Positions 1 through 64,000 of a stretch of DNA of 64,000 nt are shown one piece after another (positions within the stretch are counted from its first letter, which is position 1; each line of letters begins with the position of its first letter). A program made the translations under genes and the position numbers. The notes beneath the pieces were generated by a model. It did not search any database. It had not been told where the DNA came from and worked only from the letters and a program-made list of their open reading frames with translations. The stretch comes from Fistulifera solaris (Eukaryota), in the NCBI GenBank assembly GCA_030295235.1, contig AP026123.1, positions 434,001-498,000 on the forward strand, written 5' to 3'.

Positions 1-244
1 CGACGAAACAACGGCCATGTGGTTGCCACGACACAATGTGGTCAAGACCATCACGTTCAACCAGCTGGAGCATTTCATACAATTTGTAAGGAAATGCATT
101 GTGGTTCCGGGTATCATTGAAGGCGTAATCATAATTGGAATCGGGTGCTGGTACTGCAGCATAATCATGATAGTCATGATGGACAACATGGAGCGCTTGA
201 TTGCTGCTCGATGCGCCTGAGAGTTTTTGTTGCAGCTTTGGCAT
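1..244 (-). CDS. Heat shock transcription factor (HSF DNA-binding domain), 5' part; runs off the window edge
   Basis: Manual translation from ATG at 244: MPKLQQKLSG...VVHHDYHDYA...AFPYKLYEMLQLVERDGLDHIVSWQPHGRCFV, the start of an HSF DBD (FPxKLxxML, IVSWxPHGR). Not in the ORF track because it has no stop in the window. Confidence 0.9.
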   Translation of the reverse strand, partial: MPKLQQKLSGASSSNQALHVVHHDYHDYAAVPAPDSNYDYAFNDTRNHNAFPYKLYEMLQLVERDGLDHIVSWQPHGRCFV

Positions 245-975
245 TTCGATGGAGGAAAGGGATGATGATTTGTTTTGTCTATTTTGGTTGGAAACACACA
301 TTACAGCACATGTAGTTGTTGTTTTGAAGCTTGGAGTGAAGGTTGAGAGAAGTAAGATCGAGATGAAAGATTGATAGTGAAAAAATGCGAACTGCAATCT
401 GTGAGCAGATTTTCTTCAATCGCACATTTATTGATCTTGACAAAAATCAGAAATCGGGAACGCGACGAACACGAAGAATATGAAGGAGAACAGTAGAGGA
501 TTATATCAAAAAGTACACAACTAATTTGTGGTTTCTGTTCTCCTGTTCTGTTCTTCTGTTCTTCTGCTATATCTTTAGGACGATGCCACGTAGACTACAG
601 TACGTCCATCGTCCATAGTATTTTCAAAATAAGCTGCAAAAAGTTGCAAAAATGCAACGTGCAGTCTGGGTCTGGGTCACGCAACGCTGGTCACGAGTCA
701 TGAATAACCCAAGTTAAAATGGATGATCCGAGGCTCTAGTAGCATGAATCTAAATGCTAGTAGAGAGAGGCAGACTAGAGCCTTCTCAAAGATGTACAGG
801 AGGAGTCACATGACTAACGAAACTATCACGACGATAGAAATGTTCGAAGTAGCTGGCAAGAGGCTAGAAATCTTTGAGAAGTGGGGATACTAGGATGCAA
901 AGGTTGGATTCATTGCCTGGTACCTGTTATTTCATAACAGAGACATTCCAAGGATACCTTTCTGTAATGTAATAG

Positions 976-3900
976 TTACAACGCTCCCTGTTCCGCGTGT
1001 CTATTGACATCAATCTGGAGATCCGATAGAAGAGCCTGTAGTTCCTTGGATTCTCGAACGAAGTCAGGAAAACTGTTAATTGCTTCTTGAAGCAAGTGAC
1101 TTCTGGCGGTGCCACGCGGAAACATCATTGACAAGCATGATATGTACGACGCGTATAGCTGAACATTTTTGTTCAACTCATCCGCAGCAATAAGATCCGA
1201 CAGCGCGATAGAAGCAAGTTCGCGAGCTTCGGTGATAGTGCTTGTAGCAAGCGAACAATGCTTGAAAATCGTAAGATACGTTTCCGCATTCGGTTTAGCA
1301 TACTGATTTCCACATCGATAGTCGACTTTCATTCTTTCATAGACGGAAGCCAAATCTCCTATACAATTTTCATCCCCATCACTTCGAAAGGCGTCCATCA
1401 CAAGATGATAACATGTCGCGGATGGCAGAGGAGAAACGCTGCTGACGAGGTGTCGATTCGTCATTCGATCCAAAATCGCCAATGCTTCCTTGCCCGCTTC
1501 GCCACCAGTCACTATTGACCAAGCCTTGATGACACCCTGATAGCAGGCTTCTGTGGGTCGCAACGGATCAAGAGCTCCTGATTGATCATAGAACGTTTCT
1601 AATTGCTCTAAAATTGCCCCAGCTCTTTCCGCCGACTCTTTTCCACCAACTTGGGCCCAGCTGTTTATCACATGAGCAAAGTTGAACGTGCTCGGGCGGC
1701 AATTAGGATTTTTTCCACTTGCATAACTTTGCTGCATTTCATTCAAAATGGCCTCCATTTTGATAGGAGCATCTCGTCTCCCGCTGTTCCTCCAAGCAAT
1801 TTGGTACGCTGCGTATGTGTAAGAAGACGGTCTAAAAAGTAATCGAACTTCAGCGAACAGTCGTTCAACGTTTTTCAGGTACCTAACATCTTTAGACTTT
1901 GTCCATGCGTGAATCATTGCCTAATTTCACACGGATTGATCGAATGAGTTTCTTTCTTTGAAAAAACGATGTGTCTTGATTGATGCCCAACTTACCGCAT
2001 AACTCTTTTCCGAAGGACGGAAATCAGGTCTATCGTGACCTAACGCTTTCAGTCGCTGGAACAATAGATGGGCCCTATGTACATCACCTTTCTTCCAGTA
2101 TTCTTCCAAGACATATCTGTAGGTGTTTTCTTCCGGACGAACATCACTTCGTTTATCTATATACATTTTCTCACGCATCTCAATATAACTCTCAGCTTCA
2201 CTATCTTCGCCAAACCTCGCAAGTAAACGCGCATATTGATTCATTACGCCAATGTGAAGAGGGATTTTATCTTCCTCCATTTGACGGATCAAGAATGTGC
2301 CGTACTGTAGCATCTCTGGTGTGAACGACGAACTCAAGCCCAGCAACATGAAACGGTATGTACTAGCGTCAACCTTTCGATGATAGTCTTGTCGCCATTT
2401 GTTGAATAAACGAACCAACCGGTCGGTTCGAGCACTTGACCGTGATCTTGCCCATGCTTTTAAGCAATGATTCAGATCCTTTATCGTTGGACCTCGAAAA
2501 CTCTTGTCCAATTCACCTCGTGCACACAGTCGCGTGAATACATCCTCCATTTTTAGCGCCAGCGCTTCCCTTTCTTGCGGTTCGTGAGCGCGTTCTTGTC
2601 GAAAAAGCAGGCCGCCTAAAAATTCAGTGTAAAGTTGGGAGTCTAGAACCGACTCCCTCCCATTGTCAACTCTCTCAAGAGATTCCAACATCTCCTCAGC
2701 CTTCGCAATACCATCCTTGGACGAACTTCGGAGGAACGCCAAAATAACTGAAGTATACGTGATTCGATCCGGCTTAGTGTTCATTCCAGACTGATGCATT
2801 TCAACCATCCGACGCAGAATTGATTCAACTTCGTCAACAGAAACGGAAGAGCCAAATGTGCACGCATTCAAGGCAATATTGAAATGTATCGTAGTCGCCT
2901 TGACACCTTGGGACAGCATTTCGTCTAGAATTTCTTTAGTTTTTCTGGCGTCTCCAGCTTTGCTGCAAACATTCATCAACGACGAGTACACAAACGGATC
3001 TTTCATGAAATTATATTGCTTCATAGAGTCCCACCATGCAAACGTACGTTGCAGGATCGCAGATGTGGCAGCACAAACTCCAACCGATGTCTCCACTTCA
3101 TTCGCAAATGCCGATAGTATCGATGTACAGATCGGCTTCATATCATCGATGGAATCGGTCAGCATCGAAGGATTGCGCTTCATGAGCTTCTCGAACAGTT
3201 TTAAACATTCCTCCGCTCCCCCGGGTACACGTCCTGCGGCTCTGGCAGTGAATTGAAAGACATAACAAGAAGAATCCGGCGATAAAGAACTCGACTTTGA
3301 TTGTTCCATGTCTTGTACAATTTGATCAATGATCGTGATACACTCCCGTGGACTGCGGGCGCCTCCCAACGGAATCGACAACTTCTCATTGTACTGACTG
3401 GGATTCCATGACCGATCACTCTGTAAGTGAGCCAGAAATCGACATCTTTTGTACCAAAGGTTCAAAAGCCCTCGTTGGCTGTTGACGTCGGGTACCAGTT
3501 TGGGATACGATCGATCATCTTGACATTTCTGCATCATGGCAGCAATTTCGGAGGCTTCTCTTAATGCGTCGATCATTTCCGCATTACTAGCCCTGGATGC
3601 GTTTCCCCGCTGGTTTCGAGCTCTTTGCGTGAATGCGCGGGTCCCTTCGAGCGGTTGCAGCATAAGATTGATGAGTCGGACAAAGCCTCGGTTGGGAGCA
3701 GGTACAGCCTGTGAATTGTCGCACACCAAATCCTGAAGCAATTTGGGGTTCTTCTTTTCGTAGTAATAGTAGTCAAGGATCTTTCGTGCGTTAATTAAAT
3801 GTGTTTTGTCTTGATTTCCTTTTTTCGCCGCAAACTCGACGGAGCGTTTCCCGAGCCAGAATAAGTAAGCGGCTTTGAGTGCGGAGTGACTGTGCGCGGA

Positions 3901-4125
3901 CGGATCCGCCGTGATCTTTGCCATGCTTTCCGTGCGACGCGTATCGATACCGTGCCATTCATTCTGAGCGTTGTTATTTGTCGATTCACTGAGCCATCGA
4001 AAAGCACATAATGGTTGTAGATTATTGCGTGCGTAGGGAAGGACGATTGTTTTTGGGAATGAAACAAGCATCGTCGTAGGCCTAGTTGTCACGCGCGGCA
4101 TCTTGGAAAGATAGAGACGAAGCAT
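976..4125 (-). CDS. Pentatricopeptide-repeat (PPR) protein, ~1024 aa, 2 exons
   Basis: ORFs 1927-4125 and 976-1917 are joined by a GTAAGT...TAG intron at 1921-1995 (SYA|AMIHAW). Repeated PPR motifs: DPFVYSSLMNVCSKAG, TTIHFNIALNAC, PDRITYTSVILAF, PSTFNFAHVINSWA. Confidence 0.88.
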
Positions 4126-4667
4126 CGTAATGGTTCCATCGCATTCTACCTAGAGAGAATTCTTCTCGGTTAAACAAACAGTTGACTGATTTCTACAGAA
4201 TATTCGAATGTATCATCATCATCGTCATCGCAACGTTGCTTGCGGCATGAGTAAATGCTTGCGGTGTGCGTTTTTCTTTTCTTTTTTTTTTCTTGGTGGA
4301 CAGTTCGCGGCTCGCGTGAGATAGTATAAGGTTGAGGATTTTTATAAGAAGTGCCAGGTGCCAGTTACTGCGTAAACCAACATTTAGTTTGATAGTGAAT
4401 AAAGGTGCACAGAATTATTATGGACTTGATCGTGTCCTTGTACTCCGAGCATGTTTTATAGTTAGGTCATAACCGATAAAATTTTCGCACTGTGCGTGAA
4501 TAAAGTAAAAGTTTATGACGGTTAACTTTTGTGTTGCTTGTCCAAGAAAATGCCTCGTGGATCAACAACAACAATGAAACGTTGACCTTTGACCTTGCTA
4601 TACTCGTAACCCAAACAACACCACTTTCATCCAGTTCACTGCAGTTGAAACCGATAGAAAAGCCACG

Positions 4668-6389
4668 ATGGACCCAAGTCGCTCGATACCCAACGTGTAT
4701 AATCTGGGCTTCAAAGCGGGTAGCCTTGTTGCGGAGCTTCTTTACATGCAACGCCGTGTTACTTTGTCCGAAGTAGCCGATGCCCTCACCAGTTTCCCTG
4801 TCCTCTACAAAGAATGGTGGCTCAACCTTGTTGCGAATGATCCTATTCACGTCTTGGTGGAAACGACGTTGATCATTGCGATTGTTTACTTTCTCGTCAG
4901 CCGATCGAAAGACTGGAAAGCATCGGATGAAAAGGAGAAACTCACGGCGAAGGAAGAAAATGAGCTTCTCTACGACTGGAAACAGAACATTCGAGCACCT
5001 CTGGCTCCGAAAGTCCAACATCAACCCGAATGTGCTGTGATTCACAAGACTGACGGAAGAACTATCACGCTGCAAGTCAATGTATCATCGGCCATGTCCG
5101 CGTCATCGGTCAGCACGGATTCGACGCCTGTAACAAACAACGTTTCCACAGAAGATGCGTTCAAAGGTGGCGCTGCACGTGCTGGCGAAAGCATTCATCC
5201 TGCTCCTGAATTCAAGACTGTGCTGAATTTTGGAACGTCGGATTATTTGGGGCGATCGGCCTCAAATTCGTTGATTAAAGAAGCTGCCATCAAGGCTTTA
5301 GATAAGTACGGTTGCGGCTCGTGCGGACCCCGTGGCTTCTACGGGACGGTCGATGTTCATCTGGAGCTGGAGAGCGCAATGGCGAAGTTTATTGGTACAG
5401 ATGACGCTATTCTTTATTCGGATGGCGCCAGTACGGTGAGCTCGACGGTTGCTGCATTTGCCAAGCGCGGTGACTTAATCGTAGCCGATGAGGGCATTTA
5501 CGAGCCTCTCATGACGGGTGTCTCTCTCAGTCGAGCGAATGTCAAGTGGTTCAAGCACAATGATATGGCGGACTTACAGAAGGTTCTCGCCCAAGTTCAA
5601 GAGTCCGACAGAAAGCTGGGTCGAAAGCTGAACGATCAGCGACGCTTTCTAGTTGTGGAGGGCTTGTACAAAAACACAGGCAAAATTGTTCCTCTGGATG
5701 ACTTGATCAAATTGAAGGAGAAGTATTGCTTTCGGTTGATTCTTGACGAGTCGAACAGCTTTGGGGTTCTGGGCAAAACAGGCCGCGGTGTGACCGAGTT
5801 ATTCGGCAAACAGCTCATGAGAGACGTGGAAATCACAACGATTTCGCTCGAGAATGCGGTTGGAAGCATCGGTGGTGTAACTGTGGGATCGGAGGAGGTT
5901 GTAGATCACCAGCGTCTTAGTGGATCTGGCTACTGCTTCAGTGCATCGTCTCCCCCGTTCACGGCTACAGCGGCTATCAAATCCATTGAATTGTTGGCGG
6001 AGCAGCCCGAAACTTTGAAGCAGCTTCGTGAGAATCAACTCTACCTTCGATCAAAGCTCCTCAACTTGTGTCAGCACAAGCTGGAGGAGGTGCTCGTCAT
6101 CACAAGCGACGAACGGTCTCCGATGGTAATCTTGCAAGTTGCAGACATTCCGGAAACTAAGAATCTAGACGAAATAGCCTTCTTGAGCGAAGTTGTCAAA
6201 GAGAGTTTGAACAGGGGTGTTGCGTTCGTGGCGACCGGTCACCAGAGTGTTGGTCTCGTAAGAACGGCGCCTCCTCCTGCTATTCGAATATGCGTATCTT
6301 GTCTTCACACGAAAGAGGACATCGATCACGCTGTTACGGCACTTGGAGAATCGGTGGATTTCGTGCTTAACCGTATGCATGATTCTTAA
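4668..6389 (+). CDS. LCB1: Serine palmitoyltransferase subunit 1 (LCB1/SPTLC1)
   Basis: 573-aa ORF with an N-terminal TM helix and YGCGSCGPRGFYGTVDVHLELE, AFAKRGDLIVADE, LDESNSFGVLGKTGRG, HQRLSGSGYCFSASSPP. Confidence 0.95.
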   Translation: MDPSRSIPNVYNLGFKAGSLVAELLYMQRRVTLSEVADALTSFPVLYKEWWLNLVANDPIHVLVETTLIIAIVYFLVSRSKDWKASDEKEKLTAKEENELLYDWKQNIRAPLAPKVQHQPECAVIHKTDGRTITLQVNVSSAMSASSVSTDSTPVTNNVSTEDAFKGGAARAGESIHPAPEFKTVLNFGTSDYLGRSASNSLIKEAAIKALDKYGCGSCGPRGFYGTVDVHLELESAMAKFIGTDDAILYSDGASTVSSTVAAFAKRGDLIVADEGIYEPLMTGVSLSRANVKWFKHNDMADLQKVLAQVQESDRKLGRKLNDQRRFLVVEGLYKNTGKIVPLDDLIKLKEKYCFRLILDESNSFGVLGKTGRGVTELFGKQLMRDVEITTISLENAVGSIGGVTVGSEEVVDHQRLSGSGYCFSASSPPFTATAAIKSIELLAEQPETLKQLRENQLYLRSKLLNLCQHKLEEVLVITSDERSPMVILQVADIPETKNLDEIAFLSEVVKESLNRGVAFVATGHQSVGLVRTAPPPAIRICVSCLHTKEDIDHAVTALGESVDFVLNRMHDS

Positions 6390-6562
6390 AAAGTTATAAC
6401 AGGTTAAACTTTATGATATATTTCGTACATGCAAGTATTCTATCCCTTTGTGAAAAGACCTGTTTCAACGCTAATAAAAGTCCAAGAACTTATTACTGGC
6501 CTAGCTCAATTTGATTGCAAAATACGCCCTAGAATATTTGTCGGCATAGAGCAATGCAATCG

Positions 6563-8256
6563 TTATAAATCTTCTTGTGTAAGAAGGCTTGTCTTCGACT
6601 CAACTGTGATGTGGCTTTCTTCCACGGTAGAGTCATGAAGAAGTGTACGCTTCCGTCGTTGCTGGTCTGTCGTGCTCCAAAGGCCTTGCAAATACCCATC
6701 GAGGATAGAACGGACTTGCGTCATAGAAGGCCTTGCCCGTGGATTCGATGCGAGGCAGACTCGCACCAACTCCTGAAGATCATCTGGCCAGCAGGAACAA
6801 ATTGGCAGCCAGCACTCTTTCAAATTCTCCTCCTCGATCTTGGCGCGAGAATGGGTCGCAAGTCCATCACGAGGAGACGCCAGGGACAACACCTGCCAAA
6901 GTACGACACCGTAGCTGTATACATCGGCGGGGAGGCCATACGTCTTCTTTGCTCGGACTTCGGGTGCCATGAATAATTTGGTACCCACCGGTGACATTTC
7001 GTATCCACCATCCACCATCTTCTCTGGGAGGAAACGCGACAAGCCAAAGTCATAACACTTCAAAACACCCTGTGCACAGAAACCAATATTGGCCTATAGT
7101 TTCGAAGTGAGTGAAAGTACATTGCAAACATGCTAAAACCGATAGAAGGTGCACGTACCGATTTAATGTCGCGGTTAATGATGCGCCGATCATGCATGTA
7201 TTCAATCGCGGAAGCAAGATCGTGTGCTACTTGAATACGCGCACGGAATAGATTATGCATTTTTGTCACCGCTTTTTGTTTCAGCCATGGAAATGCTAAC
7301 CGAGATCTGTATTTGCGAAGAAGACCCCGCCAATCTTCTATTCTCTCGTCCAAACCCTCCACTAGACGGTCTAATATCAGGAAGTAGTCCGAATACACCA
7401 GAGATCGAAAGGCATCCGCTCCCGCACCGTTCCAACCCCTTAATCCTATTATATTCGGGTGATTCAGTGTACAAAGCAATTGCCCTTCTAATATGAGGTC
7501 GATGGCAGCCCTTTCGAAACGCTCTTCGTCCTGCGCTAACTCATGTCGCAAGCGTTTGACAGCGTACCGATTGATTTCATACTCATGCCCATCTACTTTC
7601 TTTTTAGTGTGACAATATCGACGATAAGTTTGTACAATGTGTTTTGAAAGATAGACTCGCGCGGATTGTTCTGGTAGCGTCATGCCCTGTGAAAATGAAT
7701 CATCCAGTTGAAAAGAGCTCACTTCATAGACACTTGAGAAACCTCCGACGCCAATTAAACGACCAACTTGGTATTCCGAGGTCGCAATTGGCTGTATTGA
7801 TCATGTAAGACACATACATCGAAGAAAACATCAACACGGAAGAGGTCTTTTGATACTTACTGCCACCACTTTCTCACTTTGTGACTCGTTGGGTTTTAAC
7901 AATTTGTTCATTTGTAAATGCTTTTGAAAGGATTTGATGTTTCGCCGCGCCGCTTCAGCGGTTCTATTTGCCAGTTTCTGATCGATTTTAAAGTCTTCTT
8001 GGGGTTGTGATGTGCGGCTCACCACCTCAAACAGACCGAAATCGAGATCGAGACAATCGCGACTATTCAACGCATGCATGGATGCGAGTCCTGGCTTTCT
8101 ATGAAATGGGAGTTTCGCACAAATTTTGCATTTTCTGTCAGTGACTAGAAATGTGTTCGAGCTTGCGAAATCGATTAAAGGTTTGCTGCCGACTTTCTGG
8201 CTTGAATTGTCGTCTTTCGCCATCGAGATATGGTCGCATTTACTGGTTGGCATCAT
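6563..8256 (-). CDS. Protein kinase (diatom-expanded TKL-like family), 3 exons
   Basis: Gly-loop (GVGGFSSVY), YAVKRL, NRDIKS|ANIGF, DFGLSR, FMAPEV, ADVYSYG. GT-AG introns at 7792-7860 and 7094-7158. Start codon uncertain. Confidence 0.85.
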
Positions 8257-9427
8257 AGCCGTTTCAATTAGTTGTTGCGTTTGATTTCCCCTCTAACATA
8301 CGCTTTGGTTGCTTTTTGATCGGTTGTTGTTGACGTTTCAATAAGAAGAGAAATAGATGATAAAGTCTGCTCAGAAGAAAAGGCCGGGCTGCAAAAACAG
8401 CAAAGCAGGCACAGCGTGGGCGAAAAGGCACGCACAACGCACAGTGTTTGAGGGTTCTGCAGTTCGGACGTTCGACCAACAAAAATCAAAAAAATAATCC
8501 GCTCGAATGATACGACTTTTTACTTTTTACGGTCTACTGTAAACGTTATACTGTGTCTGTACGATAACGTTTCTGATAAAGTTGTACATTAGATACTACG
8601 GACATCCAGAAACGGTTAAAGAAACTGTAGCACTGTAGCGCTTGCTATAGTCCAAAAACAGTTAATCTGAACAGTGATCTGTGAACAGTGAGTACAAAAT
8701 TTCTCATGAATGCTTTAGTCTGTTGTCTATTGTGATAAGTACGTAAGTAAATCAAAGAAAGTCGGAAAGACTAAATGTTGCGCAATAAGGCAAAAATTCT
8801 TTCTGAAAGCAAGACTGAATAACAATTTACAAGCTACAAACATCTCTCTAGTATAGAGCGATAAGTAGCATTTACCAGTAGACAACTTCACTCTTGACGT
8901 TGACGCTTGACGCTTGAACAACGTTGACAGGCACGTAACACGTAACACATAACACATAATGCACATAAACCTTACTTTGAACAAAATTGAGTCTTCGGAG
9001 AAATAATCTACGAGTAAAAGACTGCACAGCCGTAGTTAATTATGGGCTTACCAGGTATGGTTCTTATAAGTTTTCATGTCAGAACTACAGCAGCTGTACC
9101 AGGTAAAATGTACAATGCGGAAAAAATTCTCATCTCTCTGTGCAGGATTTGACATCGCGACTGCGACTGCCCTGTGTTTTTCACCAGTGCCTGATAAACT
9201 TAGGGTTCGAGATGATTTACTGTTCGACTAAGGCGACGAACGCGAACGGTGATCTGAATCTAAATGAGTGAGTCAAGTAGTATTACCAGGTAAGCTATTT
9301 AGCCCCACGTTGTAGACAAGTTTAGACAAAAAGAGACCGCCTTTCAATTTGGTCAAGTTAAATGCTTTGTCATTCTCTCTAGACGGCTGGTTCCTCTTTG
9401 AAGGGCTGATCATTATTAACAAGGATA

Positions 9428-10685
9428 TCATTTTCTTGTCTGAAAGTACTGAATGAGGATGGGGGCAACTATCTTCCGACTGGCCTTTACATTTCCTTGA
9501 TCAAGCACAATCACTGGCTGATCACAACGATCCAACAGCTGTTCACGAAAGGAGAGTTGCAAAGACCCTTCTCTTTCAAGCCACGCGTACACTTCTGATG
9601 CATCTTTTCCGCACAGTAAGAGTTCTCTCGTAAGGGACGAAGCAGAGTCTTTCGCATACGCGAACATGATTACAAAGAACTTTATTTGCAAGCGCTCCAT
9701 GAAGGCTTCAATGCTGTTGATCGCGTGTTCTTTGTCCAAGAAATTCTTTGCGGACAAAAGAACCGAAGATATGCCGAATGTTTCATCACCCGCTTGGAAA
9801 ATTTTAAAATCTAGACGCAAAGCATCCTCCACTGGTAGAGGATTCCAAAACAATGGATCGAACTTTGCGTTTTGTAACGCATCAAAGAGGAGAGATGTGC
9901 TCGGTTGTAAGGGGCTATCTCCACAAATACTGCCATCCAGATCCAGTTCCTGCCAGTTTGTCGCCTTTAGCAATTTTTGTACTGCTGCTTCGTCACGTGG
10001 TGTAACTTTGCCGGCATTAGGTGACAGGTTGACGGAATCGATCAAAATGACCCCGAGTAGTAACAACGATAAATCGGCTGGCAATTTCGTCCCCTCCATT
10101 TTTTTCTACCATGAGCGTGCAAGTGCTCGCGACAGTTGGTTCGCCCTTATCACTAAAAGCTATGTTTCGTATTGTCGCGCTATCTTTGTGATGACCTTCG
10201 TCCATGTGATGGTCGTAAATAGCTTTCACAAAATGGCTACCTTGCTCCAGTGCAGGTGCATCTAACCGATTGTGATCAACGAGCGTCAAGGATACCGGTT
10301 CAGCTGCTAGGAAATTAAGCTGATCCGCAAACCATAAGTCCGAGATTTCTAGACCAGCTATTTTGAAAAGTAGCATCGCCTCGGGACGTTGTGTTCGGAG
10401 ATCGTTTTGACGGATCGATATCACAGGAGTAGCATCGTCAAGATATGCGGCGGCTAACGCCGAAACGATACTGTCTGCATCCCCTGCTTTATTGCCGATA
10501 ACCAAGTGATTTGTTGGCGAGTCACGGCGCTTCTTCAGAAAGGCACTCAAGCTTTCGTCAGAGGTCTTCATGGCAGCCAAAGAACGACTAAAAAATCGAT
10601 GCGTAGATCTCGGCACACACCAAGCTGAAGAAGAACGATGAACGAGCGATATTACCAGATACAGAATTTTAATGATATCTATCAT
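9428..10685 (-). CDS. DHH-family exopolyphosphatase (PRUNE/PPX1-like) with putative bipartite plastid presequence; 1-bp frameshift near 10100
   Basis: GNKAGDADSIVSA, LVDHN, IYDHH, ASTCTL, ILIDSVNL, DQGNVKASRK. The frame breaks in a T7 run at ~10099-10105. N-terminus MIDIIKILYLVISLVHRSSSA-W resembles a signal peptide followed by an aromatic residue. Confidence 0.88.
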
Positions 10686-10796
10686 GCAAATTATATCGAG
10701 CTTGCTTGTTGTGACGAAAAATACTTTCAAAAAGTAGAAGGGATACCTGGTAATGGTAATAGCTATGTACGAAAACGTGCACACAGCACACAGCAT

Positions 10797-11915
10797 GTCG
10801 AATTTCGGTAAGTCAGGATCGAAAAAAACTGGTCCATATTTTCTGGACAGCCACAGAATTTCTGTATGACCATTGGTAAAAAATCCAGAATTTCTGGAAC
10901 GCCCACTTTTTTCGTTCTGATCCAAAACACAGATTCCAGAATTATTGTAACGTGCACAACAATTCGTCATGACACAAAGTACAGTGTCCAGTATTTCTGG
11001 AACGTACACAGCAGTTCGGTAGGATCGACAAACAACTGGTCCAGAATTTCTGGACCACCACAGAATTTCTGTATGACCATTGGTAAAAAATCCAGAATTT
11101 CTGGAACGCCCACCTTCTTTCGTTCTGATCAAAAACACACTTTCCAGAATAACTAAAACGCGCACAACAACTCGTCATGACACAAAGTACCGTTTCCGGT
11201 ATTTCTGGAACGTTCACAGCAGTCCGGTAGGATCGACAAACAACTGGTCCAGAATTTCTGGACCACAACAGAATATCTGTATGACCATGAAGAACAAATT
11301 CCAGAATTTCTGGAACGCCCACTTTTCTTTCGTTCTGATCAATAACACACTTTCCAGAATAACTAAAACATGCACAACCGTTCGTCATGACACAAAGTAC
11401 CGTGTCCAGTATTTCTGGAACGTGCAACAGCAGTTCGGTAGGATCGAAAAAACTGGTCCATATTTTCTGGACCACCACAGAATTTCTGTGTGACCATTGG
11501 TAAAAAATCCAGAATTTCTGGAACGCCCACTTTCTTTCGTTCTGATCCAAAATACAGTTTCCATAATAACTGGAACGTGCACAACAATTCGTCATGACAC
11601 AAAGTACCGTGTCCAGTATTTCTCGAACGTGCACAGCAGTTCGGTAGGATCGACAAATAAATCTGGTCCAGAATTTCCGGACCATCACAGAATTTCTGTG
11701 TGACCATTGGTAAAAAATCCAGAATTTCTGGAACGCCCACCTTCTTTCGTTCTGATCAAAAACACAGTTTCCAAAATTATTGTAACGTGCACAACCGTTC
11801 GTAATGACACAAAGTACCGTGTTCGGTATTTCTGGAACGTGCACAGCAGCTCGGTAGGATCTAAATAAATCTGGTCCAGAATTTCTGGATTACCATTAAA
11901 ACCATATCCAGAATG
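10797..11915. repeat. Tandem satellite: ~208-bp higher-order unit (~5 copies) built from four ~52-bp subunits, each with a palindromic TCCAGAATTTCTGGA core
   Basis: GGATC anchor recurs at ~10816, 11022, 11230, 11441, 11647, 11857. Cores at ~10833, 10884, 10935, 10987, 11040, 11091, 11143, 11195, 11248, 11300, 11353, 11405, 11457, 11508 and onward. Confidence 0.95.
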
Positions 11916-12211
11916 CAGAATAAAGGATTGAACAATGCTTTGTATAACTGAAATGCAGTCGTGCGTACTAATGTTTTAGATTAAGTTCGAACTTTAACTT
12001 CTGTAAGATAGAACTGCTTTTTTACAAGGGCATGCCGGGCTGTTAGCAGACAGGTGAAAGATTGTCGGCAAGGCGGACTTTGTTGAGTTTTAAGCGCCTA
12101 GTATGCCGTATCAAAACTTCTTCTCAAATAATTTTAAGATATTTTATCTATTGAAAGCGTGCAGCACAATTTAACAACATCTATATCCTTCCTAAATATT
12201 CGCTAATTACT

Positions 12212-13040
12212 CTACATTTCTCTTATCACGCGCAGCCATGTTTTCGGCTGTGTGGACGCTACCCCACCAAAATGGCCATTTGTAGAACCAGTTAAACCGG
12301 TCATATTAAACGTCGAAGACTTCTTCTTTGTACTGCTATCCACAGCAAAACTTGCGTACTCAAGATCTTCTCCATCACCCACCACTGCTTTTTTGAAAAA
12401 CAATCGCAGACACTCCCAGAGATTTCAGCTCGCGAGCCAAATTGATTTCATTGTTGTTCTCCTGCATACTTTTTAGGCTCGCAAGCACAACAACAGATTT
12501 TGGAATAGCTTCAATAACCGGTTGCACGGTCGATAAGTCGTTGTCGACATCGACCCAAAAGGCATCGTGGTTCGAAACTCGTCGAAGCTCCTCCAACGAT
12601 TTGACTCGATAAATGACGTCTGCCCCAGGCTCGCAATCGCCAGGCGATACAACCACCGAATCAACTCCCGCAGCCCGTGCCTCCTGAAAGTCACTGCCAG
12701 TGTACAAAACTGGACAAGGCCCCGGAAAGTTTCCTTTCGCAGTGGCTTGTTCGTTTAAGCATAACTTAGCAACTTCGATGTCCGATGTAACGAGAGCATT
12801 TGCTTTCAGCTTTCTCAATTGCATCGATCGTGACTCGTCGATACTAATCACATCCAAAACGACGGCCAAGGTTTTGCTCGGTTTCTTAAGTGCACTTGCT
12901 ACGTGGTCACTCAAACGGACTTGTTCGGAGACGACCTCTGCCATGCGATGTTCATATCTAGGCCGAGCAGTTCCTTGAGTCAGGAAGCCGAGAATCGTTG
13001 GCGTCAGTAGCAGCAGAATTGTTGATTGAATGAGACGCAT
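12212..13040 (-). CDS. Putative plastid-targeted protein, possibly an indole-3-glycerol-phosphate-synthase-like TIM barrel; frameshift near 12390-12400
   Basis: ORF 12375-13040 (signal peptide MRLIQSTILLLLTPTILG-F; EQATAKGNFPGPCPVLY) continues in ORF 12212-12403 across a T/A homopolymer. The fold call is tentative. Confidence 0.6.
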
Positions 13041-13461
13041 GTGTTGTGTGCTTTATCAATGTAATTATTTATAGAGTTGGCTGTTATGATGAATGATGAT
13101 GTGAAAGTGACGAATGTCAAAGTCGAAACGTGTGCAAAAAGCCGAAAAAGCCTGCTAAAATTTATTTGTGGGCGGCGAGCTTTTCCTGTGATACTATAGG
13201 TTTTTAGTAGCGTAGTACCTATCAGACACTATATTCTGTACTTCTGTCCCAACTCGATTTTGCGCGCAAAGAAAGGCAGCGCCGCCGCGCGCTCGCCATC
13301 ATCACCCACCATTTTTTTCTAAACAAAAGTAACAAAAGCATCACATAAAATCGAAGATATACATGAGCTGGTGTTGCTAGCTAGCACTTGTCCCTGTGTG
13401 CTTTACATAATTTTTACCCATACAGAGTCAACATTGTTACCGCGGGTCATCAAAACTCATC

Positions 13462-14203
13462 ATGCGTTCCTGCTTGACAATTTTGATTTTGAAGTTTTTC
13501 TTCGTAAAGACTTCACTGTCTTTCACCGTCACTCCTACTGCTCAACGGCAGCAATCCCGAATATCGACGTCTCAACTGCATGTTGCTCTTCCTCCGAACG
13601 AATTCTCTCGCACCGTCGATCTGGAGAGAATACTAAAGAAAGCGACTCGACAACGCGGTTATCAAACCGAAATTGTTGCTACAAAGCAAGAATGCGATGC
13701 CTTAGCCAAGCGATTTTCGTTACCGTATCTCGCCTCGCTACAAGCTGATCTATCAGTGAATTGGGAAATGGCGCAAGAGGGTGTTCAAGTGGAAGGCACG
13801 ATGAAGGCAACACTGACCCGCAAATGCGTCCGAACGAACGATGACTTCACCGAAGACATTGAGCTTCCCCCTTTTGCCATTGTCCGGCCCGTGGTTCCCC
13901 TTTTCGCTGCTAGCGTTGCAACAGCAACAGCTAGAAGACCAGTTTGCTGGAAAACAGAGCAACAACAAGAAGAAACAAAGTAGAGCTCAAAGTTTTGATG
14001 CTATGGACGTTGCCGAGTTGCAGCGGCTATTGCAAATTGACATTCGAGATGAAGAAGATGTTTTAATGGAAGATGAAGCCATCTATGCCACAGATGGACC
14101 CCTCGATCTGGGAGAATTGGTAGCCCAGCTGTTTTGGTTAGGTCTTGATCCTTATCCCAAGAAGCCTGGGACAGATCCGATTCAGATAAGTATTACCGGA
14201 TAA
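13462..14203 (+). CDS. DUF177/YceD family protein (plastid rRNA accumulation), frameshift near 13900
   Basis: EFSRTVDLERI...ATKQECDALAKRF...TRKCVRT, then LDLGELVAQLFWLGLDPYPKKPG in the next frame. SLS-F presequence. Confidence 0.8.
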
Positions 14204-14672
14204 TAGTAATATAGGACTGCACCAATTGTTTTGTGTTATCTTCTTAATTATAGTATACAGTAAAAGTCAAGATTGCGCACTGAACTAGGCATGTTGGGTT
14301 TCACGCGACGAACGATTTATTGTGTTCGTTCAGGCTTACGAGGAGAGCAACTAGAAATCAGTAACGCTGGCTTTGTCCGGACTTGGTCGTTATCAATCAT
14401 CCTAGAAAGTACTCGATATCGTGTTGATCCCAAGTGATGATCATTCATCGGCTCCCAGATTTAAAGTGAAGTGCAGAATGCACTTCGTCACCACCTAACC
14501 ATGATTACCGCGCCACGACTGAACTTCAGTCACGTGCATTGTTTTTGCAACCAAACGGAAAATGCGAGAAAAAGATCTCCTCAACATCCCCATTTATTAC
14601 AAAAAGACTAAAAAGCATCGCCGATCAAAAGGTTTAACACATTTACATCTTGAAGCGAGAAGGAACGAGCAA

Positions 14673-15425
14673 ATGGATACCCCGCGCCTGAAAGTTACAT
14701 TACCGCGAATTGCAGCCGCGCTACTGTTTGTGAACAATGCATCCGCGTTTCAACAATCTCGAGTACCAACCAGACTGCTGCAGCGTCTCCCGAATCGTAC
14801 ATTTCGATGGCTCGAATCGCCATCCGATCGATGTAAACATCCCTGTTCCGAGGAAGCAACAAGCGATGATCTCACCATGGATCGCCGAGAAGCTGGTTAT
14901 GCATTGTTAGGACAACTGTGGGCGGTGGGGGTTTTACCGTCGGCTATGATTTTCCCAGAGTCCGCCTTTGCTGGCGCAGAAGCCAACATACAATTACCTA
15001 ATCCTCTGGAAGCGATTACGGATCGTAGCACAAAGAAATGCATGGTGGAAAGTTTAGGGAATCGAGAGTGTCTGGTTTATGAAGATCCGGAAAACAAATT
15101 GTATCAAGGCACCGACGGCCGAGTATGGCTCGATCGCATTGAAAAAGCGTCGTCCTCTTTTGCTGATATTCCTACGCTAGTCGAGGCTAAAAAATGGAGT
15201 CAAGTAACAGGGATCATGACGGGACCGTGTGGCGATCTAATCCGTACTTTAGGGCAGTTAGCAGAGAGTTCGGACAATTCCGATGTTGCGAAACAGAATG
15301 TGAAAAAGCTGAAAACCAGCCTTTACGCCATTCAGGCGGCAGTCGACCGAAAACAGGGGGATCTGGTTTTGAAATATCACAAAGCGGCAACGGATGATCT
15401 AGTGGCGTTTGTTCAGTCGTTGTGA
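14673..15425 (+). CDS. Putative thylakoid-lumen protein (PsbQ-like helical bundle)
   Basis: Signal peptide ending ASA-F, then twin-Arg DRREAG, a hydrophobic stretch and an AFA cleavage site. Helical C-terminal domain (KKWSQVTGIMTGP). Family call is tentative. Confidence 0.6.
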   Translation: MDTPRLKVTLPRIAAALLFVNNASAFQQSRVPTRLLQRLPNRTFRWLESPSDRCKHPCSEEATSDDLTMDRREAGYALLGQLWAVGVLPSAMIFPESAFAGAEANIQLPNPLEAITDRSTKKCMVESLGNRECLVYEDPENKLYQGTDGRVWLDRIEKASSSFADIPTLVEAKKWSQVTGIMTGPCGDLIRTLGQLAESSDNSDVAKQNVKKLKTSLYAIQAAVDRKQGDLVLKYHKAATDDLVAFVQSL

Positions 15426-15540
15426 TTGATTCTTTTCATTCGCTAGACTTTTTTTGAAAGACGCGACGAACGGAGTGCGACGTTTACCCACATACTTTCC
15501 GCCTACACATGTGTAAATCAATCTAGTTGTCTTTTATACG

Positions 15541-16812
15541 TTATAACAGAAAAAGGATTCCGTAAGAAAGCCAAATGATGGCTAACGGTGAATATGCATA
15601 GCTGCCGGATATCTGTATGCCTGCCAGGAAGAAGGTTGGTGCCATCGTTTGAGCCCCATCTTCTTGTGAAGTCTTTGGATCAGTCGGTGGTGCATTTACT
15701 GGTTGTTCTTTGGGTGGCTCCCCCGACGTTGTTGATGTTTGTTTCGGAACAGGCGACATAGTCGGAAAGAGTGTCGGCTCTTGTGTTGATACAGGAGTGC
15801 TTGTTGGTGCCACAGTTGGAGGGGTTGTTATTGTTGTCGGGGTAACAGTCGGAAAAGGCGTAACAATAGGGGTAGGTGATAACGTATCTTCGCCCCAACA
15901 AGATGCTGGCGGGGAAGCTGAATTCAGGCAAATGAAACTTTCTATCCAATCTTTGTAATAGCTCACTCGAGTGTAGGCTGCTGGTGTGTTAGGGCGAGCG
16001 CATCCAGCACCAAAGGAAGTAATACCATACACTGTATCATAGCTGCCTGCAGGAAGAAGTGGACCGCCAGAATCTCCGTCACTAGCAATCAAACAAGTCA
16101 GTAAAATGTTCAGCGTAGGCGACCGGAGAACTTAGAGGACGCACTCACCATGAATCCCTGCCTCCCTCTGGGACGCCTGCACAAATATGAGATTCTAGAT
16201 CCACAACATTACCCAGTCGTTCCCTACAATCTTCGGTATTCATCACAAATAAATCGACTTTTTGCAGTGACGAGGAAATATTCCCACTCTCCTGTGTCAC
16301 CCCGAAACCCATCGTGGTAACCATTTCGTTGTCGTAAGGAAAATTTGGATCAAAATTTAGCGAAATAAAAGGATTCACACTCGGTTGTTGTAGCTTGACC
16401 AACATAATGTCATTACTCTCCGGGCCCGGAACATAATCCTCGTGGGCCTTGAGAAAATCAATCATTATTCTTTCAGCTCCATCTCGGCCGAACACATCGG
16501 ATGATCCGATAATCACATCAACTTGGTAGGCTCGTTTGCAGTGCGCAGCAGTGAGAACAATCTGAAGCAAAACAATCACATATGAGATTGAAAACAAAGT
16601 CTCTAAACCAAAATGATACTTGACAAACGTACATCCGGCCAAATCAACGTGCCGCCGCAAAGTTTGTTTGATGTCCCAGCGACAAAGAAAGGGAATTCAC
16701 CTGGCTGGGCTGCTATTCCACCGATTATACGCGGCTCGACTTCAAGATCACCCTCAATCCTCCGTATAAATCCTAAAATGAGGATCAAATAGCGCATCGT
16801 CATCCTTTTCAT
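15541..16812 (-). CDS. Secreted trypsin-like serine protease (S1) with Pro/Thr-rich stalk and hydrophobic C-terminus (possible GPI anchor), 3 exons
   Basis: R-IIGG activation site, CGGTLI, LTAAHC, NDIML, GRDSCDGDSGGP. Introns at 16562-16632 and 16082-16148. Confidence 0.92.
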
Positions 16813-17347
16813 GACAACCGTCTTTCCTCTTTGAATTCAAATTTCGCTTCGTTGGACTCGCTTGGCGTCGACCCTTGCCCAATTGCTTCCGAAGCAGCAG
16901 AAAAAGTATTTTATGCTATGGTTACTTTGCTTTGTGTTTGTTGGCCGAAAGCCAAATGCCAAAGAAGGCATTGTGAGACGACAAGGCACACCGAAGAAAA
17001 AAGCACACACGATCCGATCGAAATTTTGTGGCTCCGATCGGGGAAATTTGTCCTATTCATAGTATTTCTGTACTAAGAATTGTACTTACAATGCTACAAT
17101 GACCCTCCCAACTTCCGCGAACGCCGCGTGCGGCGTGCGCTCAACAAAATACGAATCACGATCAATCCGTGAACGAATGTACTACCGCAGTAACCTCAAA
17201 TATTCCAAGACTACATTCAGTCACGAAATAATTTGTTTTCGATTCAGACAGAGACTCCTAGAGAGCATGGGTTTATCGTTTAGATTCATGCTTCTAGGGT
17301 ACAGTACCGTAGAAATACCAAATTTTCTAGACACTTGATTATTGAAT

Positions 17348-20279
17348 CTAGCCGTAGAACATCTCCAGTTGAGCATTAATCTGTTGTCTACCTTGAACCT
17401 CAACTACGCCTCGCGTTTGAGCATCTTCCACCAGTTGCAGTAACGTCTCGGCTCCCTGCATCCTTCCGAGAGCGCTGGCATTCCCTACACATAAGAGTTG
17501 GTATCGTGCTCGTGTCAAGGCCACATTCATTCGGCGGTCGTCGGTTAGAAAGCCTGCGTCTTGTTGGTTCAAAATTGCTTTGGAGTTGGGAGGACTGCGG
17601 ACAAACGAGACAATCACAATATCCGCTTCGCATCCCTGGGAAGAATCGACAGTCGCAACAACAACTTTCTTCGCTAATCCTTCTTTCATGAGGGCACTGG
17701 TGATTGCCGTCACTTGAGCTTGGTAAAATGTGATGATGCGAATGCGATCAGATGAAAACCACTGTGGGTCCGTTGACTCTTTCAGGAAGCGCAGCTGCTT
17801 TACGAGCTCAATCACTACTTTGACTTCAGCCATGTTACGATGAGAGCCACCATACATCTGCTCTTCCATCCCATTTACCTGCAAGAACGTGTACGGCTGG
17901 CGACTCTTCAAACACGGCCCGTTTGTGTAAGACGATGACGACACATTGTCACCATCGGCAATCTTGCTTTCATAAAATCGCCGGGAAGGGAATACGGATA
18001 TGGATGGACTCATTCGATACTGGACATCCAGTAAGATATGCTCGTAGTTACATTCGTACATCAATCGTTCATGGAGACTTTTGGTTAATCCCCGATCAGT
18101 TGCATATCGACTTAAAACCGTTGCTGGTAGCTGCAAAGGGTCTCCGACAGCCAGTAGTCTAGACGGACGAAGTTGAAAGGGTATATACACTGACGAAAAC
18201 GTGAGGTAATGACACATGCAAAGTTGATTTGCAGCTCGACATCACTTACTTTGGGGTTCAGTGGCTGCAGCAGCTTCGTCGACAATAAGATCCGTCACCT
18301 GCAACATAGACTGCCGAAAGACAGAACCACCAGCTGCAGCTAACGTACAAAAGATTATATCGGCGGAATTCACCAACCTACTCCAGATAGATTCTCTTTC
18401 GAACGTCTTCAGAACTTTCAAAAGATTTTCAAGGAGTGCGCCGAGGCCGTGTTCACGCCCGCCAAACTTGACTGATTTGAGCCTGTCGGTCAGCTTTTCG
18501 GTTAACCCTTTTATTTCCTTGGGCAAGTCCGGGAGGCTGTTGGACAACCGTTTGCTGAGACGTTGTGACATGATGTAGAGATCTTCCATAGATAATCCGC
18601 GGGCATCTGAACCGGGGACAAAATAGCTCTGGATCTTCTGGTAGCCGCGAATGATACTCTGAATCCAGGTATAGAGAAAAATCGACTCCATCGAACGCTC
18701 GTTTTCCATTGTATCTGGTGGAGGACTTTGCTTGCCTTTTTTCTGATGAGACTTACTGCTATCCGCTAAGAGTTTGTCCGCGTCGCCTACGAGCAATACA
18801 TTGCAGTTACAGCGATCTTGATCCATGGCTTTCAAAAATCTTGCTGCGAGAACAGTTACAGCCTTGTTCGTAGGCGCGCAAACAAGTAGCTTAGGAGGCG
18901 TTTCCGCCTTCAGTCCTTTCAGATAATACCTGCAAATGATTGACACCAAGAGCGTCGTTTTCCCGGTTCCTAAAGCACTCGAAAGTGAGAACAAGCATAT
19001 GATCAGTGCAAGACCAATCTTCCTACTCACCTGGTGGACCTTGTATTAAATTTACGGTATTCGGATCGGCGTCGAGAAAGGCAGATGCGGCTTTCTCTTG
19101 TGTTGGATTGAGAAGAGGAATTTTGAACATGGAGTTACCTTCTTTTGAATTCTCTTTCCTGTAGTAATGAAGGATAGTATTCTCCTTGTTATCGGACTTT
19201 TTATCTTCTTCGATCTCACCGTCGCTGTCGAAGCGCGTGTGGCGCGGTGTTTTCCCGCCCAATATACTGTTGATAAAACCAACTCGGGCAACGGCACTGC
19301 TGGTCAAGGCTTCAAAGCAGCGTAGTTCTGTGATGAGTGTTGTAATTGGCACGACGGTCCACTCGGTGTCTTCGGCTTGAGGCGGAAGATTGCGGAGGAC
19401 GAGGACTTGAAAGCGTTTGTGTACCTCCAGCTCCTCTCGGTTCCCCGACGTGACAACACCAAGTATGACATTATGAATGTTTACGTCTCTGTCACGTGGA
19501 ATGCACTGAAACACACTTCCTGGGCGAATCTCATAGAGTTGGTCTTTCGTGAATTCTCTGTGGTTCATGAAGGTGATCTTTGAGTGTTGACTGGATGGAA
19601 TCATCTCCACAAAATGTGACCGGAGATACATCGTCTTGGCTTTGTTGAATTGTTTTCCGTTACTCTTCCATACGCGTTCCAGTTCGGTAGAAATAGCGTT
19701 TCGCGCTTCTTCCAGTACTAGTGCGGCACGCAAATTAAAATGCAGTTTCGGGTCTTCGTAAGTGGATAAGAGTGGTTTGTGAAAGGCCTGCAGACCAACA
19801 CGTTTGCATATCGTCTCCCAAAGCGCCAGCCAAGCGTTTGACGATGGGTTCGCTGCGTCGAGGAAGGCTTTTGGCTCTGATCGTAGCAGCGCGCCGTAAA
19901 ATCGTTCCAGCGAGTTCATAGTGCGAGGAAGCTCTTCGTTTAACCGTTCTTGGTCGACTGGCGTTGTAATGGGAGTGCCTTTTTTCTTTTTGTTTTGTGC
20001 GTTGCGCCGTGCTTGTTCTGAGCCTCCAATGAATTTCCGTTTTCCATCTTTGTCGACTGCAGTGTAGGGATTGTTTATGGGCTTCTTCTTTTGACTAGAG
20101 CTCTTTTGATAAGGGTTGACGACTGGGGTTTTCACGGAACTAGAGGTAGGGGTTGGACGGGTCGACAAATTATAGGGGTTCGATAACAAAGGACCCGTCT
20201 CACTCGTCCCAACTGGTGTCATATCCGGACTATCGTCAATGACGATGATCTTGTCAACTTTCGGTGTTACTGAGCTCAT
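17348..20279 (-). CDS. SF1 RNA/DNA helicase of the SEN1/UPF1/DNA2-NAM7 family, 3 exons
   Basis: QGPPG|TGKT, CAPTNKAV, IVDEAAA, VGDPLQLPAT, QYRM, TVDSSQGCEAD, RMNVALTRA. Introns at 18970-19030 and 18190-18249. Confidence 0.92.
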
Positions 20280-20674
20280 TGCAATCAAAGGAAATAATTT
20301 CTAGAACACCTTATCGAAAGAATGCAGCACGTTGTGGCTGCAGCAAATAAAGGTGCGCGGTCTTTATTTCGCCCTACGTGGCTGCAGTACTTTATCTGCG
20401 TAGAAAAGCGCCAGCATTGTTTCCGTGTCTATTCAAAATTTGCCGCCATTCCTTTCGGTCTAATCCCAAAATCTGCTCCAGATCGTAGTGGTACAACATA
20501 CTATGAAGGATTCGTAACCGGTAAGACGCTGGGTGAAAACCATGCATTTTTGCGTCATTTTTACAATAAAGAAAAAATGGCGCATTCAGCAATCCGCAAT
20601 CCATGATGATGTGAAATGCCTTTCATATTTTTGCTAGTCTATCCAAAAGTGCCATTTCAGTGATAAGCTGCACC

Positions 20675-21373
20675 ATGGCTGATCATTCGGAGGAAAGCGA
20701 AATCCGATCGGCCGTTCAATTCGCTGTCATACAAATTTGCGCGCAAGAAGAAACGCATACGAAAACGAAAATCACACCGAAGGCCGTTCGTGCTTTGTCT
20801 GAGCTGACTTACTTGTATGCAACGACCTCTTTGAGAGATGATTTGGATGCATTCGCAACGCATGCGGGCCGTAAGACGATACATGAAGCCGATGTCAAAC
20901 TGGTGGCGCGAAAGAATCCGGATAGCTTGCTCGATAAGCTGAATCAGTACGCGGAGCAAAATTTCACAACAACTTCAGCTCCAAAGTTAGCTGCAGCAAA
21001 GCCTCGGAAGAAGGAAACCTTTTTCGACCTTGATAAAGAAGTCTTATTGTCGTCCAGTGAGGACGATGATCTCAATAATCCACCCAAAAAGGTTCCGAAG
21101 AAGTCCCTTCCTCCTCCCAGTGACAGCTCATTATCATCTGCCGATGAAGATTGCTTCAAACTGCCCGCTCGACCCGAGCGAAAGCAGAAATTGTCGATTC
21201 ACGATGACTCCTCGAGTGACAGCAGTATTGCGAACACTCGACCGACGAATTTGCGTGTAACAGCTGGGTTTCAGCCTTCTTTCAGCGCCGGTGGTTCTCG
21301 AATAAAGAGCATTCTCGATCAGCTATCACAAGATTCGTTTGAAAAAGATACCGACATGAACATGCAAGAATGA
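20675..21373 (+). CDS. CENPS: CENP-S/MHF1 histone-fold protein with low-complexity C-terminal tail
   Basis: ALSELTYLYATTSLRDDLDAFATHAGRKTIHEADVKLVARKNP matches the CENP-S DLExFAxHAxRxTIxxxDVxLxxR motif. Confidence 0.85.
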   Translation: MADHSEESEIRSAVQFAVIQICAQEETHTKTKITPKAVRALSELTYLYATTSLRDDLDAFATHAGRKTIHEADVKLVARKNPDSLLDKLNQYAEQNFTTTSAPKLAAAKPRKKETFFDLDKEVLLSSSEDDDLNNPPKKVPKKSLPPPSDSSLSSADEDCFKLPARPERKQKLSIHDDSSSDSSIANTRPTNLRVTAGFQPSFSAGGSRIKSILDQLSQDSFEKDTDMNMQE

Positions 21374-21569
21374 GACTTGCCTTCGTTAGCTACCGTACGT
21401 GTACTAATGTGCATAAAACCTTTAGATAAACTCCTGTAGAAACTAATTCCGACAACAGTTGAATAGTAAATTATTTGCAGAATAGCTGTTGCTATCAACA
21501 ATGAGGAGTATCTATACTAGAATTCACTAGTTCAATTAGAATAAAGATAGCTCAATGACAGAGACATAT

Positions 21570-22385
21570 TTATTTGCTTCCAATGATCGAGAGGAACATG
21601 TTGAAAGCAATCTGCACAGCATTGATAAAGACAAGGCGGTGCTTGGTGGAGATGAACTTGAAGTTGACGGCATGAACAATCGGCCATACTTTCCACGATC
21701 CTTGGCAGGCTGTGAAGAGATCATTCTTGACCTTGTCAACAATGACAGCGACCGAATCGCCGTTCACCAATCCCAAGTACGTGAAGAAGACAGTCATGAA
21801 AATAGGGCACCAGATAAGTTGATCGATTCCAACCTTCAACGCGACGTGCTGGGCCTCCTTTCCTTCGATCTGCTTATCGAGCCAATTGTAGAAAAAAGTG
21901 ACCAGAGGGTCCGTGGTAAATGAAACCAAAGACACTAAGAGTGATGAATCGCTTCATGTCGAATGGTCCACCGCTGATGAAAATCTGTCAAGACAAAAGC
22001 GAGGAGTGAGACATACAACCTGATGCAAAGAGATGAATTCGACATTGCTAGCAAATGACCTCATTTGCCCTATTTTCTACAATGAGAACACACAGAATAG
22101 CCATACCTGAGCCAGCAAATCTCCAAGAGCCCATCCTACCAAGGAAGTCATAGCCTTGGTGATCAAAGGCTTCTTATCGAGGGCCTCATTGTAAGCAGCC
22201 CATCCCGGTACCGCACCTCCTCGGACCTTGGACTGATCTCGGAAGAGCGAGCTTGTGACAGCTTTGTCTTTGAGAAAGCCGACGCTGGTAGTGGAAGGCT
22301 TGGTGAGCGCAGGCTTTGGTGAGACACCGAAAGCACTGACGGCAAGGAAAGAGCTAGCAATAACGAGGATCGAAGTCAACTTCAT
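21570..22385 (-). CDS. Mpv17/PMP22 family membrane protein with plastid-type presequence, 2 exons; 1-bp frameshift near 21895
   Basis: PLITKAMTSLVGWALGDLLAQ, KVGIDQLIWCP, SWKVWPIVHAVNF. Intron at 21985-22106. VSA-F presequence. Confidence 0.9.
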
Positions 22386-22962
22386 GGTGTTTGGCTGTAA
22401 TAAGCAAGCAATTGGCTATTGAGATTCAAATGAAGCTGATGCGCTTCTCACTCCATTGACACCATCTGTTTGCATCGGCATCGGTGTACACGCGTGACAC
22501 CACTGGAAGATACGAATGCAAGATCCACCTCAACAAAGTATCCTTTACACTATATCCTATAGTTAATCAGCAGAAGATACCATGCGGACGCTGGACTTCC
22601 CCTTCTGCTTCTCCTTCTCGTCTCCGCGCATGCCGGATGCGCGACGTAAATGTGCTGGAAAAAGTGAGCATTACCAGTCGGACGCTACTTTGTCGCGCAG
22701 CGTGTCGGGTAACCGGTGCGATCATAATTAGCAATGGCTCAGCGGTACTTGGCATTTGGCGACTGCTGGCGTCTTTGCTTTCAGTTCTGATGCGTTCTGC
22801 GTTCTGCGGCATGCAGCTGATCGAGATCTCGAGAAGACCTATGAAGATGCATGACTATGGTGTCTGATTATCCTTCTTTCTAAACAAAAGGCCCTGGTAC
22901 CATTTCTTATCAATCCTCGTCTAACCGTATAGCAGTCGCACGCTCGTCTCTTATCTCTTACA

Positions 22963-23871
22963 ATGGCGATTTCATTTGAGGAAACGCCGTTTGATTTTGG
23001 GCCGCGAGAACTCGACAAATTCGATGAGGGCCAAACCATTCTTTAGCGCTTTATGTTTGCGTTTTAGCAATATGTTGCGTCACACCCATTGTTTACTTTA
23101 TTCGCTTACAAATGGAATATCGGCATCATCAGCATCTACGACGGCTGGAAGAAGCAGGAATTATAGCAGCTCTTCATGAATCGCAGCAGAATCGAGAAGA
23201 GAATCGGGCAGCGCGACGCAAGTATTTAGAAGAAAGGAAAGCTCGAATATATCAACTTTTTCGGTCTTTTCGTTTGGTACGTGCCTCGCAGATTCTTCGG
23301 TACTTTATTGTCATTCAAAGACCTACCAGGTATGCTAACGTTTCTCTCACAGACTTTGCAAGACGAACATTTCGTCTGTCTAGTCGACTCAGCCAGCATT
23401 GATTCGTTAACGACGGATGTACAAAACGAGAAAGATACTGTCGACGCAAACGATCAAATTAAGAGAGATGTAGAGAATGGGGATAATGATGGTGTTGACA
23501 GTAGGGAACTAACCTGTGAAGATGGCTCTACGATGATCCGAGTTCCGCTCCCTGGACTTTACGTTGAAAAGAAAGGAACTCGCTTAGCTCCAGGAGTGTG
23601 CGCCATTTGCTTGTGCGACTATGAGGTTGGAACAGATGTTGTTTGGTCTTCAAATGCATCGTGCGAACACATCTTTCACGCAGAGTGCATAGAAGCCTGG
23701 CTCATGAAACAGCGCGAGGGCCCACTATGTCCTTGTTGTAGGCGCGATTTCGTCATTGACCCTTATGATTGTGATGGTGAAGAATGGAATGATCGAGCGA
23801 TGGAGCTAGCGCATACGTTCGACTCGGAAGAGGTGGAACTGCCATTGCGACAGGATATACAAGAAGTATAG
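22963..23871 (+). CDS. Membrane-anchored RING-H2 (ATL-like) E3 ligase, 2 exons; probable frameshift near 23035
   Basis: TM segment (ALYVCVLAICCVTPIVYFI), intron at 23277-23352, and CAICL...CEHIFHAECIEAWL...CPCCR. Start is inferred. Confidence 0.8.
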
Positions 23872-24509
23872 TTTTTGATTTTTGGCTGCTCTTGTGAAAA
23901 TTTTTTACAAAGTATGCTGACTTCTCTTGATTCGATTGCTCTTCGATATTGGGCTAGTCAACGACGATCTATCTTGCTTATCCTTCCCTTGACTCTCTTT
24001 GACGATTCGCAGGTTGAGGCCCGAAGATCTAATTAGCAATCGCAATGTAAATATACAGATAATGCATACTACAATTAATGGGCAGGTATGATATACGCAT
24101 CCCGGAGGGGAACGGCCGTTGAAACGGCTAGTGTACAGTAGAGAAAAGAAGCGCGTTGACCATTGGTAAAAAAAGAACGCAGCATATACAGAATTTCCGT
24201 CTGACTCGAAATCAGGGCCATTGTAGCTCGAAGTTCTTTCGAGCGACAATGCTGCCTACATTTCGTTCATTCATTGAGCTTTCTTTAGCTCATTTTTTCT
24301 TTGTTCCAATCGAATAGGCTTTTAGCAGGGTTTCATTGCACTCCTTGTAATTGTTTGTTTCGAGATGCTTGCGGGACTTTGTCTGCCGTATTCCACTATG
24401 GACCAAAGACTGCACTTCAGTCATGAATCGCTCATTCGGCAATAAAACGCCATGGTATATAATGGCAGCGGAACAAAGTGACAACATTCATTTCAAGCAA
24501 ATAAATATC

Positions 24510-25691
24510 ATGCGACACAGTAGGATATTGAGGTTTATCTTTGTTGTCATCTCGTTCCTTTGTCATTGGGTGGATTCGGCCGCTTGGGTGGCTGCTTTTC
24601 ATTCGAGAACAACTACATCGAAAGCGGCGTCCTCCTGGGCTAGCAGTCGCAGTCCTGATGAAGACGTTGCCTTTTCGTTAAACACCAATCCGAATGCAAA
24701 TTCTACAATGCTTGACAATGACAATAAGAAAAGTGATAGTTCACAAGCAAGTCCGATGCAATCTGGCTTTAATTCTCAACTATCTACACTGCAATACAAT
24801 CCTCGACAACCCGAATACTTTTACGGAGACCGAAGCGGAAGAGAATACAAGTCACGTCGCAGAAAGAAGTCAGACAGTTGGGATGACGATCAGCAACAGC
24901 AGGTATTTGCGGCGCTATCCGAGATAATACAACAAGACGCTCCGGATTCGCCGTCGGAAGTTATTTCTCCCACGGACATGGCGCAAGGCAAAGAGTTGAT
25001 TGAAGCCTGGAGTAAATCAACGCTGGAACCTGATCCGACCGGCCTATATGATGACGAACTCTATCGTGCTGTCTTTTCTCAAGAGCCGGACTTTTTCAAA
25101 ACGAAGGAGAAAGAGAAGGAGGATCTCGATCAAAAGGAGCGAGAGTTTGGAGAGTTGTCACCAGCACGCCTGAGACAAAAAGAGCTACAAGATCAACGAA
25201 GAGAAGCGAATCGACTAAAATTAGTACAAGGCCTGGAGGATTATATCAAAGAGTTGGAAGCAGCCGAAGAGAAGCAACCGACACAACTCAAATGTCGCCG
25301 GTGTAAGTGCATTATGACATCCGAAGCGGCGGCGTCACAAGGGCAGCTGTGTCAAGTTTGTCAAGCGGAATTGTTGATAGCTTCTACAAAGAATGAACCC
25401 GTTCGGCCGCAGCGACGTCAGTATTGGACGAATCCCAACTTAAGAAGCTACAATCCACCCGTCCAGCCGAGGCCCCGACCTCGTCCAAGAGGCGATGGAA
25501 AAGCCATGGCTTTCGGTGACTTGATGAATGGCATGCTAGAAAATGTGAATAAGAGAGAGAACAATAGCACAGCCGTGTCTGAGAGCAACCAAGACGAGAG
25601 TTCCGGCCCTTGGTGCGAAACGATTGACCCGGACACCGGTAAAGTCTTTTACTGGAATGAAGAAACCGGTGAAATGCGATGGGAGCTTTAA
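24510..25691 (+). CDS. Hypothetical protein with signal peptide, CxxC...CxxC motif and C-terminal WW domain
   Basis: Long ORF with a hydrophobic N-terminus ending SAA-W, CRRC...CQVC, and WCETIDPDTGKVFYWNEETGEMRWE. Confidence 0.75.
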   Translation: MRHSRILRFIFVVISFLCHWVDSAAWVAAFHSRTTTSKAASSWASSRSPDEDVAFSLNTNPNANSTMLDNDNKKSDSSQASPMQSGFNSQLSTLQYNPRQPEYFYGDRSGREYKSRRRKKSDSWDDDQQQQVFAALSEIIQQDAPDSPSEVISPTDMAQGKELIEAWSKSTLEPDPTGLYDDELYRAVFSQEPDFFKTKEKEKEDLDQKEREFGELSPARLRQKELQDQRREANRLKLVQGLEDYIKELEAAEEKQPTQLKCRRCKCIMTSEAAASQGQLCQVCQAELLIASTKNEPVRPQRRQYWTNPNLRSYNPPVQPRPRPRPRGDGKAMAFGDLMNGMLENVNKRENNSTAVSESNQDESSGPWCETIDPDTGKVFYWNEETGEMRWEL

Positions 25692-26398
25692 GGCTGCTCA
25701 ATAAAGTATCCGAGGACATGAATGCCCCATAGTGACACACCCCAGCCTCGGTGAAAGGGGCTTCTAATTAGAATTTGCAGCTGTTGAATAGGTTCGGTTG
25801 TTGTCAAGTGCTGGTAAAAATGTACAATGTGGAGAGGAAGTTTTTGATTTTTGACTCCAGGAGAAACTCCCGTTTCATGCACAATTCGATGGCGTTGGAT
25901 AATCAATTTGTCTATAGAATCGAGCGTCCAGACTGTTGCATTCCCATGTGTTTGACCTCGTATCACGTAGTCGTCGGAATAGGCTGTCTCCCAATCCAAG
26001 CGGATATCCGTTACTCGCACACTTTGTTGAAATCGAACTACGACCCAGTGTTGACCTTTAATTTCAGTTCCATGCATGTCACTAGCCGCTTGCCACCGAT
26101 CCTGTAGCCAATTTGTTCCGTTATTGAGCATCACTTCTGGTGGCCCCAAATTTCCTCGCACATCTGTTTGGATGTACTGGACGTTTTCGGGTGCGGATAA
26201 CAGCTGAATTGGTGTCGAATACAAAGTTTTTTCCTCCTTATTTTGACGCAAAGATGAGCGACGGAGTAATGTGTAGTCGCTTGTCAGGTTGTTGATGAAG
26301 ACTATGCAAAGAACACAGCCAAAGGCACAAAGAACGAAGGCAGTTTGTAAGCAATTGATGATTCTTTCCGCCTTGCGGCGTCGACGAGGTGTTGCCAT
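25688..26398 (-). CDS. Type II membrane protein with F5/8 type C (discoidin/galactose-binding-like) domain
   Basis: N-terminal TM helix; HWVVVRF...IRLDWETAYSDDY...WGVSLW. Confidence 0.7.
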   Translation of the reverse strand: MATPRRRRKAERIINCLQTAFVLCAFGCVLCIVFINNLTSDYTLLRRSSLRQNKEEKTLYSTPIQLLSAPENVQYIQTDVRGNLGPPEVMLNNGTNWLQDRWQAASDMHGTEIKGQHWVVVRFQQSVRVTDIRLDWETAYSDDYVIRGQTHGNATVWTLDSIDKLIIQRHRIVHETGVSPGVKNQKLPLHIVHFYQHLTTTEPIQQLQILIRSPFHRGWGVSLWGIHVLGYFIEQP

Positions 26399-26529
26399 GC
26401 TTATCGCAAAGATCTAGAATGAAACTCTTCTTTACTTCTTTATCGATTTGCTATACCTGGTAGGTCTTTCAACCTTTCATCTTTCCTCGTGAGTTATCAT
26501 CGGTTTTATTTCTCTCCATTTACTCACGT

Positions 26530-27320
26530 CTCTCCAGAATTTTGAACGTAAGCAAAATCTCTGTCTGATCCAAACAGTTATTCATTCCAGAATTTCTGGA
26601 TTACCTGGTACTTACCAAAATCGTGCGTGACCCAAGCAACGTATACACAATCTCTGTCGGACCAAAAACAGTGATATTCCAGAATTTCTGGAATTTTCAC
26701 AGAAATTATGAATGACCTCAGCAACGATTCCAGATTTTCTGGAACGTCTACAAAGTTTCGGTCTGATCCTAAACAGCAATCCAAGAATGTCTGGAATGCT
26801 CACAGAATATCTTTATGAACCCAGCAACGAATATTCCAAATACAGAATTTCGGTATGATCAAAACGCATCTTCCAAGATTTCTGGATTGCACAAGCTTTT
26901 CGTTATGACACAAAGTACCGTGTCCAGTATTTCTGGAACATGCACAGCAGTTCGGTAGGATCGACAAACAACTGGTCCAGAATTTCTGGACCACAACAAA
27001 ATTCTGTATGATAATAAGAACAATCCAGAAAATAACAAAAAAAACGGTTCGAGAAAATTCTGTTTGAGCAAAACCAACTGTTCCAGATTTTCTGGCCGCC
27101 CACGAGATCTCTGTGTGACGGAAGCACCGATTCCAGAATATCTGGAAATCATACGGAAATATCTATGTGACAAAAACAATTCAGTCGAATGTCGAAACTT
27201 CATTCGGATTAGGAATAATTATTGAGGATTTTGTTTAAAGTGTTTCCAGAATTTTTTGAACATGCACACAGTTGACTTGAAACGCAAACACCTATTTCAC
27301 GTTTCCAGAGTTTCTGAGTT
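26530..27320. repeat. Degenerate array of the same palindromic TCCAGAATTTCTGGA core at ~50-bp spacing, related to the 10797-11915 satellite
   Basis: Cores at ~26533, 26586, 26678, 26729, 26780, 26873, 26923, 26976, 27023, 27082, 27132, 27245, 27304. Segment 26904-27010 is nearly identical to half of the 208-bp unit. Confidence 0.88.
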
Positions 27321-27566
27321 ATACTTTTGGATACGTAAGGTCTTACTGTACCAACGACAAACTTTCGAAAACGTCTAAATGTCGAAGAGGTATCATAGCT
27401 TACTTTCTTATAGTTACTGCTTGTTCTTCCCGCGTTCTCTTGCACGACGCAATAGCAACCACAGGCGTTTGTTTATTTACTGTGTGCATTGCTCAGCTCT
27501 GCAAAGCGAAGCATATCTTTCGCACAAGTTATCTGTTTCGAATTAACATTATCAAAAAGCACAAAA

Positions 27567-29592
27567 ATGTCGGAAGAATACAATAGCACTGCCTTGAACG
27601 CCCGCGAGTTGGAATGGGCCAACAATCCCCCCGAGACCTTGGCCGCTCACAAGGCGAGAAATGGGCCGATTTGTCGTACGCGTTTTCCTCCCGAACCGAA
27701 TGGTTATTTGCACATCGGGCACGCGAAAAGTATGAACATGAACTTCAGTTTGGCTTTTCAGAAGTTAAATGTGCCTCCGGAACATCGTCGTACCATCTTC
27801 CGTTACGACGATACAAATCCCGATGCCGAAACGGCCGAGTACATTGATTCACTCAAACGCGATCTTGAGTGGCTCGGATGGAAGCCGGAACGGACGACCT
27901 ATTCGTCCGATAATTTCGGAAAGCTTTACGAGTTTGCGGTGGAACTTGTCAAAAGGAACTCGCCTACGTGTGTGACATGACCAAGGCCGAGATGGAGGCG
28001 CAGCGTGAGCTCGCGATGAAGCGAGCGAATGCGCGGGCCCGGGGACTCGATCCGGATGTGGAAGCTCCAATTACGGATCCGAATATTCTACCGGGTCGGA
28101 ACCGCAACACGAGTGTGGAACGAAACTTGGAGCTACTGGAAAAGATGAAGATGGGTCTTTTGCGGAAGGTCAGTACACCTTGCGTTTGAAGATGGACTTT
28201 GAATCGAGTAATCCGAACATGTACGATTTGGTGGCCTACCGCATCAAGTATACGCCGCACCCACATGCTGGTGACGGATGGTGCATCTACCCGTCTTATG
28301 ATTTCACACACGGCATTTGCGACTCGCTCGAAGACATCGATTACAGTATCTGCACGCTCGAATTCGAAACACGCCGCGAGCCCTACTACTGGATATTGCA
28401 CGCACTGGATCTCTTCCGTCCGGCGGTCTACGAAATGTCACGTCTCAACTTGCAGTATACTGTGCTATCAAAGCGTCGATTGATCAAGTTGGTCGATACA
28501 GGTGTCGTGCGAGGCTGGGATGATCCGCGCATGCCCACCGTCTCTGGTTTGCGTCGACGAGGCTACACCCCGGTCATTTTGAACACTTTTTGCGATGACA
28601 TTGGGGCAACAAGATCGGCAAATGTCGTGGAGATCAAAAAGCTGGAGCAGACGGCGCGTTTGGCCCTTGCCGCGACCAGTCGTCGTGCGATGGCCGCCTT
28701 GGATCCGATCAAAGTGGTGATCACCAACTACAGTGAACAGTCCGAAAACATGGTGTACGAAGTGCAGAATAGTCCCACAGATCCCGAAGCAGGGGTTCAT
28801 ACGGTCACGCTGACGGATGTTATCTACCTTGATTCGACTGACTTTCGTATGGAAGATTCCAAGGATTATTTTGGATTGGCTCCGAACAAAGCTGTTGGTC
28901 TCAAATATTACGGAGGTAACTTAGTATGCGAAGAAGTTATTGAGAAGAATGGCAAAATCGTTGAATTGAAAGGACATCTGGATAATGGCCCGGATCGTGT
29001 AAAACCCAAGACTTATTTGTCTTGGGTTCCGTCGAATAGCTTGCCGTGCGAGATCCGAGTGTACAATCATCTCTTCACCGTTCCTGAGCCATCCGATCTT
29101 TGGGAAGATGAAATCAACCCAGACTCGGAACAGGTGTTTGTGAATGCGTTGATCGATCCGTCGGTAGCTGAGGTTATTGACGTGAAAGATATTGACAAGT
29201 GGAAGTCCAATACGGCGTTGCAATTGGAACGATTTGGTTTCTTCGTGGTCGATCTTGACACGACGTTTGATTCAAAGACGCGCAAGGGATCGATCGTTTT
29301 GAATAGGACAGTAAGTCTTAAAGAAGATAAAGGCAAAAGTGGAGGCGAGAAGTCGGCGCCGGTCAATGACGGGCGGAAAGTAGTCTCCGCAGAAGAGAGA
29401 GAAGCGAGAATGAATATCGCTCCCGAGGATTTTTTCCGCCTGGCTCCTGAATACAATGGAAAATTTAGTAAGTTCGATGATGAAGGGTTCCCTACGCATG
29501 ATGAAGAAGGCAAGGAAGTGACTAAGAGTATGGCGAAGAAGTTGAAGAAAGAGCTTGACAAGCACAAGAAACTTGTGAGCAAGAAGAATTAA
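27567..29592 (+). CDS. QARS: Glutaminyl-tRNA synthetase; two 1-bp frameshifts (~27955, ~28160)
   Basis: TRFPPEPNGYLHIGHAK, RYDDTNP, WCIYPSYDFTH, SICTLEF, VLSKRRL, GWDDPRMPT, QLERFGFF, LNRTVSLKE. Confidence 0.95.
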
Positions 29593-29710
29593 CATATTGA
29601 TCAAAATAAAATGATAAAAAGCAATGATTGATCTATAGTTAGTTGTAACCAGGAGCAAGTATTATGAAATTAGCAGCTTGTCGCGATCGAAATACATGCA
29701 ATGAGGCCAA

Positions 29711-32165
29711 TTATAAGATAAAGGATTCTTCGTACAAAGAAATCTTCACATGGCCACACCTAGATAAGTTGGCGCACCCAGTATTTCCTCCAACCGCCAG
29801 CTTCACATTTTCCACAAGCGACTCTGGGCCGCATAAAAACACGCCTGGGCGACTCCCTTGATCCAAACATCGAAGCAATCGCGTCACGTCCGGGCGCCCT
29901 TTGTTGACTTCCAAAGCAACCCTTTCGTGAGACGACGAAGCCGAGGCTGTTTCGTCCACCGCAAATTCCTCAGTAGAATGTGCATTGTGCAGCTTATTAA
30001 TCATTTCGAAAGAATCATCGTTCGGCTTGTCAACTGAGGTGAACGTTACAGGAACTGCAACGAAATCTTCTTCCGAATCAAGCCAGTAAAAATATCTTGT
30101 GGCAATATTCGCCGCGGTTCCAGTAACAACCGCCAGCATTACGACGAGCACAGGACTAAGAAGTCTTGTCGAGACGCTCTGATCTGTCTGTACGTGCTTG
30201 TAAAAGTACCAGACGACCCACAGTCCGGCTAACGCATTGGTGGCTGAGGAGATAAAAGGAAGCAAATTTCCCTTGTACGTGCGTTTTGACAATGGTGTAA
30301 ATTTCGAAGGAGAAAATGGTACCCCCGCCATAATACTTTCACGGCTCTCCGTATCATCTATACACTCCATCTCTTGCATCGAAGCACCGCCTAGTGCAGA
30401 TTCCTGCCTTCCATTCACAAACCTGTCGTTCTTGTCGCCGATAGACTCCGGATCGTCATTGAACTCTGCCGACTCTGCTGTACCAGTAAGGTGCACCGAC
30501 AAAATCATTGACACGCCCGCTGAACTCCCACGGGCAAGAAGAGGATCAAAGAATACTTGTTTCACATGCTTGAATAGAGCCTCCTCCCGACATACCCAGT
30601 GAAGCACGACTTTTTTTGTGATACCCCGGTTTTGGTTCATTGAATCACAAACTCTGTGCAATAAGGTCAGAAATGGGGTTATGCCTACCCCTCCCGCCAC
30701 AAGAACGACAACATCGTGTTGCAGAACCTGGCTAGTGCGACACGATGGTCCATAAAAAGCCGTCGATTGTCAAAAACGGCCGTGTCTTGCTGCCCGGATG
30801 CCCGTTTCTTTTCTTGTCCGCTGTCGGTATTCTGCCGTCCAGGAGAAAGCTGGCTAACTGAGTAGTAAATTTACCTGTCGACCGAAAAATAATACACAAT
30901 TGGTTGGGCTGACCGGGAACAGGGTTGATAGTGAATGGATGCGATATGGCTTTAGCTATTAACGGAGCTGTGACTCGTACATATTGCCCTGTGAAGAAGT
31001 GTGGCATGTTAGCCGAAGTTCGTCAGTAAACAGAATTCATCAACAAGTCTTACCTGCACGATAACGCGATAACGCCGAATCACTAGCTTCGACCGTCAAG
31101 ACAGTGCACGCTCGTCTGTCATCCATCGATACAATCTGTTGCACCGAAAGGATTCTTGTTCCTCCTTGCCTTTGGACCATGTACTTCTCTAAATAAACTG
31201 GGACACTGGACGTCAGATAATACAATATCCCTCCCGCCAAGTACGGCATGGCGCGCTTGTAATGACAGATTACCATCAAGAACGCCAGTGGTCCCGAAAT
31301 GATGTGTATTCTGTAAAAGAGTGCATAGCGCGTGCGGCGTACATTGTTGAGACTCGTCACAAAGATTGCTAGGAAAACAGCAGAAGCCAACACGCCCGTC
31401 AAATTTCGAAACAGAGAATAGCAAGTACAATCGATGTTTTGACAGGTCGGAGTAAAATCTGTGTCCCGCAGCGTCCAGCAACCCGCCGGTGGTACAATGA
31501 GACGAAGAATGCTTGCATCTTGTATATATTTCCATCGGTACATGTAGAGACTACCATGAATCACCGTTGCGGAAATCAATAACCGACCAGCCCATATGTG
31601 TAAACGAACAGCACTTACTGGATCCCATCCCAGGATGCCTAGAATAGCGCTATGCTTTGTCGTAGGGATGAGTAGGAAGATCGACATGAGAATGACGGCA
31701 ACCATCCCAAAAGAATCGGCCGCTTCGGCCACGGCCGCCCCAAATGCATCCGGATCGGTCGTATCAATCTCTTTCAAGTGACGATGCAGTGAAGAAGCGA
31801 GATATTTGAAGGACGGCAAAAGATCACGATGAATGCTAGCATGTTGAAGTTTGGGTCAGTTTTCGGGGCTTGGAACCATGTGAGTGTGCAGCGTGCTAGA
31901 ACTTGAATACGAGCCGGAATCTGATGCGGGAGGGTAACTCCCCTGCGTAATGTCATTCCTTCCGGTACATTTTGCCTTCCCAATAATAGAATACTGCATG
32001 CAGCTATCAATAACGGAAATGCAATGGCGACCAAAGGAAGTCCTCCCTTTTGTCGAGAAAGATATTAATTGCCAAATCTTGGAATAAAGTGACATTCGAA
32101 AAGATGAGAAAGGACAGAGTCCAGAGACAGCAAGCGAGGGTTATAGCAAGAGCAGCAGCGTTCAT
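29711..32165 (-). CDS. Ferric reductase-like transmembrane flavocytochrome (FRE/NOX family); intron plus several frameshifts
   Basis: His-bearing TM helices (RLHIWAGR...IHG; FYRIH...ICHY), AG|QYV with intron at 30989-31053, SHPFTI (FAD), DGFYGP, AGGVGITPF, FLCGPESL, C-terminal EESF. Confidence 0.88.
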
Positions 32166-32811
32166 GATACGATCTTGTAGGAAGATAATATTTGTTCACA
32201 CACTTTCCCGAAAAGAGAGCCAAATTTCAACTCGTCCGCAAACTGTAGATTATCGTGACAGAACCTTTTATTAAAGGGATGATTCGAGCGTGCGTTCTTT
32301 ACAAACTCAATCAAAGGGGAATGTCTCGAGAACAGCGAACAACTTATGATGCAATCGGCGGCACATCATGATCATTAACGAGGTCGTCGTGCTTCATCGC
32401 ATGTCAATGAAGAAAAGGTGCACGTCTTATTTTTCTCGCACGTGTTTGCCACGAGCTTGAGAGCGTTTTCGGCCGCGTCTATGAATTCCGAATTCCAGAT
32501 TCTTTAAACGTCCAACCTTCGTACGTTCGGAATTTGGGACCGAGCGAAATGAAAAAAATCGTGTCTCCATTTTCAATTCACACCATGGCGCTGGTGATGA
32601 CCACGGTGAAAAAGGATCATAACAACACTAAATTCTATTGCGAATCTGTTTTTCTCATAACGGCCCACCTGATTCGTTACAGTAAACCTGCAATTATTAG
32701 CTATTGCGTGTTTGATTTGTTCTGATATTGACAAAAACCGCCGTTCATTTATTGCGCCGCTTCTCTACAACTGCGTTCCCTTGCTCGAGTTGTTTAACAA
32801 ATCAAAGCATC

Positions 32812-33815
32812 ATGGAACGATATCAACGACTGGAAAAGGCCGGAGAGGGAACATATGGCGTGGTCTACAAGGCAAAAGACAGAGTCACAGGAGAAATCGT
32901 CGCTTTGAAAAGATTCGCCTCGAAGCAGAAGACGAAGGGATACCCTCCACTGCGATTCGAGAAATATCATTACTGAAAGAACTTCAGCATCCCAATATTG
33001 TTCGTCTGTATGATGTGGTTCATACCGAGAAAAAATTGACACTTGTGTTTGAGTTTCTAGATCAAGATTTGAAAAAGTATCTCGATATTTGCGACACGGG
33101 TCTGAGCTTACCGATCCTGAAATCCTTTCTGTATCAACTACTAACCGGCGTGGCTCATTGCCATCATCATCGAATATTGCACAGAGATTTAAAACCGTAA
33201 GTCCTTGATGTTTTGATTGAATCAGGAGCCACGGAGATGTTTCATCAGCTCGGTTAAATATGACTCACCAACTCACATGTATTTCCCTCCATTTCTCTTC
33301 GTCACCCTGCGAACAGTCCCAACTTACTCATTAATCGCGAAGGACAACTAAAATTGGCAGATTTCGGCTTAGCGAGGGCTTTCGGTATCCCTGTACGATC
33401 GTATACCCACGAAGTGGTTACTCTATGGTATCGTGCACCCGATGTTTTGATGGGGAGCCGCAGATACTCGACCCCAGTGGATATCTGGAGTGTTGGGTGC
33501 ATCTTTGCAGAAATGGCGAACGGACGACCCTTGGTAGCCGGAACTTCGGAGGCGGATCAACTGGATCGTATTTTCCGATTGTTAGGGACGCCATCTTTAC
33601 AAGATTATCCTGGAATTGTTGATTTACCCGATTATTCACCGGACATGCCACCGTACCCTCCACCTCGACATGGTCTAGCGTCGCTGGTTCCTTCTTTAGG
33701 ACCAGACGGGGTCGATCTATTGTCGAAAATGTTGCAATACGACCCGGCGCGACGTATTACAGCACAACAAGCACTCGAGCATCCATTCTTTTATGATATG
33801 ACAGGTCGGCGTTGA
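32812..33815 (+). CDS. CDKA: Cyclin-dependent kinase, PSTAIRE type (CDKA/cdc2), 2 exons; 1-bp frameshift near 32910
   Basis: [62 protein letters not shown]. Intron at 33197-33316. Confidence 0.95.
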
Positions 33816-33887
33816 CACGTAATAGTAAAGTTAAATTACAACATGTCTTGTATTATACATCTTGTTTAGAAAATGGGAAATCCGTGT

Positions 33888-35777
33888 TTAACTCGTCGAC
33901 ACTGTAGCGGATGATGTGTAGCTTACGTTGCCGGTAGACCCTTGTAAAAGTGGGGACGTTTCACTCGTGGCGATAGAAGCGCCTCTTGCAGCTCGAGGTT
34001 CATTTATATTGTTCATTGCATCCAAGGGGTCCGAATCTGCTCTCTCATTTGCCCGAGTACTGATATCGCAAGCACTAGTTTGTGCAACACAGCGGCGTCT
34101 CTTTCTACTTGGTGTCTTTCCTACGTCTTGTCTGCACATGGGACAATTGCATGGATTACCACAACCTGAATGGACCCACGTTTTCCAGCAGGTCTCACAG
34201 AAGATGTGGCCGCATCGAAGCAGCTTGATATTTTTACCATCGGCGCCATAGAGGGGGGATTCCGTAGGTGTCAACACGACGGAGGAATCTATTCGCGCTT
34301 TTGAATTCGTCCACTCGTTTAAGAACGTCTGTCGCTTTCAAGTCCGAATCCTCTCCCCTCGGAGGAAATAGTTCAAGACAGATGGGGCACACCTTTGTCT
34401 TATACTCGCGCTGCAGCTGCCTGGCCTTTTCTCGATCGACTGAATTCAACTGACTCCGCTCTTCAGCATATCGCCATCTCTTTTTTCGATCTCGGTATTC
34501 ACCCCACGCTCCGAAAAAGAATGTAAAGATTGCGAAAGCCATAACAACTCCGAAACGAGTAATAAAATCATCGATTCTATCAGACCACGTGGGCGGTCCT
34601 GCGTTCAGCATGTCTGTAAGGTCCGAGATGGCGTGCAGAATAGCCCCTCCAAAGTCGCGTCTCTTCAGATCAGGCTTCATGTTCGCAACGATGTGATCGA
34701 GGCGCCACCAAGGAAGTACAGACGAAATGCTACTCCTCGTAGATATGAAGCAAACATGATCCTGAACTGACAGAAAGATAAGAAGCCCGTGGGTGTTCTC
34801 CAAGTCTTTATTCGTCTCTCCTCCATCAGCTCGGGTCGACCACCAACTATCGTGTAATGTTCTAGCAAACACCTGAGCTGCGTCATTTACAAGGTCTTGC
34901 TCATTTTCGTAAGCGTAATATGTCCCTTCCCTAAGAACAGCGGATATATCCATCTTCCTGACAGTCGCAACCGCAAGTTCGACTCGTGGCAGAGGCTTGC
35001 CACCCCCAGATGCATCGCTTGGTGATGTTTCGCCGTCCTGCAATCTCCGTCGTACTGGTGGGCCTATCGCGACGTCCCAAGGTCGAGAGACTTTACGCAT
35101 TACCACTCGTTCTCCGTCCCCGAAGGTGTCTGTGAAGTTTTCCAGCGCAATTGCAATTTCCTCAAGATACAAGCCACCCAGTACCCAGTCTGGATCGCAG
35201 AGCCGTAATCCGTGACGGCCTTCTTTGAGACTATCTCGGGGCTCTAAATGTGAAATGGCACACCTTAATGGATTTTCTAGCGGATTGGGATAAAAGTCAG
35301 GGGTCCAACCATACACTGTAGGATTTTTAAACGAAACCCGAGTCTCCGATGATTCACCGTCTCCGCTTGCCTCGGCCCCATCCCATGATTCAGCCCGCTG
35401 ACTATCTTCACCTCGTGAAGTAAAGAACGAGCCCGAGAGCGGTGTGCGCCACCACGCTAGACGGCTTCTACCCGTAAAATGTTCCTTATGGCGTAGTTGC
35501 AAAGGGCAGAGGAAGCGCGTCTGCTATGCGAACTCGTCAAAGCCGTGTAGTAAATAGTGACGGCCAGTATGACGATTAGAGATAGCGTCGCCATCCAGAC
35601 TTTGTATGAAGTCAGGCAACTGCGATATCGTGCCTGTCGCATTTTGCGCTGAAGAGGCGTCTCTTCGCTATCTGAATGCATCGATATCACGCCCAAGCAA
35701 TCGCCGAGAAGGAGTTCTGTCAATCTGGAACTCTCCGCTGCCGCAAAACTGCTATTTTCGTGAGTTCGTATCGACAT
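33888..35777 (-). CDS. Membrane protein with TPM (MOLO-1-like) domain and a split C-terminal RING finger; frameshifts near 35490 and 34260
   Basis: N-terminal TM, YPNP...C...[22 protein letters not shown], second TM, then CPICLE...[13 protein letters not shown]...CPMCR. Confidence 0.75.
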
Positions 35778-36422
35778 TATGGTGAAACGTTTGCTTCAAT
35801 GTTCAGGATCGGCTTGCAAGTTCATCAGGATTTATTAAACTGAATATTGCAAACGCGCTCTTGAATCGCGAAGGAGATAGTTCCTAGTTGGTGCGTTGCT
35901 CTTTACCCTTTCACTCATACGCTTCGCATAAGCTCGATACAATGATGCTCCGTCGCATGCATGAAAAGGCAAATCAAAGATCGAAGAACGAGTTCTTTCA
36001 AAAAGTCATCAAAAAGCTGTGGAACCTGTCAGACTGGCAGACGACAGACAACGACAGACACGAAAGGTTTGGACTTTCAATCCCTCATCCTTGATCCCTA
36101 GTCGACATTTCTCCGCCGCACCACGAGTCAAATTCCCTCCGTTGAAAACTCAAACGTGCAACTAGCCATAGTAGAGTGTAGTCTGGATTAGTACATTTAT
36201 TGTGACACCAAAAAGGCACGAATGAACGTGTATAAGTAGAAATTGTAGCGAATCACGTTCCACGTCCGTGCCCGCGTTTTCGATCGATGCCGAGAAAAAT
36301 CCGATCGCCCACTTTTTCCAAAAAAATCATTTTGTTTGACATCCAACGAACAATTGCCTCCCTTACAACGCGTATTTACTTCCTCTTACTTTCATAAAAC
36401 GATACTTTACAAGAAAACAATC

Positions 36423-37343
36423 ATGGTGATTCAGTCGCCTCACAACATGCTACCTCTTTGGTGCCTTTTCTGGTTGATCACAATGGGTTCTAGCAGCCCA
36501 TTGAGAACAAACAATCTGCGAACACGACTGCTTGACACAGATAAATGCCTTCTTGATGTTCATGTCCAATGTACTTTCGAAGGGAATGACCAACTTCCTA
36601 CGAATTGCGACGACTTCGTGCCTCCGCCTCTGCCGTTGGCACAATGTACAGAAACACCTGTTTCGGTCACGATGCTTCTCCTCGGTGATCGATGCCAACC
36701 AAGCAATTTCGATGCTGACTGCCAAGATCAATTCGTCCGTTCCGATTCATCGCAGGAAGATGACTGGTTTTTTATTGTCGCAACTGATGCGTCTGGTCAG
36801 GGGATGGAATATCACCGCGGTTGGGTTCGTGTTGGTGATCATTACAAACTTTCCAATGGGTTACCAATGAATCACGGGATTCAGATCAACTTGTATACTG
36901 ATGAAAATGAGTCGAAATTGTATCAAAAGGCTACGTATCGAGAAAGTCTTTGTTCGAATCAAAACGAATTTTTTGGTTTACTAGGCGGTTCGCAGTTCAT
37001 TGACTTTATGGATGCGCAAGATAACACCGTTACACCATTTCGAAGCTCATCTTATCAAGCTTTCATCGACATCAAAATTGTGCCACATGGTTCTTCGGCG
37101 GAAAGTATTCAACTCGAGTCATTAGATGTAATGACGAGTTTTGAAGAAATTCTCGATCTATCAGACGAAGTGAAAGGAGCTGTTCTTGAACCAGGAACAC
37201 CTTACCAAATTCGTGTGCCATTATCACTTAACTTGTTGGAAAAACAAGACCATTCTCTTCTTGTCCAAGTCACGGGAAATACTGGTGACTGTGTTGGAGC
37301 TAGCTTTCATAGAATCATGGATGCCCGAACGGTGTCTAGCTAA
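36423..37343 (+). CDS. Hypothetical secreted Cys-containing protein
   Basis: ~300-aa intact ORF with a signal-peptide-like N-terminus and spaced cysteines. No family recognised. Confidence 0.6.
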   Translation: MVIQSPHNMLPLWCLFWLITMGSSSPLRTNNLRTRLLDTDKCLLDVHVQCTFEGNDQLPTNCDDFVPPPLPLAQCTETPVSVTMLLLGDRCQPSNFDADCQDQFVRSDSSQEDDWFFIVATDASGQGMEYHRGWVRVGDHYKLSNGLPMNHGIQINLYTDENESKLYQKATYRESLCSNQNEFFGLLGGSQFIDFMDAQDNTVTPFRSSSYQAFIDIKIVPHGSSAESIQLESLDVMTSFEEILDLSDEVKGAVLEPGTPYQIRVPLSLNLLEKQDHSLLVQVTGNTGDCVGASFHRIMDARTVSS

Positions 37344-37476
37344 AGTCGTCAGGCACATTACAGTGTGGCTACCCTTTCTGTTGCTACCTATAATATAGAT
37401 CCACACTTTCTGTTCATTAACAAAAGCTTTCGAATGTATTATTCACTTGCTGATGCGATACTATTGTTCATCGAAA

Positions 37477-38643
37477 TCAACTATGTTCCATCTCATTTGC
37501 AAAGCGGTCGATGCATGGGTAGCCACATCCGAAATCTCGAACGTAACAATTTGTCTTTGCTAGTTCGAGCTGAGGCGAACCATTTTGACTGCAAGGGAAA
37601 TTCGTCTCGTTCTGGCAAGCGTTTTCAATCTGTCGACGAAGATCACGAAATTGAAAAAGTTCTTTCTCAAATGATGGTCTGCCGATCAATTCATCAATGG
37701 TTCTATCAAGTGACCTGTTCGCAACCTCGTATAACAGTCGATCACCCGCGTGCGTCTGTTTCCATTCAACGGATTCGAAAAAGGTTGCGATGGCTGGCGT
37801 TAAGGACGCTCCAGCGAGAGAGACACATCGATTCCCACTCAGATACCAGCTTCCATTTTTCTTGGACGGCATGGTTAACAAATCCGTCCATGGAAGTTTC
37901 GTCAACCAAGAGTAGACTAGAAGAGACTCATCCAGACGGTCAACCACAAACAAAAAGTCGTAGAACGTTGTGATGCGCCGAATGGTTTCGTATATTTCGG
38001 AGAGTCGATCATTCCCATTCGTAACATTGGCAACCAGTTCCTTGTCAGCAGTATAATCAAGTATAAAGTCGGGTTTCGTCTCGCGAAGCTTTTGAATAAT
38101 AAACGAATCCTTCGGATTCCTTGGACCACCAGTATTTTTATGGAATGAAACATAATGAAAGTAAACACTCGACATAGCTCGAGAGGAAGGCTCGCGAATG
38201 GGTGCTACTCGAATCGCGCTCGCATCATCACCATTCCATGAATATTCTCGTGCCAGTTTGTGTTGCCAATGAACGGTACAGTTGTGGCGATTTTGAATTC
38301 GTAGCACGACACCAGCAAGAGTACTGCTCGCCGATTTCGGAACTTTGATCAATACCAACCCCGTTGGTGAGTCGTTCTTGGTCTTAGGAACATTCCTACA
38401 CCATGCATCAAGATTGTGAACGGACCAGACTCGACTCAGTTTCGTCGCGAGATGATCCATGCACGCATCTTGTAAAAGGCAGTCTGGTCTACTTCCGAAA
38501 TCCGGCACCGCGAGAACCGCAGGAGTCGGTAAAGCAGAATTTGATGATTGTTGATTGAAGAACAGTAACAACTGCAGCGATAAACAAAGGATAGAAACGG
38601 CAACACAGACGAAAAGCCTTCTCGAGGGAAGCCGAAGGGTCAT
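37477..38643 (-). CDS. Golgi-type sulfotransferase (galactose-3-O-sulfotransferase-like)
   Basis: Type II TM anchor, IKVPKSASST (5'-PSB), IREPSSRAMS (3'-PB), DRLDESLLV, DRLLYEVAN. Confidence 0.8.
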   Translation of the reverse strand: MTLRLPSRRLFVCVAVSILCLSLQLLLFFNQQSSNSALPTPAVLAVPDFGSRPDCLLQDACMDHLATKLSRVWSVHNLDAWCRNVPKTKNDSPTGLVLIKVPKSASSTLAGVVLRIQNRHNCTVHWQHKLAREYSWNGDDASAIRVAPIREPSSRAMSSVYFHYVSFHKNTGGPRNPKDSFIIQKLRETKPDFILDYTADKELVANVTNGNDRLSEIYETIRRITTFYDFLFVVDRLDESLLVYSWLTKLPWTDLLTMPSKKNGSWYLSGNRCVSLAGASLTPAIATFFESVEWKQTHAGDRLLYEVANRSLDRTIDELIGRPSFEKELFQFRDLRRQIENACQNETNFPCSQNGSPQLELAKTNCYVRDFGCGYPCIDRFANEMEHS

Positions 38644-39117
38644 GAATCATGAACTAACTTATGCTTGTTACTACGCCATAGCGCTTTACGGATAGGCGAT
38701 CCTGCTGCTATAATTCGCTTGCTCCTTTTCCCAGCTATTTATTGCTTACAGTTAGTTAACTTACAGTTTTCTTTGAATATCAAGCAAAGAGGCACACCAG
38801 CAAACAAATCACCACCAAATCATTTTTATCGAAAACCGGACTGTGAGCCCTACTGTAGACGAACTATGTTAGTCATGGTCATGGTGGTTTGTTGTTTATT
38901 TTTAGAGATGCAAATAGTTCCATCAGCAGCAAACGTTTCGTTTTTTAACGGACGACCATACTTCTTATCGTGCCAACAAGCTAAAGCATTATTTGTCGAG
39001 AGAGGGTGTAGGGTTTGAATTGAAATTCATAGCACACGAAACTAGAACGTAGGCTAAATCTACTGAACGGCAAACCGCGAAAAGTATCTTTTCAATTTGA
39101 TTCTCTCTATGACATGG

Positions 39118-40427
39118 TTATAAGAAGTAATCGGGTTTGAATTCCTCTGATGCTGCTTTTTGCTCTTGTCGTTGCTGCTCCTGCTGCGGCTGTTGCTCCA
39201 GGACAAGTTCATCATCAATTTCGACCACGGGATCTGAAGTACTCGTGTCACTATCATTTTCGATGAACAGCATACAATTTTCCGCAAACGCCTGCGGGAT
39301 ATCCATGGTGATATCTAGGCCTCCCTTATCGTTGCTCATTGGTTGCTCCTCTACGACATAAATCATATTACTTCGCGATGACATCGTCTCGGTGACACGC
39401 CTGCCTCGATGCCCACTATCCGACCCCGTACTAAATTGTGTCATCATTGGCTCTTCCACTCGGCAAAAGCTGCAGCCCAAGCTGGCAAAACATCGTCTCA
39501 GTTTCGCCTTCGTATCGGGTCGGTTGCGAACAAAAATGAGAAAATTCCATAGACCCTGTAGAGGCTCACAAAATGAAGACATGTAGTCAAGCCAGTAGGC
39601 TTTCCAGTTGAACCAATGTGCGATTGACCACAATGTAGAAGGCAACCAGGTAATCAAAAAGAAAGGGAATACAATACAGCCTGCAAGGCTACTTTTGTCG
39701 ATTCCTTTTCGGTGCGTCCCAAGGTGTGGCTCGAGTGCCCATCGACGCTGTAGCGATTTAATCGCTTGACGGTGCGTTTGACTTCCATGCAGATAAATGC
39801 CATACAGATGCAGCAAGCCACCACGCAAACCCAAAGTGGTCCGTAGAACAAGAGCACACCGTACAGCCAGGCATGATTTCCTCGCTCGCACGGCACATCG
39901 CTGGACTGAAAGCTGCTGTCTCCGCATTCGGCAGGGTCGCCAATAATCCAACACACGGCTCCTATGTGATTGTACTGCTCCAGAGGGAGCAGAAGGAATG
40001 AAGTTCCGACCGAAAATGATAGGATGAACCCGTGCACCCACCATTCAATGGAGGCAAGCATAAGATCGGTCCATCGGAAATTTATAATGAGTAAGTAAAA
40101 TAGCGCCAAAGAACAGTTGTAAAGAGGAGCACCGACGGCTAGCTGCAAAAGGAATCCTTGAAAGTTGCAGGTACCGCGATTGCCGGCACTGAGAGCGAAA
40201 TTTCCTTCGGGAACAAACCACGTAGACATGAACCATGCAAAGGAGGAAAGGATATCGATGCAACTCATTCCCACAAGAATGCGTTTCACAGGGCCTGCTC
40301 TATTTCGTTTCCCGTCGCAGTAGACCTCGTAAATGATCATAGCCGAGCATGGTATTGAAAGAGGAGCAGTTACTTTGGGAGTGATGGCGACAGCTCGCTG
40401 CTGCCGGTAGCTTAGTTGTTCCCCCAT
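39118..40427 (-). CDS. 7-TM G-protein-coupled receptor (cAMP-receptor/Git3-like diatom family); frameshift near 39660
   Basis: Seven hydrophobic segments across two ORFs: TCNFQGFLLQL, YNCSLALFYLL, VCWI, VALQAVLY, PLQGLWNFLIFVR. Confidence 0.85.
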
Positions 40428-41189
40428 CAAAGTAATGATAATGATGAACAAATACAACGATCGAACGTTTTGAAAAGCAATCAAGAAGGATTGGACCCAA
40501 GATCTTGCATCCACTTATACGCAAGAGGCATTGCACGCTCTGTGCGCTCTGCGGTAACAAAAGAGAGTAGTCAGTTGTTATGCCTTGCATGAGAAAGCAG
40601 AGACTTCTTTCAGCCATCATAAGACTAACAAAATGCCGATCGATGATCGATGAGTGTCAAAATCTGTTTCGAAAGCTAGATATTTGGCCACTTGTGTTCT
40701 AGCTTCCGGACCAATGAAAATCATTGCAGTAGAAAGCGACAGTCCGCACTAGTGTACAATGTACATAAGACTATAAGAGCTGGGCGTAAAACTTGCATAA
40801 GAATGGTGTTAGGCCGTAAATCGCTCGAAACTTCCCAGATTGTGCGCGGCAGAAGCAATCGATAGGTTGACACCACTAACTTTAACCCAAACGACTTTAA
40901 ACGAATTGTATTTTTTTTCATTGCTGGAGTGATAAAAAATACGGAGTACATAATCTAGCTTGCTTCATTTTCTGGTAGCAGGGATCGTGCGGTTTCAGTT
41001 AATTATGGAGACGAAATAAAGCATCATAACCAATATCCTTCTAAGGAGTTACACTGCTGCCTTTTTTATTCACCTCCGCTTCTTCTGCAACAATTGATTC
41101 CGAAATATGCTTGCTTCACAACTCAATAACATACGGTAGCCTTCTGCAGTCTGGAACACCCCTTACTTGTATACGTCGAAAGCCTAGCG

Positions 41190-41462
41190 AGCCATTTTTC
41201 GTCACGATTGCATTTGAGTCACGAGTCGATATTACTTCAAGTCACATTGCTACCTAACCTTCATCCGCTATGCCAACTTCACTAGTCTTCATTGCAGTAT
41301 ATATTATTATATTTATCTGCATTTTCAATAGACTACGCGCTGATCCTTGATGACCTTATCGTCGATAAAAGTTGTGAATCGTTTTTGATGGCCGTTTTTC
41401 AGCACGACTGCATTTGAGTCATGAATCAGTATTCTTCCAAATGCTACCAAGTCTAACCTTTG
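41190..41462. repeat. Degenerate direct repeat (two copies 200 bp apart), each carrying the GACTG-N5-AGTC dyad
   Basis: gccatttttcgtcacgattgcatttgagtcacga...ctaacctt at 41191 versus gccgtttttcagcacgactgcatttgagtcatga...ctaacctt at 41391. Confidence 0.7.
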
Positions 41463-41790
41463 CTTTTTCTGCAAAAAGTGAATAGGCTAAATTTGCATAT
41501 TTACAAATAAATGACCTTCATCAGTGTTTTGCAGTGCACATCTCAATTATTCGAGTTGTAAAGCCTTGCGGATCATTGTTTTCCCTATTTACTATAGGAC
41601 TAAAGTGAAGACGACGTTTTTCTTGTTTCACAACTCCTCACCCATCCGCTTAACGCGTAACCCTATAGAAAGGGATACATGCCATAGGTATACGAGCGGC
41701 AATATTTTCTCGTTGCAAAACGCATCTCACATTTGCTCGGCCTATTGAGAAGCAAATATTTCTTCTACTGTACCAGACTTCCGACAAATA

Positions 41791-42303
41791 ATGATTCCGT
41801 GCTTATCACATCAGCTGAGCTCATTTGTTTTGCCATCGGCGCCAGGTGTGTTGTCTTCATTGACTTTAGCCCACGAGCTTACACCAGCATTACCCACCCC
41901 AGCGACTTCTTCTTCGATCGATCCTTTATTGACTTCTGATTTGGGTTATGGAATCATCTCTGCGTTTATTCTGGCCGGATTTGCGACATTTTTACAAAGT
42001 CTTCGCTCGCAGAACGATTTTGTATTAGCACCTCCTCCCGTGAAGGATAATATTCGATCGGCTGTCACCAACACAACAACATTTGAGGACTGGAAAGACA
42101 TTTCTCGACCAGAAAATTTTGTGCTTTTCACAAAGAGAGGGAAAATGAACGCGAAAACTCCGTATCAGCGAGTTGAACAGCGCTGGGTCTTCTTCGCACT
42201 GCTGCTCTTGTTCACGCCTATTTTTTCGTTCGAGTTCTTTTTGACGGTGAGCCGTCAATTACTCTGTGCCTGGGATCAAGTTTTCTGCCAACCGTACCAT
42301 TAG
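41791..42303 (+). CDS. Hypothetical two-TM membrane protein
   Basis: 170-aa ORF with two hydrophobic helices and a WKDISRPENFV motif. The true start may lie upstream. Confidence 0.6.
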   Translation: MIPCLSHQLSSFVLPSAPGVLSSLTLAHELTPALPTPATSSSIDPLLTSDLGYGIISAFILAGFATFLQSLRSQNDFVLAPPPVKDNIRSAVTNTTTFEDWKDISRPENFVLFTKRGKMNAKTPYQRVEQRWVFFALLLLFTPIFSFEFFLTVSRQLLCAWDQVFCQPYH

Positions 42304-42903
42304 ACCAGTGGAATTTGCTGTTGATATTGTTGTGCTGTAATTGGAAGTACGCCGAGGTATTTGTTTTGCGCACTGGGCGTTGTGGTGGCTGAGGATCGGC
42401 GAGCACGTGTTAACGTTTTGACTTTCACAAGAAAGAATCGAGACTGGGTATAAAGTTTGCTACCTTCATGATCAACGTAGGCGGCAACTGCTATGGGATA
42501 TAGATTCGTTGCTTGCCGAGCAAGATGAAGCAGAGCGTCAGTTCGGAGGAAAAAGTGAAATGACGACTGCTCCCCGAAGATAGAATAGTTGGAGCAACCG
42601 CCACCTGTGACACGAGTCAACCTTGATTTTCGTTTGTCGCTGGGAGCGTAAAGCTGATAAACACCTTCATGTTGATCCCTTTGCAACTAGACCTACTGTT
42701 TGCAATACGTCATACCAGGGGTATTACGTCTTATTATGTTGGAGGGTCAAAAACCTGATCCCTTATCTACTGAGGCCAAAATCAGGAAAATTATTCGGAA
42801 AAACCAGCGTATTTTCTTTCAAAATGTTTCTTTCGTTGATATAAACGACTCTTTTAAGTCCAACGTGCAATCCGCGTAAAGACCGGATGCGGTTTCAAAA
42901 GCG

Positions 42904-43173
42904 ATGGCACTGACACTGAAAGCAGGTCAACGAAATGCGGCTGCGTCAAGACGTATCTCTCCCAGCGACAGAAGAGTCATGTTATTGCACAACAAGAGCC
43001 GTCTTTTCTTCCGAAATGTTCATCATTGTGTTACTTTTGGTCGCGTTCGTCATGCTTGGGGCGAACACGTCGAACGTCATCCAAGATCAGTCTCGTGGCT
43101 TCTTCGATATCTCTTCAAGGAACAAAATCAAACAATCAGCGAACGATCCGCTTAGCAACGACACCTGGAGGTC
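42904..43173 (+). pseudogene. 5' part of the ABHD14-like alpha/beta-hydrolase gene interrupted by the retrotransposon
   Basis: TM segment FIIVLLLVAFVMLG. Removing the element and one TSD copy gives the continuous reading ...RLATTPGG-LAYYSCPSSRPSLILLHG. Further indels lie upstream. Confidence 0.7.
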
Positions 43174-43574
43174 AGTCAGGAATATAATGTAGCTTAAACT
43201 ATAGGGATGGTTGCAACAAGCTTGGGGCCAATTCCAAACTCTTACAACAGGATATCTAACAAGTCTAGGCAAACAAATTAGATTATGATGTTACTCGCTA
43301 CGGCTGGGATAAATCTTGAGAGGAAGCCGAATTTGCGATCTTGTTGATGAAGTGAAATAACTGTGCCCACAATAGTAGAACGTATGGATGGAATAGTAGA
43401 TGAGAAGGAAATGGGCCCGATGACCTCCAAGACTTAGGGCGTTGGAAGCGTCCCATAAGATTCTTAACACTGAAACTTGAGGTGCTTGGGATAATTAGAT
43501 GAAAACATAGAAAAGGTAGATCAGGAGCAACCGTGCCAGCGTCAATACCGATCAGACGCGACGGATTACTGACT
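43174..43574 (-). repeat. 3' LTR (401 bp), termini AGTCAG...CTGACT
   Basis: Direct repeat of 50568-50972. Immediately preceded on the minus strand by the polypurine tract. Confidence 0.95.
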
Positions 43575-43585
43575 CTCCCTCTTGA
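43575..43585 (-). other. Polypurine tract (PPT)
   Basis: Minus-strand TCAAGAGGGAG abuts the first base of the 3' LTR. Confidence 0.85.
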
Positions 43586-43663
43586 CGGACCGAAGAGAAA
43601 GAGCTTTAAACTAAAGCTATGACACGAAGGGCAGTCACAACTTTCAGCTCCTGTCTGTAATTG

Positions 43664-46600
43664 TCAGAAGCCCATAAAGCGCTTGCGAAGATCCAAGAAC
43701 GTAGCGAATCGACCTTAGTAAAGATGTCGGCAAAATTATTCTTCGACTCGATCTTTTTGACTAGTAGATCGCCATTCTTGACATGTTCGCGAAACCAATG
43801 GTACTTCACTCGCGTAAAACTTAGACTGCGGAGTGTCTTCAGGTGCATTCGCCAAGGTGAGCGCCATTGTTGTCTTCGAAGATAACAGAATGGGTTCGAA
43901 CCTTGACCTCGGAATTTAACTTGAAACACTCGCACAATTCTCGAGCCACGATACGCATAGGGATAACTTGGCGTGCGCACATCGATAGAGAAATGTACTC
44001 CGCCATCATAGTGGACAAGCATGTCTCGACTATGAGCTGCGATTTCCAAGTGACTGGGCAGCCGCCAAAGCAAATGACAAAACCAGCGAGACTTAACTGA
44101 TTTCGGGTCAGTAGGGCGTTCAGAACCCCATGTTCCAGCGAAATCGGAATCAACATAAGCGTCAATAGCAACATGGTTGCCAGGCTTAAGAGTCAGTCCA
44201 TTCAAGCGTAGTCTGTAAATATCGAACAATTTTCTTCACAGCAACACCATGGCTTTTCTTGGGATTCGCGCTATAACGAGCGGCTTGAGACACTGCCATA
44301 GTGATGTCGGGACGGGTATTATTCGAAATAAACAACAACATGCCGATGACCGAACGGTAATCCCAATTTTCTGTAAACGGGTCACCATCAGGATCCGAAC
44401 CCAAAGCTTCACCTGCCTTCGCCGGAACCTTTCGATCATCCTTGGAGACTCGATCCGCGAGAGAATCCCACTGTAGAACTAATCTTATCAATTAACGGCG
44501 TCTGGGTTAAAAGAAATGAGTCTCCATTGCGCTTGACCTGAATTCCTAGGTACTGAGAAATAGTTCCTTCATCCGTGACTGGGAGTCCCACTTTCTTCAA
44601 TTCAGCTAGGAGATTATCGATCTTCTTCTGGTCATCAGCAATAACGAACTTGTCATCGACATAGAGACTAACAGCGATGCCATCACCGAAGTACAAGCAC
44701 GAATCCTTCGAGCACTGCTTCAAATTCAACGTCTTGGTAAAGATTTCGTGGCAATGCTGATAATACAACCGAGGCGCATCGGCCGCTCCATAAATAGAAC
44801 GGTGCACTTTCAAGCAGTAGTCAGCGGGGATTGCACCTTCAGGGATTTTGGAAAGTAGAAAGGGGATATTCGCTGACCCGATAGGAAGTGACATGAACTT
44901 TACTTCCTTCAACTTAGCTTGGACGAATGCATTCGACACGTCAAAACAGCGCGTGACATAATCAAAGCGTAGCGGCAGCGTGAGCATCATGCGAACTGTA
45001 GACCACGTTCGACCGGGCGTAAGTATCCTAAACGTGTTTCTCTAAATCTCCACGAAGACATAGGGCGAAGCTTTGTGCCGCTTGACTTCACCTGTAAACT
45101 GATTGCGTTTTGCGGCGAAAAGTCCAAGTTGACGGAACAATTTGCGCGCCGATGGCATGAGCTTCGTCCTTGTGAACGATCGTGAAGGTCTTGGCGTTCC
45201 ACAATTCTTCAAACTCGGTCTGCATTCCTTTAATAAATTCATCGCGATCGACAGCCTTGAGAACATCCCAGTACGTGAGGGTGTCAGGGTCGGAATTCTT
45301 CTTTTTCTTCTTCTTGACTGGTGGAGACGAAGACGAAGAAAGAACTTCTATCGCGGAAAGATACATCTTCATAGCTTCCGACTCATGCGCAATGCGTCCA
45401 TCCATAAATAACATTTCTTGGATTGCGAGACGTGCGATGTGCTGGAGCTGCCAAAGACCCAATTCGGCAAATCCGTACTCGTCGGCGAATTTCTTGGCAG
45501 GCTTGCCAAAATTCGAACGAGACGAACGACGCAAAACCGGAGGAGTTTCCTCTTCAACAGTTTCAGTCGGTGCGGAATCGGCAGCAGGGATAGGAATAGA
45601 CGGGGAGGCGGACTCGACAGTCGGCTCTGGAGGTGCGGGCGACTTCGGGCACGGCCCAAGGGTCCGGCATATCCTCAAACGGAATATCTGCTAACTCGTC
45701 GACGAAATCGGGCGGAGGAGGAGTGCTAAACGTAGCCACGTCCACAGCATACGGAGATGAAACGTTAGGACCGGCAGCATCTTGACTTGGAGACGGTTCT
45801 GGAAACAAGTCACCCTCGGTCTCCCTGTGATGCGAAGGTGCTAGGGCTGACTCCCTCTGAGGCAAAGACGGCGGATCCGGCTCCCTCCGAAGCGGAGCAT
45901 CAAAGGCGACCTTGCGGCGAAAGGTGTCACGCGGTTTTCCGATGCGATTCGACGAAACAGGACGAGTTCCACTCATTCGACGACGTTCTTGCCACTCTTC
46001 GGTCCACTCGGGACTCAGTTCGAACTCAAGAGTGTTGTCGGCATCATCCAACGACTGCCAATCGAGGGCGAGATTCGAACATTTTGTCCCAGGGATACTG
46101 CGAAAAATCAGGGATAGCATCGGCATCACTCTCCACAGTGAAGAACCAATCGTCGAATAGACAATGGAACTGCGAAGTGATATAGCCGGAATGGGGATTC
46201 AAAACCTTGGGAACACTCGAAGTACTTTTCACTGACTCCCATGTAAACCCAGCGCCCGAGAGCGCGGTTTCCACTAGGAATTTTTCCGCCCTTCGAGATT
46301 CCAGGGTCCAATACATAGACAGGGGAGCCCCAAACGTGCAAATCGGAATATTCTTGCGGATCGAGGGATCGAATTTGTCAACAATTCAATCGAAGAACGA
46401 TTTGCAGTATCTCGGCGAGGCACTCGATTCATGAGATGGGCTGCATGAAGAACTGCCATCGGCCACAATTTGGACTCAATAATTTCCGGCCAGTGAAGGG
46501 TCGCATGAATCATCATCGTGCAGCGTCATATTCATGAGCACACCGATCGCCGCTCGGCTGGACCATTGTGATGATGCGCGCCAGGAGCTGCAATTCGTTG

Positions 46601-48691
46601 AACTTGACGATTTTCTGCGAGATCCTCTTGAAATCCTTGCGAAGTAAACGACTTGTGACCGTCGAAAGCGTGCTCTTTGATGCGATCGGCGCCCGTGGTC
46701 GGCCATCCAATCTTCAAAAGCATGTTTTCCCAACAGAGTCTCGTGAGTGTCGAAAGTGGTGTGGAGATGAACTCGGACACAACCAGTCGCGGCATCTACC
46801 CAAATAGAACCACCGATATATTTGTTTCCTCCGACGCCAGTGCCAGACTCGGACCGTCCTTCCTTGTCACAATAAAAATGATCGACGAAAACTCGGTCGC
46901 CCGGCATAAGCTGCTCTCGCTTTGTAGCCATAACTTTATCAGGATCAACAACTACTTTCTTGCCTTCCTTAGATGTTTGACGCTGCTTGCCGTGAGTTAC
47001 AGGCGAGGCATCCACACTTAGGGGCTTCGGAGGCTTTCTTGTCGGCCGTCTTGTTTCGACTTGCTTTTTGAAATAATTCGATTCGCTGAGGGAGGCGCTT
47101 GACGACATCCAAATGAACATGACCCAGGATTTGATGCCATTGCAAAAGCGTCTTTTGAGGCTCCGATAGATTCAGATTTCGCTGATCTACGGCCGTCAAA
47201 TTAGCTTCGAACGGTTCGTCATCGTCATCCTTGCAGCGCTTGTTTCGAAAATGTGTCCGGAACCATATCAACTTCGAAATCGATGGGATAAACGACTCCG
47301 ATGAACAGGTTGGACCGCACGTCGAGGGGAACTTCGATGGGAGGCTGATACGGTGCAGATGCTTCAGAAGGAGCCGGTCCGATGTCGACTTCGACCGTCG
47401 GACGCTCACCTCTGTCGCATTACACATCTTCGAACCACGGGCGTACCTGCATGCACATTCTCAGCATCTCGGAGTAGGGTTTGAGTGCTGATCAAATTGC
47501 GGCTGCAAGTCGGGGGCGTAGTAGGCATGCCCGCGATAAATCGACCATTTTCCGTTCGTTCCGAGCTTTGCACGTGAAGAGACCTTCGCCTTCGACTCGA
47601 ACCGACCCTGTGATACCATGGAGCAGGGGTCCAAAGATAGTCTCAGGTGGTGAATCAAAGAGGCGAGGATCATTCAACAAGTGACCAGAAGCACCGCTAT
47701 CGTAGACCACTTCGGCGCCAGGCTCTTCCCTGATTTGTGAGGAAGTTAAACTCCTCCCTCGACCGGGAGAAAGCGTGCGAAAAGTTGCGAGGGCCAAAAA
47801 GACGTTCCACTTCCTGAGCCATACTCTGCTCAACAAGTCTTGCCCCTATCTGATCCGTGTCCTCGAGTTCCGTATGTAGGAAAGCGGTACTGAAGTCCAC
47901 GTCATGCGAAAAGTCGAAGTCAATCCCGCGCACAGTCATGAGTGGCAAAGAATCCGGCGGACTTGGAACGAAATGAACAGAATTAAGCCCAACTAGACGC
48001 AGTCGGTCGGTGATAGTTCGAATCCACTGACTGCCAATGCGTGCGGTAGGAGGGGGCCTAAATTGCGGCCGCGGAATGCTCGAGTTCCCAACCCAATAGC
48101 GACAGCTTCTCTCCCTCTGAACGAGGCATGAAGGGGTCGGTATAGGGAAAATAGTGCGCAGCGATTATCTTGAAAATATCGCGGCGTCGCCCAAACTGCT
48201 TGCGAAGGTCGGTATACAGGGATTCTTCAAGGCGTTTCTTGTAATCTCCAATGTCAGGAAAGAAACGTTGGTTCCGCAAGCGAATAGGAAAAGAGCGATG
48301 GACAGCGCGATAGTAGGAGCGACCCGGACGTGGGGGCGACGAGCGAGAATTCTTCGGAAATTCCACTGGGAGTCCCGAGGAGATTTCTTGCGCGACGCTT
48401 TGCGTGTCCGGTGAACAACGGAAATCGCAACACAGAAAACACTTGAACTACCGACAGAAAAGCCGATAAGTCAACAAACAGAAAGCGAAGTCCGAGGAAG
48501 AAAGGAAAGACTCTGAAAATGCTTGCAGAAAATCCGCCAATCGTGACCCACTTCGCGATAGAGGAAAGTACGGTGACGTAATTTCCCATCGCAATGCGGC
48601 CGAAAAGCATCGTTAGCAACAAACAAGTCCAAAACACAAACCAAACCTTTTCGTCCCCGACGTGAGAATCGGAGTCCCTCCGACCCTCAAG
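43664..48691 (-). CDS. pol: Copia pol polyprotein (hydrophobic leader, protease, integrase, RT, RNase H), fragmented by many indels
   Basis: YDSGASGHL (PR, ~47690), LLQWHQILGH (IN zinc region), HHHNGPAERR (IN core), FDVSNAFVQA and LYVDD (RT), AYVDSDFAG, FEDNNGA and NFADIFTK (RNase H). Confidence 0.9.
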
Positions 48692-50514
48692 TCAGAGGTT
48701 GATCCCCTCATCCGAAACGACTTCACAGAAATTGAAGCTCGGAGGAACCTTTCCGGAACCGAGAAAATCCTTCTTCATCTCGATCAACTGCTCGGTCGTC
48801 ACCCTGACATTCTTTCCGTGATCCTTCGGAAGATGAGTCGAAACCCAACGATTACACTCGCGGGCACCACCAATACAAGCGGTTATCGACGACTTTCATC
48901 TGCTTTTCGCCGTCCTTGGGGGCCGGGTGATCGATTCCATTTTTCTTGCGATTGTTCCGGTTTTTCTTGGGATTTTTAGAATTACCGGAATTCGAGTTCT
49001 TGCACTTGGGACAATCCGCTTTCTTCACTCCTGGGGTGTTGCACCCCCAACACTTGAGATTCGGATTCGTCCCGCCCTTGGCTTCGTTCAAATAGAACTG
49101 GGGCGACGCTTTCTTGTCCTTGCTCGCGACCCATTTCCAGTGTCCGCCATCGCGCAAACTGTCATACAACTGCATGGCCTTGTCCAACACATTCTCCCAA
49201 TGCAGGTGTTTGTCGCGCAAAAGAGCCATCAACTGTCCATTGGAGTGATCGCCCAAAGTGCGGATAGCCTGGACAATCGGATCGTAGAACGAACGACGAA
49301 TTTCTTCAGAAAATCCGACAGCGCCAATTTCGAAGAACGCATCAATCAACCAGAGCATGAGTGTCTTATCCAACTCATTACCGGCGTTCGAGCAAGCGAA
49401 GTTCCTTGCGAATGGCGGTGCAGAATTGTTTCACATCATGTCCGGTGAAGTCCTTGATTTTGCGTTTCATCAACTGCGCTTTGTCTTCTTCGAGGCCACG
49501 GATCGACGTGGGATGGATTTCGTTGCAAATCATCATAAGAATGATAACGGCAGGCAAATCCTCGTAGTCCATGTACGGCGAGATCGTCGAGCGAAGGTCT
49601 TCGTCCATATGGTTGCTAAACAAGGTCATCCATGCGGAGTTGTTCTCTTTGTCGTAAGAATCCCACTCCCAGAGCATCATGAGTAGTTCCACCTTTCCCT
49701 TTTCCGTCAACCAGTTGAAAAGAGTATGGAAGTCCGGGACATAGAGCATCTTCTTCGGATCGTTCGGATCGGGCCAATAAAGCACAGTGTCCATACCGTG
49801 AATCTTGCCATGCGCACTCAAACGAGAGAGAAGATCATACAAGTCACACTTAAGCGTAAACTTGAAGTCTTCGATCTTGCAGCGTTTGGTGTATCCGCGC
49901 TCTTCGGCAGAAGTTCCAGGGACATAACGTTTGCAATCGGGCGTATCCAGAGACTTTCCAGCGAGGCCACTCCAATCATGCTTCGGAGCACCACCCATAA
50001 CGACCGTAGTTGCATTCTTCAGAATTCCCATCTTCGAGCTTCAAGACTGGGAACATTGGAATAGACACTACCACTTGGAGTGAAAGGCGTTTCTGGGTGA
50101 GAAGGTGTGGTCACCGGAGGCATAAGTCCAGCCTCAGAAAAGCGAACGCCAGCTGCACCTCGAGCGGTCGTCACCATGGGTTTTTCAGTAGCGCTTGTAG
50201 TCGTAACAGGGCTTAACGACAGGTGCATCATCGCGTCCAGTAGCGGCAACTTGAGCGTCGTACATCGCTTGCAAGTTGGCAATGGTCGCTTTGAGTTCAT
50301 CCAACGGCATCGGAGCTGCAATGTCCGTAAGGACATCGGCCGACGGTTTCAGAACGAGAGTAGGGACAGCGTCTCCGGAAGGTTCTCCAGAAACATCGGT
50401 ATCCTCGGCATCAAACATCTCTTCTTCATCGAGATCGGGGTCAGGGTTGATCACCAAATCCTCTCCGTCGCGAGCGGGAGGATTCTCTTGGTCTCCAGGG
50501 TTCATCGGGTTCAT
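48692..50514 (-). CDS. gag: Copia gag polyprotein, fragmented by indels
   Basis: ORF pieces 50185-50514, 50019-50336, 49378-50031, 48852-49373. HGMDTVLY core, CWGC...CPKC and WCxECNRWVSTH Cys/His motifs. Ends at TGA 48692-48694. Confidence 0.8.
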
Positions 50515-50555
50515 CGTGCACAGGGGTTGCGTAGCGGAAGTAACAGAGCCACCGA

Positions 50556-50568
50556 GGCAGTGCTACCA
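50556..50568 (-). other. Primer-binding site, probably for initiator tRNA-Met
   Basis: Minus-strand TGGTAGCACTGCC is complementary to a tRNA 3' end ...CAGUGCU-ACCA, implying an A1:U72 pair typical of eukaryotic initiator tRNA. Its first T is the last LTR base. Confidence 0.7.
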
Positions 50569-50972
50569 GTCAGGAATATAATGTAGCTTAAACTATAGGG
50601 ATGGTTGCAACAAGCTTGGGGCCAATTCCAAACTCTTACAACAGGATATCTAACAAGTCTAGGCAAACAAATTAGATTATGATGTTACTCGCTACGCTGG
50701 GATAAATCTTGAGAGGAAGCGAATTTGCGATCTTGTTGATGAAGTGAAATAACTGTGCCCACAATAGTAGAACGTATGGATGGAATAGTAGATGAGAAGG
50801 AAATGGGCCCGATGACCTCCAAGACTTAGGCGAGGGTCGTTGGAAGCGTCCCATAAGATTCTTAACACTGAAACTTGAGGTGCTTGGGATAATTAGATGA
50901 AAACATAGAAAAGGTAGATCAGGAGCAACCGTGCCAGCGTCAATACCGATCAGACGCGACGGATTACTGACT
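50568..50972 (-). repeat. 5' LTR (405 bp), termini AGTCAG...CTGACT
   Basis: Direct repeat of 43174-43574, differing by four small indel regions. Confidence 0.95.
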
Positions 50973-51525
50973 AGGTCTCGCGTATTATTCTTGTCCTTCG
51001 TCAAGACCTTCTTTGATCTTATTACACGGCTCAGCGTTCACCAAGGAAGACTGGAAGACTTCAGAGATTTTGCAGAATTTTTGTCGGCGTTGGTCCGTCG
51101 TAGCGCTCGATTTGAATGTTAAAACAAGCTACGAGCAACTTTTGGAAGTGATAAGGGACTTAAATGATGCCGGTCAAGTTACTTTGCCCATTAAAGGACT
51201 GGTGACTCCGTCGGCTTCCGGTTATGCTGTGATGAGCAGCTTGCAGGAAAATCTGGCAGCCTTGACGTCTCTCATTCAGTCATGGGTCCCCGTTGCTTGC
51301 AATGCTCTGCTGTCGGTTGATGCAGCCACATTAATACAGCTCAATGGATGGCCGATACTTGCAATCTACGGCGATCGCGACCCGTCTGGGAAGCGTAGCT
51401 CGGATCTACTAAAGCAACATTCGGGGGCGACTGTACAAGAGCTGTCCGGTCGACACCCATGCTATTTAGATTCCCCTGTGGAGTTTGTTGACACCATCAA
51501 CGATTATTTGAACGGCATCGAATAG
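50973..51525 (+). pseudogene. 3' part (whole catalytic domain) of the ABHD14-like alpha/beta hydrolase
   Basis: ILLHGSAFTKEDW, VVALDL, LVTPSASG (nucleophile elbow), AIYGDRD, GRHPCYLDSP, as in ABHD14A/B. Confidence 0.82.
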
Positions 51526-51703
51526 CGATAGCATAAGCTTTTGCATATTTTCTTTGAAATCTTTAAATTGGATGAGGTGAGAGATTTTACTAATTAATTC
51601 GTTTTGTTTAAGCTTCAAAAGTAGCAGTGTTTCTTGATTGAGTAACAACAAAGTATTCTTGGTGCACGTGGATTCGTTGAGTCTCCGATTACCGACTTTT
51701 CGT

Positions 51704-52611
51704 TTACAAAAGTCCCACGCCCTTCAATTCCTGCTGAGCAATCACTAAAATTTGGCCAAGCCAAGCCACTTGTAGGACCGAAAGGCTGCTCAACGACACT
51801 AAGAAGAATTTCAACCATCCACGCCGTGTCTTGGTACGAACATCATCGCCTTTCAACGCAAGCAGTACATCGCGACTAAAATGATAAGAAAAGATGGGCC
51901 ACAAAATGCATCGGCAAACAATGAATGCCACGACGAAGAACAGCCCAACGACCACTTTGGTCATGGGAAAGGCGTCGCCCAATCCAACAACACCGTGTTC
52001 GTCATCAAAATTGGCCAAGACACAAAGAATAGCCGTCGAGACTTCCGAGATACCGAAAAAGAAAATCGCGTAAAAGAGTCCGACACCGCTCGACATGCTG
52101 CCGTAGGCAGTAAAGATGCTAAAGACGTGATGAAAGATGAATTCAGGGCCGTCATTCCAGGCGATCGTATCGACGAGATTCTTCAATTGATAGCCCAGGA
52201 AGATGAGAGCAACACGGAAGGCTCCTGGATGGTACGTGTACAATCTCTGTTCGTGTCCGGCGGCCGGCATGGCGTTCTTGTGACCGCGCAAAGCCGCCAT
52301 GAGCGGCTCAAAAACCTCACGGGCTTGCCAGCCCGTCGCAGCACAAAGCAGGCACGAGAGAGTGTCGACACCCAAATGACGGGCTAAGATCTGACGATTA
52401 ACTTCATTCTCAAACAATTCATGAGCATCCCGATAAATCGCAAAGATGTAACGGCAGGTGTGTTCAACGGAGGTCAAAAGAGAATCAACAAAGCTATGGT
52501 GAGGACACACGAACTGAGATTCGGCTTCTCGTTGCACTCATGGAATGAATCTAGAGACCAAAGCACACGAAGAGACCGTTGCTGAAGTTGTTGTTGTGTT
52601 GGTCGGCACAT
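51704..52611 (-). CDS. TLC (TRAM/LAG1/CLN8) domain membrane protein; frameshift near 52478
   Basis: FIFHHVFS, GISEVSTAIL, FFVVAFIVCRCILWP, LQVAWL. ATG at 52611 is inferred across a homopolymer indel. Confidence 0.82.
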
Positions 52612-52894
52612 CTTTTCCTTTGTGCAAATCAAAGGTCGCACGTTTTTCGTTGCAACGAAAAAATGCGACGTAAAAAACTCGGAAGGTCGCGCCTCGACTG
52701 CGCCGATTGTTTGGCTGGCGTCCGAGTCCGAGCAGTCCTACGTTCCAAACAGTCACTGTGACGACGATTGTACAAGGTTCGTGTCCCAACGATGACACAC
52801 GAAAACGTCATCATGTCGTCTACTATTCTGGCTATACTCAATACTGCTGCGACATTTCAATAATATGGTTCTACAAAAGCAAACGTTGCTATAG

Positions 52895-54820
52895 CTATAA
52901 ATGCTCCAAGTAGCTCTCAAGGCGATCCGTTTGCTCCGACTTCTCCAAGACCGAAATAAACTCTTCAAGAGCATCTCGAATGAGGCCGATTCCTAAATCC
53001 TTTGCTTGAAGTTGCGATAAGATACGTCCGTGACATCGCTTGCTTCCAGTACAGCAAAATGCTGCTATGGCCGACAGCCGGTGCCACAGATCACCGCCGC
53101 CTTTCAGCTTGGTCTCTAATGCCCCCAGTTGCACCACAGCCTCGTCATCCAGCGATTCCTCATCATCCGAGCGAAAGAATTTATACTCCGCCATACGTGC
53201 TTTCTGGTCATACAGAATAATTTTTTCGACCAGTCGATCGCAACGCTCAGTCTCCACGAACTTGGCCAATAATCGTTGCTTACTATCATGCGGCGAACTA
53301 TCGTCCAAGTGGCGCGTAAGAGAATATAGGATACGGATCACCCACTCTCCTATTGTGCTATTCCAATCTCGTTTGGCCTTTTTTGTAGTCGCGGCGACGG
53401 GAGCCATCTGTGGCAGGTTGTGTCCCATAAATATGGGAAACAAATACTTCAGTCCTCCAGATTCTACAATTTGTTCGCATAACAACTTGTGTACCGTCTT
53501 TGAACCATTGAAATCAAGAAGCTTCAAAGCTGCTCCGCCGGCGTGTACTCGTTCTTTCAAGCAGCGGACAACCAACTCAACTCCTTGTCTTTCCAAAAAT
53601 GCTTGTGCATTGTGCTCACTATTGGCGAGAGCCAACGAGAGAACGAGGCAAGCATTCTCAAGAGATTCTACTTCTTGGTCAGTTTCCGGTTGCTTTTTTG
53701 CGAAAAAGTGCAATCATCTGTAAAAGCGCTTCGATTCCATCAATTTCAGCAGTCGGCGTCGGACCTTGTTTGATGTCACTGCTTTCCTCGATAATTGTAG
53801 AAGAGTACGGTCTTATCCTACTCCAATCGGGGAAGACGGAATACACATCTTCTCGGGTAGAAAGAAGAGCGAGGAGCTCCAGTGCTCTATCCTTCATCAA
53901 GGTGCTGTCATTTATTTGTTGAAATAGCCATGATACGAGAAGAGTCTCCTTACATATTGTTGCTGCCACTGACAGTCCCGACGCAAGTAAATAAGTACCC
54001 TCTTGTGCAGATTGTTGCATCAAAAGATCCATTTCCATTAAATTTTCTAGCAAAGCCAGAACGTCTTCTACTCCTCTTCCTACTTGATCGTCCTCGCCAT
54101 TAGTGCTCTCCAGACGAGAAAGGTTACCGACGAGATACTCCGCACCATCTTTTATTACAAAGCTAGCCACAGTTACGACTTGGGGCACAAAGTATCTTCG
54201 TCCTCGTCGACGAGCAGTGACGAGTCCAGCCACTCCAACAAGACAGACACAACTGTGGTCACTACGTCGGAGTTCTCGTGCAGCAAGAGTTGCAGTAGCG
54301 TCGAAACCACATCGTGCTCTATCAGCGATGCGTACAGCTTTGCTGGTTCTGCCGCAAAAGATTTCAGCATGGCAATATTTTCGTAAAGCGCTATTTCGCT
54401 TTCCATGTATTGTGAGGGATCATCGCTGAATTTGGCTCGTTGTATCTCGTTCGTTTGAATCGCCTTTTGGAGTGCCGCTGCAGCTACTTTCACTCCTTTG
54501 GGTGAAAGATCCACTACTTTGGTATTGCTCGCCATTCCTTCCGCTTGTTCGAGCAATTCCGCTGCCGATACAATCACACGTGTCTCATTTTGATCTTCAG
54601 CGATTCTGACATCTTTGCGAGGCTTCTTCTTCGGCTGATCTTTATCTATCGTCTCCAGATAGTAGCCAGTGCCTTGTGAACCAGTACCAAAGTAGTATCC
54701 AGACTTACTTCCTGCGAATTCAGGAGAGGGAATAAAATCAGAGCCACCGATCACAATCCGATCCAAAGCATCGTCGACTGATGACGACAAAGGTCGCTTG
54801 GCACCCGCTTCGCTGCTCAT
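52895..54820 (-). CDS. CTNNBL1: Beta-catenin-like protein 1 (Prp19 complex); frameshifts near 54185 and 53700
   Basis: NEIQRAKFSDDPSQYMESEIAL, LLLHENSDV, DGIEALLQ, FLERQGVELV, GGLKYLFPIFMG, RLLAKFVE. Confidence 0.9.
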
Positions 54821-55259
54821 AATCTAAGCCAACGTGTCGTCGCGACGTTATCAACAATTATAGTATCAAGAAAAGGGTAAACGGGGAATTTGGTTCCATT
54901 GAATAATAAATGAAACGCAACCAAAATAAATGTCGATGAGAGTAGCCGTAAAAGTGGCGTGGCGTCGTTTCGAGAAAACCGTGTCCCGTGTAATTGTAGC
55001 ATACAGGCTACGTGAGTGTAAGGCTTTTCATTTCTGAGTCACGAGTTGTCTTAAAGTGGGTCCAGTCTGTCCATGCGTCCTCTGCGACATTTCACGAGCA
55101 CACTGCGACATAACGTTTCTAACGAGTACCATTCCGAAGTATTATACACAGTAAAGTTTATACTGAAGTTTGAGTACTTCAAAATCGTACTGTGATCAAA
55201 CCGTGTTTTTTGACCAAAAATGCAAGGGGCGTACCGGTAGCACAGGATTATTTTTTCGA

Positions 55260-56400
55260 CCCTTCATTTCGTGTCATTGAGCGACCTTTCGAAGGCATTT
55301 AACAATCTCCTTCTGAAAATACTCTAAAATTAATACAGGGACATCGACGAAAGAGCGCACGAAAATTCGTATCAGCATAGGGTTTATCCTCTTTATACGA
55401 GGCTGGGTCGGCTCAATGACTTTGTTGCCGCGGCGTTAATGTCAATTCACAACGACAGCAGTGCAAGTAGCTACGACTTCAAAGCGACACTCTACAATGA
55501 TGGATATATTTAGATGTTCTTAGACGCCGAAATCGCACAATCGAAGTCTTACACTAGTTTGATTTCCAAGCCAAGGCTACCCATATAACCCGCGTTGATC
55601 GGCTCATCCGGACGAACGCGGATTGGGAAATGTTCAGTTGAAAAATTTCAATCAGACTTCAGAGCAACGAAGAAGCTCACGCAATATATAGCTAAGTTCG
55701 AAAAGGTTGCGTTTTGCTCCTCAGTAAGATGCTAATTTGCGACTAATGGATGCACGAAAGATTACGTCAAGTCTGGTATTTTTGGGAAAATGTTGGGGAC
55801 GCAGCCACTGCTTTGCAATTTCACGCCATCTGTTGAAAACTCAAGCACTATAATATCTTATCGGATCAAGTCGATCAGTTCTCGTGCCATTGAGCGAACT
55901 TTTGAAGGCTTCGACAACTCTTTCTCAAACATTTCTTGCATTCATGAAGGAGACAGTAATGAAGAGATGTCAAGGAAACCCGCACGGAAAGGGTTTCACC
56001 CTATTTATAATAGGTTGGGTTCGTTCAATGACTTTGTTGCCGAAAGTTGGATCTTTGATGTCGGCTGTGGCGGGACATAATAAGATTGTTGCTGCAGATA
56101 CGAAGCTGGGACAGAAGATAGTTATTTTTAATCCTGAAATCGCTTCATCGCGAATAAGCTTACGTGGCAACTTACTCAACAGCAATTCAGGTGTCGAAAT
56201 CATGTTCTGTAACATCGGATCCATTTCAGTGAGCTTTCAAACACCGAAATCACACCGTTTCGACGTATGACAAAGTTCTGTCAAACGCTTGGATTCTGAA
56301 ATAATGCTCGATTGAATTTCCAATTAGAGTTTGAAGCAACAAAGCACTTTACGCAGTACATAGCCCAGTCGGAGAGGTTGCGCTTCGCTACAAAGTATAT
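55260..56400 (+). pseudogene. Decayed tandem duplication (~610-670 bp period) with residual coding signature
   Basis: Matching blocks at 55270/55883, 55380/55992 and 55662/56333. They translate as GFILFIRGWVGSMTLLP vs GFTLFIIGWVRSMTLLP and LTQYIA vs FTQYIA, with many synonymous differences. Stops and frameshifts lie between the blocks. Confidence 0.45.
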
Positions 56401-57266
56401 TTTTGCGACCGGTTTTCCGTGGCGCTGTACTGTCATTTCAAGTTGATGCCACGAACAAAAATTTGTTTTTATGAGAAGGGTATGGAACGGTTTAAGCGAG
56501 AAATACCCGTCGGAGACACAGTTGTTTTGTGTATATGCATACTAGAGAAACAAATAGAGACTTGAGATAACCAGCTCGAATCTTGAATATGATGTGCGCC
56601 GCTTAAAGGCACTGAGCAATTGATAAAGAGTGAAACACAGAAATGATTCGAGTTGATCCTGTCGTAAAAGCACTGCCATCAGAGACGACCGATGCGTATC
56701 AATTTTTAAGCAACTGCTCTGCAATCTTGCTTCGAAGTCAGACACTGACGAATGATATTGTCTCATCGATGTTGCCACTCAAAGGATTCTACGGAGCCGC
56801 GCACGAAACGTATGAGCCCACGCAACAAGAAAGAATTATCGCGCTTCGGGACAAGTTCGTTGCAATGCGGCATAGATTGGGAGACGCGGTCGTTGGATTA
56901 TACGCAGTAAATATTTGGCATGTCCATGCACTATCGTGTCATGGAGCGTCATACACTTGCCCAATACCGCAATTCATTCGAACGTTCTATGTTTTATCCT
57001 ATGTTACTAAAACTGGATTTGATCGTGGCGGCATACCGAAGACACTGTTCCTCGCCAACGATGCCCGAAGGACAAATCGGAATTGTGGTACCCGAAACCA
57101 ATATCCGTTGTCTAGAGCGAGCTTGCGAGTGAACAAAGTTTGGTTGCCAATTGATTAAAGTGAGCGATTGATTACATTCCCCGTGATTGTGTATCAGAAA
57201 AACACGAGATTGTGCGACCATAATATTGTCCGCTTTCCATTTTCTGGTAGAGTCAGGTTATCAATA

Positions 57267-59547
57267 TTATAACGACTTGAGCACTTTCGATATGCTGCTG
57301 CTACTGTTGCCGCTGCGCTGTGAAGCAAAATCGCTATCTCTCTGCAGAGAGGTTTGATAATCTTTCAGCGGATTGTTCAATGTTACGCTCGCGCTGGGAT
57401 TCCCATCTGGTGGTGGGGTCGGCACAGAGGACTTTGTATTGGATCTCGTCAACAAGCTCCGATAGGCGTCGAAACCACTTTTGCTGGTCCGGTTATTCAC
57501 GTCGTCATCAGCTTCGGCGCCTTTAATCAGTGTCTGGCGCTTGACTCGTTTCTTATTCAAATCTCGGACCAAATCTTTGACCAACGACTGCAGATTTTCT
57601 CGTTCTTTGCGGAGTCGTGCGACTTCTGCACTTTCTCTACTAGGAACCATGACATCCGCTTCCGGGATGACTTCCAGCGAGTCAACACAAAGTGTTGTCG
57701 GATCGTAAGGATCGTTATATCTATTGAAGGTATGAACTTGGTCCTCGATTCGCCGGGCACGCGTGTCCCCTTTCTGGGGCTTTCCACCCCTCCTTGTCCA
57801 AGAAAACACTGGGGCTTCGTCCAGCAGATACGATGGAGTCGAAGATGCAAACGTTCTCGGAGTATCAGTTGTAGAGTGAGGGAGTGTTTCGGATACGGTA
57901 TCCCCATCCAATGAAAGTCTAGCTTTAGCGCTGGACGCATCAAGACTTGGCTGCCAATCGGGTTTCTGATCAGTGTGATCTACGAACGACGTTTCTTCGC
58001 GAGGAGGTGTGCTTGGTGGAAAAGTGGTGGGTGGTAAATAATTACTTTTGCGCCTGGTTTTGCAATTTCACCTAGCACAGGATATTGCTCCGCGTCGCCA
58101 ACACTAACACTCCATTCTCCGCTTCCTCTCGACACGCCAGACAATGTGCTGGTATCATCCTTAGCTGACTCACGGGACGTAGAGCGAGTCCTCATTAGAC
58201 TACTTTTCACGGAATTCGAGCTGTTCAGCGAAATACTCGAGGGAACCTTGGATGCACTACCAGAGGTCAGGTGGCCACTATTGCGACTTTTCATACTTTT
58301 ATTGACGCTTTCCGTAACGCTCATCGCACTAGACAGCCGTCCAACAACAATTTCGAGTGGTTTTGTGTATTGTGTCATTTCTTCCGCTGTAATGTCATTT
58401 CGTTGTAGTATGCGTTTCAAATCGTTCACAGTCTTTGTAAGTTCTGCGTTTTCTTTTCCAGCTGAATCACTTGACGCGCAACAACCTCTGTGGATGTCAG
58501 CTTCTCGTATTTCGCTTCGATCTCTTTCAACCTATTTATCTCTTCGGCGAGCCTATAGTTTTCTTCATTGTGTTCTGCCAGTATGTACTCAAGTCTCTGT
58601 GCGCGCTGTTCAAGTTGATCCCAAGCAACCGGGCTCTTCTTCTTTTTCGCACGAGGATTGGCAACTTTCGTACCGTATCGCAAATGTGTGGTGCTTCCGC
58701 TTCCGGAACGGGACGCCGCGATGCTTTCTCGCGTCGCAATCGTGTAGTCATCCGCATCTGCTTGTGAATCGTTCAATACAGACTGTGAATTGACACTAGC
58801 ACCAGCGCTGGGCACTCGACCGTGCTTCATCTTTAAAGTCATCTCTTTTCGCGCGAGATTCCAAAACGAGGGATTTTTCAGAAGCATCTTCATTATGGCT
58901 TCCTTGTGCTCCTCGTTGCCGCCGCGACGAGTCTGCACAATTTGTACTGACGTACGTCCAAAAATATCCTGTTCCTCGGCGGCATCCGGATACGCCATTA
59001 ATAGAATCGAAACCGTTTGTGGTGACGCTAGATGCCATAAGGCTTCATGTAACGGTAGTTTGTTGTCATGATCTCGCTTTTTCGCGGCGTCAGGATATAC
59101 TGTGACCAGTTTTCGAATCAAATGTTCCAGATTTCCTCGATACACGCTGTCTCTGTCTTTTACGCGAGCAAGTTCTCCACAAGCCATGTGCAGAGGCATC
59201 TGCCGGAACGAAAACTGCACTGAACTGTCGATTGTGATACTTGTTTTTAATGTTTCATCGTCGTCATCGTCGGGAGCACGGATGGCCGAAACCCATGTGC
59301 TAGCTTCGTCAGGCGCTTTTCCGAGCCTCCGTAATGCTGACTCATATTTTTGGTGCAATATCAATCGCGAGAGCGTCGTGGGACTGTCATAGAAATCAAC
59401 CTCGTCTTCTTTTACTTTCCTGGGAGTATTCTCAGAGCGGCGGGGCAGAATAAAACTACCGGATTCGTCTGAATAAGATCGACTTCGTGCACGGTTCGAT
59501 GAATTTTTCACGAAGTCAGGCTTTCTGTTCTTACGAGAGTCTTCCAT
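57267..59547 (-). CDS. Ankyrin-like repeat plus coiled-coil protein; frameshifts near 58450 and 58030
   Basis: QMPLHMAC...VYPDAA and KLPLHEALW...AYPDAA repeats, then heptad-rich and Ser-rich regions in three consecutive same-strand ORFs. Confidence 0.72.
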
Positions 59548-60204
59548 AGCATCGGATCCAAGCGGAAGCACGACAACTAGATTATTCTTTGATTAATTGA
59601 TTCACCTTTATTTTCGTCCTCATTCGAAACTCTTCATGCAAGAGGCACAAGACACAAGACCTACGATAAAAGCTGGTCAAGATTCAAGTGTGGTTTGTTT
59701 TCGCCGTCAAGCAGCGATGAGCAGGTGTGAAAAGAAAAATAGAGCGTGTATACAAGAAAATGTAAAGAACCAGAGCGACGAGGGACTTAATAACAAGAAG
59801 CTGCGTTACTGTCACAAGAGCACATTCGTGACTCAAACCTACATTTAAAGGATAGAGTGCAGTTCCAGGTATCTATTGTAGAGTACTGTCACCAGTAGAA
59901 AATACGTGTTAACGTGTTAACCCCCTTTAGCCTTTAGCCTAAAGCTATCGGTGACTGGAGACGGATTTGGACTTGGTGGCCACTCTAGACTCTAGAGTCT
60001 AGAGGGACGAAGGGCAGTGTCCTCTAGAGGTCATAGTTCACTTGGCAGCAAAAGAATAGCTACGGTACCTGGTACGTTCATAAAGTAGTCAGGACCCAAA
60101 TCAACCACGATATTGATGTTGATGCTGACAAGGACGCTGCTAAAATTAATAGCTCTCGCGTCTCTGTCTACGCTGCGAACAAAATAGTGATTTCCCATGG
60201 ACCA

Positions 60205-61760
60205 TCAACCTTCTCGATACCTCAGAAAACAGAGAGCACCTGCGGAACACACAAAGTAGAATGCTGAAAGCCCAAGAACAACCGCATAAGCACGCCAATC
60301 GTACGAATCGTCATCGTTGTTGCTACCGCTAAGCATGAACAGCAAAGGACCACCAATCATGGGCCCGAGGGCGGTACCGACAAACGCAGCAACTCCCCAT
60401 ATTCCCAATAGTTGTGCTCTATCATTTCCTGATTCACGGGACAGCGTGTCAACGGCCAAACTGGTTTCCATTGTGAGGTAGATTCCGTTTCCGATGCCAA
60501 GAACCAAGCAGATATAAATCATGTCATGAACCGTCTGGGCCGAAATCAAGGTCAGAGTCGCCATGGTAAGGATCAAGCACGAGAAATAGACCAATGGCTT
60601 TCGTCGTCCCTTCCAACATTGATCGGAAATGAATCCAGCAGGATAGCAGACTAGCGCTCCACTAAATTGCCCCAAAATAGCCAACTGTGCTACCACATTC
60701 TGAGGATTGTCCTTGACGTGTATTATGTCGCGTAAGAAATACAAAAGAATGTTTGAACAGAGCTCCCACAGTAGTAGAAAAGCCTTGATATTGTAACGAC
60801 GAAGAAGTCATGATGCCGATCGACGTCTATCGTGTAGGCTTGTAGCAAGCTTCGGCAATTCAAATCATAGACGGGCTCCAGCATGCTGGCAAAAATTTGA
60901 CTTGGTGTGACCACAACAATGTCTTTTGCCTGTTTCATCGCTTGTTTTAGTCGAGGGACTGAAATACCTGTCTGTGAAGTACCTGCACGAAATTGTGGAG
61001 CACCATTGGTCGTCTCGCTGTGGTCGGAACTCATCCGCTGCAACCCTCGTCGAACTGCCAAGTCTACATCTTTGTCGTTTCCGTATAACCCCGTTAAAAT
61101 ACCAGCAACAACAACAATGCAAGTATAGAGACCGTACATGCTTTGTAAATCTTCGGCTAGCACGGAATGAAATAGCCCAAACCCAAACAGAGAGCCTGTC
61201 ACAATCTGAAAGGCCAGAATACCGTTGGCGACTCCCATTTGCGTCGAGGGAATTTGATCCGCCAAAATAGCCAGCATAATAGCGTACATGATATTGAGTC
61301 CGACCATGGTGAAACAGAAAGCGATACCGTAGCGGATCCATAGATTGGCCGCTGCCGAGAACATTTGACCGATGAGTCCAACAACCGTCAGGACAGAGCC
61401 GACGATATGGTAAGGAAGACGCTGTCCTACGTCCGGAACCGGACGGTAGGTATCGCTGATTCGTCCAATGACAGGCGATATCAGTTGCGTGAGTCCAGCG
61501 AGGGACATAAATAAGCCGAGGGCAATCGAAGAATGTGCATACATGCGCTGACATTCCAGTGGTAGCGTAATGAGAAAGAGCGTGGTCAAAATGCATCCAT
61601 AAGCGAAAGCAGTTGATAGAATACAGGATATGGAGAGTAGAGGCATCTCGGAATCATTTAGAGGTGCTTGTTTCTCCATAGAATCGTAAAGATTCGTTGC
61701 CGATGACACTAATGATTGTCGTTCGTCGAAAGTATTGCCCTTGTCATTTCCGTTAATCAT
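60205..61760 (-). CDS. Major facilitator superfamily transporter; frameshift near 60745
   Basis: About 12 TM segments; PVIGRISD...GQRLPY, AILADQIP, PAGFISD...GRRKPL, SLAVDTL, GTALGPMIGG. Confidence 0.88.
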
Positions 61761-62309
61761 TGAGTTCTTTGTTAATTTTAGTCTCGACGAAGCCAAAAGA
61801 CAAGGTTACAATCCCTATATGCGCATGGACTGGCAAAGAGAAATAAGATGATGGTGATAGATAAGAATGATGAATATGATAGTTTTGATTGATGGTTGAT
61901 GCTTTTTGCGATGATGGTCGAAAAAAAAGTCGAATGGCCTCATGACTCATGACTGAAATGAAGTCTTGGAGAAAACGGGCAACATTTTGATGCTATAGTA
62001 GATTGCAAAACGAAGTCTTGAGACGAGTTTCGACATCATTTAGAGCGAAAAACACAATGAAAAACGGTGAACAGTCAAATTAAGTGTATAATCAACTCCA
62101 TTTATTTAGTGTTTGAGCAAGGTGAAACCAAATTAAACTACGGAGTATTATTTAAGCATCATTGTGATGATTAGTTGTCGTTGCTTCGTTCCTTTGGCAA
62201 CTTAATCAAGACGCAAGCTTTATGCTTTGTTTAATACATTGTGCTCGCTCAAAGCATTCCACGCGTCGAAGCTATGAAGTATTTACCTTTAGCAACATTT
62301 GCATTGCAC

Positions 62310-62650
62310 ATTTCCATTCTCACGGCCAAAAATACGGTGACGACCCATAATATTTCTGCTATAGTCAATATTTACTATACAGCCAAACAGTTGGTTTAAG
62401 CAAACCACGACTGACTTTTAGTCACGATTTACTTTTTAGTTTGACTTCGTTCTCGTCGACTTGAATCCGTTGTGCTCAACTAACTAGCTCTTTTCACCTA
62501 TTAAAATCACGAATCTACCTTTAACCAGCAAATTCATTTCACACTTCTTTTCTCCATGGCCAAAATGAGGAATCGATCATACCCTTCCTAAGTCACTATA
62601 CAGTCAAAGTGTTGGTTTACGCTAACCGTGACTGTTTTTCAGTCATGCGT
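62310..62650. repeat. Degenerate direct repeat (two copies ~220-235 bp apart) ending in the GACTG-N5-AGTC dyad
   Basis: ggccaaaa...actatacagccaaacagttggtttaagcaaaccacgactgacttttagtcacg versus ggccaaaa...actatacagtcaaagtgttggtttacgctaaccgtgactgtttttcagtcatg. Confidence 0.7.
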
Positions 62651-62848
62651 CATGCAAAAAAAGGAAACAAAAGGCGCAAAAAGCAATGCTGACGATCGAT
62701 CCTTTTATAACCTACATTTGCAACTAACCTACTTGCCCACTACTCATAAAACACTTCATAGTCGAGAGGTACATTCGTTTAGTTGCAGTTGAGCAATTGG
62801 TAATCGCGTGTGAACAGGATTCAGCACAATAGAACCGCATCACCTCAA

Positions 62849-64000
62849 ATGCCTCGATCCACGGAATTGGTGTCGCCGTCCGCATCGCAACCCGCCGCCG
62901 AAACGGTGACACCGAATCCTCACAAAGAAGATGAATGGTTGCTCATGTGTCGCTGTGAGTCAGCTCGAGCGGTCGTGACTTTATTGCAGTCGCTCGAATC
63001 GATTACCAAGACGCGCAAGGCCGTGCAGCCCGTCACCGTTTTTTGCAGTCCGAGTAATCTCACCTTTCACGTACAAGGAGCGACCAAACAGCTCCAGGCT
63101 TCCATCGACATGCAATCTACCATGTTTTCCGAGTATCGGGTTCAAGCGGATCATCGCGACGACGAAACGGAGGACTGGCAAGCGGGTGGGGAATTTTCGG
63201 TCAATTTGACTTCCATACTGGAATGCTTGCAGCTTTTAGGAAACAACCCCGGAATTCAATTGACTTTTTCGTATAACTTGACGCATGAGGTGCTGAAAAT
63301 TGAGTTGCTGCAGGATACGGTTTTGTGCACGGCGGCTATCCCGGGAATGGATTTACCGGCCGATCACACAAATCCGTCTTTGGTCAAAGCGTTTGGCGAT
63401 TCTCCTATCGCGGCACGAATCATCATGATGTCGAATACATTGCAGCATATTACAACCGAGTTGCAACTTGTTTCGGGTGCCACTGTGGCCACGGTTTCCT
63501 TGACAGAGAAAGAAGGGTGGGTAGTGGCCGTAGTCGGACATTTAGGCGAATGTCTCTTATCCATCCCCGCGCACGGGAGTCATGTGATTAATCTCGAGAT
63601 CAATGACCCACAACATTCGTGCTACTCGTACCCGCTATCGTCGCTTCTGGCTAGTCTGAAAGGATTGGATATTGCACAAGAAACTTGTATCACAATCAAT
63701 TCTATTGGGATGATGGCTATACAGCATCAAATTCTCGACCCTTCGGTGGGCGGCGAGAGTCCGAGTTTCATTGACTTTATTCTTTGCAGCTTGAGGGATG
63801 ACGACGAAAATGATGACGAAGAATCTCGTCGGTCCTTATTCTCCCGTCCTTTGAGCCAAGGATCGCCCACGCAACACAGTCAGCGTTTAGTTGATCTTCA
63901 CGATGACGAGTACACCGAGCGATCTCGAGCTTCCCAGAGTAGACGGAGCACGACCGATAGGCGTCTTTCCATACAATTGACAAGTCAAGCCGCTGCTGTT
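62849..64000 (+). CDS. RAD1: RAD1 subunit of the 9-1-1 checkpoint clamp (PCNA-like); open to the window end
   Basis: Manual translation from ATG 62849: LQASIDMQSTMFSEY, FSVNLTSILECLQLLG, VGHLGEC, YSYPLSSL...LDIAQETCITINSIGMMAIQHQI...FIDFI, then an acidic tail. Confidence 0.8.
   Translation, partial: MPRSTELVSPSASQPAAETVTPNPHKEDEWLLMCRCESARAVVTLLQSLESITKTRKAVQPVTVFCSPSNLTFHVQGATKQLQASIDMQSTMFSEYRVQADHRDDETEDWQAGGEFSVNLTSILECLQLLGNNPGIQLTFSYNLTHEVLKIELLQDTVLCTAAIPGMDLPADHTNPSLVKAFGDSPIAARIIMMSNTLQHITTELQLVSGATVATVSLTEKEGWVVAVVGHLGECLLSIPAHGSHVINLEINDPQHSCYSYPLSSLLASLKGLDIAQETCITINSIGMMAIQHQILDPSVGGESPSFIDFILCSLRDDDENDDEESRRSLFSRPLSQGSPTQHSQRLVDLHDDEYTERSRASQSRRSTTDRRLSIQLTSQAAAV

Follow-up and report, generated by a model that had tools for sequence, protein, structure and literature searches.

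The 64,000-nt stretch of Fistulifera solaris DNA analysed here (the window) carries a Ty1/copia element of 7,799 bp on its minus strand (43174-50972, from the window sequence and LTR alignment), whose LTRs both run from AGTCAG to CTGACT. These ends are real: the TSD, PPT and PBS landmarks agree with an empty allele and with the homeologous locus. We consider it probable, taking the explanation as a whole, that the element is a recent insertion of a diatom CoDi-type copia in which the outermost LTR base pair has been swapped, giving AGTCA...TGACT instead of TGTCA...TGACA, and that its ends are made and joined as outlined below.

Insertion site and element structure

The features of the element are listed in Table 1. 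The coordinates of the sequence-only reading, 43169..50977, take in both TSDs. The LTR termini form a perfect 6-bp inverted repeat and 9 of the 10 terminal bases pair in both LTRs, which differ from each other by no substitutions and eight gap columns. As a reference for the 5-bp TSD, a random pair of 5-mers from the window agrees with a probability of 0.0012. In a contig of run X2, from a separate sequencing study, position 43168 is joined to 50973. This empty allele skips 7,804 nt, which equals the element plus one TSD copy (7,799 + 5), and the five letters fit on either side. On contig C4 the homeolog, 81-88% identical, shows a single diverged target copy, AGGAT, without an indel, and its ORF of 361 aa runs unbroken across the insertion point; the 5′ part of the interrupted host gene lies to the left of 43173. 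The X1 contigs at the two filled junctions cover 29 and 30 nt of LTR and were not counted as bridging (bar 31 nt). A joint from 50837 to 43440 in X3 was not taken as a circle, as it may be an LTR collapse during assembly.

Table 1. Features of the copia element and its insertion site (window positions; RH, RT, integrase, protease and gag limits as indicated)
Feature	Position	Strand	Basis
TSD AGGTC, left copy	43169..43173	.	sequence; present once in empty allele and in homeolog
3′ LTR, 401 bp, AGTCAG...CTGACT	43174..43574	-	sequence, LTR alignment
PPT AAGAGGGAG, abuts first A of 3′ LTR	43575..43583	-	LTR alignment; same register as GAGAGGGAG/TG of related families
RNase H region of pol (YVDSDF...ADIFTK), pol end, indel-broken in assembly, inner limit approximate	43667..44157	-	database protein P0019 placed by tblastn
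Copia-type (RVT_2) reverse transcriptase, approximate limits	44439..45150	-	PF07727 E 4.5e-19 at 44439-45041; P0019 mapping
Integrase: gag-pre-integrase/HHCC, D-D(35)E core, SH3-like domain; limits approximate	46070..47250	-	PF13976 E 5e-4 in window; PF13976 and PF25597 in P0001/P0019; motifs
Aspartic protease region with DSG motif and GITG flap pattern, approximate limits	47440..47731	-	PF22936 in P0001/P0019, below curated cut-off; P0019 mapping
Gag ORF region with a single degenerate zinc-knuckle-like motif, approximate lower limit	48700..50514	-	P0019 residues 1-599 map here
PBS TGGTAGCACTGC, complementary to 3′ 12 nt of host tRNAiMet	50557..50568	-	matched to nt 64-75 of host tRNA
5′ LTR, 405 bp, AGTCAG...CTGACT	50568..50972	-	sequence, LTR alignment
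TSD AGGTC, right copy	50973..50977	.	sequence, empty allele, homeolog
Host gene 3′ part, interrupted by insertion, weakly alpha/beta-hydrolase-like	50978..51525	+	homeolog ORF; PF12697 E 0.033, below cut-off

Two other copies of the family keep the A...T ends rather than TG...CA. A copy on C5 preserves the 5′ LTR (GCCAG/AGTCAG...CTGACT/GGTAGCACTGC) of a truncated element, which is why it shows no TSD. On C12 a solo element of 128 bp has the A...T ends flanked by the TSD AAAAT; its homeolog is too diverged to reveal an empty site. The pattern TGACTGGTAGCA had 9 matches in the host genome vs 8 for a control, and only 2 of them belong to the window family.

The first T of the PBS, at 50568, doubles as the final base of the 5′ LTR, confirming the 1-nt overlap that had been noticed. 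Comparison with host tRNAiMet, taken as the genomic gene with CCA appended, gave a match to the last 12 nt. The initiator tRNA genes were found by a pattern search of the host genome; they were absent from the list of an Rfam tRNA search that scored 63 candidates out of 1,922, the majority in clusters of organellar appearance.

Copia-type coding region and likeness to known elements

The assignment to the copia superfamily is borne out. The reverse transcriptase is of the RVT_2 type, with a PF07727 match above the cut-off, the integrase lies upstream of it, and the order of pol is PR-IN-RT-RH (Pfam order in P0001 and P0019, and mapping on the window). Two LTRs, a PBS, a PPT and a TSD within the 4-6 bp of copia elements are present, and the usual, not obligatory, TG...CA termini are replaced by AG...CT. 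The DD(35)E residues (D583, D656, E692) are invariant across 16 aligned relatives and their motifs are visible in the window; PF00665 has no match in P0001/P0019, and no Pfam gag family matches the window or these two proteins. Pol ends about 90 nt ahead of the 3′ LTR.

That the host is a diatom also agrees with the proteins: the named members of the closest cluster come from Fistulifera solaris, and the named matches among the best 120 are those of Mayamaea, Fragilaria and Cylindrotheca. The element resembles CoDi elements in its diatom host, PR-IN-RT-RH order, length of 6.6-8 kb and 5-bp TSD, but differs in its ends. Chromodomains had no Pfam match at E<=0.1 in P0001/P0019, a search that a divergent one could escape, and the integrase C-terminal chromodomain with LPIV-type protease of CoDi-A/CoDiI (CoDi1-4, 7) was not found. 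CoDi-C (CoDi6.1/6.6) is characterized by the lack of a chromodomain, one CCHC array and a GIGG/GATG protease pattern (Llorens et al., 2009, PMC2774666). By features it seems to be the nearest group: a chromodomain match is missing and the flap of the P0001 protease, GITG, resembles GIGG/GATG, while the knuckle is only degenerate, CPQCNRWVSTHLPKDH.

Errantiviruses, to which the ends had been likened, are elements of the Ty3/gypsy superfamily: they carry env, their pol runs RT-RH-IN and their PBS overlaps the LTR by 1 nt. In the window copia the reverse transcriptase is not gypsy-type, the integrase precedes it and there is no env ORF. The AGT...ACT ends do fit the AGT...AnT termini given for the gypsy, ZAM and Idefix subgroups of Drosophila (PMC5408687; PMC3601003). 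By domain order the element is a copia and, judged from the sequence, the likeness of its ends is convergence and not a sign of kinship.

LTR ends in the host genome and in relatives

Searching 51 regions (40 and the window, then 10 more) for LTRs and TSDs without a motif constraint yielded a query-biased sample of 42 TSD-defined copia insertions. Their ends are TG...GA in 23, TG...CA in 10 and A...CT in 9, so that 32 of the 42 are non-canonical; the tally understates TG...CA, as 8 of the 53 RT matches, which score like the TG...CA family L092, were left out. All nine A...CT insertions have a 5-bp TSD, and they form four families: that of the window, L053, L082/85/86 and L071/76/84/87. L066, L077 and L084 can be read just as well with a 6-bp TSD and an end shorter by one base, and these were scored by family consistency. 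Each family keeps its own end type (TG...CA, TG...GA, AG...CT or AA...CT). The first and last LTR bases are complementary in 42/42, including cases where position 2 is not, and neither an A...A nor a T...T family occurs among these copies.

Ends other than TG/CA have been published for CoDi3.2, CoDi4.2 and CoDi4.3 (Maumus et al., 2009, PMC2806351). The non-canonical motifs in the CoDi tables are TATA, TGTA/TACA, TGGA, TGAG, TGAT and TTCG, and an A start or CT end is found in none of the 144 rows (0/84 and 0/60; Filloramo et al., 2021, Tables S10/S11, PMC8147415). Looking for papers that write "AG...CT" in connection with LTR retrotransposons, a weak test, gave none. Plant copia with altered terminal dinucleotides include CT-3′ right ends (TGCT, TACT), with T always the first base in both surveys (10.1101/137141; PMC9804982), and pear copia TGTT/AACA, where the A-start AACA families retain CA on the right (PMC5659011). 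The window ends differ from these in being palindromic, with CA-3′ on neither strand. AG...CT, absent from these CoDi tables, is a real but modest variant, non-canonical ends being common in this genome and already known in diatom CoDi and plant copia.

The idea of a wider lineage is borne out in part: A...CT recurs in four families, but the A-start ends occupy at least three places on the RT-RH trees, which were fast searches with residues projected from the indel-rich assembly and without named CoDi sequences. RT-RH identity among the A...CT families is only 37-45%, except for L085/L087 (83%). The window family stood next to L053 in one run (aLRT 99.9) and not in the next, and a joint AGTCA...TGACT clade was dropped. 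Comparison of three integrase motif windows showed no residue that tracks end type.

Among metagenome relatives (31 of 37 loci, six short or weak matches being omitted) the LTRs begin TG, TA, TC or AG, the last at 1 of 29 readable PPT junctions; none of the 31 loci holds a complete element with both flanks. In these relatives and in the families of this genome the PPT keeps one register ahead of all four starts. None of 49 candidates among viral contigs was confirmed. Ten loci on genome contigs are probably eukaryotic contamination of bacterial bins; three have a PPT-like site (2 TG, 1 uncertain AG) and none of the ten has a TSD.

The A...CT families differ in their primers. The PBS of L085 and L087, 14 nt long, matches tRNAiMet nt 26-39, the hemivirus-type use of the anticodon arm, and C40, the base that follows, is unable to pair with the terminal T; the PBS of L053 is a degenerate version of this, whereas the window family uses the tRNA 3′ end. 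Three T...A elements tested, with a D-arm-type or related PBS, overlap the LTR by 1-2 nt. The overlap had been tied to the unusual ends, but it does not explain them, since the three other A...CT families lack it and have half-tRNA sites that do not pair with the terminal T.

Origin of the AG...CT ends

In the explanation we prefer, minus-strand synthesis would be primed by full-length host tRNAiMet. With the PPT abutting the LTR and the PBS abutting or overlapping it, the cDNA would be blunt and 3′ processing unneeded, as in Ty1, and the integrase would join T-3′-OH at both ends with a 5-bp stagger. The last T of the window family would survive only if RNase H leaves the terminal A of the primer on the minus strand, as in HIV-1, where cleavage falls between the terminal A and C of the tRNA (PMC11912779), or if the primer is used without its terminal A. 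The T ends would belong to the element/integrase pair rather than being a primer by-product, and would have been gained, or lost, more than once within a clade in which the integrases would accept changes at the two terminal bases and the subterminal inverted repeat is kept. From the TSD-defined boundaries we infer that the integrase acts on CT-3′ ends. In Ty1, integrase joins blunt cDNA with a 5-bp stagger (PMC2939329); the window element would share this along with 3′-end tRNAiMet priming, has a 5-bp TSD as Ty1 does, and differs from the TG...CA ends of Ty1.

Of the other explanations, an artefact of boundaries or assembly, with true ends that are canonical or elsewhere, has almost no chance of being right. 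The assembly is indeed rich in indel errors (55 gap positions over 6 kb vs a short-read contig; P0019 maps in 26 pieces), but the empty allele with its exact skip and the indel-free homeolog refute it, and the C12 solo element with its own TSD and the nine TSD-defined A...CT insertions speak against it too. Quite improbable, if less so, is an origin of the ends as reverse-transcription leftovers fixed around an inner GTCA...TGAC, with a retained 3′ A of the tRNA giving the terminal T and the PPT giving the first A; this corresponds to the errantivirus-like picture of the sequence-only reading. In the window family the T does pair with tRNA A76 and the A extends the purine run of the PPT. However, the three other A...CT families share the terminal T though a half-tRNA PBS cannot supply it, and the unchanged register of the PPT 9-mer means that A replaces T and is not an extra base.

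Neutral drift under a relaxed integrase, with the terminal dinucleotides unread and the matched A...T and T...A pattern a coincidence, is unlikely, but the least so of the three. The wide range of ends in the genome, the varied starts of metagenome relatives and the lack of an integrase signature all suit it. Against it stand the unbroken first/last complementarity without A...A or T...T families, the constancy of ends within each family and the loss of substrate use by Ty1 integrase when the terminal dinucleotide is altered (PMC2939329). The preferred explanation has difficulties of its own. The lack of an integrase signature, the unstable placement of the window family beside L053, the three copies that equally fit a 6-bp TSD and the single AG start at the metagenome junctions all count against it, and the first/last symmetry draws on only about three A...T origins that are independent. 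Such symmetry is not obligatory in copia, since in lotus the most frequent of the non-canonical ends is the asymmetric TG...CT (PMC9804982).

The interest of the element lies in annotation and integrase biochemistry rather than in a new type of system. Terminal CA is regarded as the near-invariant substrate of integrases, in LTR elements as in retroviruses, and a copia without CA-3′ at either end, beside related T...A families in the same genome, offers a natural comparison of how integrase reads the reactive base. More tentatively, a change of the reactive 3′ nucleotide from A to T may have happened repeatedly among diatom copia integrases, at both cDNA ends together and independently of the primer. 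In the window family the new terminal T would then have opened the way from a half-tRNA primer to one of full length, with the last A of the primer kept as template, and AG...CT elements would make up a sizeable part of diatom copia that is undescribed and that motif-based annotation hides. If this holds, related integrases form natural matched pairs, T...A vs A...T, the latter using no CA. For errantiviruses, a review calls it unclear how integrase reads the reactive base (PMC5408687). With only 10 of 42 elements of our query-biased sample ending TG...CA, motif-constrained annotation could undercount diatom LTR elements.

LTR ends and insertion site of the focal element

The focal element is 7,799 bp long with LTRs of 405 and 401 bp, both of which run AGTCAG...CTGACT. 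It is bordered by AGGTC on both sides, and its PPT (AAGAGGGAG) directly adjoins the first A of the LTR. The host has two copies of an initiator tRNA-Met (tRNAiMet) gene with the 3′ end ...GCAGTGCTA; with CCA added, the last 12 nt of this tRNA pair with the PBS TGGTAGCACTGC, whose initial T is the final LTR base. These ends and the one-base overlap, both proposed by the sequence-only reading, were confirmed, and we conclude that the AG...CT ends are real and well bounded.

A contig from sequencing run X2, which comes from a study other than that of run X1, fuses position 43168 to 50973. It skips 7,804 nt, with 5 letters assignable to either side, and is an empty allele carrying a single AGGTC. 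X1 contigs over the filled junctions enter the LTR by just 29 and 30 nt, so they were left out of the evidence. The homeologous stretch on contig C4 shows a single diverged 5-mer at the insertion site, is indel-free and holds an uninterrupted 361-aa ORF spanning the site. The two LTRs align with 0 substitutions and 8 gap columns. This identity and the presence/absence polymorphism indicate a recent insertion.

The RT is of the RVT_2 type in a profile search. Near-identical database proteins, whose cluster has Fistulifera solaris as its named members, have the order protease, integrase, RT, RNase H. One of them, P0019, maps to the element in 26 pieces. The frameshifts are probably mostly assembly errors, because a short-read contig shows 55 gap positions, along with 14 substitutions, relative to the window across 6 kb.

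Another copy, on contig C5, has 5′ LTR ends and a PBS identical to those of the focal element. It is interrupted inside gag by telomeric repeats, beyond which lie two tandem ∼500-bp gag pieces, each flanked by telomere-like repeats, ∼1 kb short of the telomere. The same joint is present in run X1, and the arrangement resembles an internal break in the element that was healed by telomere addition. The 128-bp solo element of contig C12 resembles the focal LTR at its ends only and may be either a solo LTR with an internal deletion or a miniature relative.

Locations and LTR ends of the features (L numbers, fetched comparison regions; G000, this genome)
Feature	Location	LTR ends	TSD
Focal element	window 43174-50972, minus strand	AGTCAG...CTGACT	5 bp
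Focal insertion	window 43169-50977
P0019 match	window 50514-43667
TLC-domain protein gene	window 51704-52537, minus strand
50-bp direct repeat	window 41191-41240 / 41391-41440
Intact homeolog of interrupted gene	L096:961-2046
C5 copy	L018:1950-2990 and 4050-4351 (G000:C5 end)
C12 solo element	L019:824-951 (G000:C12)	A...T	5 bp, AAAAT
A...CT family	L053	AGTCAA...TTGACT	5 bp
A...CT family	L082/85/86	AGTGAA...ATCGCT	5 bp
A...CT family	L071/76/84/87	AACGAG...TTCGCT	5 bp
7.1-kb family	L066, L069, L077, L079, L081, L089, L090, L143-L146, L148-L152	TG...GA
5.1-5.4-kb families	L067, L068, L070, L073-L075, L078, L083, L092	TG...CA
6-bp-TSD families	L054-L064 and L062; e.g. L059, G000:C1:2470928-2480918		6 bp

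Copia ends and primers across the genome

LTR pairs were sought without any end-motif constraint in 51 regions (the window, 44 of the 52 other RT matches and 6 further regions), a sample skewed to relatives of the query; the 8 unfetched RT matches score like a TG...CA family. TSD-defined ends were obtained in 42 of the 51, where 9 copies were examined with family ends fixed beforehand and three, which a 6-bp TSD fits equally, were called by family consistency; the other 9 regions lacked a usable LTR pair or TSD. A...CT ends were found in 9/42, all with a 5-bp TSD, TG...GA ends in 23/42 (5-bp TSD in 16, 6-bp in 7) and TG...CA ends in 10/42 (6-bp TSD). Every one of the 42 has a first base complementary to its last. 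The most numerous family in the sample, young and 7.1 kb long, has TG...GA ends, a half-tRNA PBS and 16 or more copies with flanking TSDs.

Judging from complementarity in nine elements, one tRNAiMet appears to serve as primer in three ways. The PBS matches its 3′ end (12 nt) in the focal family, its anticodon arm (nt 26-39) in L085 and L087, and with a mismatch or indel in L053 and L090, and its D arm (nt 8-25). The last type is the PBS CGCTTCCTCTGCGCC of the 6-bp-TSD families, which matches over 16-17 nt in the two members tested (L059, L062) and suggests priming by a ∼24-nt 5′ tRNA fragment. Such a primer falls outside the three types (whole tRNA, half tRNA, self) named in the available part of Neumann 2019. 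In the 5.1-5.4-kb TG...CA families the PBS position begins CGCTT, with a tRNAiMet match of just 7 nt (tested on L092).

The main correction to the sequence-only reading, which presented AGT-type ends and the overlap together, concerns their linkage. In the anticodon-arm families the tRNA continues with a C, leaving the terminal T without a pairing partner; therefore T ends occur without overlap. Some elements whose LTR ends in A show overlaps of 1-2 nt. PBS overlap and LTR end type are thus separable.

Integration and relationships

Integrated DNA has a T-3′ end on both strands and a 5-bp duplication. As neither PPT nor PBS is separated from the LTR by a spacer, the cDNA would be blunt and unprocessed, as described for Ty1 in the part of PMC2939329 available, so that integrase would act on CT-3′-OH. 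The last T of the focal family would need either the primer's terminal A left on the minus strand, where HIV RNase H leaves it (PMC11912779, in part), or a primer lacking that A. The matched first and last bases, representing about three independent origins, suggest that a single active site recognises one terminal base, shared by the two ends. Plant copia with TG...CT ends show that such a match is not obligatory (PMC9804982, accessible text).

RT-RH trees place the four A...CT families and the 5-bp TG...GA family in one broad group with uneven support, and the 6-bp-TSD families apart from it. A-start ends occupy at least three places, and the grouping of the focal family with L053 differed between runs. 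Identity among the A...CT families is 37-45%, except for L085/L087 (83%). No integrase residue tracking with end type was found in the three motif windows compared. Among metagenome relatives (31/37 loci examined, 29 readable; left ends only, without TSD), the dinucleotide after the PPT is TG in 22, TA in 4, TC in 2 and AG in 1. Copia sequences of diatom type also occur within bacterial metagenome-assembled genomes (L157-L165), probably by binning contamination.

Reported ends and the host locus

End drift itself has precedents in CoDi and plant copia; notable to specialists are the CA-free palindromic copia ends and the independence of ends from primer. Three of 26 CoDi families are without TG/CA in the part of Maumus 2009 (PMC2806351) available, and accessible text of Llorens 2009 (PMC2774666) gives features of CoDi-A to D. 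Filloramo 2021 (PMC8147415) lists TATA, TGTA/TACA, TGGA, TGAG, TGAT and TTCG, with no A start or CT end in the 144 rows of Tables S10 and S11. Excerpts of the LTR_retriever preprint (10.1101/137141) and the lotus paper (PMC9804982) record TGCT and TACT ends and give T as invariably the first base; an excerpt of the pear paper (PMC5659011) reports copia with AA...CA ends. AGT...AnT is the errantivirus exception in the available parts of Benachenhou 2013 (PMC3601003) and PMC5408687, and those of PMC3587641 and PMC1635307 held nothing bearing on AG...CT copia. None of the literature searched, which excluded most subscription papers and Repbase, was found to describe copia with AG...CT ends.

The host gene, split within its coding region by the insertion, shows weak similarity to alpha/beta-hydrolases and has an undisrupted homeolog. 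Homeologs at this locus share 81-88% identity, and the genome behaves like that of an allodiploid. A TLC-domain protein gene (PF03798, E 1.5e-13) adjoins the insertion, and the window also holds a 50-bp direct repeat (78% identity, 200 bp separation).

Follow-up and report, generated by a model that had tools for sequence, protein, structure and literature searches.

A UGA within a predicted hairpin between gag and pol of a diatom Ty1/copia-type retrotransposon: a candidate read-through signal

The element and its gag and pol frames

The stretch of DNA analysed here, 64 kb of a Fistulifera solaris contig that is referred to as the window, carries on its minus strand an LTR retrotransposon of the Ty1/copia type that was inserted recently and belongs to a diatom-like host. 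Its features are listed in the direction of the minus strand.

50977-50973: target-site duplication GACCT on the 5' LTR side, preceding the 5' LTR
50568..50972, minus strand: 5' LTR with AGTCAG...CTGACT ends
after the 5' LTR, minus strand: PBS-like site (T)GGTAGCACTGCC
48692..50514, minus strand: gag, from ATG 50514-50512 (MNPMNPGD) to TGA 48694-48692
48692..48694, minus strand: gag stop UGA, preceded by CUC (Leu), the last codon of EGINL, and followed by C-U-U
43664..48691, minus strand: pol reading frame, in frame with gag and starting right behind the gag stop, with TGA 43666-43664 as its terminator
48587..48637, minus strand: earliest possible pol-frame starts, namely GTG 48637-48635 (the gene caller's start of P0003), ATG 48610-48608 and ATG 48589-48587 (MGNY, the start of P0004)
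43583-43575, minus strand: polypurine tract AAGAGGGAG, preceding the 3' LTR
43174..43574, minus strand: 3' LTR
43173-43169: target-site duplication GACCT on the 3' LTR side, following the 3' LTR

The paired LTRs, the GACCT duplication, the PBS-like site and the polypurine tract are hallmarks of Ty1/copia elements, and so is the domain order protease - integrase - reverse transcriptase (RVT_2); the window piece 44436-45041 matches RVT_2 with E 4.5e-19. In an alignment of 408 columns the two LTRs (50568-50972 and 43174-43574) agree to 97.8%, the differences being nearly all indels with at most one substitution. A second copy of the element was not found in the 64-kb window by blastn, and no tRNA genes were found in the window.

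The gag of the window copy is split into four frame pieces by indels of 1-3 nt, for example at 48859 and 49383, and these indels are absent from the short-read contigs. Many indels also interrupt its pol, of which P0003 represents the intact form, a protein of 1655 aa in which an N-terminal region of ~310 aa is followed by protease, integrase, RVT_2 and a C-terminal region (Pfam matches: Pol_BBD 312-389; gag_pre-integrs 481-549; SH3_retrovirus 759-827; RVT_2 1160-1384, E 1.7e-27). Against short-read contigs the window copy shows many indels of 1-2 nt. Comparison of the contigs of two sequencing runs with the window over 47000-50600 gave 12 listed and 21 unlisted indels, so that an earlier reading of this DNA from its letters only (the sequence-only reading) was right to caution that the region is indel-rich. 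Reading frames of the 64-kb window are untrustworthy without short-read support. None of the indels in 47000-50600 alters the frame relation between gag stop and pol start, however. Record 12 of run X2 (48674-49474) has two gag indels only, and the nine gap letters of record 11 are explained by four listed indels (six letters, net 0) together with two further sets, a +1 near 48420 that is required by P0003 and a compensating +1/-1 pair.

With a window copy so full of indels, the stop between gag and pol could have arisen by decay of a dead copy or by misassembly, the real element having one gag-pol ORF. Yet codon 48692-48694 is without any difference in the contigs of runs X1, X2 and X3, all five database gag proteins end at the same residue, and the LTRs hardly differ by substitution. 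A defective or misassembled stop is very improbable.

The minus-strand junction reads GGG ATC AAC CTC TGA CTT GAG GGT CGG, with the C after the stop at 48691. The 67-aa gag-end frame 48692..48895 (table 1, stop to stop) terminates in ...DEGINL, and beyond TGA 48694-48692 the same frame stays open for 145 codons (48254..48691), as the sequence-only reading had described. The test that it had proposed, whether gag and pol are in frame, came out positive with tblastn, which places the gag C-terminus of P0001 and P0002 (48859-48695) and the N-terminus of P0003 (48637-48386) both in frame -1 with coordinate mod 3 = 1. A single stop separates gag and pol within a common frame, the other frames being shut, which is the layout expected of read-through. 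In the -1 frame stops lie on both sides of the gag stop, 4 codons ahead of it and 1 codon past it, and the +1 frame ends after 25 codons; with both frames blocked so near the gag stop, frameshifting by -1 or +1 was rejected. Selenocysteine recoding was also rejected, since no SECIS was found (Rfam, E up to 1, 43000-51100, both strands). The same holds for UGA as a sense codon of the host, as the ORFs of P0008 and P0003 (604 and 1655 codons) are open with UGA as a stop.

The 145-aa frame after the stop has P0004 as its sole match in a HMMER search of 1.84 billion representatives, and residues 1-310 of P0003 gave no usable match in the ESM Atlas. The pol N-terminus is hydrophobic, with a KD-19 maximum of 2.09 at residues ~43-75 of P0003. 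All candidate starts in the pol frame lie 18-35 codons past the UGA, and Pol could be initiated separately at AUG 48610 or 48589 (MLFGRIAMGNY), either through internal entry or on a subgenomic RNA from a promoter in the junction. In that case the UGA would simply terminate gag, and the hairpin described below would have another purpose. The hydrophobic N-terminus resembles a separate leader, the MGNY AUG is present in the lineages of both P0003 and P0004, and the corresponding junction of the element Tca2 carries a weak internal promoter (PMC2194720). However, Tca2 Pol tracked the LTR promoter and not the junction promoter, and free Pol needs another route into particles (PMC2194720). The exact in-frame layout, with both other frames closed, would also be needless. 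In view of this and of substitutions upstream of the first AUG, to which we return below, separate initiation is rather unlikely.

The hairpin around the gag stop

Close behind the stop the sequence-only reading noticed an 11-bp stem (48688-48678 / 48674-48664) with a GGA loop and two G-U pairs. This stem is present and is part of a larger predicted hairpin, the lower stem of which contains the UGA.

48655..48697, minus strand: extended hairpin of 19 bp (predicted fold)
48697-48691 / 48661-48655, minus strand: lower stem of 7 bp, containing UGA
48689-48678 / 48674-48663, minus strand: upper stem of 12 bp
48677-48675, minus strand: hairpin loop GGA

The segment 48700-48630 folds with -29.6 kcal/mol (z -3.17), and 2 of 200 shuffled sequences fold as well as this; for the 201-nt junction fold (z -4.05) none of 200 shuffles does. 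The stability of the hairpin exceeds chance. Among the 7,756 overlapping 45-nt windows of the element the hairpin ranks first, with -29.2 compared to a mean of -7.3 (sd 3.5) and a runner-up of -20.9, and it also ranks first among the 42,638 windows taken from the whole 64 kb (step 3, both strands). The opposite strand at this locus reaches -18.0 only, because the hairpin has four G-U pairs, and the fold is thus specific for the sense strand. In the short-read-supported sequence a bulge weakens the lower stem (-25.4 versus -29.2). Rfam gave only two matches with E above 1 (CRISPR repeat and MIR2275), and no match with E up to 1 in 43000-51100 on either strand.

The stop lies in a leaky context, CTC TGA CTT. 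The dinucleotide in UGA-C-U is said to favour read-through (PMC10085805), and a role of the C is likewise cited (PMC2194720, PMC10085805). The pol terminator is also TGA-C, so the tetranucleotide by itself is not distinctive.

The geometry of the hairpin is less conventional. Signals of the Moloney murine leukaemia virus (MuLV) type have a spacer of ~8 nt and a pseudoknot (PMC2194720), whereas here a simple hairpin with a 3-nt loop starts 3 nt past the stop, which counts against read-through. Judging from ribosome footprints, about half of the upper stem would need to be melted once the UGA occupies the A site. A stem too near the stop for a classic stimulator, given the 8-nt spacer of MuLV, would suit a read-through or other bypass that depends on context only. 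The hairpin would then function in Gag binding or packaging, in dimerisation, or as a pause site for cis-packaging, and it would overlap the stop by history. The bulged lower stem of the short-read-supported sequence, its partial retention in a relative (see below) and the lack of an Rfam match for the hairpin agree with this. On the other hand, the best of 7,756 folds lies exactly on the stop, and the synonymous sites there appear unchanged, so we give a hairpin unconnected to the bypass a fairly small chance.

Conservation of the stop and its surroundings

All five database gag proteins (P0001, P0002, P0008, P0009 and P0010), representing four lineages, end in ...EGINL followed by a stop. 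In keeping with the sequence-only reading, a sense codon at this position was not found in relatives; the stop is known to be UGA in the window family only and is presumed to be UGA in the P0010-like lineage. P0010 shows 84% gag identity to the window family; for P0001 and P0002 the identity, measured over the 192-aa gag piece of the window, is 50% and 43%.

Metagenome unitigs of run X4, compared by hand, give a view of the nucleotides in a relative. The V-to-I change of P0010 at 48721 is found in records 29 and 30. Both are also synonymously changed in a third codon position at 48704, and one of the two has such changes at 48698 and 48701 as well. The terminal 30 nt of each record (48668-48697) are shared with record 28, which itself has no differences; these 30 nt comprise the stop, the C and most of the upper stem. 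For the conservation of the hairpin the sequence-only reading is borne out in part: from these overlaps the stop and most of the upper stem appear unchanged in one diverged lineage, a relative with 84% gag identity in which flanking codons have changed synonymously, and the lower stem, again by hand, is only partly retained. The comparison of records 28-30 involves unitigs with a depth of ~3 from one metagenome and an inferred k-1 overlap, and the contigs compared were chosen for matching, which gives a bias toward conserved islands. A top-ranked fold exactly on the stop and seemingly unchanged synonymous sites are most simply tied to recoding.

Beyond the hairpin, the 30 loose letters of record 28 after 48665 (low-depth unitig), read in the gag frame, translate to ...D-R-G-R-K-L-W-F; the window family, in the form supported by short reads, gives ...D-R-G-R-K-V-W-F for the same stretch. 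Over nine post-hairpin codons, compared by hand with one low-depth unitig, three synonymous and two replacement differences were found, with no match in the two remaining frames. Every ATG or GTG of the pol frame is downstream of these codons. The coding-type substitutions that this one unitig suggests upstream of the first AUG would argue against separate initiation of Pol.

Searches for further relatives covered genome, viral and metagenome sequences. Peptide scans gave 147 pattern matches in genome contigs and 442 in viral contigs, none of which proved to be a relative by tblastn, and the exact 26-nt junction pattern gave nothing in the genome contigs or viral contigs. When metagenomes were scanned with the gag C-terminus, 59 stretches matched, leading to 3 confirmed loci (L001-L003). 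These were rejected as chance matches: they form one unrelated contig family that shares only 'VDNRIYWW', in a frame without other gag-like sequence.

Routes from gag to pol

Public gene models bridge the gag stop with a predicted intron, and splicing has to be weighed as a route to Gag-Pol.

48551..48718, minus strand: GT..AG stretch of 168 nt, skipped in gene model P0005 (Fistulifera solaris GAX16837.1)

If this in-frame intron (48718-48551) were cut from a minority of transcripts, ...FNFCEV would be fused to WVTIGG... to give Gag-Pol, and the unspliced RNA would be both Gag mRNA and packaged genome. Exactly this FNFCEV-WVTIGG join is present in the named gene model P0005, of 2225 aa. The length of 168 nt is divisible by 3, the ends are GT and AG, the AG is preceded by CTAAC at ~60 nt and by a pyrimidine run at ~10-20 nt, and the 201-nt fold pairs both intron ends in its outer stem. 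Splicing between gag and pol is also used by barley BARE. A further precedent at gag-pol is Drosophila copia (PMC2194720). However, gene predictors routinely invent introns that bridge in-frame stops. The donor GTTTCG departs from the usual consensus for U1 pairing, having neither a purine at +3 nor a G at +5, and P0004 has P instead of K before the W, so that no AG is possible before TGG. The nine codons after the hairpin fall within the supposed intron and seem to show a gag-frame coding pattern (one low-depth unitig). The 168-nt stretch is also kept in all contigs compared, with no joints reported, a weak indication from contigs only. Among the sequencing runs listed as containing the element, none was recorded as RNA. 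We regard splicing as unlikely, and the stop-bridging intron of the public gene models is probably not real.

The explanation that we favour, as somewhat probable, is that programmed read-through of the UGA yields Gag-Pol. It builds on the common frame, the single stop, the conserved position of this stop and the exceptional sense-strand hairpin. From these we infer read-through as the means of bypass, with the UGA-CU context and the hairpin as the features that would promote it. Ribosomes on the full-length RNA would mostly terminate at UGA 48694-48692 and release Gag. In a small fraction a near-cognate tRNA would decode the UGA, and translation would continue in the same frame into pol, giving a Gag-Pol polyprotein at the low ratio needed for particle assembly. 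The hairpin could slow the ribosome or act at the mRNA entry channel. Occasional read-through of a stop is a known but uncommon strategy for the production of enzymes. The sequence-only reading had made the same proposal; the shared frame and the conserved stop speak for it, the geometry is not the classic one, and the mechanism would have to operate with a stem that includes the stop itself.

In-frame UGA codons between gag and pol are already known from Tca2 and from Tj1-type elements, and the view that copia elements do not use read-through is too strong since Tca2 has an in-frame UGA. Tca2 (pCal) of Candida albicans is also of the Ty1/copia type and has gag and pol in the same frame, one UGA and a predicted 3' RNA structure (PMC2194720). 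The likeness considered here is one of arrangement. Tca2 differs by an 8-nt purine-rich spacer and a pseudoknot, whereas the element described here has a plain hairpin 3 nt past the stop with a lower stem that includes the stop (PMC2194720). In this closest precedent, 300 nt around the in-frame UGA gave no read-through in a yeast reporter (PMC2194720). The fission yeast elements Tj1, Tosmo1-3 and Tcry1 share the in-frame gag-pol TGA and the TGA-CT context, which in the present element is CTC TGA CTT (PMC10085805). The TGA-CT at the gag stop of Tj1 and the Tosmo elements is strictly conserved and was read by the authors as programmed read-through (PMC10085805). These elements differ in being Ty3/gypsy and in having GAA instead of CTC as the preceding codon, and no strong hairpin is described for them in the accessible part of the paper (PMC10085805). 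Moloney murine leukaemia virus also has an in-frame gag-pol stop, bypassed at ~5% with a 3' RNA structure, but it is a retrovirus with UAG, an 8-nt spacer and a pseudoknot (PMC2194720). The CoDi elements are young diatom Ty1/copia elements and candidate kin; the accessible text on them is without analysis of a recoding signal (Maumus et al. 2009). Signals of the Sindbis or alphavirus type share the UGA followed by C, but belong to the replicase of an RNA virus and not to gag-pol. In some alphaviruses extended stem-loops begin further downstream.

The control of the Gag to Gag-Pol ratio in copia elements is known in few hosts, and Tca2 is the one copia element in which an in-frame UGA is known. 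No characterised recoding signal in diatom-type algae was found in the literature searched. The junction is a compact candidate for such a signal, combining UGA-CU with the strongest hairpin of the element and with synonymous sites that are seemingly unchanged.

A bolder version is that the stop-enclosing hairpin, conserved in a small clade of diatom copia elements, represents a recoding signal of a new kind, acting either by read-through with a novel geometry or by a tRNA-Leu hop. We consider this a long shot. In the hopping variant, peptidyl-tRNA-Leu would move from CUC over the UGA to CUU, with a take-off stem as in phage T4 gene 60. There, the stop follows right after the take-off codon inside a stem-loop, and a matching codon is present downstream; in CUC-UGA-CUU both flanking codons likewise stand for Leu. 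T4 gene 60 differs in that it is bacterial, has a gap of 50 nt and uses a signal in the nascent peptide, and we know of no eukaryotic precedent for stop-hopping of this type. If hopping were true, the Gag-Pol junction would be without a residue inserted for the stop.

The element and the frames of gag and pol

The gag-pol junction lies within an LTR retrotransposon of 7.8 kb, encoded on the minus strand and present in one copy in the window. Its repeats, 97.8% alike over 408 columns, are located as follows.

50568-50972, minus strand: LTR
43174-43574, minus strand: LTR

The differences between them are almost all indels (one of 6 nt, two of 1 nt), with at most one substitution. GACCT forms a 5-bp target duplication on both flanks, a PBS-like TGGTAGCACTGCC lies 3' of the 5' LTR, and a polypurine tract lies 5' of the 3' LTR. 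The piece 44436-45041 matches RVT_2 in Pfam (E 4.5e-19). In P0003, a related pol protein, the Pfam domains run from a protease-like barrel through pre-integrase and integrase SH3 to RVT_2, which is the Ty1/copia order. The LTR termini are AGTCAG...CTGACT and not the usual TG...CA; Maumus et al. give TG/CA as missing in 3 of 26 diatom copia families.

Intact relatives were found by protein search with pieces of the window.

Gag and pol proteins of intact relatives (identities are to the 192-aa window gag piece)
P0001: gag, 613 aa, 50% identity
P0002: gag, 637 aa, 43% identity
P0008: gag, 604 aa
P0009: gag, partial
P0010: gag, 602 aa
P0003: pol, 1655 aa, contig (7185 nt) shared with P0008
P0004: pol, 1625 aa, contig shared with P0010

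P0008 and P0010 are 84% identical and the two pol proteins 87%. As the sequence-only reading had proposed, the gag C-terminal frame (48692..48895, ending DEGINL) stops at TGA 48694-48692 on the minus strand, where the sequence reads CTC TGA CTT GAG GGT CGG, and the same frame stays open for 145 codons past the stop. All five database gag proteins end in ...EGINL, exactly at the gag end of the window. Gag and pol are in frame: by tblastn the P0003 match and the gag C-terminus both lie in frame -1 (coordinate mod 3 = 1), and the start of P0003, MFWTCLLL..., corresponds to GTG at 48637 in the post-stop frame. Judged by these alignments, the gag stop is a conserved feature, with pol next in the same frame. 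Frameshifting at the junction was ruled out, since pol is in the gag frame and both alternative frames are closed nearby; stops occur in the -1 frame 4 codons ahead of the gag stop and 1 codon past it, and the +1 frame closes after 25 codons. EGINL (48695-48709, minus strand) is invariant in the five gag proteins despite overall identities of 43-84%; it may serve as a protease site or belong to the recoding signal.

The peptide that follows the stop is hydrophobic and confined to one small family in our searches. HMMER with this peptide against 1.84 billion representatives returned P0004 only, and an Atlas search with P0003 residues 1-310 gave no match. The same N-terminal ~310 aa before the protease (window 47750-48691, minus strand) have no Pfam match. 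In P0003 they contain hydrophobic residues at ~43-75 (KD-19 up to 2.09) and then a very basic segment, and their identity to P0004 (~67-80%) is below that of the rest of pol (76-97%).

The hairpin at the gag stop

The stem noticed earlier (11 bp, two G-U pairs) is recovered by RNA folding, here with 12 bp and, beneath it, a lower stem of 7 bp that holds the UGA.

48689-48678 / 48674-48663, minus strand: upper stem, loop GGA at 48677-48675
48697-48691 / 48661-48655, minus strand: lower stem

The fold, spanning 48697-48655, has an energy of -29.6 kcal/mol (z -3.17; 2 of 200 shuffles equally good). Among the 7,756 windows of 45 nt on the sense strand of the element it ranks first (-29.2 versus a mean of -7.3, sd 3.5; runner-up -20.9), as it does among 42,638 windows on both strands of the whole 64 kb. 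The complement reaches only -18.0, the hairpin owing its sense-strand specificity to four G-U pairs. Folding of the entire 201-nt junction gives z -4.05, with none of 200 shuffles folding as well. A search of Rfam matched no family (E up to 1, both strands of 43000-51100). The next most stable folds are at 47368-47412 (minus strand, -20.9), inside pol just past the protease region, and at 27997-28041 (plus strand, -25.4), far from the element. A second TGA-CTT occurs at 48471-48473 (minus strand, -1 frame; TGT TGA CTT ATC), 73 codons 3' of the gag stop, and is most likely a coincidence of T-rich sequence.

The junction in sequencing-run contigs

Six sequencing runs are listed for the element; four (X1-X4) contain part of it and none is recorded as RNA. 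Their contigs, aligned to window 47000-50600 and read by hand, provide the sole DNA-level comparison. Short-read contigs of X1 and X2 differ from the window by 12 listed and 21 further small indels and few substitutions, so that indels abound in the window copy or in its assembly, as had been cautioned, and its frames are not reliable at face value. These contigs span 30 of 30 bins, and at 11 of the 12 indels listed X1 and X2 share the form that departs from the window. Those at 48859 and 49383, where the contigs have one base fewer, do away with the frameshifts by which the gag of the window copy is broken up, and gag without them matches intact relatives (for example ...WWCPQCNRW in P0008). 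Reading frames anywhere in the window may be unreliable; the indel pattern, together with the LTR indels, looks like long-read assembly error.

X2 record 12 (48674-49474) has 0 substitutions and only the two gag gaps. In record 11 (47879-48696) there are 9 gap letters, net +1, of which the listed indels cover 6 letters, net 0; P0003 needs a +1 near 48420, where its match departs from the post-stop frame, and the remainder is a +1/-1 pair. Precisely two gap letters, net 0, occur in X3 record 20 (48505-48751). At its loose end, X4 record 27 has one extra base near 48661/48660 and lacks an A at 48651. Applied in silico, this pair alters three codons (VGDE to DRGR) without affecting the frame or the upper stem, while the lower stem acquires a bulge of one base; the fold is then at -25.4, which remains the best of the element, with 1 of 500 shuffles as good. 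The indel bookkeeping at the junction closes, and on these contigs the frame relation is intact. That the stop belongs to a dead copy or an assembly artefact is highly improbable, being contradicted by these short-read contigs and by the five gag ends at EGINL. In X1, a contig of 94 nt has 34 telomere-like letters (CCCTAA-type repeats) flanked by 30-nt pieces that match 49536-49565 and ~49976-50005; it may reflect a graph artefact, or else a truncated copy beside telomeric repeats.

At 48721, X4 records 29 and 30 have G>A (plus strand), which is the V-to-I replacement of P0009/P0010, and both have a synonymous third-position change at 48704; one also has such changes at 48698 and 48701. Each of the two ends at 48668 and record 28 (0 differences) ends at 48697, giving a 30-nt overlap, which we take to be the expectation for unitigs built with 31-letter words. 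The stretch 48668-48697 (last Leu codon, UGA, C, 5' arm, loop and most of the 3' arm) thus appears identical in a lineage with changed flanking synonymous sites, in unitigs of depth ~3 from one sample, of which only window-like pieces are aligned and whose overlap is inferred. Genome and viral contig collections yielded no relative, and three metagenome loci matching the gag C-terminus were rejected as chance.

Expression of pol

The 30 loose letters of record 28 past 48665 read F-D-R-G-R-K-L-W-F-C in the gag frame, where the short-read-supported window family has H-D-R-G-R-K-V-W-F. D-R-G-R-K is retained across three synonymous changes (one unitig, depth ~3, by hand), and the other two frames share little. 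The stretch lies 10-18 codons past the UGA, upstream of every pol-frame ATG or GTG. Such an apparent coding pattern ahead of any pol-frame start would speak for translation through the stop, and would disfavour an intron there as well as initiation downstream. Separate expression of pol from a downstream AUG is unlikely.

Splicing, in which an intron would take out the stop, is suggested by P0005 (Fistulifera solaris GAX16837.1, 2225 aa), a public gag-pol gene model that fuses ...FNFCEV to WVTIGG... by skipping 168 nt.

48718-48551, minus strand: skipped stretch, GT..AG, a multiple of three, holding stop and hairpin

The 3' side is passable (CTAAC, then a pyrimidine run), but the donor GTTTCG departs from the usual bases at +3 and +5, P0004 (K to P) cannot have an AG at that place, and the apparent post-stop coding pattern sits inside the skipped stretch. 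We regard splicing as quite doubtful; the intron is probably a predictor's or annotation device bridging the in-frame stop.

Programmed UGA read-through is the simplest reading: the UGA at the gag stop would be read through, and translation would carry on in frame to Gag-Pol. We lean towards it only slightly because of the stem position, the TGA-C that also terminates pol (43664-43666, minus strand; TTC TGA CAA) and the reporter result for Tca2. The stem starts 3 nt 3' of the stop. With UGA in the ribosomal A site, part of such a stem must be melted. In MuLV, by contrast, an 8-nt spacer precedes a pseudoknot (PMC2194720). Among copia elements, an in-frame UGA with a 3' structure is otherwise known only in Tca2; 300 nt of the Tca2 junction gave only 0.3% read-through in yeast, the first assays were confused by an internal promoter, and the authors conclude that bypass is non-canonical (PMC2194720). 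UGA-C, especially UGA-CU, is described as a leaky context (PMC10085805; PMC2194720), and in fission-yeast Tj1, Tosmo and Tcry1 the TGA-CT of the in-frame gag stop is invariant (PMC10085805). That the context suffices for read-through and the hairpin has its role in packaging or pausing seems improbable to us.

In-frame stops are known between gag and pol in MuLV, Tca2 and fission-yeast Ty3/gypsy elements, and between pol and env in SIRE1 (PMC2194720; PMC10085805). The in-frame gag-pol stop itself is thus already known elsewhere, and the element joins that class; our literature search turned up no study that analyses a recoding signal of a diatom element. The part worth testing is the hairpin, which is unusually placed and unusually strong. 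More speculatively, a tRNA might hop over the stop from within a take-off stem, given that Leu codons flank it on both sides (CUC-UGA-CUU). Such a hop from within a take-off stem occurs in T4 gene 60.
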